Below are positions 1-64,000 of a stretch of 64,000 nt of DNA, piece by piece (position 1 is the stretch's first letter; each line of letters begins with the position of its first letter). The notes below the pieces were generated by a model. That model searched no databases. It worked only from the letters and a program-made list of their open reading frames with translations, and was not told the origin of the DNA. The stretch comes from Octopus vulgaris (lineage: Eukaryota). The translations under genes were made by a program, and so were the position numbers. The stretch spans positions 85,436,001 through 85,500,000 of the forward strand of contig OX597822.1 of NCBI GenBank assembly GCA_951406725.2, read 5' to 3'.

Positions 1-162
1 TGGCAGTGCGACAAACGGTAGAGGGAGCAGGGGATGGGAAAACGGGGCGAGAGAAAGCGAGAGAGAAAAGGCATTGATTTCTTACATGTAAAATTGATTT
101 TTAGAAAAGAGAAAGAAATAAGAACTGGAAAGAGAAAGTGTTCATGTGTATGTCTTTGAATC

Positions 163-234
<72 letters not shown>

Positions 235-834
235 GGGATATGTTTGAAGTTGGCGGAAAATTTTGAAGAAAAATTTGAAGAAAATTACGAAATAACGAAA
301 ATTAATGAAAGAAAATTATAGTGATACAATATTGAGGACGGGAGGGTGAGATAAGAATGAAAGAGGATGGGGTGGAGACGTGTGTGTGTGTGTGAGTGTG
401 TTTGTGGTGTGTGTGTGCAGGTGAGCTTGTGTGCAATGCTGCGAAAGTGTGTCTGAGTGTGTGAGCGGGTGTGTGTTTGTACACATGTGCGTAGGTGAGC
501 TTGTGTGCATTCGTGTGTATATGTGTCTCTGAATATATGTGTATGTATGAGATATGTGTGGGGTGGGGGTGGGGTGAGAGTGTACTCATGTGCACAAGTG
601 TGTGTGTGTGTGAAGCTGGAAACAGATCTGTGTTGAAAGTTCTAGAAATAATCGCAGTCGATAGCAAAATAAAATTAGAGAAAGGGCGAGAGAGAACGTG
701 AGAGTAAGAGTGAGGGAAGGGAGGGAGAGTGTGAGAGAAGGAAGAAGAATGAGAGAGAGGGAGGGAGGGAGGTAAAGAAGGCAGAAATGGGGGAAACGAG
801 TTGAATGGATGTGTGTGTGTGTGCGTGTGTGTGT

Positions 835-873
<39 letters not shown>

Positions 874-1064
874 GAGGACAATAAAGAATACGAAAACAAC
901 GAAAAGTTTTGTCGTAAACGGGAGAGAGAGAGGGGGAGGAAAGGATTAACACACGTACACACATAAATATATGTATATATATATATATATGTGTATGTAT
1001 ATGCAAGAAGCGAATATGCACACACACACACACACGCACTATGTGTGCATATGTGTCTATGAGT

Positions 1065-1105
<41 letters not shown>

Positions 1106-1592
1106 GGTTCATCGCACACATACACACACACATGGTTACATGAATACACATGTAACGAGTGTCTTGCACACACACACACACACACTCACACAATTACATG
1201 TGTGTGTATAAGAAAAAGAGAGGAATGTATGTGCGTGCGTGTGTGTGCGTGCGCGTTTGTGCGTGCGTATGCGCGTCTATGTATGTAAGTGTGTGAGTGT
1301 GTTCGCGCGCGTGTATGCGTGTATGCATATAGGTGTTTGTGCGTATGTTTGTGCATTTTTGTGTGCGAGAGAGAGAGAGGAAGTGAGTGAGTGAGTGTGT
1401 GTGTGTATGTGCACGCACGCGTGCGTGCGTGCGTGTGCGTGTGTGAGAGAGAGAGTAAGTTTGTGTATGCGCGCGCGTGTACTAGTGCCAAACTGATTAT
1501 TGCTCTTTCCTTCATACTCAAACCTTTTCGCTCTGTGAAATTCTTCAGACGATGACAAAAAATTTTTAAATTATTCTTTTTGTCGCAGAAAA

Positions 1593-1625
<33 letters not shown>

Positions 1626-1699
1626 AACACGAAAAGAAAAACTGGGAAGAATGACAGAAAGTAATTAAGTTGAAGCTTTCCCTCTCTGAAGAGTCAAAC

Positions 1700-2118
1700 A
1701 CATACATACATACATACATACATACATACATACATACATACATACATACATACATACATACACGGCACACGTACATACATACATACATACATACACACAC
1801 ACATACATACATACATACATACATACATACATACATACATACATGGCACACACACATACATACATACATGGCACACTACATACATACATACATACATACA
1901 CACACATACATACATGCATACATACATACACACACATATATACATACATATATACATACATACAAACATGCATGGCACACACTCATACATACATACATAC
2001 ATACATACATGCATACATGCATGCATACATACACACACACACATACATACATACATACATACATACATACATACATACATACATACATACATACATGCAG
2101 GCATGCATGTATGTATGT
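1700..2118. repeat. Compound (TACA)n microsatellite
   Basis: Long interrupted TACA tetranucleotide array; source of the MYVC/HTYI pseudo-ORFs. Confidence 0.95.
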
Positions 2119-2270
2119 AGGCGAAGGCGTGGCTGTGTGGTAAGAAGCTTGCCTCCAATCACATGCTTTCAGGTTTGCCTGCCACCTTGGGTGTCTTCTG
2201 CAATAGTCTCGGAGTGACCGAAGCCTTGTGAGTGGATTTGGTAGACGAAAACTGAAAGAAGTCTGTCGCA
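2119..2270 (+). mobile_element. tRNA-derived SINE, family A (5' part)
   Basis: Head GGCGTGGCTGTGTGGTAAGAAGCTTGC and body GCCTTGTGAGTGGATTTGGTAGACGAAAACTGAAAGAAG, shared with copies at 7372, 17.6-18.0k, 48481, 56485 and 58.6k. Confidence 0.85.
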
Positions 2271-2441
2271 TATGTGTGTGTGTGTGTGTGTGTGTGTGTC
2301 ACAGTATTGACCAGCCTATTAAATGTTGTTACACACTGCTGGTCACAATGCACTTCCAATTCCGTCTTGACTGCACCATTCTTTTCCATTTTCACCCAAT
2401 TTGCTTGGCCAAATCGTCCTCCCATGTATAAACAATATTTC

Positions 2442-2598
<157 letters not shown>

Positions 2599-2639
2599 GC
2601 ATCTATGTATGTGCTTCCGAATTGCCCTAAAGTCAATAC

Positions 2640-4250
2640 AAGTTGTTTGTCTTGAAGCAGGCTTCATTTCATGTTTCATAATATATTGTCTTTCTTTATT
2701 CATCGTTATTTCGTCCTAACGAGGATTTGTAAAATGGAAATATGTTAAAATATTGTCGATTTTAGTCCGGCACATGTTGCTATATGTCCGCTTAACAGGA
2801 TTTTCCTGTTTATTGTTTCCTTTCCTTTTTTCATTATTTATTTGTTGCTTGTGCACCATTAATCATCTGTGAAGCGATAATTCCATCTGTCCCCAACACT
2901 TTACGCCATAAATTAAGTTTTGGGAGTTACAAGTGAAATTTTATTTTATTTTGAAGATTTGTCCATTCTTCAATTGGAATCCCGAGTCTGCAATTAAATA
3001 CAGATACGTACCATGATTTGGTCGACCACATTTTTCAAACATGAGGCCGGCCGTTTGTTTCAAATCCTTTACCGAAACGAGAATCTACATCAAAGTCTCC
3101 AGTTGCTTTCTGATTTCTATAGTAAATTGATTGGCTTTTTTCAAGCAGAATATGTATGTTGCTTTGTTAAATATTTCACTATTTTAGAGATGAAAAGTAC
3201 AGACATAAGTTAAAACATTGACCTGAGTGCTTTACTTTTTATTTTTCTGAGATCATGAGAAACTAAACATTTTGTCCTTCCTAATCAATGAAATTGAATG
3301 GAGACGTTCTTTGAATTCGTAATTATTTCACTCTTAGTCTCTGATCATATATTGTAATGTTTGAAACAACTGTGAAAATCCTTTTCCCTAAGTTGAAAGG
3401 AAGATTTGCTTTTATATGTTTAAGGTAAAAGGATGTGAAAAGAAGGTACTGTTTAGAATTCGTGGGTCGGTAGAGGATATATCTACTTCACTGTTTCCAT
3501 ATTTGCTCATGATTAGAATGTCTAACCAATATTTTATTGCATTGATTCCTTTATGGGGAATATTTTATTGCATTGATTCCTTTATGGGGAATATTGGTAC
3601 ATAGATTAATAACATCATAAAAAAACAATAATGATTTACTGTGTCTGGTAAGTAGTGATTAAGTAAATCCAAATCGTCTCGAATAAAACTTTGTGTTTTA
3701 AGAAAGGTTTTCGCAAGATGGTCAGAGAATTGTTTAGCCTGTATGTTTCGCATGCAGAGATGTTACAATTGGTCTCAGTTTCAAATCATCTGCAGATGGT
3801 ATTTTGGTATACTCAGATTTAGAGTTTTACAATGAACACTTATAGCTTTACTTTTATGAAATGTCGGTAGACAAAAGAAATTGTTAGTTTTGTATCTGAA
3901 ATTGCGTTTAAAGTGAAATTCCTTAGAGGATGGAGGTCAAACATTTGCGGTATTTATTCGGTAAAACCAGGCGATCTTCTCATTACTTTTCTTTGTTTAC
4001 AATTAACGTTTCAAGCGTCAGTTCTTTGAACTACTTTGTAGCCATGGTAACAACAGCATTACCTTTATCGGCTTCTTTAATCGTAATTTCAGTATTTTGT
4101 TGTAATTAGATTTTTTACCTTTCTTGTTTCGTGAAATTTGACTTTATATTCCTAATTTTTTTCAATTTTATTGAAAAACTGTAATGAGTTCCGAGAAAAT
4201 TCCAAGGGCTTTATTTTTTTTTACTTTATTCCGACAAAATTTGCTTTTAT
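2640..4250 (-). mobile_element. Decayed Penelope-like retroelement (RT region, probably Neptune-type)
   Basis: Minus-strand translation gives EITIKEADKGNAVVTM (about 4043-4090), LKLRPIV (about 3765-3785) and SFIRDDLDLLNHYLPDT, which are PLE RT motifs. Many stops and frameshifts. Internal 31-bp tandem duplication at 3528-3589. Confidence 0.75.
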
Positions 4251-4319
4251 TTATTTATTTGAAAGAGAATAATAGTGGCAATGAAACATTGGTAAAAAAA
4301 ATTAATAAAAGTGAAATAC

Positions 4320-4620
4320 AGTCCTCGTCGCGTGTGGTGATTTGTGTGTCTCAATGACTCTGAGAACTTTGCCAACCGAGCGGAAGCTCCAGGTAGGGTC
4401 TTCGATGTTGGGTAAGCCAAAGGATAGAGGCCGAATTAATATGAATCATCTCTTCCTAAATGTTAAAAATGGGTTTACGTAGGAGCAGCAACCCTATCTA
4501 GAAATAAAAGCAAAGTTGCAGAAGCATGGATGATAATTCGAAACTTGAAAATCCAACAACAGCTGAAAGAGAAAAGCCTTCTCTCGGAGAAACACATGGG
4601 TCGGGTTATGAAGACAAAGG
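4320..4620 (+). mobile_element. RTE-clade LINE 5' UTR remnant
   Basis: TGTGTCTCAATGACTCTGAGAACTTTGCC...GCTCCAGGTAGGGTC...GGATAGAGGCC...GCAACCCTA resembles the 5' region of RTE/Expander elements. Recognised from memory, not searched. Confidence 0.55.
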
Positions 4621-5278
4621 TGGACAGGCAGAGGAAAAGAGGAGCCAGAGTGGAAAACAGAAGAGAAAAGTTGCCCGAGGTTTTTGCTCCATTGGGAGAG
4701 AAGGGCTTGAGTACTTCATTATAAATATATTTCATGTTACGCTGAGAAGAAGCGCACAGTACCAGAATATTTTCGACTCTAGTCAAATATAACAAACTAC
4801 TCGAAATCATTGTTAGACTCTCCGCATAAGTGGAGTCAAGACCTGACATCGAGTCGTATAAGTTGTGATAACGAAGTCAAATATTTCAGGTTTGCATAAC
4901 GTATAACAGGAGATGCATCCATTACGTAATACTTGCTTTAACTGATGCATTAGTCATACACATACGCATACAAATATTCATAAACAAGCAAATGCTTTAG
5001 CGATTCAAAAGTCCTTTGACAAACAACCCACTCCTAAATTCATTTTTCTGATATGGTAAGTTTTGTATAAGTTTAGGAATGAGGAAGCACTTTCGATATA
5101 ATCGTATGAAATGAAGAATAACTGACTTGAAGTGTTACCAAATAATCAAGTCTCACTGATTCTAGGTAATTTCACTCCCGATATTTTGACTCCGGTAATC
5201 TGACCCCTGGTAATTTGACTGTCAATCAGTTTCACTCCTGGTAATTTCACCCCTAAAATTATAGAAAAAAAACAATTC

Positions 5279-5419
5279 GTTGTTGTTGTTGTTGTTGATG
5301 ATGATGATGATGATGATGAAGACTATGACGATGACGATGATGACGATGATGATGATAATGATGATGACCATGATGATGATGATGACGACGACGACGACGA
5401 TGATGATGATGATAATGAT
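5279..5419. repeat. (TTG)n/(GAT)n/(GAC)n trinucleotide tract inside the MULE
   Basis: Visible directly in the sequence. Confidence 0.9.
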
Positions 5420-5554
5420 TTACAGAGTAATTCAGTTATCGGAGAGTATCATTTCAGTCATCCATTCGGGTGTCTTATTTAAAGAGCTTACAGCTTTACC
5501 CGTGACTCTTCGCCACATCATTCGTTACTTAAAAAGGAACTCTGCATACACCGT

Positions 5555-6880
5555 ACCTCCCGTTTTTAACAGTATCTGCGGAAGGAAGAAACTTGTGAAT
5601 AGCATGAATTACATATATGAAGCACAGAAACAAAATGCAGATGGATCTACGACTTACTGGAGATGCGAAATTGGTTCCTGTAATGCTCGAATCCACACCA
5701 TGAAAATTATACCATAATTAAGCACATTGGTGGACATCATCGTAATTCGTGTGCTTCAAAACCCAAAGTTCGCAAAACTTTAGCGGACTTGAAGTCACAA
5801 GCAGCTGCTTGCCAGGAATCTTCTCGTTCATTAATTGCGACTGTTTGTGAAAAGCTTGATGAAAATGAAAAGTCTCACATGCTGCCCTCGACTTCGTGTA
5901 TAACTCGCAATATAAGGAACTGGTGTCAAGCAAAAGCAAGTGCCCCTCCAATCCCTCAGAGTGGATTTGGTTATGAGATACCCGATGAATACAAGTTCTT
6001 AGATAATGGCGAACTTTTCTGGCAGTTTGATAGTAGTGAAACTGATGTAGACAGATTATTCGTCTTTCCAGCTGATAAAGGACTTGATGACTGAGTGAAT
6101 GTAAAACACTGGACAGGTGATGGAACTTTGAAGTGCTCCCCAACTATATTTCATCAGTTGTACATGCTTTATATTCAAGTGGGTCCATTCTGTGTTCCAC
6201 GATTGTTTGCATTACTTCCAAACAAAAATCAAAAAACTTACGTCAGCCTTTTTAATAAAGATAAATGAATTCTGTCAAGGGCTGAGCCCTAAAAATGTTA
6301 TGATGGGTTTTGAAAAAGCTCACATTAATAGCATTTTATCTGTGTATCCTAGAGCTTCCAATATGTACAGAAAAGTATGTGAATTTGACTTTAAGGAGAT
6401 ACCATTATGATAATGAATTTAGCATTAAAATCAAATGTTTTTCAGCGTTGGCTTTTCTTCCTCTCGATGATGTGATTGACGGATTCAAAGATCTTGTAGA
6501 TGATGGCGATCTTCCGCAAGAACTTGTGTTCTACTTTGAATTATGGTACATAGGATGCGTGCGAGGTAGAGGAATTAGACAACGAAGAACTCCTCCTTTG
6601 TTTCCCATTGATAGTTGGAATGTCGGTTTTAGAACAGAATCAGGTATGCCTCATACTAATAACCATTTCGAGGGATATCACAACGCACTACAAAGTTCTT
6701 TGACTTGCACTCATCTGAATCGATGGAAATTAATTCCTGCATTGAAAAAGAGAAGAACTTTTGGCACAACTGAGAAAGGTTGAATTTGATTGGGGTGAGA
6801 TCTGCGAGACCAAAAACAAAAAAGTATAAAGATATAAACTAACGGCTGCAGATAACCATTGAGCGACCTAGTCCCGAAAA
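5555..6880 (+). pseudogene. FLYWCH + MULE DDE transposase pseudogene
   Basis: FLYWCH-like GRKKLVNSMNYIYE...TYWRCEIGSCNARIHT; DDE-region WTGDGTLKCSPTIFHQLY, MMGFEKAHINS, FSALAFLPLDDV, YFELWYIG, PPLFPIDSWNV, HTNNHFEGYHN. Spread over several frames with stops. Confidence 0.88.
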
Positions 6881-7371
6881 TAAGATGGATTTTTTTTTTA
6901 CGAGCAATAAGGTCATAACCGTCATTATTGTTGAAGCTTTTAGAAATATTTTTAATGTTTATTGTACTTTTATTTTATCTTTATTCGACGTTTTATTTTT
7001 CCCCATATCGGGAGTGAAATTACCAGGAGTGAAATTGACTGTCAGTCATATGACCGGGGATCAAATTACCGGAGTCAAAATACCAGGAGTGAAATTACCA
7101 GGTGTCAAATTACTGGCTGCCGGGACACCGCGAGGGTGACAAAAAAAAAAAAAAACAAAGATTCCTCGAGATGAAATCTTTGAAACTCAAAAGTTTATTT
7201 TGTGTAGAACATTAATCAATCTTTTGTTTCCAGTCAGGCCAAAAAAAATTTAAGATCAGTTAAGTTTCTTCACAAAGAACTGCTTAAATATGTGCCAGAA
7301 ATAGGCTGTGGCTTGGTTTTGTGGTTAAGATTTTCGCCAAGCAATCACGTGGTGTATGTATGTATGTATGT

Positions 7372-7515
7372 AGGCGTGCGGTAAGAAATTAACTTCTGAA
7401 TCACATGCTTCCAGGTTCAGTCCCACTACGTGCGCGTGGCACCTTCGGCGAGTATTTTCTACTAAAGCCCCAGGTGAAAGGATTTGGTAGACGGAAACTG
7501 AAAGAGGCCCATCGT
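7372..7515 (+). mobile_element. SINE family A (5' part)
   Basis: GGCGTGCGGTAAGAA...GGTTCAGTCCCACTACG...GGATTTGGTAGACGGAAACTGAAAG. Confidence 0.8.
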
Positions 7516-7541
7516 ATATATATACTGGAAACAAAAGATTG

Positions 7542-7575
<34 letters not shown>

Positions 7576-8369
7576 ATGCGTGTGTGTGCATCCGTGTGTG
7601 TGCATGCGTGTGTGTGTGTGTGTGGATGTGTGTATATATGCATGTGTATGTGTGTGTGCATGTATGTAGAGAGAGAGAAAGGTAGACATATATAGATACA
7701 TGCATAAATACGTACATACATGCACGCATACATACATACATACATACATACATACATACAAACATACCCCCCATAAATGTATACATTCGTGCACCCTCGC
7801 ATACACCCATCCATCCATCCATGCGTATACATTACATGTATTTATAAGTTATTCAATAATCGTTAAAATCTGACACAACACGCCACATTAATCCGTCAAT
7901 ATGGAGCTTGTTAAGAAGTGCTGCATGCACCGGGGTTAACAAACAAAACAAACTGAGGAAATAAACTAACCACAATGTGCATGCAGGGAGACTGGGGCAT
8001 ATCGTGACATGCATTTACTAGTATGTAACACATGCATTGACATGCAAACCAACACAATAAACACGCATGCCTTACAGATTCAATGCCAGCCACAGACGCA
8101 CGCACTCACTTCTTGAATTTCAACTGTGGCTTTCGTACTGCCGTGAGCAAGCCCGCCCCAAGGAAACGGCGCTTCTCTCCACCCCCTTAGGTTGGGTCCA
8201 CGTGTAAGCCAAGCCCCAAAGCTCATGATTCAAAGCCTCGAGCTTTTACTCAACTCATTATGCACTCTACTATAAATGCAATTGGGTCTGACCAACGGCG
8301 TGATGTAATTCGTTCTGACAGGCTGGGCTCGAAGGAAGAGCTCCTACCAGTTCACCACCAGGCAGGAGA

Positions 8370-8405
8370 CAGATATATAGATACAGAGAGAGAGAGAATG
8401 ATGGG

Positions 8406-8491
<86 letters not shown>

Positions 8492-8878
8492 ATAATAGAT
8501 AGAGAGAGAGAATGATGGATAGATAGATAGTTAGATAGAGAGAGAGATAAATAGATAGAGAGAGGGAGAGAGAATGATGGATGGATAGATAGAGAGAGAG
8601 AGATTAAGATGGATAGCTAGATAGATATGCATATACATATGTATGTATGTACGCATGTATGTATCTATGTATGTATGCATACGAACAGATATACACACGC
8701 ACACACACACACATGCAAACACATACTTGCATACATATATATATGCGCTTGCTCATATACCTGAGTGTGCGTATGCCTACATACATACGCACATACAATA
8801 TGCATATGTATATGCATATCTATGTATCTATCCGTACCTCCATCCATCTATCTATCTATTAATCTATTTATCTGCCTG

Positions 8879-8955
<77 letters not shown>
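8370..8955. repeat. Compound (GATA)n/(GA)n/(TATC)n microsatellites
   Basis: Visible directly in the sequence. Confidence 0.9.
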
Positions 8956-8958
8956 ATA

Positions 8959-9082
8959 GATATTTATATTAATAGATCCAACTTACGCGGAGTAGAAACG
9001 ACTTAAAGCACCTTTCTTCCATTATTTTAATTTTCTTCATCGTTTATATTCTGTGTCAGTTGGATCTATTAATATAAATATC
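8959..9082. repeat. Inverted repeat, about 43-bp arms
   Basis: GATATTTATATTAATAGATCCAACT pairs with AGTTGGATCTATTAATATAAATATC (25 bp perfect) and extends imperfectly inward. Confidence 0.85.
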
Positions 9083-9577
9083 GATATATTTATACTGAAA
9101 TATTCATCGTCTCAAAGTCTCCATCTTCTTTCTCTCTTGGTTTCTATGTATCCACATAATATATATTTTGTGTTTCATGCCCAAGCTGTTGTATCATATT
9201 TAATATATCTGATTTGTTTATCCGCATAATCGCCTCTATACATGTATATGCATATATATTGAGAGACAGACAGGCAGATAGATAGATAGACAGATACATA
9301 CATACATACATACATACATACATCTAGATATGTGTGTATGCTGCTACGTGCGTAAACATGTATGCATGTATGTATGCATGTATGCATCTATGTAAGTATT
9401 TATGTATTTATGTCAGCATCTATGAACGTATATATATGCATGCATGTATATATGTGTGTCAGCATCTATGTATGTATGTAAGCATCTATGTATGTATGCA
9501 TGTATGTATGCATGTATGTATGTATATAAGTATGTATGTATGCATACATGCATATGTATGTATGTATGCATACATGC

Positions 9578-9608
<31 letters not shown>

Positions 9609-10066
9609 TGTATGTATGTATATATGTGTGTGTGTATGTATCACTCTGCGCGGCAGAATTAACACAAATTCAGTGATTTTCGTGCAGATTATGAAATATT
9701 TATCAAAAAATACCCTTTATTTACAAATATATTAACAAATAACATCTGATATGAATTTCGTTTCATTTTCTAATTCAGAATTTTTTTCTTTTCAATTCTT
9801 AAGAATCTAGATTTTTTTCTCCCCTCTTCCAGTCCTGTTAGAATATTTCGTTAATTTTAGAATATTCTGTTAAATTTTCTGAGATGTTATAAGACATATT
9901 ATTTCTGAATTTGTATTCACTTTCAACATCAAAACACTGGAAATATTGTTCATAAACAGATTTTGCCTCTTTTAAAATACATAATTTTCAACTTCTTCCG
10001 TATATTTGTTTCGTTTTTGGATTTGGTTTGCAAGATTCTTTATGTGAGTTCGTGTGTTGAAGCATA

Positions 10067-10180
10067 TTCTGTTGTGACTGGGGAGAGTCATTCTCTTTTG
10101 GTACCTTATAATTTTACTGGTGAGTGTGTTAAATTATAAGGCACACCAAAAGAGAATGACTCTCCCCAGGCACAACAGAA
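10067..10180. repeat. Fold-back inverted repeat, about 47 bp paired, 16-nt loop
   Basis: 10067-10102 pairs with 10145-10180 (one mismatch) and 10104-10114 pairs with 10131-10141. Confidence 0.9.
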
Positions 10181-10409
10181 CATTCGTATATTTGGTTTTC
10201 ACATAAATTCGTTCGATGTTTTCTTTTATTTTTTCTTCAGTTATTTTCAATCTTTTGCAATGTTTTCTGAATTAACAGGAAAATATTTTTATCGTAGTGT
10301 TTCATAGGATGCGGTGGGGGTGGGGTGAGGGGTTGTAGTCCTATCCTTCCTCTACAACTTTATTTTCGTTTTAGAAGTTTTAATAAGTTTTGCTTTTTCT
10401 CGGAAATAT

Positions 10410-10475
<66 letters not shown>

Positions 10476-10500
10476 TAGTAGTAGCAGCAGTAGCAGCAGC

Positions 10501-10556
<56 letters not shown>

Positions 10557-10585
10557 TAGTAGTGGTAGTAGTATAATAGTAGTAG
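10410..10585. repeat. (GTA)n microsatellite
   Basis: Visible directly in the sequence. Confidence 0.95.
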
Positions 10586-10829
10586 AGGTATGGAGAAACG
10601 CGGTGTAACAGCAGGTCGTTGCATCCACCATTTGTTGGTGATTCAGTACAACTCGTAGTGGATGACACCTTTGCCCCACTCAGATGGCAACCCTCCAACC
10701 CATGGGTCTGTTTGAGTAGTTGTTGCTGGTAAGGGTTTTCATGAGGTCGGTGTGCAAATCATTTAGTTACCTTTTGGGTGGGGGACACGCAGAGGAGAGG
10801 ATGGTCGTTTTCTTTGACATCTCAGTCCC

Positions 10830-10970
10830 CACAACACTAGAGTAACGTGAAATGAAGTATTATGCTAAAAAAAAAAAAAAACTTTAACACGCCGCCTGGT
10901 CAGGGAATCGAACACATGACCTGGGGATCGTGAGTGCAACACCCTAACCACTAGGCCCACGGGCCTTCAC
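10830..10970 (-). mobile_element. tRNA-derived SINE family C (head)
   Basis: Reverse strand GTGAAGGCCCGTGGGCCTAGTGGTTAGGG...GTTCGATTCCC has Pol III A/B boxes. Confidence 0.7.
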
Positions 10971-11159
10971 GGGATGGAGAGCCAAGTAGAAAAAATCAAA
11001 CAAATGTATTTGACAACCCTGAACATAGAATAATATTTTTGCTTACCCCGTTTTGTTACAATTTTCAATTTTTTTCCTTTTTTCAGTCAGATTATTATTT
11101 GTTTCAACAAAAATTATTGTTTTTACCCACCAAAATGTCCAGAATTTCATCATTTAAAA

Positions 11160-11295
11160 CAATGGTTCTCTCAATCGGTGTCCACATGACCTTTAGGAGT
11201 TCATATAAGGGTTTGTTGTCAAAATTTATCGAGGGTCCAGAAGACTGAAATTGGCATCAAAGGGGTCCACAGGCAAAGAAATAGTTGAGGGTCAC
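11160..11295. mobile_element. hAT-type MITE, degenerate copy
   Basis: CAATGGTTCTC terminus and internal GGGGTCC motifs, as in the copy at 57078-57372. Confidence 0.55.
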
Positions 11296-11879
11296 AAACT
11301 GAAAAGCATATTTTCTTTTCTAATACATAAATCGTAAGTTCTTGTCATACGTGGAAATAAATATTTTCCTCAACACCAGACTTGTTCTGAGACGGATTTT
11401 CAAGTTGGTTCTTAAATGCTTATCATTAGTCCACAAAACCATGCAGGAATATTTTATTTGAGTGACTGGTACTTTTTCAAAGAAATAATTCTTCAACTCA
11501 GATATAGAAATTGATATTTTCCTTCACTCAGATTATTTAGAATTTTCAAACTTTAGGCTTATGGAATGTGGACGGAGGCTTGACCAAGTGGTTAAGAAAT
11601 TCACTTTGTAATCCGGATGATCTGGTTTCAATCCTCTGCATGGCAACGTTATTTTTTAACATAGTCCCGGTTGAAACTGGGTTGCCGAAAACTGTGTTGA
11701 AGCCAGTTGAATGGATTTTCTGTAATTAAAAGGTCTAATCTTTAACCATAAGCCTGATTGATGGGTTCTGATTGGTAAGCTAACCATGACCGAAAAAGCA
11801 TAAAAGTACACGAAAGTCAATAGCTTTCGATCTTCTGTTCCAGACGATGTATTTTCTATTGATTTGACTCAGGTTCGCT

Positions 11880-13348
11880 CTTATTCCTGGTACACTTTAT
11901 GTGGATAGCGGGTTACTACCTGTAACCTTAGATATCTACAATCTTTCAATAGTCTTTCAAGTGCTTAAGACCCACCTGATAATCTTTCCTGTCCCTAAGA
12001 AGCAAACTTTCTCTAGAAACTCTACAGGATATTCTGTTCCAATCTCCTTCAACCATTTGTCTATACCTTTGCTTACAGTTCCCAATGCACCAATTATTAT
12101 AGGCAAAACCTTTACAATTTTCATATTCCAAATTCTTGCAATTCCAAATTTGAAAGGATTGTATTATTTTTGTTTCTCGTCTTTCTTCGCGATCCTGAAA
12201 TCAATTAGTAGGTAACTTCACTTTTCCTTGTCTATTATTGTTATGCCTGGACTATTACTTTCCAGCTTCTTGTCCGTTTGAATAGGAAAGTCCCACAGAA
12301 ACTTACAATTCTCTGACTCCAGTACTCTTTCGACCCGAAGTTCATACAATGTGTCTCCAGCTTCAAATTCCCATTTCTGGCAATGCTTCCGGTGTAAAAC
12401 TTTTACTATTTGAACGTGTCTCCATTTCTTATATTCTTCCTTTGCCAGTTTGGGACATTCTGCAACAATGTGTGCTGCTGTCTCGTTCCCAAGTTCCACA
12501 GACTCTACATTTTTCTAACACATTCTCCCCAATAATATTTTTCCTCAAGTTGTTTGTTTTTATTGCTTGATCTTGGGCTGCTACAATTAGGCTCTCTGTT
12601 TCTTTTTTTTTAAATGTCTTTTTATTTTTAACCCAGCCCTGAATTTTGTTCCATATACATCATCAGCGGCTGTGTAAAATTGACCGTGCAAAGGTTTCTT
12701 TCTAATCTGTTTAACTCGCTCTCGTTCTATTTCATTCTTGTTCTTTTCTCCTATTCAACACTTGATCACCCGTCTTCAGTAGTTTCTCTGTACTGTTCTG
12801 TAAATATTCTAGTAGGCTTTTTTCCTTCCATCTGTGCACACTCTTCCACAGCAATTAAGCCTCTTCCAGCCTGGTCTCTCTTCAGGTACAGCCGGTTGTA
12901 TCGCGGGCTCCATACATTGTCAACAGCTTTCTCGCTTTTCTCCCAAGTTTCTGTATCTCGTTTCTGGTCCAGTCTATAATTACAACTCCATATCTGATTA
13001 GGGTACTGCTCTTAAATTTATTGCTTCAATAACATAGTTTGCATTCCGCTTTGACTGCAATAATTTTCTGACTCTCCTTGTATACTCTCTACTGGTAATT
13101 TGGTTCATATTTTCACGTTTTGTTCCATCTGCTTCCAGTATCCCAAAATGCTTATACCACTGTCCTTTTTCAACCGCTTTCATTGTTTGCCCATTTGGCA
13201 TTTCATTCCCCTGGCTTCCCTCAAATCTTTATTTCATTTTCAACATAGCGCACTTTTCGATCTTAAGTTACATATCTACATCATTGGAGAAAATGCGAAC
13301 ACTATGTATAATACTTTCAAGCTGTTTCTCATTTCATGCATAAATCCT
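11880..13348 (-). mobile_element. 5'-truncated R4/Dong-clade non-LTR retrotransposon (RT thumb + CCHC + restriction-like endonuclease), decayed
   Basis: YKHFGILEADG...REYTRRVRKLLQSKRNANYVIEAINLRAVP; RLYLKRDQAGRGLIAVE; SLIVAAQDQAIKT; ETAAHIVAECPKLAKEEYKKWRH; FLWDFPIQTDKKLESNSPGITIIDK; PIIIGALGTV. Confidence 0.85.
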
Positions 13349-13350
13349 TA

Positions 13351-13400
<50 letters not shown>
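13351..13400. repeat. (TAT)n/(TAA)n tract abutting the R4/Dong element
   Basis: Visible directly in the sequence. Confidence 0.95.
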
Positions 13401-13401
<1 letters not shown>

Positions 13402-13680
13402 CTCCACCTTAGCGAAATTGGAGGTATTGTTTTCGGTCGAGTTTGTTTGTTTGTTTGTCCGTGGACAAGATATCTCAGGAACCGCTGGATGGATTCAGAT
13501 GAAACTTTCAGGGATGTTTGGCCTCGTGACTGGCACGAACTGATCAGATTTTGGGATCGATTTGATACCGGACAAGGATTTTGGATTATTTTTCGGCTTT
13601 TTTTTTTACTTAATTTGTAAGAGTAGTCGGGTTCATTTTTGGTATTCTCGTTTGTGAGAGCAGTCGAGTTTATTTCAGAC
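13400..13680 (+). mobile_element. DINE-1/HINE-like non-autonomous element fragment
   Basis: Short CTCC...GGAG inverted repeat, then TGTTTTCGGTCG, a (GTTT)n core and ATATCTCAGGAACCGCTGGATGGATTCAGATGAAACTTTCAGGG, a layout typical of this class. Confidence 0.5.
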
Positions 13681-14199
13681 AATGCTTCACAATGCAGTTT
13701 TTCCCTACATTGCGCCACACATCACAAACCGCAGCTTTATGCAATATTCAAGGACACTGTATATTATGGGTCTTTATTCCAACAAAATCGACAATAGCAA
13801 AAATACCACCGAACCTTTATACAGTCACTAGACCTGCTAGAATTAGCAGCCAAAAATCCCCTTTTTTTTACTGTATTTTAAAAAGATGGACACATTGGGT
13901 ATGGTACACCCGAATATACGATATGTCAAGGGTAAAAGTGAGGGTTGCAGCTGGAGAGACGTTGATCTTCAGATCTCTTTGGGGAAGGCCTGGGGCTAAA
14001 CGACAACTACTAAAACAGCAGCAACAACAACAGCGATACAAACATGTACTTTATGTTGGCTGCTATGAGCAAAGAGACCAGCTGCAGCAATATAACAATA
14101 CCTTCGCCGACAAACACTAGCGCCACCATCGAAACAAAAGTTATCATTAGCAATGTCAGCAACATCTTAGGAAACAATTCCAGCCGTCACTTGTTAACC

Positions 14200-14258
14200 A
14201 CACACACGCACACACACACACACATACACACACATGCACACACACATACACATACAAA

Positions 14259-14297
<39 letters not shown>

Positions 14298-14334
14298 CCA
14301 CACACATATATATATATATACATATATATGTATG

Positions 14335-14385
<51 letters not shown>

Positions 14386-14398
14386 GTATGTATGTATG

Positions 14399-14450
<52 letters not shown>

Positions 14451-14612
14451 GGTACTCCAGAATATCACATGGACATCAAAGGAGAAAGGAGAATAACAGA
14501 AAATAAATATACATATATACATAAACACACACACACCTATATATGGGTATGTATGTGCGCGCGTGTGTGTGTGTATCTGTGTATATATGCATGTGTACGT
14601 ATGTGTGAGTCA

Positions 14613-14656
<44 letters not shown>

Positions 14657-14885
14657 CGTGAATGTATATGTGTATATATATGCAGGTACTTCAAACCTTA
14701 TACAGGGACATCAAAAACAGAGGTACTCGCAAATATACGCATGTACACACCTCGAACAAATATGCAGGTACTCCAGAGATCAAACAGACAAACAGACAGA
14801 CATATATGTTTTCATCTACGCATGTAAATATATGCATATATTATATATATGTGTGTGTACATATATATAAATATAATAATATAAT

Positions 14886-14921
<36 letters not shown>

Positions 14922-14953
14922 TGTACATATATATATACATACACACATATATA

Positions 14954-15013
<60 letters not shown>

Positions 15014-15065
15014 CATACATACAAACATATATACATATGCATGTTTTATAGAAATATAGATACAC

Positions 15066-15097
<32 letters not shown>
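14200..15097. repeat. Compound (CA)/(TA)/(GA) microsatellite block
   Basis: Visible directly in the sequence. Confidence 0.9.
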
Positions 15098-15098
<1 letters not shown>

Positions 15099-15339
15099 AG
15101 AGGGAAAATTCGGACAGTCAGACAGCCAGACAGATATCTATAAAAGCAGAAAGACAACCAAGTCAATTTGAAAGAGAAAAATGTTTTGAAGAAAGCAAAG
15201 TTAAAAGAGTGAGAGCAAGATAAACAAATAATTGTATATGGAGGTAATAAGAGTGTTTGGTTAATTTATTTGTCTCTTGTATATATTATTTGGTACGTTT
15301 GTTTGTATGTTTGTCTAATCGCAATAAGAGCTGCTGCTG

Positions 15340-15720
15340 TAATATCTCAAGGACAGGTCATGTGACCTGCACTCGTAAATGTCCGTCTCGTTAGCGACGC
15401 GGTTTTGTAAGAGTAGGGTAATTAACACAATGGAGGCCGAGTGTGCACAGTGCAGCGCGGTGTAGCCTGCACCACAACAAAAACACACTGCAGCGGCAAT
15501 GCTGAACAATAGCTTACAACTGCACATGTAAACAATACTGTTCTGAGAACACCTCTACGATTACGAAACGCCACCGCCACCACACCACCACCACCACTAA
15601 TGTCGACAGTACCACAAGACAAACGGGAGCGCAGTGATACACCGCATACAACTCAACGTACCACAATGACACCATCGAAAACCACACACACATACACACA
15701 CGCGCACGAGCACGTGACCA
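15340..15720. promoter_or_regulatory. Candidate enhancer island
   Basis: Unique CpG-containing sequence with near-palindrome CAGGTCATGTGACCTG (15354-15369), Sox-like ACAAT sites, Fox-like GTAAACAA and CACGTGACC (15711-15719). Confidence 0.4.
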
Positions 15721-15889
15721 AACACAAATGCACGCACACACACACACACATACACACACACAGTTATGCACATATACACACCTAATGTTTATCTGTTATT
15801 GCCACTAAGAGAACCTGAAACTCGAACAACCACATCAAACACAACCGCAGCCAGCGCGCTGTCATTCAAAACACCACCAGTTATACCAA

Positions 15890-16085
15890 GAAGAGCGATT
15901 AAGAGTGCCTCTATGGGGACTGCCGACCTGCTAAAAATAGCAGCTAAATTTGCCTTAAATGTTACCATCTAGAGAAAGGAAAAACATGATGAACAATGTG
16001 GAACTTGATATACAGAGGCGGGATGGTCGTAGGTGGAACGACTGTGATCGTAGGCTTGGTCATTTAAAGCTTAATTAGGGAACAA
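15890..16085 (+). repeat. Old dispersed repeat (GACCTGCTAGAAATAGCAGCCAAA family)
   Basis: Diverged copies also at about 13825, 23370, 27400, 32460 and 58440, and inverted at about 26050, 34900, 44915 and 60550. Confidence 0.65.
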
Positions 16086-16094
16086 AAAAAAAAG

Positions 16095-16305
16095 AATACT
16101 GGTTTCAAACTGTGACACAAGGCCAGCAATTTCGGGGATGGAGATCAGTGATTACATTAACCCCAGTTTTCAACTGGTACTTTTTTTTTTATTGAATGAA
16201 TGGCAAAGTCGACTTAAGTGGAATTTGAACTCGGAACATACAGACAGACGAAATGCCAGTAAGCAGTCTGTCCGGCGCGTTAACGGTTCTACCAGTTCGC
16301 TACTT
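16095..16305 (-). mobile_element. SINE family B (Nin/Deu-like domain), old copy
   Basis: Reverse of GGCAAAGTCGAC...GGAATTTGAACTC...AGACGAAATGCC. Confidence 0.7.
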
Positions 16306-16742
16306 TCACAGCCACAATAACAATAACAACAACAATCATACAACTTTATCACAACCCCGAGTCACCGCTAAATGAACACACACACACACGCACATACACA
16401 CACGGACGCACACACACACACATGCATACTCGTTCACATACATAAACACCACACACACACACACACACACACAAACATACACACACAAGCACATTAACAT
16501 ACATGCATTCACTTCTACAACTGATGTCGAAGACACTCGCTTAATATTTGTGTATGCAAAAATATGAAATGTGTGTTCATATAAATGTATGTTTATGTAT
16601 TTTTACAAGCATCTTTATACATACATACATATATACATATATACATATATATATATATATAACAAAGTGGAGTTGTGGGGTACCGCACGGGTGGAATTAT
16701 ATACGAAAGAAGGTTTGAAAATGCAATTTAAAAGATATTTAT

Positions 16743-16787
16743 TTACTTTACCGGTTTCACTCTTTGGAAAAAGATTGTCAAAAGTAA
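16743..16787 (-). ncRNA. Minimal type I hammerhead ribozyme, U3-A8 core variant
   Basis: Minus strand UUACUU-UUGACAA-UCUUUUUCCAAAGAGU-GAAA-CCGG-UA/AAGUAA: 6-bp helix I, helix II, palindromic ACCGGU helix III, GUA cleavage triplet, then AAUAAA. Confidence 0.6.
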
Positions 16788-17412
16788 CATGTGGAAGTTT
16801 GGTTGCGTTAATTATTGGTTGTTGCAAAATGCTACATTACATATATATATACAGTCTTTGGTAACAGGGACATGTTAAGGACATAAAAAAGTTCAACAAG
16901 TTCCTTAAAATATTGGGCAAAAAAGATTACATAAATAATCGTTCTCAAGGACATACTTAAGATAGTTTCCAGAAGGAATTGATATTGGTACTGTATCTGT
17001 ATATTCAAACATGCACAGAATATTGGTTGACACAGAGTATTATAATCCATATAAATATACAGTCTTTGGTGACAACAGTATGTTGAGAATATAAAAAAGT
17101 TTAACAAGCTCATTGAAAAAATGGGTAGAAAAGATTAAAACAAATATATTATACATCTCAGGGTAATTTCCAGGAGGAATTATTAAAAAAAGTTCAGTAT
17201 ACACATACAGAATATTATGAGTTCAAAAAGATTTACATTATTGTAGTGGTGAAGTTGTCACTAACCTGTCCGTTTTAGGAGAAATGTGGAATTGAAAAGA
17301 ATGTACCCTTTTTTTTTTCCTTTTTTTCTTTTGTTGGCTCTACTTCAAGCAATTTTGCCATTCATTCAATAAAAAAAAAGTACCAGTTGAAAACTGGGGT
17401 CTCTTTCGTATG

Positions 17413-17443
<31 letters not shown>

Positions 17444-17464
17444 ATGTATATATATATATATATG

Positions 17465-17554
<90 letters not shown>

Positions 17555-17565
17555 AATATATATAT

Positions 17566-17796
17566 ACTCTTTTATTCTTTTATTTGTTTCAATCATTTGG
17601 CTGAGGTCATGCCGGAACACTGCCTTTAGTCGAACAAATCGACCCCGTGACTTATTCTTTGTAAGCCTTGTACATATTCTATCCCTTTTGCCGAACCGCT
17701 AAGTTACGGGGACGTAAACACACCAACATCGTTTGTCAAGCAATGGTGGGGGTACAAACACAGACAACAAACATACACACACATACACATACATAT

Positions 17797-17869
<73 letters not shown>

Positions 17870-18012
17870 GCAAGATTATTTCAGTTTCCGTCTACCAAAT
17901 CCACTCATAAGGCTTTGGTCGGCCCCAGGCTACAGTAGAAGATACTTACCCAAGGTGTCACGGAACTATGTGGTTGGTAAGCAAGCTACTTACCACACAG
18001 CCACTCCTACGC
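17566..18012 (-). mobile_element. SINE family A, near full length with internal (TA)n/(CA)n
   Basis: Reverse complement of the copy at 56485-56880 (head GGCGTAGGAGTGGCTGTGTGGTAAGTAGCTTGCTTACC). Confidence 0.88.
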
Positions 18013-18025
18013 CAATACACACACA

Positions 18026-18090
<65 letters not shown>

Positions 18091-18319
18091 GTATGTTATA
18101 TTTGAGGGAAAATCAATACCACTGACTTGAGATTCTCGTTCTGCATTGGTTTTGCTTTTTCCTCTAATATAATTTATACTGGCTATAATGGAACCATAAC
18201 ACGGATTCCTAGATCCAACCTTAACTGTGATCTTGGAACCTAATAGTCGACCAACTATATCACTTAGCCAGCGTACCTATTCGTCTACATCACAACTGAA
18301 CTAAACCCACCACATTATA

Positions 18320-18649
18320 TCGTGACCCCTTTCGGTCATGAATGACTATGCGATAGCACCTAGAAAGTTATCCAACCTTGCCTGGCACAAGGCCAGGCAA
18401 GGTTGTTTATGGCAGACCAGCAGTCGCTCATGTAGACCAGCCTTGCCTCTCCAAGCCACGACAGGCAAACGGATCGATACAGCTTGGCACCAGTGACATT
18501 GCAACTCATTTCTACAGCTGAGTGAACTGGAGCAATGTGAAATAAAGTGTCTTGCTCAAGAACACAACATGCAGCCCGGTCCGGGAATCGAACTCACAAT
18601 CTTACGATCGTAAGCTCGACGCGCTAACCACTGAGCCATGTGCCTTCAC

Positions 18650-18650
<1 letters not shown>
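18320..18650 (-). mobile_element. SINE family C, near full length
   Basis: Closely similar to 49856-50190; tRNA-like head GTGAAGGCACATGGCTCAGTGGTTAG...GTTCGATTCCC. Confidence 0.88.
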
Positions 18651-18700
<50 letters not shown>

Positions 18701-18701
18701 A

Positions 18702-18733
<32 letters not shown>

Positions 18734-18819
18734 AATCCAAACGGGAAACAAAAAAACAACAACAATGGAACAATTACAGTATTATTATTAATAGGCGCTC
18801 AGGAAATGGAAGCAGGGAG

Positions 18820-18854
18820 GTATGACGTTTCGAGCGGAGCTCTTCGTCGGAAAC
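18820..18854 (-). ncRNA. Minimal hammerhead-like motif (CCGACGA core)
   Basis: GUUU-CCGACGA-A-GAGC-UCC-GCUC-GAAA-C-GUC/AUAC; palindromic ACGU helix III; U4C core variant. Confidence 0.5.
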
Positions 18855-19599
18855 ATAAAGAAGGAAGAGAGAGGAAAGAAAGATCCCGGAGCGGGCAACG
18901 GAGATAGAGAAAAAAACGACTGGTGTTAGGAGTAGCACATGGTGAAAGGCGGATGTTTACGATAACAAGAGCAAAGTGGGTTTTTAAAGGCAAAAGAGTG
19001 GAGACAAGGTTGGTAACGCAACAGATGTGTGTGTATGTGTGAGTGTGTGCGTGTGCGTGTGTGTATGTGTGTGTGAGGCGAGGTAAAAAAACAAAAAATA
19101 TATGTATGTGTTAGTGTGTGCGTCTGTGTGTAGGCGTGTGAGGTAGGGCGAGACGGTGGTCAGCATAGCAGCAGCATAGCAGACAAAGGTCAGTAGTGAG
19201 AAAAGGGAGGAAGGTGGAAGGGAGGGAGGGGAAGGGGTGGGGGCGTATGTAGCGTGCCAGCGTGTGTTGAGTAGTAGTGTGTGTGTGTGTCCAGTGTCGT
19301 GGTAGTGTTAGTGGCGAGTAGATTGAATGTGTGTAAGAGTAATGTATATGTTTAAGCAATGTGTGTATATGTGTGCGCGTGTGTGTAACGAAAAAAAAAA
19401 AAAGGGGGGGGGGGGTTAGGAAAAAGACTCCAGCGGAGGGGAAGATGGAAGAGTGGTCCCGCGGAGACGGGCGTGGGAAAACCCAACGACAAGCGACATC
19501 CCAGGAACGGGCGGGAGGTCTCGTCGGGTCCAAGGGCGAGGTGCATGCGGCGCGCATGCGTGCGCGAACCGGCGCAAGCGCGTGTGTGCGCGCGCCTGC

Positions 19600-21050
19600 G
19601 AGTGTGCGCGTACGTATGTGTGTGTGTGGATGTGTGAGTGTGTCTGTGTGTATGTCTGGGTGGCAGTGTGTCCGATGAATGTATGTGAGTATGTGTGTAT
19701 ATATGTGTGTGCATAGATGTATGTCCGTGTGTGTGTGTGTGTGTATGTGTATGAGTGTGTATGTATGTACGTGTGGGTGTGGGGAAGTGTGTGTATGTGC
19801 ATGTGTGTGCGCGAACATACAGGTGTGTGAGTGAGTGCGTGTGTGTGTATGTATGTGTGAGTGTGTATGTATGTGTGTGTAGGATGCATGTATGTGTATG
19901 GGTGTATGTATGCGTGTGTGTATGTATGTATGTGTACGTGCGTGTGTGTGTGTGTATGCGTGTAGGTGTGCGCGTGTGCATGCGTGCATGTATGTGCGTA
20001 TGTGTGTGTGTGTGCATGTGTGTGGGTATATATGTGTGTGCGTATATGTGTGTGTATGTGCGTACATGTGTGTGTGTGTGTATGCATGTGTGTGTGTAGG
20101 TGTGTAGGCGTGTGTGTATAGGTGTATGTATGTAAGTGTGTATGGGTGTGTCCGTGTATGTGTGTATGTATGTGTGTGTATGTAGCTGTGTGGGCGTGTG
20201 TATATGTGTGTGTATGTAGGTGTGTGGGCGTGTGTATATAGGTGTATGTATGTATGTCTGGGTGTGTCCGTGCATGTTTGTGTGTGTGTGTGTATGCATG
20301 TGTATGTAGGTGTGTGTGTACGTGTGTAATGTATGTGTGTATGCGTGTGTATGCGTGCGTGTGTGTATGTAGGTGCGTGTGTATGTGTGTGGGAGTGTAG
20401 GTGTGTGTGTGCGTGTGCGTGTTTATGTTGGTGTGTGCGTATGTGAGTGTGAGTGTATGGGTGTTTGTCATGCATGTGTGTGCGCGTGCAGGTGAGTGTG
20501 TGTGTAAGTATGTGTGTGTGTATGTTTGTGTGTGTGTATGTGTGTATGTCTGTGTGTATGTATGTGCGTATATGAGTATGTAGGTATGTGTGTGTGTATG
20601 TATATGGGTGTATGTATGTATGTGTGTGTGTGTGTGTATGTGTGTAGGCGTGAGTGTGTAGATGTATGTATGTATGGGTGTGTGTCAGTGTGTGTGTGTG
20701 TGTGTGTGTAGGTAGATGTGTGTGTCTGAGTGAGGGTATGGCTGTGTAGGTGTGTGTGTGTATGAATGTAAGTGTGTGTGTATACAAGTGTAATGTATGT
20801 ATGTAGGTGTGTGTGTGTGTGTGTATGTGTACGTGTGCGTGTGTATGTGTGTGTGTGTATGCGTGTGAGTGTGGGTGTATGGGTGTATGTCTGTGTGTGT
20901 GTATGTCTGTGTGTGTGTATGTCTGAAGTGGGTATGTGTGTGTATGTATGTATGTGTGTGTGTGTGCGGTGTGTGTGTGTATGTATGTGTGTGTGTGTAT
21001 GTGTGTGTGTGCATGCGAGTGTGTGGGTATGTATGCAAACATACGCATGC
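19600..21050. repeat. 1.45-kb cryptic (GT)-rich simple repeat
   Basis: Highly interrupted GT/GTAT/GCGT units; produces the spurious 676-aa ORF. Confidence 0.92.
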
Positions 21051-21929
21051 GCACATCCGAAGCAAGCCCACACACACGAAGCGCGCTCACGCACACAGCG
21101 CACAAATAAAAGTTGTTGGTGTATCTCAGTAACATGGTCATGGTCTTCTACAGAGAGATGTGACAGGGTGACGCTGTAGTAAGATGGTGAGGGGAGTTAC
21201 TGTTAGCGTGTGACTCTGTGTGTAGCCCTGTTGCAAGGGTGGTCTGTGTGTAGCCTTATCAGCACTAAGCCGTGTTTAGGCATTGGCAAACTTAAGGTCA
21301 GTTTGTGACATGTTACAACTTCGAAAGAGAAATTCACTGTAGTTAACTTGGAAAAAATATTCTCTCTTATGCTAAAAAGGTGAAAAGGTGCAAAACACCA
21401 TATCTGTCCTGTGCTGCCCCCTGTCGGATTCCCAGACATGTTTCTAACTCTTTAGTCGTTATCAATGGGAAATACTGAAGAGAGGCAACTCTTTTTTCTC
21501 CACGGTAAACTGCAGTGAATTTTCCTTTAGAAGTTGAAATATGCCACAAATATATTTTAAGTAACCCAAAATTCGAATATATATATATATAGTTGTTTCA
21601 GTCATTAGACTGTGGACATGGTGGGGCACGGCTTTGGAACGTTGAATCTTGAAGCAGATAGATCTCACAACGTAACACCCTGTGCCTATTTGACAATAAT
21701 GTCAGGTTTGACGGCAACTGTACGGGAGCCCATTTAATGGATTTTACGACGTGTAATTGGAAGGTTCGCTTTTCTAACAAATTGTATCTCACAGACTCTA
21801 CCTGGGAATCCCTTTAAGGGTACAAATATCTGAGGAGTGCTCACCCTGTTACACGTTAATGTAACGCGTTGTTCGACCAACTTAACTTAGTAAAGTTTGG
21901 TATTTTGGCTTGCAGCTTCAATTATGAAG

Positions 21930-22115
21930 GCAGCGTAGTGGAGGAATCATTAACGCGTCGGACAAAATGATTAGAGATATTTCTTGCTCTTTATTTTCTG
22001 AGTCAACCGAGGTCAACTTTGCCTTTCGTCCTTTCGGGGTCAATAAAATACAATACTAGTGAAGTACTTGTGTCGATATGATCGACTTGAATCGTCTCCT
22101 CAAAATCGCTGGTCT
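21930..22115 (+). mobile_element. SINE family B, old copy
   Basis: GAGGTCAACTTTGCCTTTCGTCCTTTCGGGGTCAATAAA central domain. Confidence 0.7.
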
Positions 22116-22804
22116 TTAACCCATCAACAGACTGATGTCATGTTCAAGGGGATATCGATTTCGGCCATTATTCCGCCACGGAACCATTTAACCGTCCTTA
22201 TGAGCCCTAGGGCTCAAAAAACTTTTAAGAAAACTTCGTTTGTAAGTCTAAACATTGCATTAGGTGCAGCAGAAACCAACCTCCATCCAAGCCAAACGTC
22301 ATGACAAGGTTTCAATCCTCAGTTACAGCGCCTATTTTCCTTTTAAGTCCGCTTTTAGAGAAATGTAAATGGATGCGGTGACATTCATGCCTTTGAAGAA
22401 AAGCATCCATTTACATGTCAAAAGAAGAGTTTTTTTTAGATACAAAAACAGTAATTTTAAGGGGAGGGAAAAAGTTAATTGCAATGACATAACTATTTGG
22501 CAGCAATTATAATTTACCGACTCCGAGAGATGACAAGTCAAGCAAATCTCGACGGGATTTGAACTCAAATTATAAAGATAGGAGACAAATGCTGCAAAGT
22601 ATTTTTTCCGACGCTCAAACGATTCTGCCAGCTGTCAAAATAATAAAAGAAAAACAGAACTGATCTAAAATGATGATAAAGACGGAAAGTTGTGTTTGGA
22701 AAGACAAGAAAAGATCTTCATAAGGGTAGACTAAGTGAAAGTGACGGATGATACAGTCTGATGTAAAAAGATTAAATGAGAATCGATCCTACATCACATG
22801 TTCA

Positions 22805-22897
22805 TTATCAACATCAGCATCACCATCATCATCATCATCATCGTCATCATCATCACCATCGTCATCATCATCATCATCATCATCGTCATCATCATCA
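22805..22897. repeat. (CAT)n microsatellite
   Basis: Visible directly in the sequence. Confidence 0.92.
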
Positions 22898-23985
22898 ATC
22901 AACGGGTATTGCCGTCTCTTGTCCTAAGACTTGTGGGAACGGCTACCCGGTTTCCGTGGCGCATAAATGACCAGGATCATCCCATTTCCTCAGAAAGGAA
23001 TGCTAGTTGGTCCATTTACTTCTGAGTGTAGTCGAGCAACGTGAAATGATGGGATTTGTGCAAGAACACAACGTGCCACCAGGTCTGGGAACTGAAACCA
23101 CTACCTTGCGAGTAACACCTAAATACTCGACCATTTGCCTCCACACACTGCATGTTCCACATAGCGATAAATTAGACATCTTGTGATGCTCACAACCCGG
23201 GTGATCAGTCGTCAATAATTTCTTTTAATGCTTAATGAAGAGAACAACAGAGTTGTATTTTGAAGCAAGTTGCAATTTGTTGAGTCCTTAATTGGCTCCC
23301 ACCCCTGACCAGTGAAGGAAGTTTATGTTTCCATAGAAACATTGAGATGCGCATTTATACACCCATAAACACAGTGACTTGCTAAAAACAGCAGATGATT
23401 CTCTATAAATTCACAGTCTTCCGCTTAAAAAAGAAGTGAATGATAAATTAGATAAAGTAGTCCAAGGACTTCCATGTCTGAATACCGAATTGGATGGTCA
23501 CGGCTTGACCACCTTTCATCATAGGCCTTCACGATCACTTCTGATCTGAGTTACTATTTACACGTACACACATAAACATACACACATGCATACGAGCATA
23601 CATATATATATATATACACAGACAAGCATACGTTCACATCTATATACGTATATACGTACATTTGTACATCCACATACATCCCATAAAAATGTCTGTCTCG
23701 AGCCAACTGACCCATAGGGCCGGACTTTTACTCATATATCAAAGGCGTTTAGGCTGAAAGACCAAGACTCTCTCCTGAACGGGTCACTCGTAGGTCGAAG
23801 GGGATAATCATCTAGGTTCCATTGGTACTTGTTTCCAGTTGAACATGGAGCAGTATGAAGTTAAGTGCCTTGTTCAAGGCTATAACACGCCGATCGGTCC
23901 GCGAATCCAACTCACAAACACAAGCCCAACATCATAACAGTCTATGTCCCGTCAGTAATACAGTGTATGTATGTACGTATGTGAT

Positions 23986-24045
<60 letters not shown>

Positions 24046-24127
24046 TGTGCTTGTATGTACGTATGGGATGTATGTAGATAGACAGGCAGACAGGAGGCTA
24101 GACAGATTAATATATATATATAGATAG

Positions 24128-24185
<58 letters not shown>

Positions 24186-24236
24186 GCAGACAGGCAGACA
24201 GATAGACAGACAGACAGACAGACAGATAGATAGCTG

Positions 24237-24301
<65 letters not shown>

Positions 24302-24529
24302 GAAGCGAGAAACACAAAAGGAGTAGAAAAAGTTGAAAACAAAGAAACGGTGAGAGAGAAAGGAAGAGAGAGTAAAGAAGAGGGAGAAAGAAGGAGAGAC
24401 AGAGAGGGGGAAAGAGAGACGGAAGGAGGGAGCGTGGGCGGTAAAGAGCGGGGAGGGAAAGAAACGGTGATTCTTAGTAAAATCTGGAGTGAAAGGAAGG
24501 TTTAGTTGATTGCAGCTTTTGTTGTTGAA

Positions 24530-24700
24530 TTCTTGCGTCAGTTGCAGACGACGTTTGAAACTGGATTCCAATTGATAACAGTGGCTGGTGTTGGACTGTT
24601 CCTGCGCCTATCGCAGACGTCTACAGCTGGTTCGAAACCAGAACCGCTTCCACATAGAACCAATTGGTCACGTGCTGGCACCAACCGTTTCTTTTAGTCC
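24530..24700. promoter_or_regulatory. Candidate cis-regulatory island (CCAAT box fused to E-box)
   Basis: CCAATTGG (24660-24667) overlapping GGTCACGTG (24666-24674) in unique CpG-containing DNA. Confidence 0.35.
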
Positions 24701-25842
24701 CAACTAAAACAGTTTTTTTGGCTTCTTTTTTGCTTGTCAAAGTGTACTGTTACTTCTTTTTCATTCATCATCTTTTTCTTTCATTTCTTCTTCTTCTTCT
24801 TCTTCTTACAAAAATACACATTTACATGCATTTGTATGTACACACATAAGTATACATATCTTATATACACACATGTATTATGTGTCTCGTTCCTTCTCTT
24901 CCTTCTCCTCCTCCTCCACCTCCTCACCTTTCTCTGTTGTTTTTTTTTTTAAGTCGGACCCAGACAGACAAAAGTAAATCAACATCAGAGTTTCGAAACT
25001 CAGTTGTAAATCACTTCAATTAATCTTTTTCCAAAACAAGTAGAGGCATGAACTTCACAACTTCATTTCATTTTTAAGCTTAATTCGAGCAGAATTAGAA
25101 TCCCGTTGAGGGAGGGTTTAATCTTAAACCAAAGAAATACAGAGCTTTTTGGCCATTTCAGCCCAACTAGGAAGGGAGACAATTTAGCACAACGTGAGCA
25201 GAATACATAAAAGATTTACAGGAAACAAACATAATCTTTTTTACTCTATGCACAAGGCCCGAAATGCTTGGGGAGGAGGCCAGTCGATTAGATCGACCCC
25301 AGTATGCGACTGCTACTTAATTTATCGACCCCGAAAAGATGAAAGGCAAACTCGACCTCGGCGGAACAGAAAACAAACGTATCAACCATGTATTTCCGTC
25401 ATCAGTATGGCTACTATTTCATAAAATCAAGCGATCACATTGACGTTTCTCATTGACTAGTTTAACACTTCGTTGTTTGACTCCGAGCTGACCCATACTC
25501 AACGGCGTTCCAGCCATGACTGCATCGTCGTATTTCGTTAAATATATTGCTCTATGTTGGACACAGGTATCCAATGCGCCCTCCTCCTCTTATCATTTAT
25601 TTAGTTGAGTCGGTGGTCAGTGATTGGGTGAAGGCCCGGGGCCTGTGGTCAGTGATGGGGTGAAGGTGTGGGGTCTAGTGGGTAAGGTATTCGGATCATG
25701 GTCATAATAGCATAGGTTCAATTCCTGGACTGGGAGAGCGAGTTCTGTTTGAGCAAGGTACATCATTTCACATTGCTTTTGTCTTATCAGCTGAAAATGG
25801 ATATCACCCGGGTACTAATGTAGCTCTCTCTTTCTCTTTCTC

Positions 25843-25883
<41 letters not shown>

Positions 25884-26469
25884 CAGCTGTTATATCCTGG
25901 ATGTAGCAGTTGATCAAAAGGTAGAAGAGTTGAAGAGATGTTTGTATCCACTCTCGCAACCATATAGGCACCTAAAACACTTAGCGAAAGCATGGTACAT
26001 CTTACCAAGCCGTACTCATTCACGGCTGACCACTGGCTTATTCGAGTGTGTAATCCGAGAGAGCTTTAGCTGCTTTTTCTAGCAAACTTAGAGACCACTT
26101 AGAAGCAGCCCCGTTAGGTGATTACGAGATCTGAATATGACAAGGGTAAAGGTTGTTTCTAAATCAGTTTATTTTTATGCTTATAGTTTTGACAAGGAAA
26201 CTTGGCAGCAGATGACAGGCTAAAACGACTGCCAGATGGCTTGTGTTGTTAATAAAATAATTACTTCATTAGGAAGAGAAGGGGATTAATTGGCAAAGTA
26301 AATTAAAGGAAAGCACAACGCGAGCGCTGGTAATTAAACATATGAGGCTTTTGCACGAATCAAGCGATTCTCGACGCAATCGACCGTTATGACCAGAAAT
26401 AGCAGTTACATCTCTCTCAAATTCTACCCTACCATTTACAAAATGTATGGTATTATTATTTTAAAACAT

Positions 26470-27160
26470 GAAGGCGGCGACCTGGCAGAAACGTTAGCAC
26501 GCCGGGCGAAATGCGTAGCCGTATTTCGTCTGTCATTACGTTCTGAGTTCAAATTCCGCAGAGGTCGACTTTGCCTTTCATCCTTTCGGGGTCGATAAAT
26601 TAAGTACCAGTTACGCACTGGGGTCGATGTAATCGATTGACTTAATCCGTTTGTCTGTCCTTGTTTGTTATCTCTGTGTTTAGCCCCTTGTGGGTAGTAA
26701 AGAAATAGGTATTTCTTCCGTCTTTACATTCTGAGTTCGAATTCCGCCCAGGTCAACGTTGACTTTCATTCTTTAAATAAGGCGGTGAGCTGGCAGAAAC
26801 GTTAGCACGCCGGGCGAAATGCTGAGCGGTATTTCGTCTGCTGTTACGTTCTGAGTTCAAATTCCGCAGAGGTCGACTTTGCCTTTCATCCTTTCGGGGT
26901 CGATTAAATAAGTACCAGTTACGCACTGGGGTCGATATAATCGACTTAATCCGTTTTTTTTTTCTGTCTTTGTTTGTCCTCTCTGTGTTTGGCCCCTTGT
27001 GGGTAGTAAAGAAATAGGTATTTCTTCCGGCTCTTTACGTCATGAGTTCAAATTCTACGGAGATAAATTTTGCCTTCGATGTCAGTAGAATAAACGTCAA
27101 TCGAGTGCTGGGATTCGACGTAATCGACTTGTGCCCTTCCCCTCAAAATCGCTGGCCTTG
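26470..27160 (+). mobile_element. Tandem SINE family B copies (two young-looking copies plus older partial bodies)
   Basis: AAGGCGGCGA(G)CTGGCAGAAACGTTAGCACGCCGGGCGAAATG...CCTTTCATCCTTTCGGGGTCGAT...GCCCCTTGTGGGTAGTAAAGAAATAGG at 26470-26710 and 26779-27020. Confidence 0.9.
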
Positions 27161-27937
27161 AACTCTGCAGCTAACCAGCGAAAATGTTGTGATCTTGGTC
27201 ACTCACAAATGACTGCGTGAAAACCCGGCCTTGAGGACACCCAAGGATCGGGAGAAAAAATGTTTAATAAAGAACACAATGGTTAATAGAATCATAGTAC
27301 ATTATACCTAAATAAATAGCGCGGTGGCCTCGGAAGGAACGCTCCGGCAGAGCAAACCTGAAGGTAGATAATACGATATTATGAGGGACACTCTTCTTAT
27401 CGCTCAACCTGCTAGAAACACCAGTCAAGTCCCTCCTGCCGTTTTAAAAATTTATAGAAAATTACACAATGTCGTCTCTGATATATCAAAAGGCGGAACA
27501 GTCACGGTTGGAACGCCTTTGCTAACAGATTTATTCGGTCAGGTTTGACTTAGAACTAAACCACAGCAATACAAGGAAACACACACAGTCACACAGCATA
27601 CACACACGCATGCAGATAGTCAGTGAAATGCAAGCATACACATACATACACTATGATATACAAACATAATCACATGTAACTTAATAAGCGCACACATACA
27701 ACATCCATACATACACACATATAATAATTATCTGTAAGCACATACACACATATAATAATTATCTGTAAGCACATACACACATACACCTACACGTGCATAC
27801 ATACATACATACATTTACAATTATACTCAAGCGCGTACACACACACATACACACACACACATCTGAAACGTTACTATCAACCCAAACACTTAATTTATTC
27901 GCTCCTGAACAATACACACATACATACACACACACGC

Positions 27938-28034
<97 letters not shown>

Positions 28035-28070
28035 GTATACAGAAGTTAGGAAACGTCACCGAAGTCTTAC

Positions 28071-28250
28071 CTATCCATTTCGCTTTCACCGCAGCGCCGC
28101 CGCCTTCACCCCAAAACATTTTTCTGTGAAAAGTATTTGATAACAAACCCATAACAAACAAAATTTAAAAAATTAACGAAAACGAAAACTCCCCAAAAAA
28201 CAAAAGAAACCATGTTTCTCGGTCTACATGTCAATCGACGCCATTGTTAA
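28071..28250 (-). other. Candidate first exon of a minus-strand host gene
   Basis: Consensus donor AG|GTAAGA (boundary 28071/28070) about 180 nt downstream of a YY1/ETS/GC-box island. Possible starts are ATGGATAG| or MFWGEGGGAAVKAKWIG. The 5' boundary is uncertain. Confidence 0.45.
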
Positions 28251-28590
28251 CCGGATCCGGATGTCCTAGGTGTGCTCGTGGCCATCTTCAATATGGCGGT
28301 TGACGACACCCACCATATGTAGCCCCGCCCACCACGACAGTAGCGGTTGCGTTGTCACGCACGCATCGCTTCTGTGTAATACAGATCCGATCCCTGTCAT
28401 TAATTTATAACACGTAAAGCTTGTTCCTTGTTCGTGTCTGCAAGTTGTAGTCTTCGACGTTTCCTCGTTTTCTTGATTCAAAGCTAAGCCACAGAAAACC
28501 AGCAATGGAACGGCGGTTAACCAACTCACAACCGCTTTCACTTCCAAGATCGTCATTACCACCGCCTCGTCCGCCCCTCCTATTCACTTA
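28235..28590 (-). promoter_or_regulatory. CpG-rich TATA-less promoter candidate
   Basis: YY1-type CGCCATTGT (28239-47), GCCATCTT (28281-88) and AATATGGCGG (28290-99); ETS CCGGATGT (28257-64); GC boxes CCCCGCCC (28323-30) and TCCGCCCC (28570-77). Confidence 0.6.
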
Positions 28591-28649
28591 ATTAGTTTCA
28601 CATTTCCCCACCCCCACCTACACTTCAGTCTTTAATTTCATTTTGTCAC

Positions 28650-28665
28650 ACTATCTCCATATCCC

Positions 28666-28727
<62 letters not shown>

Positions 28728-28769
28728 CCTCTATCTATCTATCCCTCTGTCTATATATTTATCTATCTA

Positions 28770-28806
<37 letters not shown>

Positions 28807-28817
28807 CTATCTATATT

Positions 28818-28854
<37 letters not shown>

Positions 28855-28920
28855 TTATCTATCTGTCTCTCTCTCTCTATCTGTCTATCTATCTGTCCGT
28901 CTGGCTGGTTGGCTGTCAGC

Positions 28921-28986
<66 letters not shown>

Positions 28987-29117
28987 GTCTGTTTGTCTGT
29001 CTATCTATTTATCTATCTGTCTGTCTGTTTGTCTGTCTATCTATCCGTTTGGCAGACTGGCTGGCTGGCTGGCTGGCTGTCAGCCTATCTATCTAACTAT
29101 CTGTCTGTCTGTCTGTA

Positions 29118-29151
<34 letters not shown>

Positions 29152-29300
29152 CATACATACCTCTATATATATATCTATACATACATACATACATACATGC
29201 ATACATACATACATACATACATACATACATACATACATACATACATACATACATACATACATACATACATACATACATACATACATGTATGTATATAAAT
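28650..29300. repeat. Compound (TCTA)n/(TA)n/(TACA)n microsatellite
   Basis: Visible directly in the sequence. Confidence 0.93.
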
Positions 29301-29444
29301 TAATTATAAAGACTCCTTAAGAATCAAGGCACATCAATATGTCAGACGCCAGAAAATGTCTACGTACAAACATATATAGCTCACGTTGAAATAAAGAAGA
29401 TTGTAAATTGAGCAAGCAGGAGACCGTTGATTCGTTATTACTAC

Positions 29445-29518
<74 letters not shown>

Positions 29519-29519
29519 T

Positions 29520-30035
29520 CTTTTGTTCTTTTATTCTGTTATTTGTTTCAATCATTTGATTGCGGCCATGCTGGAGCACCACCTTAAAGGGCTTTAGTCG
29601 AACAAATCGACCCCAGGACTTATCTTTGTAAGCCTAGTACTTATTCTATCGGTCTTTTTTTGCCGAACCGCTAATATTACGGAGACATAAGCACACCAAC
29701 GACGGTCGTCAAGCGATGCCAAGGGGGCAAACACAGACTCAAAGACACACGCTCACATAGATATACACACACACACACACACACACATACACAGATGTAT
29801 ATATGTACTTCTTATCTTTTACTTGTTTCAGCCATTCGACGGCGGCCATTCTGGGGCACAGGCTTGATGTTATTTTTATTATTTTTTTTGGTTTTAGTCG
29901 AACGAATGACTCCAGGACTTATTTCTTAAAGCCTTGTAATTATTCTGTCAGTCTGTTTTGCCGAACCACTAAACTATGGAGACTTAAATAGACCAACACC
30001 GGTTGTCAACCAATGATAAGGGGCAAACACACGCA
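29520..30035 (-). mobile_element. Two SINE family A 3' parts
   Basis: GCGGCCATGCTGGAGCACC...GTCGAACAAATCGACCCCAGGACTTAT...GCCGAACCGCTAA occurs at about 29520-29745 and, more diverged, at about 29810-30035. Confidence 0.8.
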
Positions 30036-30071
30036 CAAACACACTCATGCACACACACACACACACATGCA

Positions 30072-30144
<73 letters not shown>

Positions 30145-30284
30145 CCACATCAACGGCAACAGCCGCGGCGATATCGCCAGACCCACGCCTCGTAATGATA
30201 ACAGCATCGATATCAGTTCCAGCAACATCAGCGGCAACAGCAACATCTTCAGGCCCTGGGCCAACCGAAGATGCGTCAGACATG

Positions 30285-30900
30285 TGAACCCAACCAACAC
30301 TCAAGCCTGGACATTTATCGGGTCGGCCGGAACAGCCTTCAAGTGGCAACTGTACAACCACAGGTGCTCTTTCAGGATTCCGGAAAGACGATTTGTCACA
30401 TCCCTGACTAGCCATGTGTGGCGCCTCAGAGATGAAGGGATCCCATACGATAGCAAGTGAATGATCATAGAGTGGCCGGGATCCTACATTAGTGGGAGCG
30501 AATGCTGCAAGATTTGCATAGCTGAGCGAGCAAGGATCCTCAAAGACTTCCTAAAACCAGAATTACTGAACTCTCACCAGGAAATTTACAATCCCTGCGT
30601 CTATTGCAAACGCTACCTGCTGAAAGCATGGGATTCCCCGTTCTTCGGTTAGATCCCAGAAATATCCTTACGAACTAAAAGCAGCGTAAGGGCTAAATTC
30701 CTTGTTGCCCCTCTTTTGGCCCAGATGAACTGATCTAAGTGAGATAGCCCGTCCTCACCGACCCGGATTGTTTATTCTTTGGTCACTTACTGAGTGATCG
30801 TAACGGATTCCTGCCTCCCATAGTTGAAAAGTTGTATTTGTTTTCGGTTTTAGAGTCTGACGGCTCGTCATACTCTAAAGCCGAAGACAAATATAACTGT
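30285..30900 (+). mobile_element. PLE 3' end: GIY-YIG endonuclease C-terminus plus terminal fold-back
   Basis: FIGSAGTAFKWQLYNHRCSFR...TSLTSHVWRLRDEG...CKICIAERARILK...LLNSHQEIYNPC matches the Penelope/Poseidon-type YIG...NH..SFR...CxLCxxE...LLNxRxE pattern. Confidence 0.85.
30830..30898 (+). repeat. 69-nt near-perfect hairpin (27 bp + 1 mismatch + 5 bp, 3-nt loop)
   Basis: Paired base by base; the three non-Watson-Crick stem pairs are G-U on the + strand. Confidence 0.9.
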
Positions 30901-31458
30901 ATGTCTACTTTTTTAGGGTCTTCCTTGTTGCTGTCACATTGTGAAATTTTAAAATTACGTCAAAATTTTCAAATTTGATATATTGAAATGATGTTCCACA
31001 TTAATCTGATTTTGTTATTTATTGGTTCCAGAAAAATTGCAAAAAAATGTTTCTGTGGTTCAAAGTTTAATCAGTTTTACCTAATCAGAAGACAGGATTT
31101 GGAAGCTGACATTGTCTGCATGATAGCTGTCTATCACAAAATGAAAGCAAAATCATTACGAGGAGGAATTTTAATTAAGCAAATGAAAGCAAAGCATTAC
31201 GACGACCAAAATTGTAAGAACTTTTGAAGCTTTTATATGTTTTAATGAATAAAGTTATGTGAAACAGTTGAACAAACATGTAAATAATTCAAAAAGGAAA
31301 AGATCGTCATGGAATTTGTTTGTGAAAAATTGCACAAATCTGTCCTGATCAAGAAATCTATCTGTTGGGGAAGGCATGGTCTGACATGGAGTAAACAGAA
31401 ATTTATATAAGACATTCTATTGTAGAAATTGCCCGGCAACGACGAGCTGTTCACCTGG

Positions 31459-31536
<78 letters not shown>

Positions 31537-31785
31537 TGTTGTACCATATATTATATTTTACTTGCTTCTGTGATCTGACTGCGGCCATTGTAGAAGACAT
31601 TTGACCAAAGTGCCGCGTAGTGGGACTGAACCCGGAAGCATGTTGTTCGGAAGCAAATTTATCATCGTGCAGCTATGGTTGTGTGCGTGTGTGTGTATAC
31701 AAAATTTAGCGGACTGACCACTAAAAAATAGACAGCTAAAAAATAGACAGATGTGATTCCGTTAGATTTCCGCCTTGACGACGAA

Positions 31786-31857
<72 letters not shown>

Positions 31858-31956
31858 CGCCATTTTCCACGAAGAATGTGCTCTCAAGAAAAAAATCAGC
31901 AAAAAACCAAAGTGTAAAAATAAGCAAGACAAATGAAAATATACGAAAATTAAAAT

Positions 31957-32034
<78 letters not shown>

Positions 32035-32039
32035 TTTCA

Positions 32040-32250
32040 AAATGTGACTTCATGTGTACCGTTGGCGACTTTTTCCTCTGTCTTCCCTTCTCTGGATCTT
32101 TCCTTCTCCTATGTTTCCGACGAAGAGCTCCGCTAGAAACGTTAAACCCTCCTTCTTTCCTTCTTTCCTGAGCGTCCAATAATACTATATTTGTTCCACG
32201 TCCTTGCGTTGTTGTGTTTTTTTTTGTGCTTTCTTGTTTGAATTAACTTT
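32040..32250 (+). mobile_element. PLE-terminus-like short repeat next to (TA)n
   Basis: Same family as 18732-18900 and 51682-51776 (CCTGAGCGTCCAATAATAC...TTGTTCCAC...GTTGTTG). Confidence 0.7.
32113..32147 (+). ncRNA. Minimal hammerhead-like motif (CCGACGA core), second copy
   Basis: GUUU-CCGACGA-A-GAGC-UCC-GCUA-GAAA-C-GUU/AAAC: perfect 4-bp helix I, helix II closing pair mutated. Confidence 0.45.
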
Positions 32251-32894
32251 ATATATAAAGTATGAATGTAACAGAAAGTGTAGAAAGCCATCGTAAAGTA
32301 TGTTCTGTATTTAGTTGTGAGTCACGTAGTTCCGAGTTCAAATCTATGCTAGGTTGATAAATTAAACACCATCCATTTACTTGGGCCGCTCTAAAAGACT
32401 TTCTACACATTTCTGTAACTATGCCAATATTTTAAACAGACAGAGCTTCTATATGACAGTTCCGTTTGCTAGAAATAACTACCGAATCTCCCTCAAATAT
32501 ACAATTATTATATGAACAAACGATATATTCAACAGTTTGGTCATAGATGCATATTGTCTGGAAAAATAATGAGATGTTCACGGTTGGAGCGTCTGCTCGT
32601 TTAGTGTTGACCTGTGGATAAATAAAAGCAGCAGCAACCACAACGAGATGGATTTTTCTCATCTTGCATAATTCCTTATAGCGAAACTAGTAAGATTCTT
32701 CTGTCGCTGCTAATCCACAAGACAAGTGGAAGGGTGGAAATAATTCTTTGGAATTTTGGTATAAGGCCAGAAGGATAAAAGCCTAAGTCGATTTCTGTGG
32801 AATTTGAACTCAAAATGGGAAGCCGGAAGAAATGTCGCAAATCATCTATTCTTGCATACTGAAGATTCTACTAGCTTGCCTCTTTATATAATCC

Positions 32895-33425
32895 TTTCAG
32901 GGCAATACGCGTGGTTTAGTGGTTAGGGTCTTCGACTCACCATCACAGATCGTGATTTCGGCAGCACGCTGTATCTGTGAACAAGACACTTTATTTTGCA
33001 TTGCCCCAGTCCAGTCAGCTGGCAAAAATGTGTCGTTCCTGTAATTCAAAGGGCCGGCCTTGTCACATTCTATGTCTCGCTGAATCCCCCTAAAAACTAC
33101 TTTAAAGATACGCGTATCTGCGGAGTACTCAGCCACTTGCACGTTAATTTCACAAGCAGGCTTTTCCATTGATCGGATTAACTGGAACTTCGTCGCCGTA
33201 ACCAACGGAATGCCAGGTTTTCTGATTTAGGCACAAGGCCTGAAATATGGGGGTGTGGAGAGTCGCTTATATCGACCTCATTATTTGACTGGTATTTTTT
33301 TCGGACCCCGAAGTGATAAAAGGCGAAATTGACCTCAGCGGCATTTGAACTCAGAACATAAACAACCAGAGAAATGCTGCTAAGCATCTTGTTCGGTGAT
33401 TCCGTTAGATTTCCACCTTGATGAC
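32895..33425. mobile_element. SINE family C-related (+) followed by SINE family B (-)
   Basis: tRNA head GCGTGGTTTAGTGGTTAGGG with body shared with 55470-55765, then an inverted B-family body. Confidence 0.7.
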
Positions 33426-33428
33426 GAA

Positions 33429-33496
<68 letters not shown>

Positions 33497-35459
33497 TGAT
33501 GATGATGATGATAGTTTATATTGAATTCTCTACGAACGGAATTCGAAACTTTATTTCCGAGCGCAACATTCAAATAAAAAAAACTGAACTCAACTTTGCA
33601 GGTTATGGGGAACCTCGATGGATGGCGGTCGAATTCTTTGAGAGTAAAATGTCTCAGCCATATACAGAACGAAACGTGGAATCTTTGGCAAACTGAATCT
33701 CAGTTCAACCGCAACTAGCTGCCATATTGCAGCAAGAGCAAGAAACGGTTTCGAATCAACGCTAAAATACCAGAGAATGGTTTGAAGGTTTCTGTAGAAA
33801 GAAAATCACCCCTAGAACATATGTAGCTGTAACTGTACGAAGAGGTCGCTTCTGACCATTTCAGTTTTTAATTGGAAACTACCAGGAATTAAACAAAATC
33901 AGTCAGAATTCCAAGAGTCGCTTGACCATCTGCATTGGCAAAATTCATCCAAAACAATTCATTTGAATTTCATGAAATACTTCAGATGAAAGACTTCATT
34001 TTTGGAGTAAGAAGTTTTTTGTATTGCGTTGCTGATTTTCTTTTTTTTTTTTTTTTGTTCTGATTTGTTTTTCTTTTTTGTTTGTTTTTTCTAGGGGAAT
34101 CTTCCGAATGTGTGAATTAGTCATATAGTCGTTATAAATAGCCTCTTCAATTTTAAATTTATATTTCTACAGTTCATTCCCAGTATGATAGCATTAATCT
34201 ATAAAAAGGATAAGTGATTTAATTTATCATATTTAAAATAGATTATTTGGGGGATTAATTTCCAACATGTCTGCCATCATTCTGTTTCCGTGATTCTGAA
34301 GCACGTTTTGAAGATTGACTTTTTAGTTACCCTGTCTCAAAAATCATTTATAAAACGATGTTTACTTGAATAAGAAACATAGTATTTACTTGTACCAACC
34401 AAAATATAGTGAAATAATTATAAATAATTAAAAAATTAATAAATCTTTTTACTTGCAACGCAGGCGCTTACAGTTGGAATATTTCAGGTAGTCGAGCTCT
34501 TAAAAGTTGAGAAGCGAGATGGGTTGTACAAATGAAAACACTACTCTAGCTTATATTGGTCTCTTTCTAAGATGAATCTTTACTGTCCGTTGGAATAGGT
34601 CAGTAATTATTAGAAAATCCTTTCTCTTTTGGTTTTCCTTTCTTTCTTTCTTTCTTTCTTTCTTTTTTTTTTTTTTCTTCTTTGGTTACTTATTTAACAT
34701 TTCGAATAGCATATCAATTTTGTATTTCGCAGAAGCTGAATGTTGACTTGTGTGTATATTGGCGCGCGTGTGCGTGTGTGTGTGTGTGTATGTGTGTGAA
34801 TTGAGGAACATTTCCAACGACTTAGAGACCCTCCACAAACTCTTTATTGGCTTATGATATTGTTGTTGTTGTTGTTGTTGTTGTTTTAACTTTGCAACAC
34901 CCCTAATTGAGTAGAACTATGATCAAAAGCATTCCAACCGTGCCATACTGACATTTTCCTGACATTAATGTATGATTTAGAACGTGTTTAAGATGGTGGA
35001 ATGGTGCGATATGAAAGAGGTGTCGGTGTTATTTATCGCAGAACGAGCGACCACAATGAAGCCCGCTCGTTGGTTCATCTACATTTTCGTCAAGGGTCTT
35101 TTACAACCACAAATGATGAATACAGGGAGATGAATTTCAGACTAAATTAAAAAAATGTAAATTTCTTTGTCGCCAACTTTAACCGTCAGCATCACTGCCA
35201 CCACATCAATCCGCTCAACACCAATGATATTATCGTCCAGCAGTTGACGCTGACACGCGTTTACTTTTAACCTCCATATAAAATGTTCCTCTCATTTGGT
35301 CAATAACGTCATATTACTGTCATGTAAAGCTATCTATTTTATTCCTCGCCGCCAATACATAAACGTTTTATTAACCACCAGCCACGACAAACAAATACAT
35401 TTGTCTCCTTCTTCGGTGTCAGTTAAACTTGAATGATTACACAACCAATGGACCTCCAA

Positions 35460-35499
<40 letters not shown>

Positions 35500-35977
35500 T
35501 CCTTTTTCCCTTGTTTTCCTCTCATTTCATATATTTTCTTATTCATTTATTTCTTTCCTTATGTATTTATCTAGTTTCTTTATTTCTCCCTCTTTTACTT
35601 CCCACCATTCGTCCTCCCCCTCCTCTCCACACCTTTTTATCATTATTGATGTTATTGTTCATTAAAGCATTTTTATTTCCTTGTTTTAGCACCCACCCTC
35701 ATCTCCCCAGACCTTCCATCTTACATCTTCCTCTTCCTTCTCACCATCCTTAAACCGACTCATCGTCCTCCTCCTCCTTCCTTATTTCTTTCGTCTTCAT
35801 CTTCTTAAATTTTTCTCCTCCTCCTCTTCTTCCGTCAGCCTCTCTCCTTACATTTCTCTTCTCTGATACCTTTTACCCCCTGGAGACACAAATTTACAAC
35901 CACCACCTTTAAGAAAATAGCGAAGAAGAAAAAAAAAGACGAAACAAAACGAATGATAAGTTTGTGAAAGCGAGCGT

Positions 35978-36080
35978 GTCACGTGTTAGCTGTGCCACGT
36001 GCACCAAGACGATTGGACGAGATCAATCATTGCGTGCACGTGGTACGATCCGTCCAGTTCGGTTGGTTCGCAAACACGTG
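35978..36080. promoter_or_regulatory. Cluster of four canonical E-boxes
   Basis: CACGTG at 35980, 35996, 36037 and 36075, plus ATTGG at 36012, in unique DNA. Confidence 0.6.
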
Positions 36081-36425
36081 CTGCGATTTCTTTCACTTTA
36101 TTTTCGTTGTTATTGTTTCTATTATTTACATTCATTCGAAACGTTTTCTGGTTCTTTCATTTTTTTTTTTTTTTTTTTTTTTTGTAATTCATTCATTCCT
36201 TCATTCGCTGGTTCGTTCATTCGCTTAATTCTGTCATTCTGATTTCAACAACGGAAAACAAACTAGGAAACCTTACGGAAGTTTAAAGACAGGTTTCGGC
36301 GATAGCAAAGCCGGGGTCGGGGTAAGGAAATACTCTTAGCATCGTTCTGTACCCCTGTCACCATGTCATTCGCAACCACCATCACCATCACCACCACTAC
36401 CGTAACCGTCAGCATCAACCTCACC

Positions 36426-36457
<32 letters not shown>

Positions 36458-36984
36458 AAACATCATCATCATCATCATCATCATAAACATCATCATCATA
36501 AACATCATCATCATCATCATCATCATCTCATCATCATCATAAACATCATCATCATCATCATCGTCATCATCATCATCATCATCATCACCATCATCACGAA
36601 CACACGTCACTACAACCAACATCAACACGACCCCAACGAACACCACAACAATACCAACAGCAACAGCAACAATCACCACTGATTCCATTTCCGAGTCTTC
36701 CAGGCAGCCTCTCTGCAGTCGGTCAACCTGGTTGCTGCACTTGGGAAAATGATGAGATAGTTATGAGTGGAATGTCTTTGATCCTCAATCTAATCCAATC
36801 AGGATGACCGGGGGTTAAACAGCAACATGTCCGTCGCTATCACTACAGCTGATGTCAAAACAGCACTGACTATAACCATGACCACCACTCCTCAGTAGCT
36901 GGATCATCATCGGCAGCAGCACTATCATGGTAACCACATCCACAGCAGAAGCAACAGCCATACGTCTCTCACCAGCCACACCCG

Positions 36985-37405
36985 TCACACACACACACAC
37001 ATACACTCACACACATATACACTCACACACGCATACACACACACACACATACACTCACACACATATACACTCACACACATACACTCACACACACACTCAC
37101 ACACATACAATCTCTCTCTCTCTCACACACACACACACACTCACACATACACACACAGACACATACACTCAAACACACACACACTCAATAAAAACACACA
37201 CACATACACTCATACACGCAAACACTCACACACACACTCACACACACACTCACACACATACAATCTCTCCCTCTCTCTCTCACACACACACTCACACATA
37301 CACACACAGACACATACACTCAAACACACACACTCACACATACACACATACAGACACATACACTCAAAGACACACACACACACGCACACATACACACACA
37401 CACAA
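36985..37405. repeat. Cryptic (CA)n repeat
   Basis: Visible directly in the sequence. Confidence 0.92.
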
Positions 37406-37665
37406 GTACGGAAGAGTCGACCCAGCAGCTGCCCCTCCCCCACCACTCCACTGCATATCTCAACCTCAACTTTCTTCTACCGCCGCCACCACCGCCGGAT
37501 TCTAACCGATTCTTTGGAGCTGGGCCTTCTTCTTCTTCCTTTCTTTCTTTCTTCTTTCTCCCTTTCTTCTTTCTTTTCTTTTCTTTCTTCTTTGATTTCT
37601 TTCCTCCTTTCTTCGTTTGATAGTTTAACATACGTGTGTGTGAATATATCTTTATACACGCGCAC

Positions 37666-37726
<61 letters not shown>

Positions 37727-37929
37727 TATTCTCTGTGTGCGCACGCGCGCGTGCGTGTACAATTATTGTTGATGTTCTTGTCGTTGTAGCCTTTATTTTA
37801 TTATTTTCTCCTCGCCTCGCCTAAAGACAAAAAGAGGACGGCTTTTTAAAAACTGATAAAACCTGATAAACACCGCCCCTAATATCGCAGTGAAGAGGAT
37901 CACTGCAGGGGAAAGTGACGCAGAGCCGG

Positions 37930-37943
37930 CCACCAGGGGGCGC
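37930..37943 (+). promoter_or_regulatory. Consensus CTCF-binding motif
   Basis: CCACCAGGGGGCGC is an exact match to the canonical CTCF core, in unique DNA. Confidence 0.7.
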
Positions 37944-38058
37944 TTGATAGAGTCTTCTCGGTTGCCTGCTTGTTTGATCAGCTCTATCGCTCTCTTGTCA
38001 CTCTTGGAAATATATATGTTGACTTCTGTGTGCGGATGGGTGTAGATGCGGATGTATA

Positions 38059-38178
<120 letters not shown>

Positions 38179-38559
38179 TGTATAAATGAACTCGGTGATA
38201 GAAGGTGGAGTATATCGGATGTTATTAATGAGTGATTAAAAAGTCTGCTGTTGAACTTATAATTTCTGTCAAGACATCAACAATACCACAGAAATATCAT
38301 TCGTCATTTATTGCCATGTTTTATCTTTTTTTTTTCTGATTTATTTTCCTTTGCCAGTCTGCTGGGGTTTGTTTGTGGGGTGGTGGTTTCCTGTGGTTGT
38401 TGAGGTTACTGTTGTTTTAGAGATTTTTTTTGATTTTTTCTTCCTATGTGTGTGTGTATGTGCCTAAAAGATAAATGAGAATGGCGCGGAGATTAGATAT
38501 GTCTTGTGGTGGGAAATATTTCATTAACCAGTGAAATCACTCTCTAATAGAGCTTCGAT

Positions 38560-41000
38560 GCGCGCCTGTAATTATACTTGTCACAGGGGATACCTCATTG
38601 AGATTGCAGCCAAACCTCCCTCGCATAACACACTCCTATAAAGATCACGATTGGAACCGGTTATTTCAACCCCGCCTGACTTCGGGTTAAACAACGTGGT
38701 TAACATATGTACTTTTACCACTTTCAGCGGAGGAAAAGCAGGATGGCTGTAGGCGGTTGTACAGGGTACAAATCGCCTGATTTGGATGGTCTGCCCTTCG
38801 ATTTTTACCACCTTGTTCTAAGATTTCCAGACACACTCAGGTCTGTAGAAATTCCACTTTCGCGAGGGAGTGGAATATTGCTGGTGAGGAATGACTCGAA
38901 CAAAGATGATTTCATAGATTACTTATGGTTTATAACTCTATGAAATGTATAAATTTTAAATTTCTACTGAGTCGTTGATGAAAACGTTGGCATTTGTCGC
39001 AGATAATGTATTCGAGAAAGCGATGTGCGTTATCACGACAAGGTCTGTCCACATAAAGCCCATCTTCATCACAGAGTGGGTCGAAACCAAACCTGAATTC
39101 AGTCAGGCTTTGATTATTGAAATCAATAAAAAAAACAACTCTCGGCTGAATCAGCCCTCGTTATTTGAAGGCTGTCCTCGAAGCAACTGCTATGGTACTG
39201 TTTTCAGAGGCTGGTTCGAATCCATGCATAGTTGCATCTGTTCGATGGTCAGACGAAATTTCCATCTTACGAAACCGTTTTGTACCACATGCTCGGCCCC
39301 TGTATATGTGCTGCGTCTCGAAGTGTTTTCCATTCGAACTGGCGCACAGCAGAGCCGGGTCAACAAATGCAGATGGGATCAACGTAATGGCGTCGGACAC
39401 CACGAAAATGGAGGGGATTGGCAGCGTTCTAGAGAGGTATGTATTGGTATCATGCAGTTTGGGGCATGGACCGGTTCGGCACCTGGAGCAGCAAGTACGT
39501 GCCGTTGGACAGTGTAGTTAGGTATTGGACGAATGGTTCAGCTAATTTACTTGGGATCTGGTTCCATCGGGGTGGGGCGTTGTTACGAAGAAGGTAGTGC
39601 ATCACTCTTAGAAATATGCTGAGAAGCTATCCTTGAAAGATTAGACTGAGATGACTCCAATGATGAAGAAGCCTTGCACTACCAGCAACCTTTGCACAGA
39701 GGGCACGGTTTGTCAAGGCAGATGACGGGCATATATGCGCTGAGGCTCCATCTCTCACAAATATTTCAGAACAATAAACAGGAGTGGTCGCCCTTCGTCA
39801 ACACGTTTGTCCTTTAGCGTTCTATAGACGACAATCGGTAGTAAAGGGTGACGGCGTTTTCGGGGGAATTTTAAGTATCAATGAACTAGATGGTCTTTTC
39901 TGGACGACTTTTGGCCGGAGAACAATGATCAATTTCCAGAAATCACTGTTTTGGCAGTGCTATCGGGGAAACAGGTTCGAGACACACTCAATAGACATGA
40001 AAATACCATCAACTAGGACTGTTAAAGACGCAAACAGGGCGACGAAACGATTCTGCACGCACTAATCAGTGTTCAAGCATTGCTTACTTATGGAGTTTTA
40101 TGGAACAGCTGTTTGCATGTATAGAATGAAATGGACTGTCAGCCTTCGGCCAGATCGGGCAGATAGTTTTCCTTTAAGTGGTGGCTATGGATACGAATGA
40201 AAGGGCTCAAGACTGCATATTTCTATTTGGCAAACCTTTCATCGACTTTTTCAAGTCTCACTTGTGAAGGAAGTGGGAGTACTGCATCACCCTCATCCAT
40301 TCAGCAGTAAATTTATAGAAAGCTGGATGAAAGTAGCGAAATTGTCTCGAGTGAATGGGCCGGCTTTACGCTCACGCCTGAAGCTAGAAATGATAAATGA
40401 TAGAGAGAGAGGGCACTTATCGTTGGTACCTTTTGACCCTGGTGAAGATTAATGGTGGGGGAAAATGACGAAGTTTAAGGAAAACTCTGGGCATCGGCGA
40501 AAACCAAGAAGCAGTCTGTTCTGGACGACTTACTGTTCTGTGCTAGCGATAACTTCCAGAGATAGCTGAGTGCAGTGATACCGGGTGGCTCGAGATACAC
40601 TCTACATAACTTTTAAGCACCGTCAGCAGGGACTGTCCGATGGGCACAAGAGCGCCGAAACCTTAATACACTCATTCGGTGTCCAAACGATGATATTTAG
40701 AGATTTGTTGAACGTTTGTCACGTATAGAATGGACCCAGCTATTGTAAAGTTCTCACCGTCTTGTTTGGGTCAGGCAGAGCAGGTAGTTCTTGCTTTCTG
40801 GGTTGCGAAGTGGAAACAATTGAAAGGATTGAAGAAGACAGTCATGTTTGGCAAAACACTCAGCAACTTTTTGAAGTTTCATTTGGAGAGGAGCATAAGG
40901 GTCTAAAATGGAATGGGGTGATGTCCTTCAGTAAATGTATTGAAAGGATTGAAGTAAGAGTAGCGAGTAAAAAGTAAATGGTTTCATCAATATCGGCCTA
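38560..41000 (+). mobile_element. Decayed L1/Tx1-like LINE ORF2 fragments
   Basis: KSPDLDGLPFDFY (KSPGxDGxPxEFY motif), downstream RT-like fragments and FWTTFG...NFQKSLFWQCYRG near the C-terminal region; heavily frameshifted. Confidence 0.65.
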
Positions 41001-41249
41001 GAGACCGGATATAAACAGCTGGGAGGCGGCAGTATTTTCCTGTAGTGGTTAGCGTCATCCTAGATCTGTGGAGCTTCAGAGTTCAGCTTAAAGATGGCTT
41101 CCCTCCTGTTGGCACAACCTTGGCACTTTATAATCTCTTATTACTGTTAGCTAATTCTTTTTACTTACTCAATTTAAACACCCATTCTTTTTCTATCCTG
41201 TTCCTTATGCTGTCATCGACACCTTGAAACCTTGAGGCCAAAATATAAA

Positions 41250-41303
<54 letters not shown>

Positions 41304-41304
41304 G

Positions 41305-41510
41305 AGGTCACGAACTGGCAGAATTATAAGCGCATCGAACAAAATGTTTAACGGCACATTTTCCAGCTCTCTACGGTCTGACTTCCGCCGAGGCCGATTT
41401 TGTCTTTCAGTCTTTCGAGGTTAATAAAATAAGTACCAGCGAGCACTGGGATCGATGTAATTGATTTACCCCTCCCCTCAAAATTGTTGACCTTGTGCCA
41501 GAATTAGAAT
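41305..41510 (+). mobile_element. SINE family B, old copy
   Basis: CTGGCAGAATT...CCGCCGAGGCCGATTTTGTCTTTC...AATAAGTACCAG. Confidence 0.7.
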
Positions 41511-42855
41511 TATCGTTGTTGTTACGTTTTTGAGGAGAACAGATATATTTAGACATAGATCCGGATAACCTTGTTTATTGAAAGGGAGAAATCATTTCTT
41601 GGGTTATTATCCGTGGGTTATTATCCATTGGTTATCGATTCACTTCACCTTGGAGTGTCAAAAACAAAAGGCTTGTCGTTTGGAAATTTTTTTTATATTC
41701 TATTTTGAAAATCTTCTCTTCCTTGTATTTCAAAATTCTTTCTTTGTTTGGCTTACATATTCCCAGGAATTTTTAATAAGCTTTCGAAAATTCTAAAAAC
41801 ACACACATGAATTTAAATAAACAAATTGAATAAACTAGATGTAAAAAGAAATGTAAGCGCAAACGGCAACTAACAATGTTGATGACAACAAAAGATAGTA
41901 ATTCTTCTTCTAATGGTACCCGCCAAAAAGTAATCCTGATGATGAGTGAACTCTAAGAAAACAAATATTTGGCAAGAATTTAACGAAATCTTCTTCCTCT
42001 TTGCCTGATGATTTTATTGTAGAAAGGGCCAGGAGAGAAGGAACATAACGGTGGTTATAAAAGGCAGAGTAGTTTTCAGTATGCCCTCAAATAACCAACT
42101 GAAAAGATCTTAGCTGATATTCGGGATATTGCAGTTTTCAACGATCAAGGAAGGACATATGAGATTATATGCTTGGTCTTCACATCGAATTCAAAGCAAG
42201 GTTGCCGGCCAAGCTGGAGCACGTGCTTCAAAATTCGTGCTGTTGTAGGCGAGTAAGCGAGAGAGAAGGACTACAACGAGAGATGTCAGCAATGATTTCA
42301 GCAATGATTTCGGTGCTAGCTGTACGATTGTTCCGTTTTCATATTAAGGGGTACTCGAGGTTATTGCAATACCTGCACTTTCTCGTGTAGACTAAGATGA
42401 CAGTTAAGAAGTTTGTCGATAATAACCCCAACCTGTACTGGACATGTCATTTCTATGTCCCCAGAGCTTCTATATGAAATAAACCAAGGAGCTAGAGTTT
42501 TTTTCTGTTACTGCACCTAAAGACATATATATTCTAAATAAACCGTATCTTGATGTCATTAGCTGTAAGTCCCCTGAAATTTCAAGTAATACCATCAGAT
42601 GGAGTGCATATTGCTCGAGGGATCAATGCTTAGAATGCCAGAATCTCCTCAATTAAGAGAAAGATTAATGTCAGGAATTGGCAACCGATTCCACTACTTT
42701 ATCCGAAATAATAGAAATGAGTTTTCCCAAACATTGAATGTCAACCAACCATATTTCGAAGCTGTGACTGCCTCAGTGGCCGACAGATCAGATATTTGTT
42801 GCATATGTGACACTTTAAGTAATGCATATATGAGTCAAAACTCTTAATGCAAATA

Positions 42856-43079
42856 CAGTGATCCCTCGCCATATCGCGGTTCACCTATCGCGGTTTATTA
42901 TTTGAGCTTACGTCGATTCCTCCATGGTGTTGTTTTGCATTTATGATAAAATAGATATGCACAAATTATCAAAATAATTTTTTTTAAATATACACTACAG
43001 TACTGCTTCTACTTCGCGGATTTTCACCTATTGCGGGATGTTTTGGAACGTAACACCCGCGATAGTCGAGGGATTACTG
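42856..43079. mobile_element. Tc1/mariner (pogo/Tigger-like) MITE, 224 bp
   Basis: TIRs CAGTGATCCCTCGCCATATCGCGG and CCGCGATAGTCGAGGGATTACTG, with TA target duplications at 42854-55 and 43080-81. Confidence 0.88.
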
Positions 43080-43084
43080 TATAC

Positions 43085-43131
<47 letters not shown>

Positions 43132-43779
43132 TGTTCCACAATCTAATAATTGATAAGACGAAATTTTAATCAATGACACAAAACCAGACATGCGTAAATC
43201 AAGAGACAAAAAGAAACCTGCGTCTCTTAGACGGATTATTATTGTCAACCATCCATCAAAGACTCGTCATTTGTTCTACTAATGGATTCTGTTGAAGCCA
43301 ACGATTAAACCGTTTATTAAAAATACCAAAGTTTTAATTTTAAAAACAAAGCAAACATTTTAAATTCAAATTTTGATATGGTTTGATAAAGAATTTATAT
43401 GGCTTAGCGCATCATGTTAGAAGAATTCTTCCCATCTCGCCCGAAGTTGGTCTCAGCTGCCATTTCGCAACTGTGACACAACCTCTTGAAATGATGATAA
43501 TATTAATGAAGCAAAAATTTATGTTGTATGGTATTTAATATATCTCTATTGGTTTATGCTGTTCAAATTCATGTTACTGACCATTATGAGTTGTTTTTCT
43601 TGGATTATTTTTTTAAATGTTTTACAAATTAGCATCACCATTGTTTTCTTTTTTTTTTTTTTGTATATGTCTAAGTTACTTGGCTGCTGGAAATAAAGGG
43701 GGTCGATTGTCGTGTTGATAACACACTCAATTCATTAATACAAGAGATTGTGGGACAGTTGGTGTTTGGGCATATGTAT

Positions 43780-43985
43780 GTACGTGTCTGTGTTTGTCCC
43801 CAACCACCACTTGATAATCGGTGTTGGTTTATTTACGTCTCCGTAACTTAGAGGTTTGACAAAAGAGAACCGATAGAATAAGCACCAGATTTTAAAATAA
43901 AAACTGGAGCCGATCTGTTCACATAAAACCATCCAAGGCAGTGCCCTAGCATGGGCGCAGTCCAATGGCTGAGACAAGTTAAGGC
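43780..43985 (+). mobile_element. SINE family A 3' part
   Basis: CTGTGTTTGTCCC...TTTACGTCTCCGTAACTTAG...CGATAGAATAAG. Confidence 0.75.
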
Positions 43986-44858
43986 GAAAGAAAGAAAGAA
44001 AGAAAAAAGAAGGAAAGTAAGAAAAAAAGAAAGAAAACATGAATGAGTGGAGAGGGGGAGGGTTGGGTGGTATAGAAAAGCTGGGGAGAGGAGAAACGGT
44101 AAATGGCGTAAGGAATGAAAGCTGGGGAAACAATATGAAAGAATTCAGTCACTTTTTATGATTTCTTTTTTTTTTATCAGTCTTTCATTCATTCATTCAT
44201 GAATCATTTCATTTATTCTGTCAATGAAAGAAAACAAATAAAAGAAGACGAGGAAGAATGACAGAGAGAAAAAAGAAAAAAAGAAAATGCTGAGAGTGAC
44301 TTGTGAATACAGCATTGGAAGAAATGTTTGTTAATATGATTTAATGATAGCAAACACAAACCAGAAGGACACGGAACGAACAACAACAACAACAACAACA
44401 GCAACAACAACAACAGCAACAACAACAACAACAACAACAACAGAAGTAGCAGTAGTAGCAAAACCAAGAATATAACATTAAAACAAGATTTGAAAAAATA
44501 TACAAAAAAAAAAGAGATGAAATTGTTTAAAAAAAACAACAACATAAAATGGCAGCCAACGACTACGTAATGATCGGAGATTGTAAACCAGTGACACAAT
44601 CAGTCCACGTGATTAGAATGGCAGAAACGGTGCTTATTACGGCTAACTGACTTCTTAAAACATTCAGGCTTTTAGTTAAGAGAGAGAGAGGGGGGGGACA
44701 AGGCGAGTTTCATTGTTATCTGTCATTATATCTGTGGCCTTTTGGACTTGTGAAGCCAAACTTAAGAAGAATGGAAGCTGAAGTGGAATAGGATGGTTTA
44801 AGTGATGCCTTAAAAGCGTTGTTATTATTGTTGTTGCTGCTGCTGTTTTTCTTGTTCT

Positions 44859-44892
<34 letters not shown>

Positions 44893-45399
44893 ATTGTCGT
44901 TCCTTAGTCCCAAGTTCAGCCCCGACCAAGCAGTTCAATGAACGAAAAGTGTTCCAGGTATGGCCATCTCATCTTTCTGTATACCTTGGACGACACTATA
45001 TTCAATAGGGCCATCTTTAATAAGAGAATACAGTGTATAATTTGAGGAAATTTGGCTGCTATATTTTGAAGGATGAGCAACTGCATAAAAACGCCCGGGC
45101 TGGAGTGTTCGTTCCCTTGCTAGAAGCGATGTGACTTCGGTGGAATGCTATAAATTGATAACTATTTGAAGGTAGAAAACAGACGCGGCATCGAGAACCG
45201 ATCCTTATTTCATGTCCATTGCATGCTATAGTTGTTAGACATTCCTATACTAAACCTTGGAATTCCATAGATTTCATCGACCGGTGACAATACAATACAT
45301 CGGGAAATAATCAATAAACTTAGAATGATCAAAAAATATTTATAGCATTTGAAAAAACTTCTATAAAACTTTCGAAGAATTTCAAAGACCTCCACTCTG

Positions 45400-46490
45400 T
45401 AAGAGAATAATATGTTTGCTGTGTAAACTTCAATTATTTATCAGGAACAACATAAAGATCAATTATTCCACATCACCCTCTATAATCAAAATTATTTCGT
45501 TACGTAATAGTACGTTTATTTTCCCCCTTTTTATGGACAATATTATCAGTAAAAAACCATGTTGGAACGAAAGCCTAATGGCTTTCTGGAGCCGACACAC
45601 ACAGAAATAAAATCATAACCATCTTCTAAAGTATTAACCACAAGATAACCATAGAAACCAGCATGTTTCTACGTTACTGATATAAACCGAACCTCCACCT
45701 TCTGTATATACTTGCAGACAGGAATCATCCTCTAAATGTTATTAAGCAAATAGCTGTAATAATAAGTAAACGTATCCACAGTCTCTACATTGTCAAATCA
45801 ATTTTTTTGACAGGGAGGAGAACATTTACAACCAAGAAGCTTTAAAATACAATAGCATATTAGCTCACCTACCACAACGTACGAAAATCATGCATAAAAG
45901 GGAGAAATGCAATCTCGTTCAATCCACCGTTCACCAAAAATGTTATAGTCTCTACAGCTAAATAATTTCCTCCACCCAAACAAAAAGTTCTACCAGTAAA
46001 AGAACACATTTCATAAATTATTCAACAAGCAACATACAAAAGCCAATTTTTACCCCAATACTCTCATTACATAACTACATAATTCTTCAAAACAAAACAA
46101 AGAAAAGATAACTGAATCGTTTTCCGTGAATAAGAAGTGGATTATTAATGCACTGTGTATCAGACTACTACAACTGACAAAAAAAAAAAAAAGAAAAAAA
46201 CAGTAGTACTGTGTTTTTTTATTGATCTGATAGTAAATTTATTCAGAGCTGATTACACCTCACGACTTCTTTTCAACATCGTCGCAAAGTAAACTCTACC
46301 GCCTCCTCAAAGTACATTTGGCAAAAAGAAGAAGGAGGTGAGTTTACCCACATTGTGTGGTCTATCTAGAACCGAGCTGTTCCATATAATCATAATCTTT
46401 GTGCAATTTATGTATGACTGAGAAATGCCACATTACAAACCATCCCATAATACTAAAGAACAGAAAGTCAAATCTAATAGAGACTAGCAG
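45400..46490 (+). mobile_element. Decayed PLE (RT thumb/linker + GIY-YIG)
   Basis: NHPLNVIKQI, FNPPFTKNV, HKLFNK, FIRNNIKINYS, SFQHRRKVNSTASSKYIWQ and CNLCMTEKCHI motifs across frames. Confidence 0.8.
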
Positions 46491-46641
46491 ATACAATATT
46501 TATTTTTACTATCTTTTTTTTCTAGACTACAAAGAGTGTGCGGGTGACGTTATACATCATGTGACAGGCCGCCATCTTGTCTTTTACCGCAACAACAAGA
46601 ATAGATTCCGCTTGACATCGCTGTCGCAATTCCTGAACATG

Positions 46642-47678
46642 GATCTATTCCATCTCAATCACAGATTTTTTCATTAATTTTTTTTTAACTAAACAGTTTG
46701 AAATTTCGAATACTGGTAGAATTTCGAATACTGGTAGAACACGCTTTACTCTGAACAGTTTTTACAAAATTTCCTATTTTAGAAGTATTTCGTGTTAAAG
46801 TTGTTGTATTTGGGTAATATCAACCAATCAGCGACGTGTATTCGGTTGTAGAAAAGTACTGCTGTTTACGAGAAACAACTTCCGGGTCATCTCTACTAAA
46901 TGTCGTCACTCTGTTCGAACAATAAGCACCAAAAGGGAAGAAATATTATTTACATATATTTATTCGTTTGGCCGACATCGGTGTTTTATCCACACATAAA
47001 GCGGGCCAGTGTTTAAAAGACCTATATAGCTACGAGTTCGCAGCAAGCTTTTTTGTTGTTGACGTATATGTAGTTTCAAAATGCTTTATTTTACAACTAT
47101 GAGATGTATTGTTATTGCTATGATTTTATCTTACCATAATCAACAACAAACGAAACATATTTCGTCAATATAAAAGTCTTTATTAAATAAAAAATAACAT
47201 TATCAAAACATAAAGGTAAAACAAAACAACTAGTGGCTATACACCGGAAAATACAGTAATTGTAGCGACAAGTTTGCTCATTGGTTGCTAGTTCATAGTG
47301 TAGAAGGGAGGGAAAGAGTAAGGAATGCACGGTGCTGATTAGAAAGGGAGAGCGGATAAAGGTGGCATCATCTTCGCTCGCCATACGAATAGCACAGAGT
47401 GGTGACATTTAGTAGAGATGACCCGGAAGTTGTTCCTTTTCGATTGTTATTGCAAACAGCAATAGCTTTCTTCAACCGAATATACGTAATTGATTGGCTG
47501 AAATTACCCAAATACGACAACAACTTTAACACGAAATATCTTCTAAAATACGAAATTTTGTCAAAAATGTTCACAGTAAACCGTGTTCTACGTGAGAAAT
47601 TCTACCAGTATTCGAAGTTTCAAACAGTTTAAATAAAAAAATAAATTTAAAAATCTGTGATTGAGATGGAAGAGAACA
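46642..47678. mobile_element. Non-autonomous DNA transposon with about 270-bp terminal inverted repeats
   Basis: 46642-46916 is the imperfect reverse complement of 47394-47678 (e.g. AACTTCCGGGTCATCTCTACTAAATGTC / GACATTTAGTAGAGATGACCCGGAAGTT). Confidence 0.85.
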
Positions 47679-47694
47679 TTACCGTGAAATAGGC

Positions 47695-47743
<49 letters not shown>

Positions 47744-47924
47744 TGTGTGTGTGTGCGTGCGTGCGTGTATGTATGTATGTATGCATGCTTGTATACGTAT
47801 GTATACGTATATATGCATGTATGCGTATGTATGCATATAGTATGTATATGTATGTATGCATGTATGTATGTATGTATGTATATATCTGTATGTGTGTGTG
47901 TGTGTTCTATTTTTTTAATTATTA

Positions 47925-48192
47925 TAAACCTTCCACTGAGGAGGGAGCCGGTTTCCCACAAAGATACAAGGCTCCATCTTTGGGATGTAGTTAACACAGA
48001 TGAATTCACATTTGGAACTTGAGAAAAGTCTTCCATATTTTTTCTGTTCCACTCACAGATTGCACTTGTACTGTACGAATCAGCCGGTCGATTGCTCTTT
48101 CTGAAAATCCCAGTTTATCCAGCTTCTCCTTTAAGCATTTACTAACAAAACCTAGTGCTCCAATTATTATCGGTATGAATATGAATTCATAG
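47925..48192 (-). mobile_element. 3' end of a restriction-like-endonuclease LINE (R4-like)
   Basis: YEFIFIPIIIGALGFVSKCLKEKLDKLGF...SVSGTEKIWKTFLKF, then a short UTR and A-rich tail. Confidence 0.75.
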
Positions 48193-48480
48193 TATGTATG
48201 TATGTATGTATGTATGTATGTATGTATGTATGTATGTATGTATGTATGTATGTATGTATGTATGTGTGTGTGTATGTATGTATGTATGTATGTATGTATG
48301 TATGTATGTATGTATGTATGTATGTATGCGTGTGCGTGTGTGTGTGTGTGTGGTCGTTGCACCTATACATATTGATATGCTAGACCGAAACCAATATTAA
48401 AAACACATTTCACCAATTAACAAATCTTCAATCAATCTCCAACTTAATTAATTCACGGTTCCCCAGTCCTTTCTACGACG

Positions 48481-48650
48481 TAGGCGCAGAAGCGGCTGTG
48501 TGGTAAGAAACTTGCTTCTCAACCACATGGTTCCGGGTTCATTCCCACTGCGTGTTACTCTGGACAAGTGTTTTCTAACATAGCCTCTGACCGATCAAAG
48601 TCTTGTGAATAGATTTGGAAGACAGAAACTGAAAGGAGCCTCTCGTATAT
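48481..48650 (+). mobile_element. SINE family A (5' part)
   Basis: GGCGCAGAAGCGGCTGTGTGGTAAG...GGTTCCGGGTTCATTCCC. Confidence 0.82.
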
Positions 48651-48669
48651 ACATGTATGTGCGTGCATG

Positions 48670-48784
<115 letters not shown>

Positions 48785-48831
48785 ATTTGTGTAAAAGAAA
48801 CAGTGTTTGAATTCTCGAACCACAGTTTTAC

Positions 48832-48889
48832 CTTTTCCTTTCCAACCCACAAAGGCTTTCGACGTCCGAGTTTTCCGAAGATTTGTTTT
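48832..48889 (-). other. Candidate 58-nt internal exon
   Basis: Acceptor TTTCTATTCTTTTACTTTCCAACAG| and donor AAG|GTAAAA; all three frames are open. Confidence 0.3.
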
Positions 48890-49189
48890 CTGTTGGAAAG
48901 TAAAAGAATAGAAATTACTGGAAATGGTGCTGCGTGTGTACATCGCCATTTGTCTTCGATTGTGTTTCTGGAGTGATATCGTCTTTGAAATTCTCCAGGA
49001 AGTATTTGGGTTTGTCTCAGCAACTCGAAGTTGAACGGGAAAATTTCGCATGAATAATACGGATGTGCACCAAGATAGTTCCATTAGATAGATGTCACTG
49101 TAGTAACGGACAAAGAAATTGTGATCTTATAGCTGAAGCCTGTAGATGAGCCAGGATGCAGTTATCACAAATGTTTGCAGAGCAAAGGA

Positions 49190-49560
49190 ACATAAATATA
49201 TAATTTGTCGATATGTCAAACTTCGCCCCCTAAAAGACAAATTCCTTAAAAAGCATCATTTATCGCGTTTATGGTTCCATCAGACACGCGTCAACAAATA
49301 ACATATGGCATACAGTGCCCCACTTCAAAGATCGCTGCATCACATCACTTCCGAGATACATTAGGAAATCGAAAAACAAAGGAGGATAACATCATCGCAA
49401 GAACGGGGTTAGACAATGCACATCAATTTAGGAATATACCAAAGTGTTGTATCACATGTCTTACGGAGAAATACCACATCAGCTGCCATCATACCCCAAT
49501 TTTTAATTTCAAGCTAGTCATGTCAAAATTGCTTTTCATGATTTCAAAGAGTTTACTTGA
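49190..49560 (+). mobile_element. PLE GIY-YIG remnant
   Basis: CCITCLTEKYHI motif and an upstream degenerate CPL-linker region. Confidence 0.55.
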
Positions 49561-49801
49561 CCCTTAACAGAAGACAATTGACAGCCGAACATCTGCCCTG
49601 CTTTTATTGTCTAGAGGAATTTATTTTTGATTCTTGCCAACACAATGACGGTCGATCAAACTGACCGAGCGAGACTCTACTTAAGGTTCGTATTCCCAGT
49701 TAATTCCACTTGCTCCCAGCATGAAGTTATATTGAGCTGTTTTATATTTTTGTACCACAAAAGGAAATACACACACATACATCTACCTATGTATGTGTGT
49801 G

Positions 49802-49855
<54 letters not shown>

Positions 49856-49858
<3 letters not shown>

Positions 49859-50190
49859 CCCCCTTCGGTCATGAATGACCATGGGATTGCACCTAGAAAG
49901 TTACCCTCCTAGACACAAGTCCGGGCAAAGTTGTTTCTGGAAGACCAGCAGTCGCCCATGCATACCAGACTCCCCTGTCCACGCCACCAGTGTTATCCAA
50001 GGGAAAGACAAAGGTCGATACAGCTTGAAACCAGTCACGTCGCAACTCATTTCTACAGCTGAGTGAACTGGAGCAACGTGAAATAAAGTGCTTTGCTCAA
50101 GAACACAACACGCAGCCCGGTCCGGGATTCGAGCTCACAACCTCACGATCGTAAGCTCGACGCTCTAACCACTGAGCCATGCGCCTTCAC
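49856..50190 (-). mobile_element. SINE family C, near full length, between (TA)n tracts
   Basis: Matches 18320-18650. Confidence 0.88.
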
Positions 50191-50196
50191 TATTAG

Positions 50197-50367
<171 letters not shown>

Positions 50368-50557
50368 TTTGGCAACAGGCCAACAATTTCGTGAGAGAGG
50401 GTAAGTCGATCACAGCGACCCCAGTGCTCATTTTATCGACCCCATAGGATGAAAGGCAAAGTCAACCCCCGCGGCATTTGAGCTCAGAACATGAAATCGG
50501 GAAAAATGCCGTTAACCATTTTGTCCGGTGCGGTAACGATTCTGACAGCTCGCGTTT

Positions 50558-50596
<39 letters not shown>

Positions 50597-50941
50597 TATA
50601 TACATATATATACCCAGGTGGGGGTGGTAGAGGCGGTCCACCCCCGGCGGTACATTTAATGGGGCACCACTTTTGGGTCTGCTGTAGGCGATATGTGCTT
50701 TTTGTGGGATCGAGGGGACGGCACACACTCTAGCTAGGCTAGTGATATAAATATATATGTGTGTGTGTGGAAATTAAGGATGTATGGTTGTATTTGTGTG
50801 AGTGTACATACATATATATGCGTACATATATATATGTAAGCATATCTATCTATATATATATATATATATATATATACATACACACTCACACACACATATA
50901 TGTGTGTATGTGCGTGTGTGTGTGAGCGCGCACATGTTGAT

Positions 50942-51054
<113 letters not shown>

Positions 51055-51531
51055 TATCCCTGCAGCTGACCACACCACTCCAACGTAAATCACATCGCAT
51101 ACATTTGCTTGTGTGTGAAAGAGAGAGAGAAAAAAATGAGAGAGAAAGAGAGTGAGAGAGCAAGCAAGAGAGAGAGAGAGAGAGAGAGCAGGTGTGTGCA
51201 TACATACATATATACATACACATACATAAATATGCACAATCACATGTTGTGTTTGTGTGGATGCTTATGCACCTGTATGTGTGTGCGTATGTGTGTATGT
51301 GTGTGTGCGTGTGTATGTGTGTGTGTGTGTGTGTGGTGTGTATGTGTATCTTCGCACGTGAACTTGAAGGAATAATTCCTACTTTGTTTTAGAAAATTTC
51401 GTTTGCATTAAAAACACACTCACACGTCCATACTCGTATATAAATGGACAGATTCATATTTTCATTTGTATCTGTCGATTCGTGAATCTTATATTCCTTC
51501 CTTTCACTGTTTATCTGTCTGACTCTCTCTT

Positions 51532-51580
<49 letters not shown>

Positions 51581-51597
51581 ATCTATCTATCTATCTA

Positions 51598-51681
<84 letters not shown>

Positions 51682-51685
<4 letters not shown>

Positions 51686-51776
51686 TAATCCAAACAAGAA
51701 AACAAAAAGACAACAACGCAAGGATGTGGAACAAATAAAGTATTATTGGACGCTCAGGAAAGAAGGGAAGAAGGGT
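51682..51776 (-). mobile_element. Truncated copy of the PLE-terminus-like repeat, flanked by (TA)n
   Basis: GTTAATCCAAACAAG...GGAACAAATAAAGTATTATTGGACGCTCAGGAAAG; stops just before the hammerhead motif. Confidence 0.7.
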
Positions 51777-51950
51777 ATATATATAGATATATATCTATAT
51801 CTATATATATACACGCGCGCGCATACATATATACATACGTACATATATACATGCATACATACATATATACATACATACCTACGTCCATATACAAATATAC
51901 TCCTACGGATATTGTGCAAGAGAGAAAAAGCGAGGGAGACAGTGAAAGGA

Positions 51951-51994
<44 letters not shown>

Positions 51995-52032
51995 GTGTGG
52001 GGTGGGGTACACATATATATACACACACATAT

Positions 52033-52078
<46 letters not shown>

Positions 52079-52494
52079 TAGTAAGATTTATTTTCGTCAT
52101 AAATGGCCTCCTACACCAGCGACACCAACAACAGTTAGAAACACCAGCCATGGAAGACAATAGCAACAGCAACAACAGGGCCACACGTCAAAATAACGAT
52201 GTTTACAGCTACATAAAACAGCCGGAGTGAAAGGCAACGCTGACAACGTTAACAGTTATTACAAGCGTAGCACTAACACTAGCAATAAACAATGGCAATA
52301 AAAGACCCTGAAGATTAACTTCTATTGTCGTATTTTCAGATCACTTCTTCGACACAGAAACTGGCTGGAATTAACGCCGTTTGTCCCGACGTCTCACTTG
52401 ATATCTCTCTCGTTCGGCCATTACTCTACATTGAATTTGGTAAATTGTGTGAGAGTGTATGACGTGTGACTGTGTGACCGGTGTAAGGTGTTAG

Positions 52495-52962
52495 TTGGGG
52501 AAAGAGAGAGAGGGAGAGGAAGGGGAAAGAATGGAGAGGGAGAGAGAGATGAGAGGGAGAGGTGAGAGAGAGAGGGAGGGGAAAGAAGCGAGAGGGAGAG
52601 AGACGGGAGGGAAAAGTGAGAGAGAGAGAGAGAGATAGTTATGGGTGACGAGAAAATGAAAGAAGTGGAATGAAGAGATGAAGAGGAGGAGGATAAGGTG
52701 GATGAAGTGGAGGAGGGGAAGGAGGAGGGAGGAGGAAAGTGAGAAGGAAAGTGGAAAGAGAGGAAGGTGGAAAGAGGAGAGGGAGGGGAGGAGGAAGGGG
52801 AAAGAAGCGGGGAGATACGGATAAAAGGAAGGGTTGAGAGCTGCAAAAAGTTGGGGTGATGGGACGAAGGAGAGAAGAAGAGGAGAAAGAAGAAGTGGCA
52901 GGAGGAGTAAAGAAGGAGAGGAGGCGGAAGATGATGATAATGAGGTAGAGGAGGAGGAGGGA
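52495..52962. repeat. Polypurine (GA-rich) low-complexity tract
   Basis: About 470 bp, mostly G/A on the + strand. Confidence 0.85.
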
Positions 52963-53379
52963 ATCACGTGAAAATGTGTCGCCTGCTTGGTGAAATATGT
53001 TTAATGGCGGACGTCTTATGTCTAAGCGATGACGAGGACGTCGACGATGTTTACACGACAACGATGACGTTGATGATGGCGATGGGGATGACGATAGCGA
53101 TGTTCTTTCTTTCCGTTGGCGGAGGTGGGGATGGTGGTGGTGGTGGCAGTGGCGATGGCAAATGGCCGAAGTACAATCGTTGATGCAACCAAGATAATGT
53201 AAATGTCTGCGGTGACCCGAGATAGGATTAAAGAGGAAAGGAGAGCCATGGCTAAATAAATGATAATAGCTGTCAAGTGGTTGTGGCGGCGTTTACAGAC
53301 TTAGTTCTCTCTTTCGTTTTCTTTTTTTTCTCGTTCTTTTTTTAAAATTTTGCTGTTGTTGTTGTTGTTTCAAAGAGGC

Positions 53380-53480
53380 AATTAGACCGAATCGCTGCAA
53401 GGGTCATAAACAATAGATCAGGTCACGTGCGATATGTATGGATTAAGTCGGGTGGATTACGGATAGATTAAACCCTATTA
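53380..53480. promoter_or_regulatory. Candidate enhancer island
   Basis: AAGGGTCA, ATAAACAAT, GGTCACGTG (53421-29), GGATTA twice (53440, 53454) and AGATTA (53465). Confidence 0.4.
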
Positions 53481-54881
53481 TTAAAAGAATTGCATTGTTT
53501 CAATGGAAAATTTAACGCAACAATTGAAATGGAAAATGGAAAAACAGAAGAAGAATCAAAGGAAAATAAAGAGAAGAAAAGAAAGGCCTCGTGTATCGGC
53601 TGCCATCCACTTCTTTTGTGATTTTATTTTCGTTTTTCAGCTGAAACTGGAACTGATCAACTTGTAGTGAATGTTTGGGCCGGTTGCAGTGCTGCTGTCC
53701 CTGCTTGGATGAGCACAGCCATTGTCAATTATTCTTAGTCATATCAATATATGTAATAATACATAACGAACTTCAATGCCTGACCCTCCTTCTCGCCAAA
53801 AACAACCGCAACATCAACGACGTCGTCATTCGCAAATACAGCGACGACATTTTCAGCTTCGACTAACACTACAAACTATAACAACGCCATTCGTTCATTT
53901 TTTTCCTTTAATGGTTGCTTCGCCTCCCTCTATGTTTTTTTTACACGAACCCATTCACAGAACAAACTTGCATACGCAGACACTAAAACTTAAACACGCA
54001 TACACAATAAACTTCCACACACACTCTCATACACACGCGCACACACACACACACAACACATGCACATACATTAAACTCACACATATACACACACAGAAAT
54101 CAGTTGGCTGTAATTTTGACTGCGATATGGAGCGGTGGTTGGGGAGCGGGTTTCTTTAGTCGCAGAACGTTTCTAAAATGCACAGCGGTGGTGCCGCTGA
54201 ATTACAGCGACTTGAGGGCGTGTTCGAATTCGTCGCGCCTAGATTTTCATAATTTTTTTCAAAGTAGCTGGCACCGCCTATACTTTATGTATTGTTCTTG
54301 CTAAACTTACACCACAAAACCCATCCACAACACCTTCCTTCTCGCCGGTTACAGAATATAAAAATAAAATAATCTAAGACTGATTATCCAGTAAATTAAA
54401 ATAATAAAAATTATAACTTAAACCAAACTTGTCCTGAATTAAAGTTTCTGATAAACTCTTGCATACGAACTCCATTGGTGTTCCCTTGGTTTATTCAATT
54501 TCCTAAGGCGTCAGTCCATTTCAATGGTGCTTCTTTCAACAGATATAACAGACAAAATCAGGCCAGGGCAAACCAGGACATTGCCCGCGATCGAAAATTT
54601 AATCTTAATGTCACCTGTGCCATAATCCAGTCATTCTGTGTTCAGGATTTGACTTTCAGAGAAACCGTGTCTTAATTCAAGTGTTGCCACGGCAGACATC
54701 GTTAATAAGTCATAGTCGTGCGCTTATTCTACACATCAGTGTGGTGAATACGAACAGGTATCAACGTATTTACGCCAGTTTACGCCTGTTCCTATCTTTT
54801 TGCTTTTATTTCGGGTAACATTTGTTGAGTTTCCACCGCATTTCGACATTCCATCGTCATACATCATCCTCATCATCATCG

Positions 54882-54918
<37 letters not shown>

Positions 54919-55469
54919 TATCATCATCATCATCATCACCATCATCAATCCTGGGCGTAACTGTCACAGGGTCCCAGGTCTGATAGGGTCTGGTTTCCAG
55001 GTTTCCACAGTGAATAATTGACCGAGATCCGGAACAGGACACCGGGCCATAGCAGGGGTGACCCATTTACAGCTGAGTGGACTGGAGCAACGTGAAATGA
55101 AATGTTTTGCTCAAGAGCACAACGTGCTACCCAATCCGGGAATCGAAATCATGATCTAGCGATTAAGAGTTCAAACAGGCCCACCCTTACCTCTTGGCTA
55201 AGTGCATTTACTAGATACACATCGAGTACCTTATATTCAAGTGTAGAGGACCAAACAAGCTGTTACGGCTTCGTCCCTTGACTTTCGCTCACTTAACTCC
55301 CAGCTTCGGTGCCCTTCTAGTTATAAGGGGATAGAGCAGGTCGGGTGGAGGAGGGGTGGGGACAGAGGATTCGCCGTTTTATGCAGCACAGGCCCTGAAG
55401 TACCCAACCATGCAGTATACATTGGGATACCTTGACCTACGTTGTATTTGGTGCAGAGATTATATTATG

Positions 55470-55765
55470 GTGAAGGCGCGTGGCTTAACGGTTAAGGGAT
55501 TTCGGCTCAAGATCGTCAAGGCGTGAGTTCGATTCCTAGGGCGCATTGTGCTCCAGTCCACTCAGTTGGCAAAAATGAGTTGTACCTGTATTTTTAAAGG
55601 TTCAGCCGTGTCACATTTGGTGTCATTCTGAATCTCCCTGAGAACTACGTTAAGGGTTATGAATCTCTGTTGAGTACTCAGTCACTTGCACATTAATTTC
55701 ACGAACAGGCTGTTTCTTTGATCGGATCAACTGGAACACTCATCATCGTAATCGATGGAGGACCA
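55470..55765 (+). mobile_element. tRNA-derived SINE (family C-related)
   Basis: GTGAAGGCGCGTGGCTTAACGGTTAAGG...GAGTTCGATTCC; body shared with 32895-33215. Confidence 0.78.
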
Positions 55766-56484
55766 GTTTCATTATAATATGATAAATAAATTAATGTTTC
55801 CAAGCATGTTTAGTCGATATCTCCAAGCTAAACATTCCTGTCTTCAACGACAAAAATTTAAGTTAAGGACCAGAACATCAAACCACCCAGGTAAATATAT
55901 TTAAAAGTATCAGTTTCCGAAAAGGTCCCAACTGCAGCTTATAAAATATTTGAAATGGCTGCATCCCCCCACCCCCCAAAAAACAAAAAAAAATGAAGTC
56001 TAATATTTTAACGGAAACAAATATTTTGCCTTCAGAAATGATGTTAAGATAATTCTAGCAGAGTAAGAAATAGAAAAATATTCCTCTCTCAAATGTTATG
56101 GTTTCTTGCTACATTTTGGAACTCGTTGCTGACACCGAGAAATCTCGGTGAAATGCTCCAACAAATTCATGACTCAACAGACGATAAATAGTAAAAATGC
56201 AGCTTTTAGTGTTTATTCGTTTCACTGAAAAAGAATAGAAATGAAAAGCACTAAAAAGATGAAGACATTTTTCATATTTTAAATATCTAGAAAATTAGAA
56301 TTATCTTTACAACTCATCTGATGTTATATGTACCAATGGATTCCCGTCTTTGGTCGACTGTGTTTCGAGGTGTTACTATAACTCACTGCTTTCTACATAA
56401 TCGAAACACTGGGTGTTGCAAGTTTTAGATCAAATTACTGAAGTGGTTAATTTTATTAGAAACAGATTTTAAACAGATTTTATT

Positions 56485-56655
56485 GGCGTAGGAGTGGCTG
56501 TGTGGTAAGTAGCTTGCTTACCAACCACATGGTTCCGGGTTCAGTCCCACTGCGTGCCACCTTGTTCAAGTGTCTTCTACTATAGCCTCGGGCCGACCAA
56601 AGCCTTGTGAGTGGATTTGGTAGACGGAAACTGAAAGAAGCCCGTCGTATATATG

Positions 56656-56686
<31 letters not shown>

Positions 56687-56880
56687 ATATGTTTGTGTGT
56701 CTGTGTTTGTCGCCCCAACATCGCTTGACAACCGATGCTGGTGTGTTTACGTCTCCGTAACTTAGCGGTTCGGCAAAAAGAGACCGATAGAATAAGTACT
56801 AGGCTTACAAAGAATAAGTCCTGGGGTCGATTTGCTCGACTAAAGGCGGTGCTGAAACAAGTAAAAAGAGTAAAAAGAGA
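56485..56880 (+). mobile_element. SINE family A, near full length
   Basis: tRNA-like head, internal (TA)/(TG) tract and GTAAAAAGA tail repeat. Confidence 0.9.
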
Positions 56881-57077
56881 GACCTTTGTAAATAGTTGCA
56901 ATTCGAATGTTGGGTTTCTAGCCTGGTATATTTGACAAAGAGGATAATTCAATGCCTTAAGATCTTGAACAGAAGTATGTAAAGAAAAACGAAAATATAT
57001 TGAAACCTGCAACAAAAATAATAATTGGGAACAGAAAAAGGTAAAAGACGTTAATCTTGAATTATTTTACTTTAGAA

Positions 57078-57372
57078 GAGTGGTTCTCCATTTGACCCCT
57101 GAGGGTCCATAATAGATTTTTAGGGGTTCACGCTAGAAAAACAGTAAACTGGGAATCTGCTGTAATATTTTAAAGGTCCGTGAAACTTTTTGTTTTAGAA
57201 ATAGCAAGATTTCTTTCCCAAACGTTTTACATAATTCATGAAACGAGAAATAGTAATTTTGAAAGAAATATCTATAAAACTAGTATTTAAACATCAAATT
57301 GTTATGGGGACCCACCGGAGTAAAATAGTAATCAAAAAGGGCCCATGGATGAAGAATGATTGAGAAACGCTG
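57078..57372. mobile_element. hAT (Charlie-like) MITE with 8-bp target duplication
   Basis: Termini GAGTGGTTCTC and GAGAAACGCTG; flanks CTTTAGAA (57070-77) and CTTTGGAA (57373-80). Confidence 0.78.
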
Positions 57373-57879
57373 CTTTGGAAGGTAAAACTCATATAAATGA
57401 AGTGATTTCTTTCATAATTGAGTAGTTGACAATTCTAGAAGAGAAACTGAGCTATTATCTTCAATCTTTAAACATAGAACAGTGTAATAAATTTAAAAGC
57501 TCTATATGGTAATACCAACTAATTTAGGTCTGAAATTATCTGAAGAAGACGAATTGGTTTCTACGCCTAATTTGTCGTGGTCTAAAAATCAAATATGAAG
57601 TGGGGGTCTCTCTTGAAAATGTTTACCTTCCATCTAAGAAGAATATCCTACAATAGTTTTATCAATTTTAATCTATTATTTTTCAATAAATTATTTATGT
57701 GAAATTAATGGCAAATTGACAAAATCAATAGAGCTTTGAACAAAATGTCTCGTGGTATTTGTTCCAACTCTCGGCCGTTTGAATTCAATTCATGGTTGGC
57801 TTTATCTTGCCCCATGTTTGGAGTCGATTAAAAAACACCAATCGAGGAGGACAGTGAGTTGGCCGAAAGGTTTGCGAGT

Positions 57880-58290
57880 CGGACTAAATGCCTTTCGATA
57901 TGTATTCCGGCATTGTGTGTTCTACCTTTAACCACTGCGATGACACTGGTACCCAGTTGTATCGAGAAAAGTCGATGACCTTTTTTCCCCTTAAATAAAC
58001 ATCAGCGATGTGAGGCGGGCAGATTTGTATACACAGGCAAATGCTGCCAGTCTTCCTCAAAGAAAGCATTTCCCAGGCTTTTACATTTAAGAACAGATCA
58101 ATGTTCAGTCGTGATCCACTAAGACCCTTTTTATTTATATAAATCAGGATTTTCTTTATTGATTCCATGCGAAAAAGAGGACACTATTCAATGCATTGAG
58201 AAAGAAATGAAAGTCTGTTTATCGCAAAGACGTCTCCTTATATTGAAAACATGGCTGAAGAACATCAGTCAGCTTTCACACAAACAGGAT
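57880..58290 (-). mobile_element. Possible PLE RT remnant
   Basis: ILFVKAD and ICLCIQICPPHIADVYL weakly resemble the PLE ADK and GxCIGSxxAPxxADxYL motifs. Confidence 0.35.
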
Positions 58291-58554
58291 TAATAAATGT
58301 CACTAATAACTGTGTATCGTTTTTTGTTTTGTTTCATTTTTTTTTTGTTCTTCTGAAATTTGAACTTTAAAACATGATTTAAAAAACTGTTCAAACACTC
58401 CAGTAACGTCATATTTAATCTGTGATACATCCCAAACCATAGGGTTGTTTGACATCCTAGAAATAGCAGCAAATTTTTCCCAAAACTACACCCTACCGTC
58501 TTAAGAGTAGATACAATATGTATTCCTTTCTGCTATAGGTACAAGGCCTGAAAC

Positions 58555-58680
58555 TGGCTTTGGTCGGCCCGAGGCTCTAGTAGAAAACACTTGCCAAATG
58601 TGCCACGCAGCGGGGCTGAACCCGGAACCATGTGGTTGGGAAGCAAGCTTCTTACCACACAGCCACTCCTGCGGCGCCTA
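58555..58680 (-). mobile_element. SINE family A head
   Basis: Reverse of GGCGCCGCAGGAGTGGCTGTGTGGTAAGAAGCTTGC. Confidence 0.82.
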
Positions 58681-58871
58681 CATACAAAATCAGTTTCATA
58701 ATATTTCTTACTAAATAATTTGTCTGAATTGCTTCGTGTTTCGGCGTCTGTGGCAGCGCATGGGTGGGAGTATGTGCGTCTGTATGAATGTGCGCTTGTA
58801 TGTGTGAGTGTGTGTAAGTGCGTAAGTGTGTGTAAGTGTTTGCGAGTTTGTGTGTACGTGCATATGTGTGT

Positions 58872-58909
<38 letters not shown>

Positions 58910-59219
58910 GTGTATATGTAAATGTAGTTGTGTGCAATGTATATTTGCAGAAAGGTGATCCGTGTCTAACCCCTGGGGCCAGTTGTGTGTCGAGGGTGAG
59001 AGTTGGGGGAGTGGGTGAAAGGTTTTGAAACAGGAAGGTAAGGGGTTTGATGTAACGGAACTCGGTAAACATGTGACAGCTGTGTCAATAGTTAGGTCAC
59101 ATGACTGCACAAATATTCGATAAGACACGCCCGTTTACATCTGATCCCGTTTAGTCCCGTTTGCGACGTTAGACCATTTATGTTGTTCATGATCAGGTTG
59201 CTGTTGCTGCTGCTGCTGC

Positions 59220-59253
<34 letters not shown>

Positions 59254-59669
59254 GCTGTTGTTTTTGCTGTGGTTGCTATTGTTGTTGTAATCTTTCTTAT
59301 GACAAAAAATGTTATTAATACAAACCCATTACCAGTTCAAATATATTTTCGAGGCTTATTCGAACTTGTAATCAAGCTATTTACAGTATTTTGTGATGGA
59401 GAAGATTTCTTGCTGCAGGCAAACCGGTGTAGATACAACCGAGTCAGTTCACAACATTGCCTAACCAGAGGGACCTGTCCCTCCTTGTCAGCTTGCAGCA
59501 CTTCACTTTCCGAAAAGTGATGACTCCGTGTATTTACACCACTTTGTCAACAGCGAGAAATTTTCTCCAACGCAAAGTGCAGTGAATGGCTTTCTCGCGG
59601 GTACGAACTTGCCTCAAGCATATTTGAAACCCACAAAGAAAGCCATTCGCCGTATAGTTATAAATTCTG

Positions 59670-59866
59670 CTTTAGAAATATTTATTGCAACAAACAGCTG
59701 GGTTTCTTTCTCTCGAGTTATTTTGTTATTTTGTGAAAAGCACAATAGGAATTTTGAAAGAAGTCCCTATAAAACTAGTTTTTAAACAGCCAATGGCTAT
59801 GGAGGTCCACTAAAATGGAATAGTAATCAGAGGGGTCCGTAGGTGCAAAATGGCTGAGAACCGCTG
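59670..59866. mobile_element. hAT MITE, right half
   Basis: Body shared with 57200-57372; terminus TGAGAACCGCTG. Confidence 0.65.
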
Positions 59867-60625
59867 GGCTCTATAAAGACACCGTCATCACCAGCCTAAC
59901 TCCACCAGTGGTTGAGTGACTATTCTAATTAGTGTAGCACTTGTTGTATTTATAATTGATGCTATTCCATTCATTGGACTGCGGCCATCCTGGGGTACCA
60001 CCAATAAGGGTTTTAGTCGATCCTCAAGACTCTGGTACTGTTCATGGCTTCATCGGTTTCAAACCTGGAAAACTAAAACACCTTGCACAAAAGATCTCAA
60101 CTATTATCCACATCAATAAAGCGCGTAACTTTTTTTCCTTGTTAACCATTTGTATACAAAAGAATATCAAAAATAAGTATAAATGCCTGGATATTGGTGG
60201 ACATCATGTTCTTGAATCCCAAGTCAGCCCTTGTCCAACAAATTTAGGATTAAAGGTCTTCTAGTTGTGACCATCTCTATTATTTTTAACTGCATATATA
60301 GGACAATATTTTCCAATATTTTTGCTCTCAGATAAGGGGGCGAACTGGTAGCACCGAGAAAAAGGCTTGGCAGTATCTCTTCTGACTTTACATTCTGACT
60401 CCAAATGCCGCCGGGGTCTACTTTTTGCCTTTCATCTTTTTGTGGGGGTCGATAAAATAATCGACTTATCCCCTCCTCTAAAATTGTCAGCTCTGTGCTA
60501 AAATTTGAAATCAATATTTTGCTCTTTGCAAAAAAAGTGTAATTTGAAGTCTGTTTTAGTTGCTGATTCTAGTAGATCGGGCAACCACATAGAGGCTACC
60601 TCACTGGGTCACTAATGATCTTTCT

Positions 60626-60856
60626 TATTTCTTTATTGCCCACAAGGGGCTAAACATAGAGGGGACAAACAAGGACAGACAGACGGATTAAGCCGATTAT
60701 ATCGACCCCAGTACGTAACTGGTACTTAATTTATCGACCCCGAAAGGATGAAAGGCAAAGTCGACCTAGGCGGAATTTGAACTCAGAACGTAGCGGCAGA
60801 CGAAATACCACTCAGCATTTCTCTCAGCGCGCTAACGTTTCTGCCAGCTCGTCGCC
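60626..60856 (-). mobile_element. SINE family B, young copy with target-site duplication
   Basis: Full body flanked by CTAATGATCTTTCT at 60612-60625 and 60856-60869. Confidence 0.92.
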
Positions 60857-61326
60857 TAATGATCTTTCTATCTTCCCTCTCCCCACCCGCAATGAGTGGT
60901 ACAAATTGTTTATGTACGATTTTGTCCCAAATAAGGTGTGAGGCTAGAGTAGTGCAATTGAGAAGAAAGACTAGAAAGAAAGGGCAGAAACCAGAAAGAA
61001 ACAAGGGGTATTGAGAGCCAAAGAGCAGCAATTTGAAGAAAGATGTTATTAGAATAAAAGGACTTAGGACTAACAGGAAGCTCAATAGAGAAACAATGCG
61101 CCGGGCAGGAGAATCGGATGACATGGGTCTTTACAGAGCGTAGAAGACCAGAAAGTTCATCCGTCAAAGCTTTTCTTACGCAAAAAGACATTCACCCAAT
61201 GTGTTTTCTAACTGCTAGCATTGGTATTGACTTGGGTTACTTGATTAGTTTATAGAGAAAGGTCCCTCTGTTAAAATTTTTAAAAAATTTAATTGTTATA
61301 CTTTAACATCACACACAGCGTGTGTG

Positions 61327-61436
<110 letters not shown>

Positions 61437-61739
61437 TGTGTGTATTTTAATATATGGTGTATCTAAGTAAATTCCTTTCTCGAATTCGAGTTTCATGCCA
61501 CCGCGATTGTCAAGCGAGAACTGGTTCACCACCGATTAACACAGGACAATGAGGTTTATTCATCTACTCTTCGAAGATAAAGCTTCTCATCGTCGCTACT
61601 CTGAATTCTGAATTTATCATTTCTGTATTCTACATAGGCACATCAGATTTGTAGGGAAACTAAAAGCAGAAGCAACAATGAGAAGCATCAATTTCCAATT
61701 AATTGATATATACAATACTCTCCTATATATATATATATA

Positions 61740-61856
61740 TAGAATAAGTACTGGGCTTACAAAGAATAAGTCCCGGGGTCGAGTTGCTCGATTAAAGGCG
61801 GTGCTCCAGCATGGCCGCAGTCAAATGACTGAAACAAGTAAAAGAGTAAAGAGTAA
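61740..61856 (+). mobile_element. SINE family A 3' end
   Basis: AGAATAAGTACTGGGCTTACAAAGAATAAGTCC...CTGAAACAAGTAAAAGAGTAAAGAG. Confidence 0.85.
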
Positions 61857-61859
61857 TGA

Positions 61860-61906
<47 letters not shown>

Positions 61907-61964
61907 TTTATACACACACATATATATATATATATACATACTTTATTTAAAGCAGCAGAAAATT

Positions 61965-62020
61965 CAACAAAATCTGTTACTCTGAGTTTCTCGTTGCCGT
62001 TCATCAGACAGTTTTTGCTA
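61965..62020 (-). ncRNA. Type I hammerhead ribozyme
   Basis: UAGCAAAAACUGU-CUGAUGA-ACGGCAACGA-GAAA-CUCAGAG-UA/ACAGAUUUUGUUG: intact core, helix I with 12 of 13 pairs, GCAA-looped mini helix II, self-complementary helix III, GUA site (cut 61978/61977), AAUAAA downstream. Confidence 0.78.
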
Positions 62021-62052
62021 TACATATATATATACACACACACACATATAGA

Positions 62053-62108
<56 letters not shown>

Positions 62109-62217
62109 CATTTTAATAGTAATGGTATGACAACAAAAGAATGAATGAGACCGCGATATTATGTAAATAGAGGAATTTATCTGTAATATGAAATGTGACA
62201 ATTATTCGGTTGCCATT

Positions 62218-62276
62218 ATAAAACTCCGAGTTTCGGATATCAGGGCGGATGCCTACTCCGGTATCTCGTCAGTTAT
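62218..62276 (-). ncRNA. Type I hammerhead ribozyme with long helix II
   Basis: AUAA-CUGACGA-GAUACCGGAGUAGGCAUCCGCCCUGAUAUCC-GAAA-CUCGGAG-UU/UUAU: intact core, 4-bp helix I, helix III ACUC-G-GAGU, GUU site (cut 62222/62221). Confidence 0.62.
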
Positions 62277-62286
62277 CAAGAAAATC

Positions 62287-62347
<61 letters not shown>

Positions 62348-62406
62348 GGAATAGTTAGTATGAATCATTTTATGGAATAAATTATATAAAATTCGTGGAT
62401 AAGGTC

Positions 62407-62495
62407 GGAATAATGCGAAATAAATCTAAGTCACCATTGACCTGTTTTCTTGTGATTTTCTCGTGATTTACCTTGGATTAATTTCGCATTGTTCC
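62407..62495. repeat. Inverted repeat with 24-bp arms inside a (TA)n-flanked segment
   Basis: GGAATAATGCGAAATAAATCTAAG pairs with CTTGGATTAATTTCGCATTGTTCC. Confidence 0.75.
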
Positions 62496-62513
62496 AGTCT
62501 CACCCACGTATTT

Positions 62514-62517
<4 letters not shown>

Positions 62518-62577
<60 letters not shown>

Positions 62578-62691
62578 GTGTATGTATGTATGTATGTATG
62601 TATGTATGTATGTATGTATATACACACACAGACCTATCTACGTATGCGTGTCTATTTATATATATGTATGTCTATATATAAATATATGTAC

Positions 62692-62727
<36 letters not shown>

Positions 62728-62730
62728 ATG

Positions 62731-62827
<97 letters not shown>

Positions 62828-62976
62828 AACATATATACACGCACGTGCGTATATGCATATATTGAAAAACTTGAACACATACACCCACGACAACAGAAGC
62901 CACTCAAAGATATCTATATACACTTCTTATGGGGAAAAAAGAATAAATAAACATATATATATATATATATATATAT

Positions 62977-63035
<59 letters not shown>

Positions 63036-63474
63036 ATAAACAAAGTTGAAAATAAAAGCAAATAAAATAAGAAAAAATGTCAATAGAAGAAAGGAAATGA
63101 AGAAATAAAGAGGAAAAAGTCAATATAGAAGTAATTATGTGAGAACACATCTCTTTATCGATCTGAGATCAAGGTTTGTTGGTGTTTTGCACACCTGGAC
63201 GGAGGCGATACTGGAAATTAATAGAAAAGAAATGTTTGAGGCATTGATGTGGCATGAAACTTTATACAATTTGGAGTTAAGTGAGTGACTTAGAGTTTCG
63301 ATTGGCTGCAAAGGAAGGGCTGCGGACGGTACAGATGTACAGCAGGCACACATTCTCACCACAATCAGAGAAGCATATTCATACTCATATGCGTGTGTGT
63401 GCGTGCGTGCATGCGTGCGTGCGTGCGTGTGTGTGTGTACGTGTGTGTAAATGTATGGGTCTGGGTGCGTGTAT

Positions 63475-63533
<59 letters not shown>

Positions 63534-63572
63534 GCACCCTGAAACATACATATATATGAGAGAGAGAGAGAG

Positions 63573-63657
<85 letters not shown>

Positions 63658-63795
63658 CATAGACAGATAGCTACATGTATACATACATACATACATATAT
63701 ACTTACATAGACAGACAGATATAGGCATAAATTTATAGATATATATATATATAAGCACACACACATACACACGCATACACACACAGATATATGTA

Positions 63796-63841
<46 letters not shown>

Positions 63842-64000
63842 TAAATATATATACGAGTATACATATATCTATTCTTATATATCTCTCTCTATATATATAT
63901 CTGTTTAAAAAGTATATAAATATAACACACACATACGTGTGTGTGTGTGCATGTTTGTATATAAATATATGTATGTATATTTGCATGTATATAGCCGTGT
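62518..64000. repeat. Compound (TA)/(TATG)/(GA)/(GATA) microsatellite block
   Basis: Visible directly, with a unique spacer at about 63030-63390. Confidence 0.88.

Follow-up and report, generated by a model that had tools for sequence, protein, structure and literature searches.

An 82-base hammerhead-bearing island in Octopus vulgaris as the probable truncated end of a Hydra-type Penelope-like element, and a possible record of copying in the ends of its family

The 64,000-nucleotide stretch of Octopus vulgaris DNA analysed here (hereafter the window) carries, inside a tract of (TA)n and (CA)n repeats, a short island that had been singled out from its letters as an ultra-short insert derived from a Penelope-like element (PLE), combining a minus-strand hammerhead ribozyme with a poly(A) signal. 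We located its features relative to core nucleotide C3, which is numbered 0 throughout and places the predicted cut after +29 (Table 1). The CUGAUGA/GAAA core is present where the original prediction had it and, as A17 lies at 61978, both analyses agree on the predicted cleavage site. All core positions (C3, U4, G5, A6, N7, G8, A9, G12, A13, A14, the A15.1-U16.1 pair and H17) are complete in the island, and the 13 positions of helix I form 12 pairs, two of them G-U, around a single A·A mismatch. Folding likewise bore out the two-base-pair helix II with its GCAA cap and A-A first pair, the palindrome and the AATAAA that follows it have the letters described, and TA/CA repeats do flank the island on both sides. 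What is missing is the paired closure of helix II at positions 10.1-11.1, usually G-C, which is A·A here. The island extends from -15 (or -13) to the first of two fixed 3' ends of its family, and its first two bases (TA) may be part of either the element or its target. On its 5' side, neither a partner arm nor a clear target-site duplication was seen, and no host gene was evident by eye among window ORFs of at least 130 amino acids.

Table 1. Features of the island and its flanks (positions within the window)
Feature	Position	Strand	Basis or remark
82-base island	61941..62022	minus	almost certainly a pLTR fragment, the 5'-truncated 3' end of a Penelope-like element of the Hydra clade
Helix I, 5' strand	62008..62020	minus	sequence and folding
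Core C3-A9, CUGAUGA	62001..62007	minus	sequence and family conservation
Helix II: A10.1·A11.1 mismatch (62000, 61991), 2 bp CG/CG, GCAA loop	61991..62000	minus	
Core G12-A15.1, GAAA	61987..61990	minus	conserved in family copies
Helix III palindrome, ACUC-A-GAGU	61979..61987	minus	forms only between two copies
Predicted cleavage site after A17, 61978/61977	61977..61978	minus	hammerhead numbering
Helix I, 3' strand	61965..61977	minus	folding
AATAAAG, fixed 3' end site 1 (+67)	61941..61947	minus	AATAAA itself at 61947-61942
(TA)n/(CA)n target, element's 3' side	61861..61940		repeat search
(TA)n/(CA)n target, element's 5' side	62023..62108		repeats from 62019

An Rfam scan, proposed as a check by the original prediction, gave no hammerhead hit at the gathering threshold or at E<=10, the folding energy of the island was no better than that of shuffles (z 0.08), and a loose core pattern matched the window nine times with overlaps, at 3 sites, against a mean of 5.3 in shuffled sequence.

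Several other repeats lie in the same window. At 62110-62288 on the minus strand (core at 62272), another island bounded by (TA)n derives from an older family of PLE type and has a CUGACGA core, a long G-opened helix II and an ACUC-G-GAGU palindrome; 2,167 candidates were found for its family, the best other copies being 88-91% identical and some of them arranged in inverted pairs. An abundant SINE-like repeat at about 61750-61855, which we take to be an octopus SINE, adjoins the insert, and related stretches occur in locus L034 and elsewhere in the window. Broken reading frames seen by eye on the plus strand at about 5700-6780 presumably resemble the transposase of a DNA transposon.

An exact pattern spanning the hammerhead core matched 3,708 places genome-wide and its backwards control none, so the motif did not arise by chance; the same count supplies the family copy number that had been named as a check on the original prediction. 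A pattern for the end of the tail, which many copies carry beyond the hammerhead, matched 5,704 places. In a DNA search of the species' own 2.8 Gb genome, in which the best 40 of 322 candidates were scored, 49 matches were obtained, and at least 25 matches were identical over all 83 bases, counting the window's own locus. Seven of these identical copies, solo inserts on one contig (L001-L007, contig C31), are alike in both flanks and were therefore multiplied as part of a larger duplicated segment; they do not count as independent insertions. The island is also identical in 82 of 82 bases to copies in four loci (L031-L034) that extend upstream into a common 3' UTR of about 1 kb. Three of them reach an ORF beyond it, which has the same orientation as the island and so upholds both the PLE origin and the minus strand of the original prediction. 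One of these loci, L031, contains at 4495-4830 on the minus strand a fragment of another GIY-YIG-like frame adjoining the element. Searching with the protein, we scored 89 places with 92-100% identity, in many of which the frame stays open for 727 codons. The complete unit in locus L078 measures 3,352 bp and consists of a hammerhead, the tail, an ATG at +205, an ORF of 711 amino acids, the 3' UTR and a further hammerhead.

By its YRDD motif and its predicted structure (pLDDT 83.6), for which telomerase reverse transcriptase 3du5 was the top fold match (E 2.8e-9), the single 711-residue ORF encodes a telomerase-like reverse transcriptase; Pfam and PDB sequence searches returned no match for it. 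A putative C-terminal GIY-YIG endonuclease was assigned by its motif, VVY...YTG...R...E...N, where relatives have YIG; it gave no profile match and is absent among the listed fold matches. The RWK, DKT and C-terminal CxxC and CxH motifs of the Hydra clade are all present. In the CxCx5C linker, 7 of 25 motif rows read CNC, 17 CNF and 1 CNS, some rows being one copy counted twice. Many intact young copies (L035-L046, L077-L086) have Phe for the second Cys of this linker, which was kept in all 15 aligned relatives. Insertions target (TA)n: TA repeats were assigned to 114 of 119 contexts at 3' end site 1 (those without the standard start of the tail) and to 115 of 121 non-internal contexts at site 2. 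Tandem pseudo-LTRs (pLTRs), an inverted 5'-truncated arm and the optional tail were all found in the family. Together with the preference for (TA)n, RWK, DKT, the linker and CxxC/CxH agree with the Hydra clade as defined by Craig et al. (PMC8557442), and on these motifs we abandoned Neptune, our first guess for the parent. The island is thus almost certainly the 5'-truncated 3' end of a Hydra-type PLE from a young family with many intact ORFs, its clade read from motifs. As such, it is an ordinary truncated copy, one of thousands, of a known class of element. Its value lies in the family, where the positions of the ends probably record how the elements are copied.

At their 3' side, copies of the family end at two fixed places, either after AATAAAG (+67, site 1) or after a tail of about 70 nt (+139, site 2), and both run directly into TA repeats. 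AATAAA ends one nucleotide before the site 1 junction, and poly(A) was found in none of 203 site 1 and 140 site 2 contexts (collected loci, deduplicated by flank), which tells against the poly(A) signal of the original prediction. In the anole PLE, two internal starts of reverse transcription have been demonstrated (PMC11167929), and by analogy +67 and +139 would be such starts. Given the fixed ends, the lack of poly(A) and the anole parallel, AATAAA fits a first 3' boundary better than a working poly(A) signal, although it may act as one in the full transcript.

To describe the 5' ends, we used contig C1, where 98 of the first 100 listed places and 16 near-matches at the same loci gave 114 mapped arms; the sampled junctions all lie within the first ~64 Mb of this one contig. 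Ends were set by greedy alignment, in which microhomology can move them by a few bases; values near -199 reflect an alignment break rather than real ends, and one arm at -49 was apparently mis-extended. Among 111 terminal arms, 42 ended at -21 to -11 and none at -39 to -22, while 28 ended at -10 to +24, none at +25 to +30 and 41 at -40 or beyond. This wall is also visible genome-wide, where 3,378 copies at -10 dropped to 1,673 at -21 (50% lost), and the copy in the window belongs to the same class. Seventeen arms ended at -14, at a CTAG palindrome. Nine further loci of the older PLE-type family next to the island, selected by score, gave no such wall, and most of them extend well upstream of the core. 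The anchor used for this first sample is insensitive to trimmed ends, and the cut site was therefore tested again with a tail anchor. In this second sample (the first 100 listed tail-end places), 15 arms were long, 20 ended at -21 to -11 and 3 at -23 to -22. With these 3, and with arms of the first sample that reach -18 and -19, the wall is not perfectly sharp. Only 3 of the 100 ended at +28 to +34, no more than in the neighbouring bins, and across the 5 nt upstream of the cut the genome-wide count fell from 4,440 to 4,191 copies (5.6%, point mutations included). None of the sampled copies begins at the cut site, and each one that reaches so far spans it; on this absent footprint, in genome counts and in both arm samples, we rejected cleavage as the origin of the 5' ends. 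A splice acceptor at TAG/C was rejected as well, since arms retain bases upstream of the AG and four sets of contigs listed no such joint. In 2 of 4 presumed-RNA runs the depth of the contigs dropped sharply on the upstream side of the hammerhead, and in the other 2 it did not; this measure cannot rank the parts of the element.

Both arms could be compared in 44 head-to-head pairs. Site 1 was combined with site 2 in 37 of them, 6 were ambiguous, 1 was internal and none was clearly same-site; by arm length, 30 pairs were short-short, 13 long-long and 1 mixed. Fold-back self-priming of the cDNA would give equal 3' ends in both arms and was discarded on this one-of-each rule. Self-priming on an antisense template has been described as a source of head-to-head palindromes (PMC3846280), and two starts explain the rule more simply. 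The junction of tail and 5' UTR that is typical of ORF-preceding pLTRs had 100 exact matches. Of the first 30 such pLTRs, 10 ended downstream of -10; the remaining 20 pass it, and not one of these stopped at the wall, a distribution that differs from that of terminal arms (Fisher p 7e-6) and disfavours a single class of template with a strand jump at -17.

The best explanation of the short copies, to which we give a probability of about 60%, is that they are run-off products of an uncut transcript copied from a fixed start past the hammerhead. An endonuclease would cut (TA)n, and both DNA ends would prime cDNA, using the two internal starts on RNA of one kind. Beginning just past the hammerhead, the enzyme would run off the 5' end of the uncut RNA about 85 bases on; transcription beginning within an initiator-like CCATTCT, close to A-17, would limit both cDNAs, and arms from the uncut template would be at most ~85 and ~155 bases long. 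The arms would then be joined to each other or to the target by microhomology, often at the CTAG palindrome. A precedent exists for a start site inside a pLTR. Against the model, no TATA box was found by eye at the expected distance, the wall is not perfectly sharp, and the older neighbouring family had none in its 9 loci. Long and full-length copies would come from a template without an end at -17, the simplest being a circle that arises when dimeric hammerheads cleave and ligate, a route put forward in PMC4209133, and the alternative multi-unit read-through. We infer two RNA templates: for the short copies an uncut transcript that would begin ~17 nt before the core, and for the long ones a circular or tandem molecule without a seam. 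More tentatively, and with the odds against its full form, a protein dimer may prime two cDNAs from two starts on one RNA, one per broken DNA end, which would account for mirror-image insertions tailed on one side only; the uncut capped transcript would yield only dead-end copies of 85 and 155 bases, and productive copies would derive from a hammerhead-made circle that lacks the transcript's 5' end. If true, the hammerhead would be a switch from an abortive to a productive template. The youth of the family and the sharp statistics of its ends allow predictions at the level of single bases, namely a transcription start at -17, reverse-transcription starts at +67 and +139, and a circle of 3,352 nt.

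The main rival, which we regard as rather unlikely, is that the wall marks an early stall, the reverse transcriptase, tethered to the structured pLTR RNA, often aborting on a long RNA at the 5' edge of helix I and long copies being escapes. By eye, the wall does match the 5' edge of an extended helix I, and stalling would account both for the lack of a stop on a second pass and for the joint failure of both arms. Against it, the 5' strand of helix I would already have lost its partner strand to copying, and identical junctions recur at A-17, an initiator-like position. A G precedes 5 of 8 clear stops at A-17, which hints weakly at copying of the cap but is explained by the partner arm too. Far less probable is a separate non-autonomous mini-element, akin to a SINE or retrozyme, with a short RNA of its own. 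Such an element would suit the 85 of 100 tail-anchored arms that end at -23 or further downstream; yet short and long arms have sequence variants in common, 5' ends below the wall are ragged, and among the first 100 listed matches there were no short-period tandem arrays, same-strand spacing being ~3.35 kb.

The original proposal that this insert is the best candidate in the window for an active ribozyme is not supported. We consider it highly improbable that the lone insert is a ribozyme that cleaves itself and has a functional poly(A) signal, and the single copy is predicted to be inactive. Its core is intact and helix I has 12 bp, natural hammerheads with helices II of 2 bp are described (PMC3088659), and a swapped dimer is feasible. 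Yet the monomer has no helix III (pairing probability 0.00, 1-nt loop; self-duplex -7.4 kcal/mol), so the lone copy depends on a dimer, which is barely favoured at -25.2 versus -24.6 kcal/mol for two monomers. The copy also lacks G10.1-C11.1, where it has A·A, the best-tolerated mismatch reported in PMC3088659 being U·U, and it spans its own cut site. In PMC4209133, a single minimal PLE hammerhead was not cleaved and dimers were cleaved little, and the anole PLE hammerhead needed protein (PMC11167929). The 3' junctions, moreover, lack poly(A), and the second PLE-type hammerhead, 265 bp away, has a longer, G-opened helix II.

Variation across the family was examined in 141 arms that carry the hammerhead, among which the youngest subfamily is over-represented, and the original prediction's worry that the core might be unconserved was not borne out, as it is conserved across family copies. 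A13, A14, A15.1, U16.1 and A17 were invariant in 141 of 141, position 11.1 was A in 98, G in 21, U in 17 and C in 5, and position 4 was U in 90 and C in 41. Lineage-level changes fell at position 4, N7, loop II, 11.1, the centre of helix III and the helix I mismatch, and the remaining core and paired positions had scattered changes only. That these changes avoid G5, A6, G8, A9, G12-A14 and the paired positions favours an active fold; the U4C change with which the older subfamilies spread (41/141) is reported to lower activity (PMC3088659) and speaks against it. Divergence from their own majority was 2.4% for copies with A-U at 10.1-11.1, 1.1% for A·G and 0.9% for A·A, which suggests that A-U, found only in the oldest subfamily, came first, followed by A·G and then A·A. 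As read from these alignments, the pattern is compatible with selection acting on the fold of master elements. PLE-type hammerheads whose helix I reads CCAC/GUGG and whose 10.1-11.1 position is A·C or A·G also lie in the upstream flank of L012 and the downstream flank of L025, so the A-led mismatch recurs in unrelated families of the genome.

Among known systems, the family most closely resembles the C-terminal EN+ PLEs of the Hydra clade (Craig et al. 2021, PMC8557442), which are described as having the same single ORF with RWK, DKT, CxCx5C and CxxC/CxH, a (TA)n target, a hammerhead in the pLTR, an inverted truncated arm and a tail. Hydra-2_Amil even has the same CTGT/ACAG start of helix I and an ACTC-N-GAGT palindrome. 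The octopus unit is longer, however (3.35 kb with a 3' UTR of ~1 kb, versus generally <3 kb), as is its tail (~70 nt versus 30-40), and many of its intact ORFs have CNF where the Hydra linker has CNC. The A·A-closed helix II of 2 bp is the shortest among the Hydra hammerheads compared, the 25 families listed there having at least 3 bp; by our own count, 15 of these 25 have U·U or U·C at 10.1-11.1 and none A·A. Hydra-1_Obim is visibly homologous by eye but represents a different family with another hammerhead sequence. The A-U-closed helix II with GCAA in some older copies equals, letter for letter, the loop-2 entry for Penelope-2_NV (PMC8557442 File S2); the mini-helix may represent what is left of a formerly longer helix II, its tip, unless the match is coincidental.

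With the minimal type I PLE hammerheads of Cervera and De la Pena (2014, PMC4209133), likewise described as mostly single motifs off truncated PLEs, the island shares topology, intact boxes, pLTR location and a palindromic helix III that needs a dimer. It differs in lacking their highly conserved G10.1-C11.1, in a helix II far below 6-8 bp and in a longer helix I. The role of PLE hammerheads and the origin of pseudo-LTRs, inverted arms and tails are stated to be open in PMC8557442, PMC11167929 and PMC2377424; we also drew on PMC13282606 and PMC6765202. In searches of the openly accessible literature, mostly at the level of listings, no paper on the 5' wall or the one-of-each arm rule was found. 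PAc Poseidon of Anolis (Frangieh et al. 2024, PMC11167929) is alike in its two reverse-transcription starts downstream of the hammerhead, which define the tail, in an AT-rich target cut on both strands and in the use of uncleaved RNA as template; it belongs to another clade, and the text consulted describes no 5' wall, one-of-each rule or two classes of template. Non-LTR retrozymes (Li, Clavereau and Pollet, bioRxiv 10.64898/2026.07.22.740005) are also short non-coding PLE pieces with a type I hammerhead. As described there, they form tandem arrays, whereas the island is a dispersed single arm, from a family whose same-strand neighbours lie ~3.35 kb apart and whose autonomous parent is identifiable.

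Follow-up and report, generated by a model that had tools for sequence, protein, structure and literature searches.

The systems closest to the locus described here are the PLEs of the Hydra clade and, through their hammerheads, the metazoan PLEs in general, the animal non-LTR retrozymes and the double-hammerheads of ASBVd and newt satellite 2; they are outlined from the accessible parts of the papers cited. The Hydra clade is defined by the RWK and DKT motifs, a CxCx5C linker, CxxC and CxH motifs in the C-terminal endonuclease and the lack of DKG, and nearly all of its members insert in (TA)n (PMC8557442). Metazoan PLE hammerheads are mostly dispersed single motifs of truncated PLEs, nearby motifs are often located on opposite strands, and a palindromic helix III is one of their described traits; single minimal PLE hammerheads displayed no detectable cleavage in vitro, and dimers displayed a low one (PMC4209133). 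Animal non-LTR retrozymes derive from PLE pseudo-LTRs, and their type I hammerheads, two in the same orientation, are separated by some hundreds of bases of low-GC DNA (PMC7229834; bioRxiv 10.64898/2026.07.22.740005). In the double-hammerheads of ASBVd and newt satellite 2, the short self-complementary helices III of two motifs can merge (PMC6466107, PMC6765202).

The genome under study (2.8 Gb, 227 contigs) was analysed over a window of 64 kb, i.e., the whole stretch of DNA presented above, which is rich in microsatellites (150 TRF rows). An earlier note on this DNA had described two hammerheads on its minus strand, with the cuts and the helix III strands reported in Table 1, and the motif scan found all of them, at the positions given there. 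Both motifs, referred to as HH1 and HH2, are of type I and contain the CUGANGA and GAAA boxes, an NUH triplet and three helices, with helix I open. They are the only two sites within the 64-kb window matching GAAACTC-N-GAGT, as well as the only scan matches in the window with a 4-bp helix I, the two other matches having 1 bp. Rfam, searched over the whole window at gathering thresholds, returned no match. The shuffle z-scores of the isolated motifs are weak (-0.10 for HH1 and -1.92 for HH2), as expected for minimal hammerheads. By their short helix I and palindromic helix III, the two motifs resemble the minimal type I hammerheads of metazoan PLEs in the parts available of Cervera and De la Pena 2014 (PMC4209133). 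HH1 retains G-C at 10.1-11.1, with an extra C ahead of GAAA; in HH2, as in most of the listed copies of its family, the G10.1-C11.1 pair closing helix II is replaced by A.A, unlike the metazoan PLE hammerheads, where it is conserved (PMC4209133), and unlike the Hydra-clade hammerheads (PMC8557442), as far as the accessible parts of these papers describe them. The predicted cuts are computed to lie 244 nt apart.

Table 1. Features of the hammerhead locus; positions are numbered along the window.
Feature	Positions	Strand	Description
HH1 motif	62218..62276	-	Type I hammerhead; CUGACGA core 62272-62266; from scan and folding
HH1 helix I		-	4 A-U pairs, then G.A at the fifth position of the window copy
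HH1 helix II	62265-62236	-	Long, interrupted; extra C (62235) before GAAA
HH1 helix III	62231-62223	-	ACUC-G-GAGU; GUU triplet; predicted cut 62222/62221
HH2 motif	61968..62017	-	Minimal type I hammerhead; CUGAUGA core 62007-62001; from scan and folding
HH2 helix I		-	4 bp, A.A, then further pairs
HH2 helix II		-	2 bp, GCAA loop; A.A in place of the 10.1-11.1 pair
HH2 helix III	61987-61979	-	GAAA, then ACUC-A-GAGU; GUA triplet; predicted cut 61978/61977
Hypothetical cut-to-cut fragment	61978..62221	-	244 nt (computed), 24% GC; mostly F1 tail and microsatellite
F1 remnant	62113..62286	-	~174 bp; pseudo-LTR remnant, i.e., 3' end of a copy of the older PLE family (F1) truncated at 5'
F2 remnant	61941..62020	-	3' end (last 80 bp) of a 5'-truncated copy of F2, the young Hydra-clade PLE family
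(TA)n/(TG)n microsatellite spacer	62021..62112	.	Shared insertion target; TRF array 62019-62108; sequence
(TA)28 tract	62290..62345	.	Borders the F1 remnant on its truncated (5') side; TRF
(TA)n tract	61861..61940	.	Borders the F2 remnant on its 3' side; TRF

The surroundings of the two motifs consist of repeat debris. A fragment of a very abundant short repeat, presumably a SINE, occupies positions 61739-61860 (plus strand) and abuts the same TA tract as the F2 remnant; it matches many of the fetched loci and dominates the cover by assembled contigs. These contigs, from runs guessed to be RNA, were matched to 61500-62700 and 54960-61310; they cover almost only repeats, none of them lies over HH2 or the unique flanks, and they are neutral on transcription. 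No host exon is evident by eye in the ORF listing of the window and of the next 10 kb. Other degenerate elements are present elsewhere in the window: a remnant of a Hydra-like endonuclease at 30299-30643 (plus strand), belonging to a third family and 29% identical (E 2e-11) to the F2 protein described below; broken ORF pieces at 5684-6780 (plus strand), similar by eye to FLYWCH/MULE-type transposases; and others at 11949-13228 (minus strand), resembling by eye the C-terminal region of non-LTR retrotransposons.

HH2 belongs to a young family, F2. The window piece of this family is identical at 79 of 80 bases to a full-length copy retrieved from the genome, and the pattern of the HH2 type has 4,498 genome matches versus 0 for the reversed control, with 4,241 matches for a 16-base F2 marker. 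Most of 100 listed HH2-type matches are identical to the window motif, and many of them are arranged as outward-facing inverted pairs or in tandem, the tandem copies being 3.35 kb apart. Tandem F2 copies enclose an ORF of 727 aa (loci L065 and L066), whose product (P0001, L066:5319-7502) displays RWK at position 53, DKT at 129, CxCx5C at 578, CxxC at 683 and CxH at 711, with YRDD present and DKG absent. P0001 has no Pfam match at E 0.1 and no PDB sequence match at E 1, so that the assignment of the family rests on motifs and such elements escape standard domain annotation. By its protein motifs, F2 is assigned to the Hydra-clade PLEs, whose other traits it also displays, namely (TA)n insertion, tandem pseudo-LTRs and inverted truncated copies. 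In the parts available of Craig et al. 2021 (PMC8557442), Hydra-clade PLEs have, like F2, a single ORF (~710 aa from the first Met in F2) with the same motifs, as well as (TA)n targeting, a hammerhead close to the 3' terminus, truncated copies in tandem or inverted arrangement and an extension at one end; the F2 unit is longer (~3.35 kb, with an extension of 71 nt) than those described there (<3 kb and 30-40 bp). An interpretation of the inverted F2 pairs as a DNA transposon was rejected, the inverted arms varying in length and enclosing the PLE ORF.

The right ends of F2 are of two exact kinds among 50 fetched copies. In 24 of them, as in the window piece, the element stops at a short terminus, AATAAAG, followed by TA; in the other 26 it continues into the extension, mostly of 71 nt and usually followed by TA. 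These two ends may record a staggered cut or the template of integration. The locus L066 (G000:C1:64214606-64222054) is a near-perfect palindrome of 7.5 kb containing two F2 tandem units, with arms 99.8% identical, one of which carries the intact 727-aa ORF; this palindrome is a very recent insertion. Young F2 copies share the canonical core CUGAUGA with A.A at 10.1-11.1, and in older F2-like subfamilies (L082, L089, L094, L109, L111 and L112) the core is often CCGACGA instead, accompanied by an A10.1-U11.1 pair.

HH1 is assigned, from its sequence relatives, to the 3' end of an older PLE family, F1. A DNA search with 62110-62290 returned 2166 candidates, the best 40 of which were 88-91% identical (the window itself scoring 100%); a pattern of 25 bases spanning helix III matches the genome exactly at 2,200 places, versus 0 for the reversed control, and a 17-base marker of the F1 tail has 2,891 matches. 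Given the zero counts of the controls for both families, neither motif is a chance string. The 3' end of the family is fixed, since the great majority of 30 listed ends stop at one position and are followed by TA or a related microsatellite. F1 is known from 3'-end copies and ORF fragments, with no full-length copy among those retrieved. In one locus (L028), a remnant of the endonuclease lies upstream of F1 on the same strand and is 30% identical to P0001 (E 4e-20); a second endonuclease remnant (L002) and weak N-terminal matches (L074 and L092) complete the Hydra-type ORF fragments that may be linked to this family.

The structure of the F1 hammerhead was checked on an alignment of 57 motifs, i.e., the 60 found by a pattern allowing 2 substitutions minus 3 with indels. 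In this alignment, 91.8% of the cells are paired and 42 cells are changed on both sides, against 15.0 +/- 6.8 in shuffled alignments (0/500) and 2-7 with slid partners; the covarying pairs (6 versus 4.1 shuffled, 64/500) are not significant. Compensatory changes are found in helix II between subfamilies. Since helices I and III are partly fixed by the selecting pattern and most of the changed cells correspond to two subfamily-level events, this covariation gives the structure modest support. The fifth pair of helix I is formed in 51 of the 57 copies and is G.A in that of the window. Some F1 subfamilies carry CCGAAGA.

In the accessible parts of the literature on octopus and Penelope hammerheads, no description of the F1 or F2 hammerheads was found, and the supplement of PMC8557442 may list related families. 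When compared by eye with the motif of Hydra-1_oBim in what was available of that paper, both hammerheads differ from it, so that they appear to belong to other families. Among the families described there, Hydra-2_aMil combines a CUGU/ACAG helix I, as around HH2, with an ACUC-G-GAGU helix III, as around HH1 (PMC8557442). The earlier note had related the two motifs to the minimal hammerheads of PLEs, and the copy families F1 and F2, with the F2 ORF lying between tandem copies, bear this out.

The same note had gone further, and had proposed that the helix III strands of HH1 and HH2, forming only strained hairpins alone, pair with each other as 4+4 bp around one mismatch, making a hetero double-hammerhead that cuts at both sites and releases a 244-nt RNA able to circularise as in retrozymes. 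Some observations are in agreement with this proposal. The motifs are co-oriented, and their 244-nt spacing falls inside the 170-400 nt range reported for animal retrozyme RNAs in the available part of PMC7229834. As a duplex, moreover, the cross-pairing is real: the 4+4 bp around a G.A mismatch are worth -7.8 kcal/mol, and imposing them costs only 0.5 kcal/mol, with a modelled probability of cross-pairing of 0.11-0.17. The description of the strands when alone holds in part and is slightly overstated, since an isolated hairpin of 3 bp with a 3-nt loop is possible, at +2.1 kcal/mol.

However, the match between the two helices III is not a property of this pair. ACUC-N-GAGU is the consensus of both F1 and F2, which makes the HH1/HH2 match uninformative; it is conserved exactly at the matched copy in 22 of the 30 best F1 loci, and is also found in five of the 25 Hydra-clade families of File S2 of PMC8557442 as far as it was available (in coral, sea cucumber and hydra). 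These comparisons indicate that the helix III match is an inherited, clade-wide trait of the hammerheads of Hydra PLEs.

A second argument comes from helix I. On topological grounds, if the two helices III merge, A15.1 of one motif (X) would pair with U16.1 of the other (Y), and each active site would combine CUGANGA, helix II and GAAA of X with the part supplied by Y, namely the GAGU-H strand with the scissile base, and the helix I arm 3' to it. A swap of helix III therefore requires that helix I also pairs across, the 5' arm of X with the 3' arm of Y; should helix I instead remain in cis, GAAA and the scissile base would be placed at opposite ends of a 9-nt duplex. This requirement is an argument made here, no statement of it having been found in the PLE and double-hammerhead literature in the portions accessible. 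When the helix I arms of HH1 and HH2 are swapped, the first position is A.A in one combination and U.U in the other, with 0 and 0 contiguous pairs and a modelled probability of 0.000, whereas the in-silico same-family controls of both families give 4 and 4 pairs. The same result was obtained on a wider set of 36 F1 and 26 F2 distinct helix I arm pairs: in the two cross-family combinations, 97% and 90% of the cases give 0 pairs, versus at least 4 pairs in 69% (F1) and 65% (F2) of the within-family ones. The ASBVd and newt satellite 2 double-hammerheads are made of two copies of a single sequence, so that pairing in helix I survives the swap (PMC6466107, PMC6765202), which is not the case for HH1 and HH2, and the PLE dimers published in PMC4209133, in its accessible parts, likewise consist of like motifs, unlike the two co-oriented motifs of different families in the window. 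It is thus the lack of relationship between the two helices I, which the earlier note had itself recorded, that rules out the hetero-dimer: no functional hetero double-hammerhead is predicted for HH1 and HH2, and the cross-pairing of their helices III would be a dead-end duplex without an active site. Helix I is family-specific, so that it likely sets the specificity of the partner in dimer cleavage.

The genome-wide distribution of F1-F2 neighbours was then counted by looking for the F2 marker 50-350 nt downstream of the F1 marker; the markers being exact, the counts are lower bounds. At least 6 co-oriented and at least 4 opposed occurrences were found, at 7 distinct sites (three sites being in both counts), with no orientation bias (binomial p 0.75). 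This closeness is 6-9 times the expectation of 0.66 per orientation under a null of uniform placement irrespective of TA tracts, and it may be attributed to the common TA target, since insertion of both families into the TA tract that ends F1 should give an excess in both orientations. In the reverse order, F2 then F1, there was a single match, and it had no second sense motif that is intact. At the five co-oriented sites outside the window, the spacers are different and contain an antisense copy of F2, so that none of them is a copy of the window unit. Among the 7 sites, on the other hand, a sense F2 with no antisense copy in between is found at the window site alone, which counts against the reading of an ordinary co-insertion preferred below.

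A further survey of co-oriented helix III pairs within 60-500 nt gave 404 cases in the genome versus 7 in the control. This figure was rejected as a count of hammerhead pairs, since only 4 of 34 rows (from 30 fetched loci) had two intact CUGANGA cores and many rows are antisense readings of a near-palindrome. One of the 4 is a hetero pair, with swapped helices I of 0 and 0 pairs, and three are same-family pairs, with 4-6 bp. In L105 (G000:C2:103794197-103794406, minus strand), two intact and identical F2 hammerheads form a direct tandem with a spacing of 198 nt; no antisense copy separates them, and their swapped helices I have 4 and 4 bp. L092 (G000:C1:82136153-82136583, minus strand) contains a direct tandem of F1-type hammerheads, both intact and spaced by 419 nt, with swapped helices I of 6 and 5 bp and a spacer that includes the broken start of a Hydra-like ORF. 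In L110 (G000:C5:129824191-129824741), a 179-bp unit composed of an F2-like 3' end and its extension is repeated 3.8 times; it was rejected as a retrozyme, the CUGANGA half of the hammerhead being missing.

As for the relationship with retrozymes, the window locus shares with them the same orientation of two type I hammerheads, their spacing of some hundreds of bases, the low GC content and the derivation from PLE pseudo-LTRs; unlike the non-LTR retrozymes described in the accessible parts of PMC7229834 and bioRxiv 10.64898/2026.07.22.740005, it is not a tandem of a single unit and is not multicopy as a unit, its motifs are unlike, and it is known here from DNA alone. The two motifs come from different families and TRF shows only microsatellites at this locus; likewise, 0 of the 5 other co-oriented sites repeat the junction of the window (with exact markers, a lower bound). 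The chimeric retrozyme-like unit suggested in the earlier note is therefore neither amplified nor biased in orientation (6 co-oriented versus 4 opposed pairs, with no further copy of the unit found with exact markers), and does not correspond to the definition of a retrozyme.

The reading that best accounts for the whole of these data, to which a probability of roughly 0.86 is assigned, is that the window contains the truncated 3' ends of two high-copy PLE families in one TA microsatellite, likely as the result of independent insertion, and that these are predicted not to work as a hetero-dimer. The independent insertion into one (TA)n tract, which had been anticipated, finds support in the two families and in their exact 3' termini beside (TA)n. 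F1, whose copy is ~10% diverged from its best relatives, would have been the first to insert; F2, with a near-identical copy, would have followed, entering the TA tract that borders F1 at 3'. Both insertions were probably 5'-truncated products of target-primed retrotransposition. Hammerheads of intact elements would likely find a partner of their own family in the tandem pseudo-LTR, so that helix I can be swapped along with helix III; in the window, the available partner belongs to the wrong family, and helix III would cross-pair without generating an active site. Some observations speak against this reading, namely the excess of F1-F2 neighbours over uniform placement, the sense arrangement peculiar to the window site, the two intact cores and the cross-pairing of helix III, which is predicted to be populated part of the time. 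Nevertheless, the pair is likely an ordinary co-insertion of PLE remnants and, as far as the folding models indicate, the locus is most likely inert.

It might alternatively be supposed that the motifs act independently, each as a monomer whose helix III has 3 bp or together with an RNA of its own family in trans; a minus-strand transcript passing through would then now and then be cut at one site or at both, and the 244-nt RNA would be set free with no hetero-dimer involved. Both catalytic cores and NUH triplets are intact, the 3-bp helix III with its 3-nt loop can form, HH2 has kept its extended helix I (pair probability about 0.3-0.7), the compensatory changes in helix II of F1 between subfamilies point in the same direction, and thousands of same-family copies are possible partners. 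In the native context, however, the active monomer folds cost 13.3 kcal/mol for HH1, 5.8 for HH2 and 19.0 for both, although these costs are rough, as nearest-neighbour models ignore the stabilisation of the core; the low cost of HH2 is favourable to this explanation, those of HH1 and of the two motifs together are not. Moreover, the window HH1 has lost the fifth pair of helix I, HH2 is without G10.1-C11.1 and has a helix II of just 2 bp, the single minimal PLE motifs in the accessible part of PMC4209133 are without detectable cleavage, and no host gene or promoter was identified by eye in the ORF listing. On balance, independent cutting is unlikely. Still lower is the chance of a longer chain of events, in which a read-through transcript would be cut at both sites (by the monomers or by same-family RNA in trans) and the resulting 244-nt chimeric RNA circularised by a host ligase; in this reading, the common (TA)n targeting would bring different hammerhead-bearing PLE families into the same tracts, and a retrozyme would have arisen by accident from parents that are unrelated.

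That the pair is kept by selection as a host regulatory element, e.g., as a transcript terminator or an RNA processing site, is more improbable again. The intact cores, and the AATAAA at the F2 end just 3' of HH2, would fit with such a role; however, the intactness of HH2 is explained by its youth, given the near-identity to the full-length copy, the drift of HH1 equals that of its siblings and has cost it one pair of helix I, and the surroundings are repeat debris with no evident host exon. The hetero double-hammerhead is the least credible of all, its favourable helix III duplex, co-orientation and spacing being outweighed by the two helices I that fail to pair when swapped, by the clade-wide nature of the helix III identity and by the lack of amplification and of orientation bias.

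Taken as two truncated PLE ends in one microsatellite, the locus adds two more PLE families and one chance co-insertion, and matters little as it stands; the lesson to be drawn is that the swapped helix I should be checked before hetero-dimers are proposed. The same-family short tandems of L105 and L092 are better candidates than the window pair for the birth of a retrozyme. Were the chimeric-RNA reading true, the locus would show how retrozymes arise from unrelated PLE ends.
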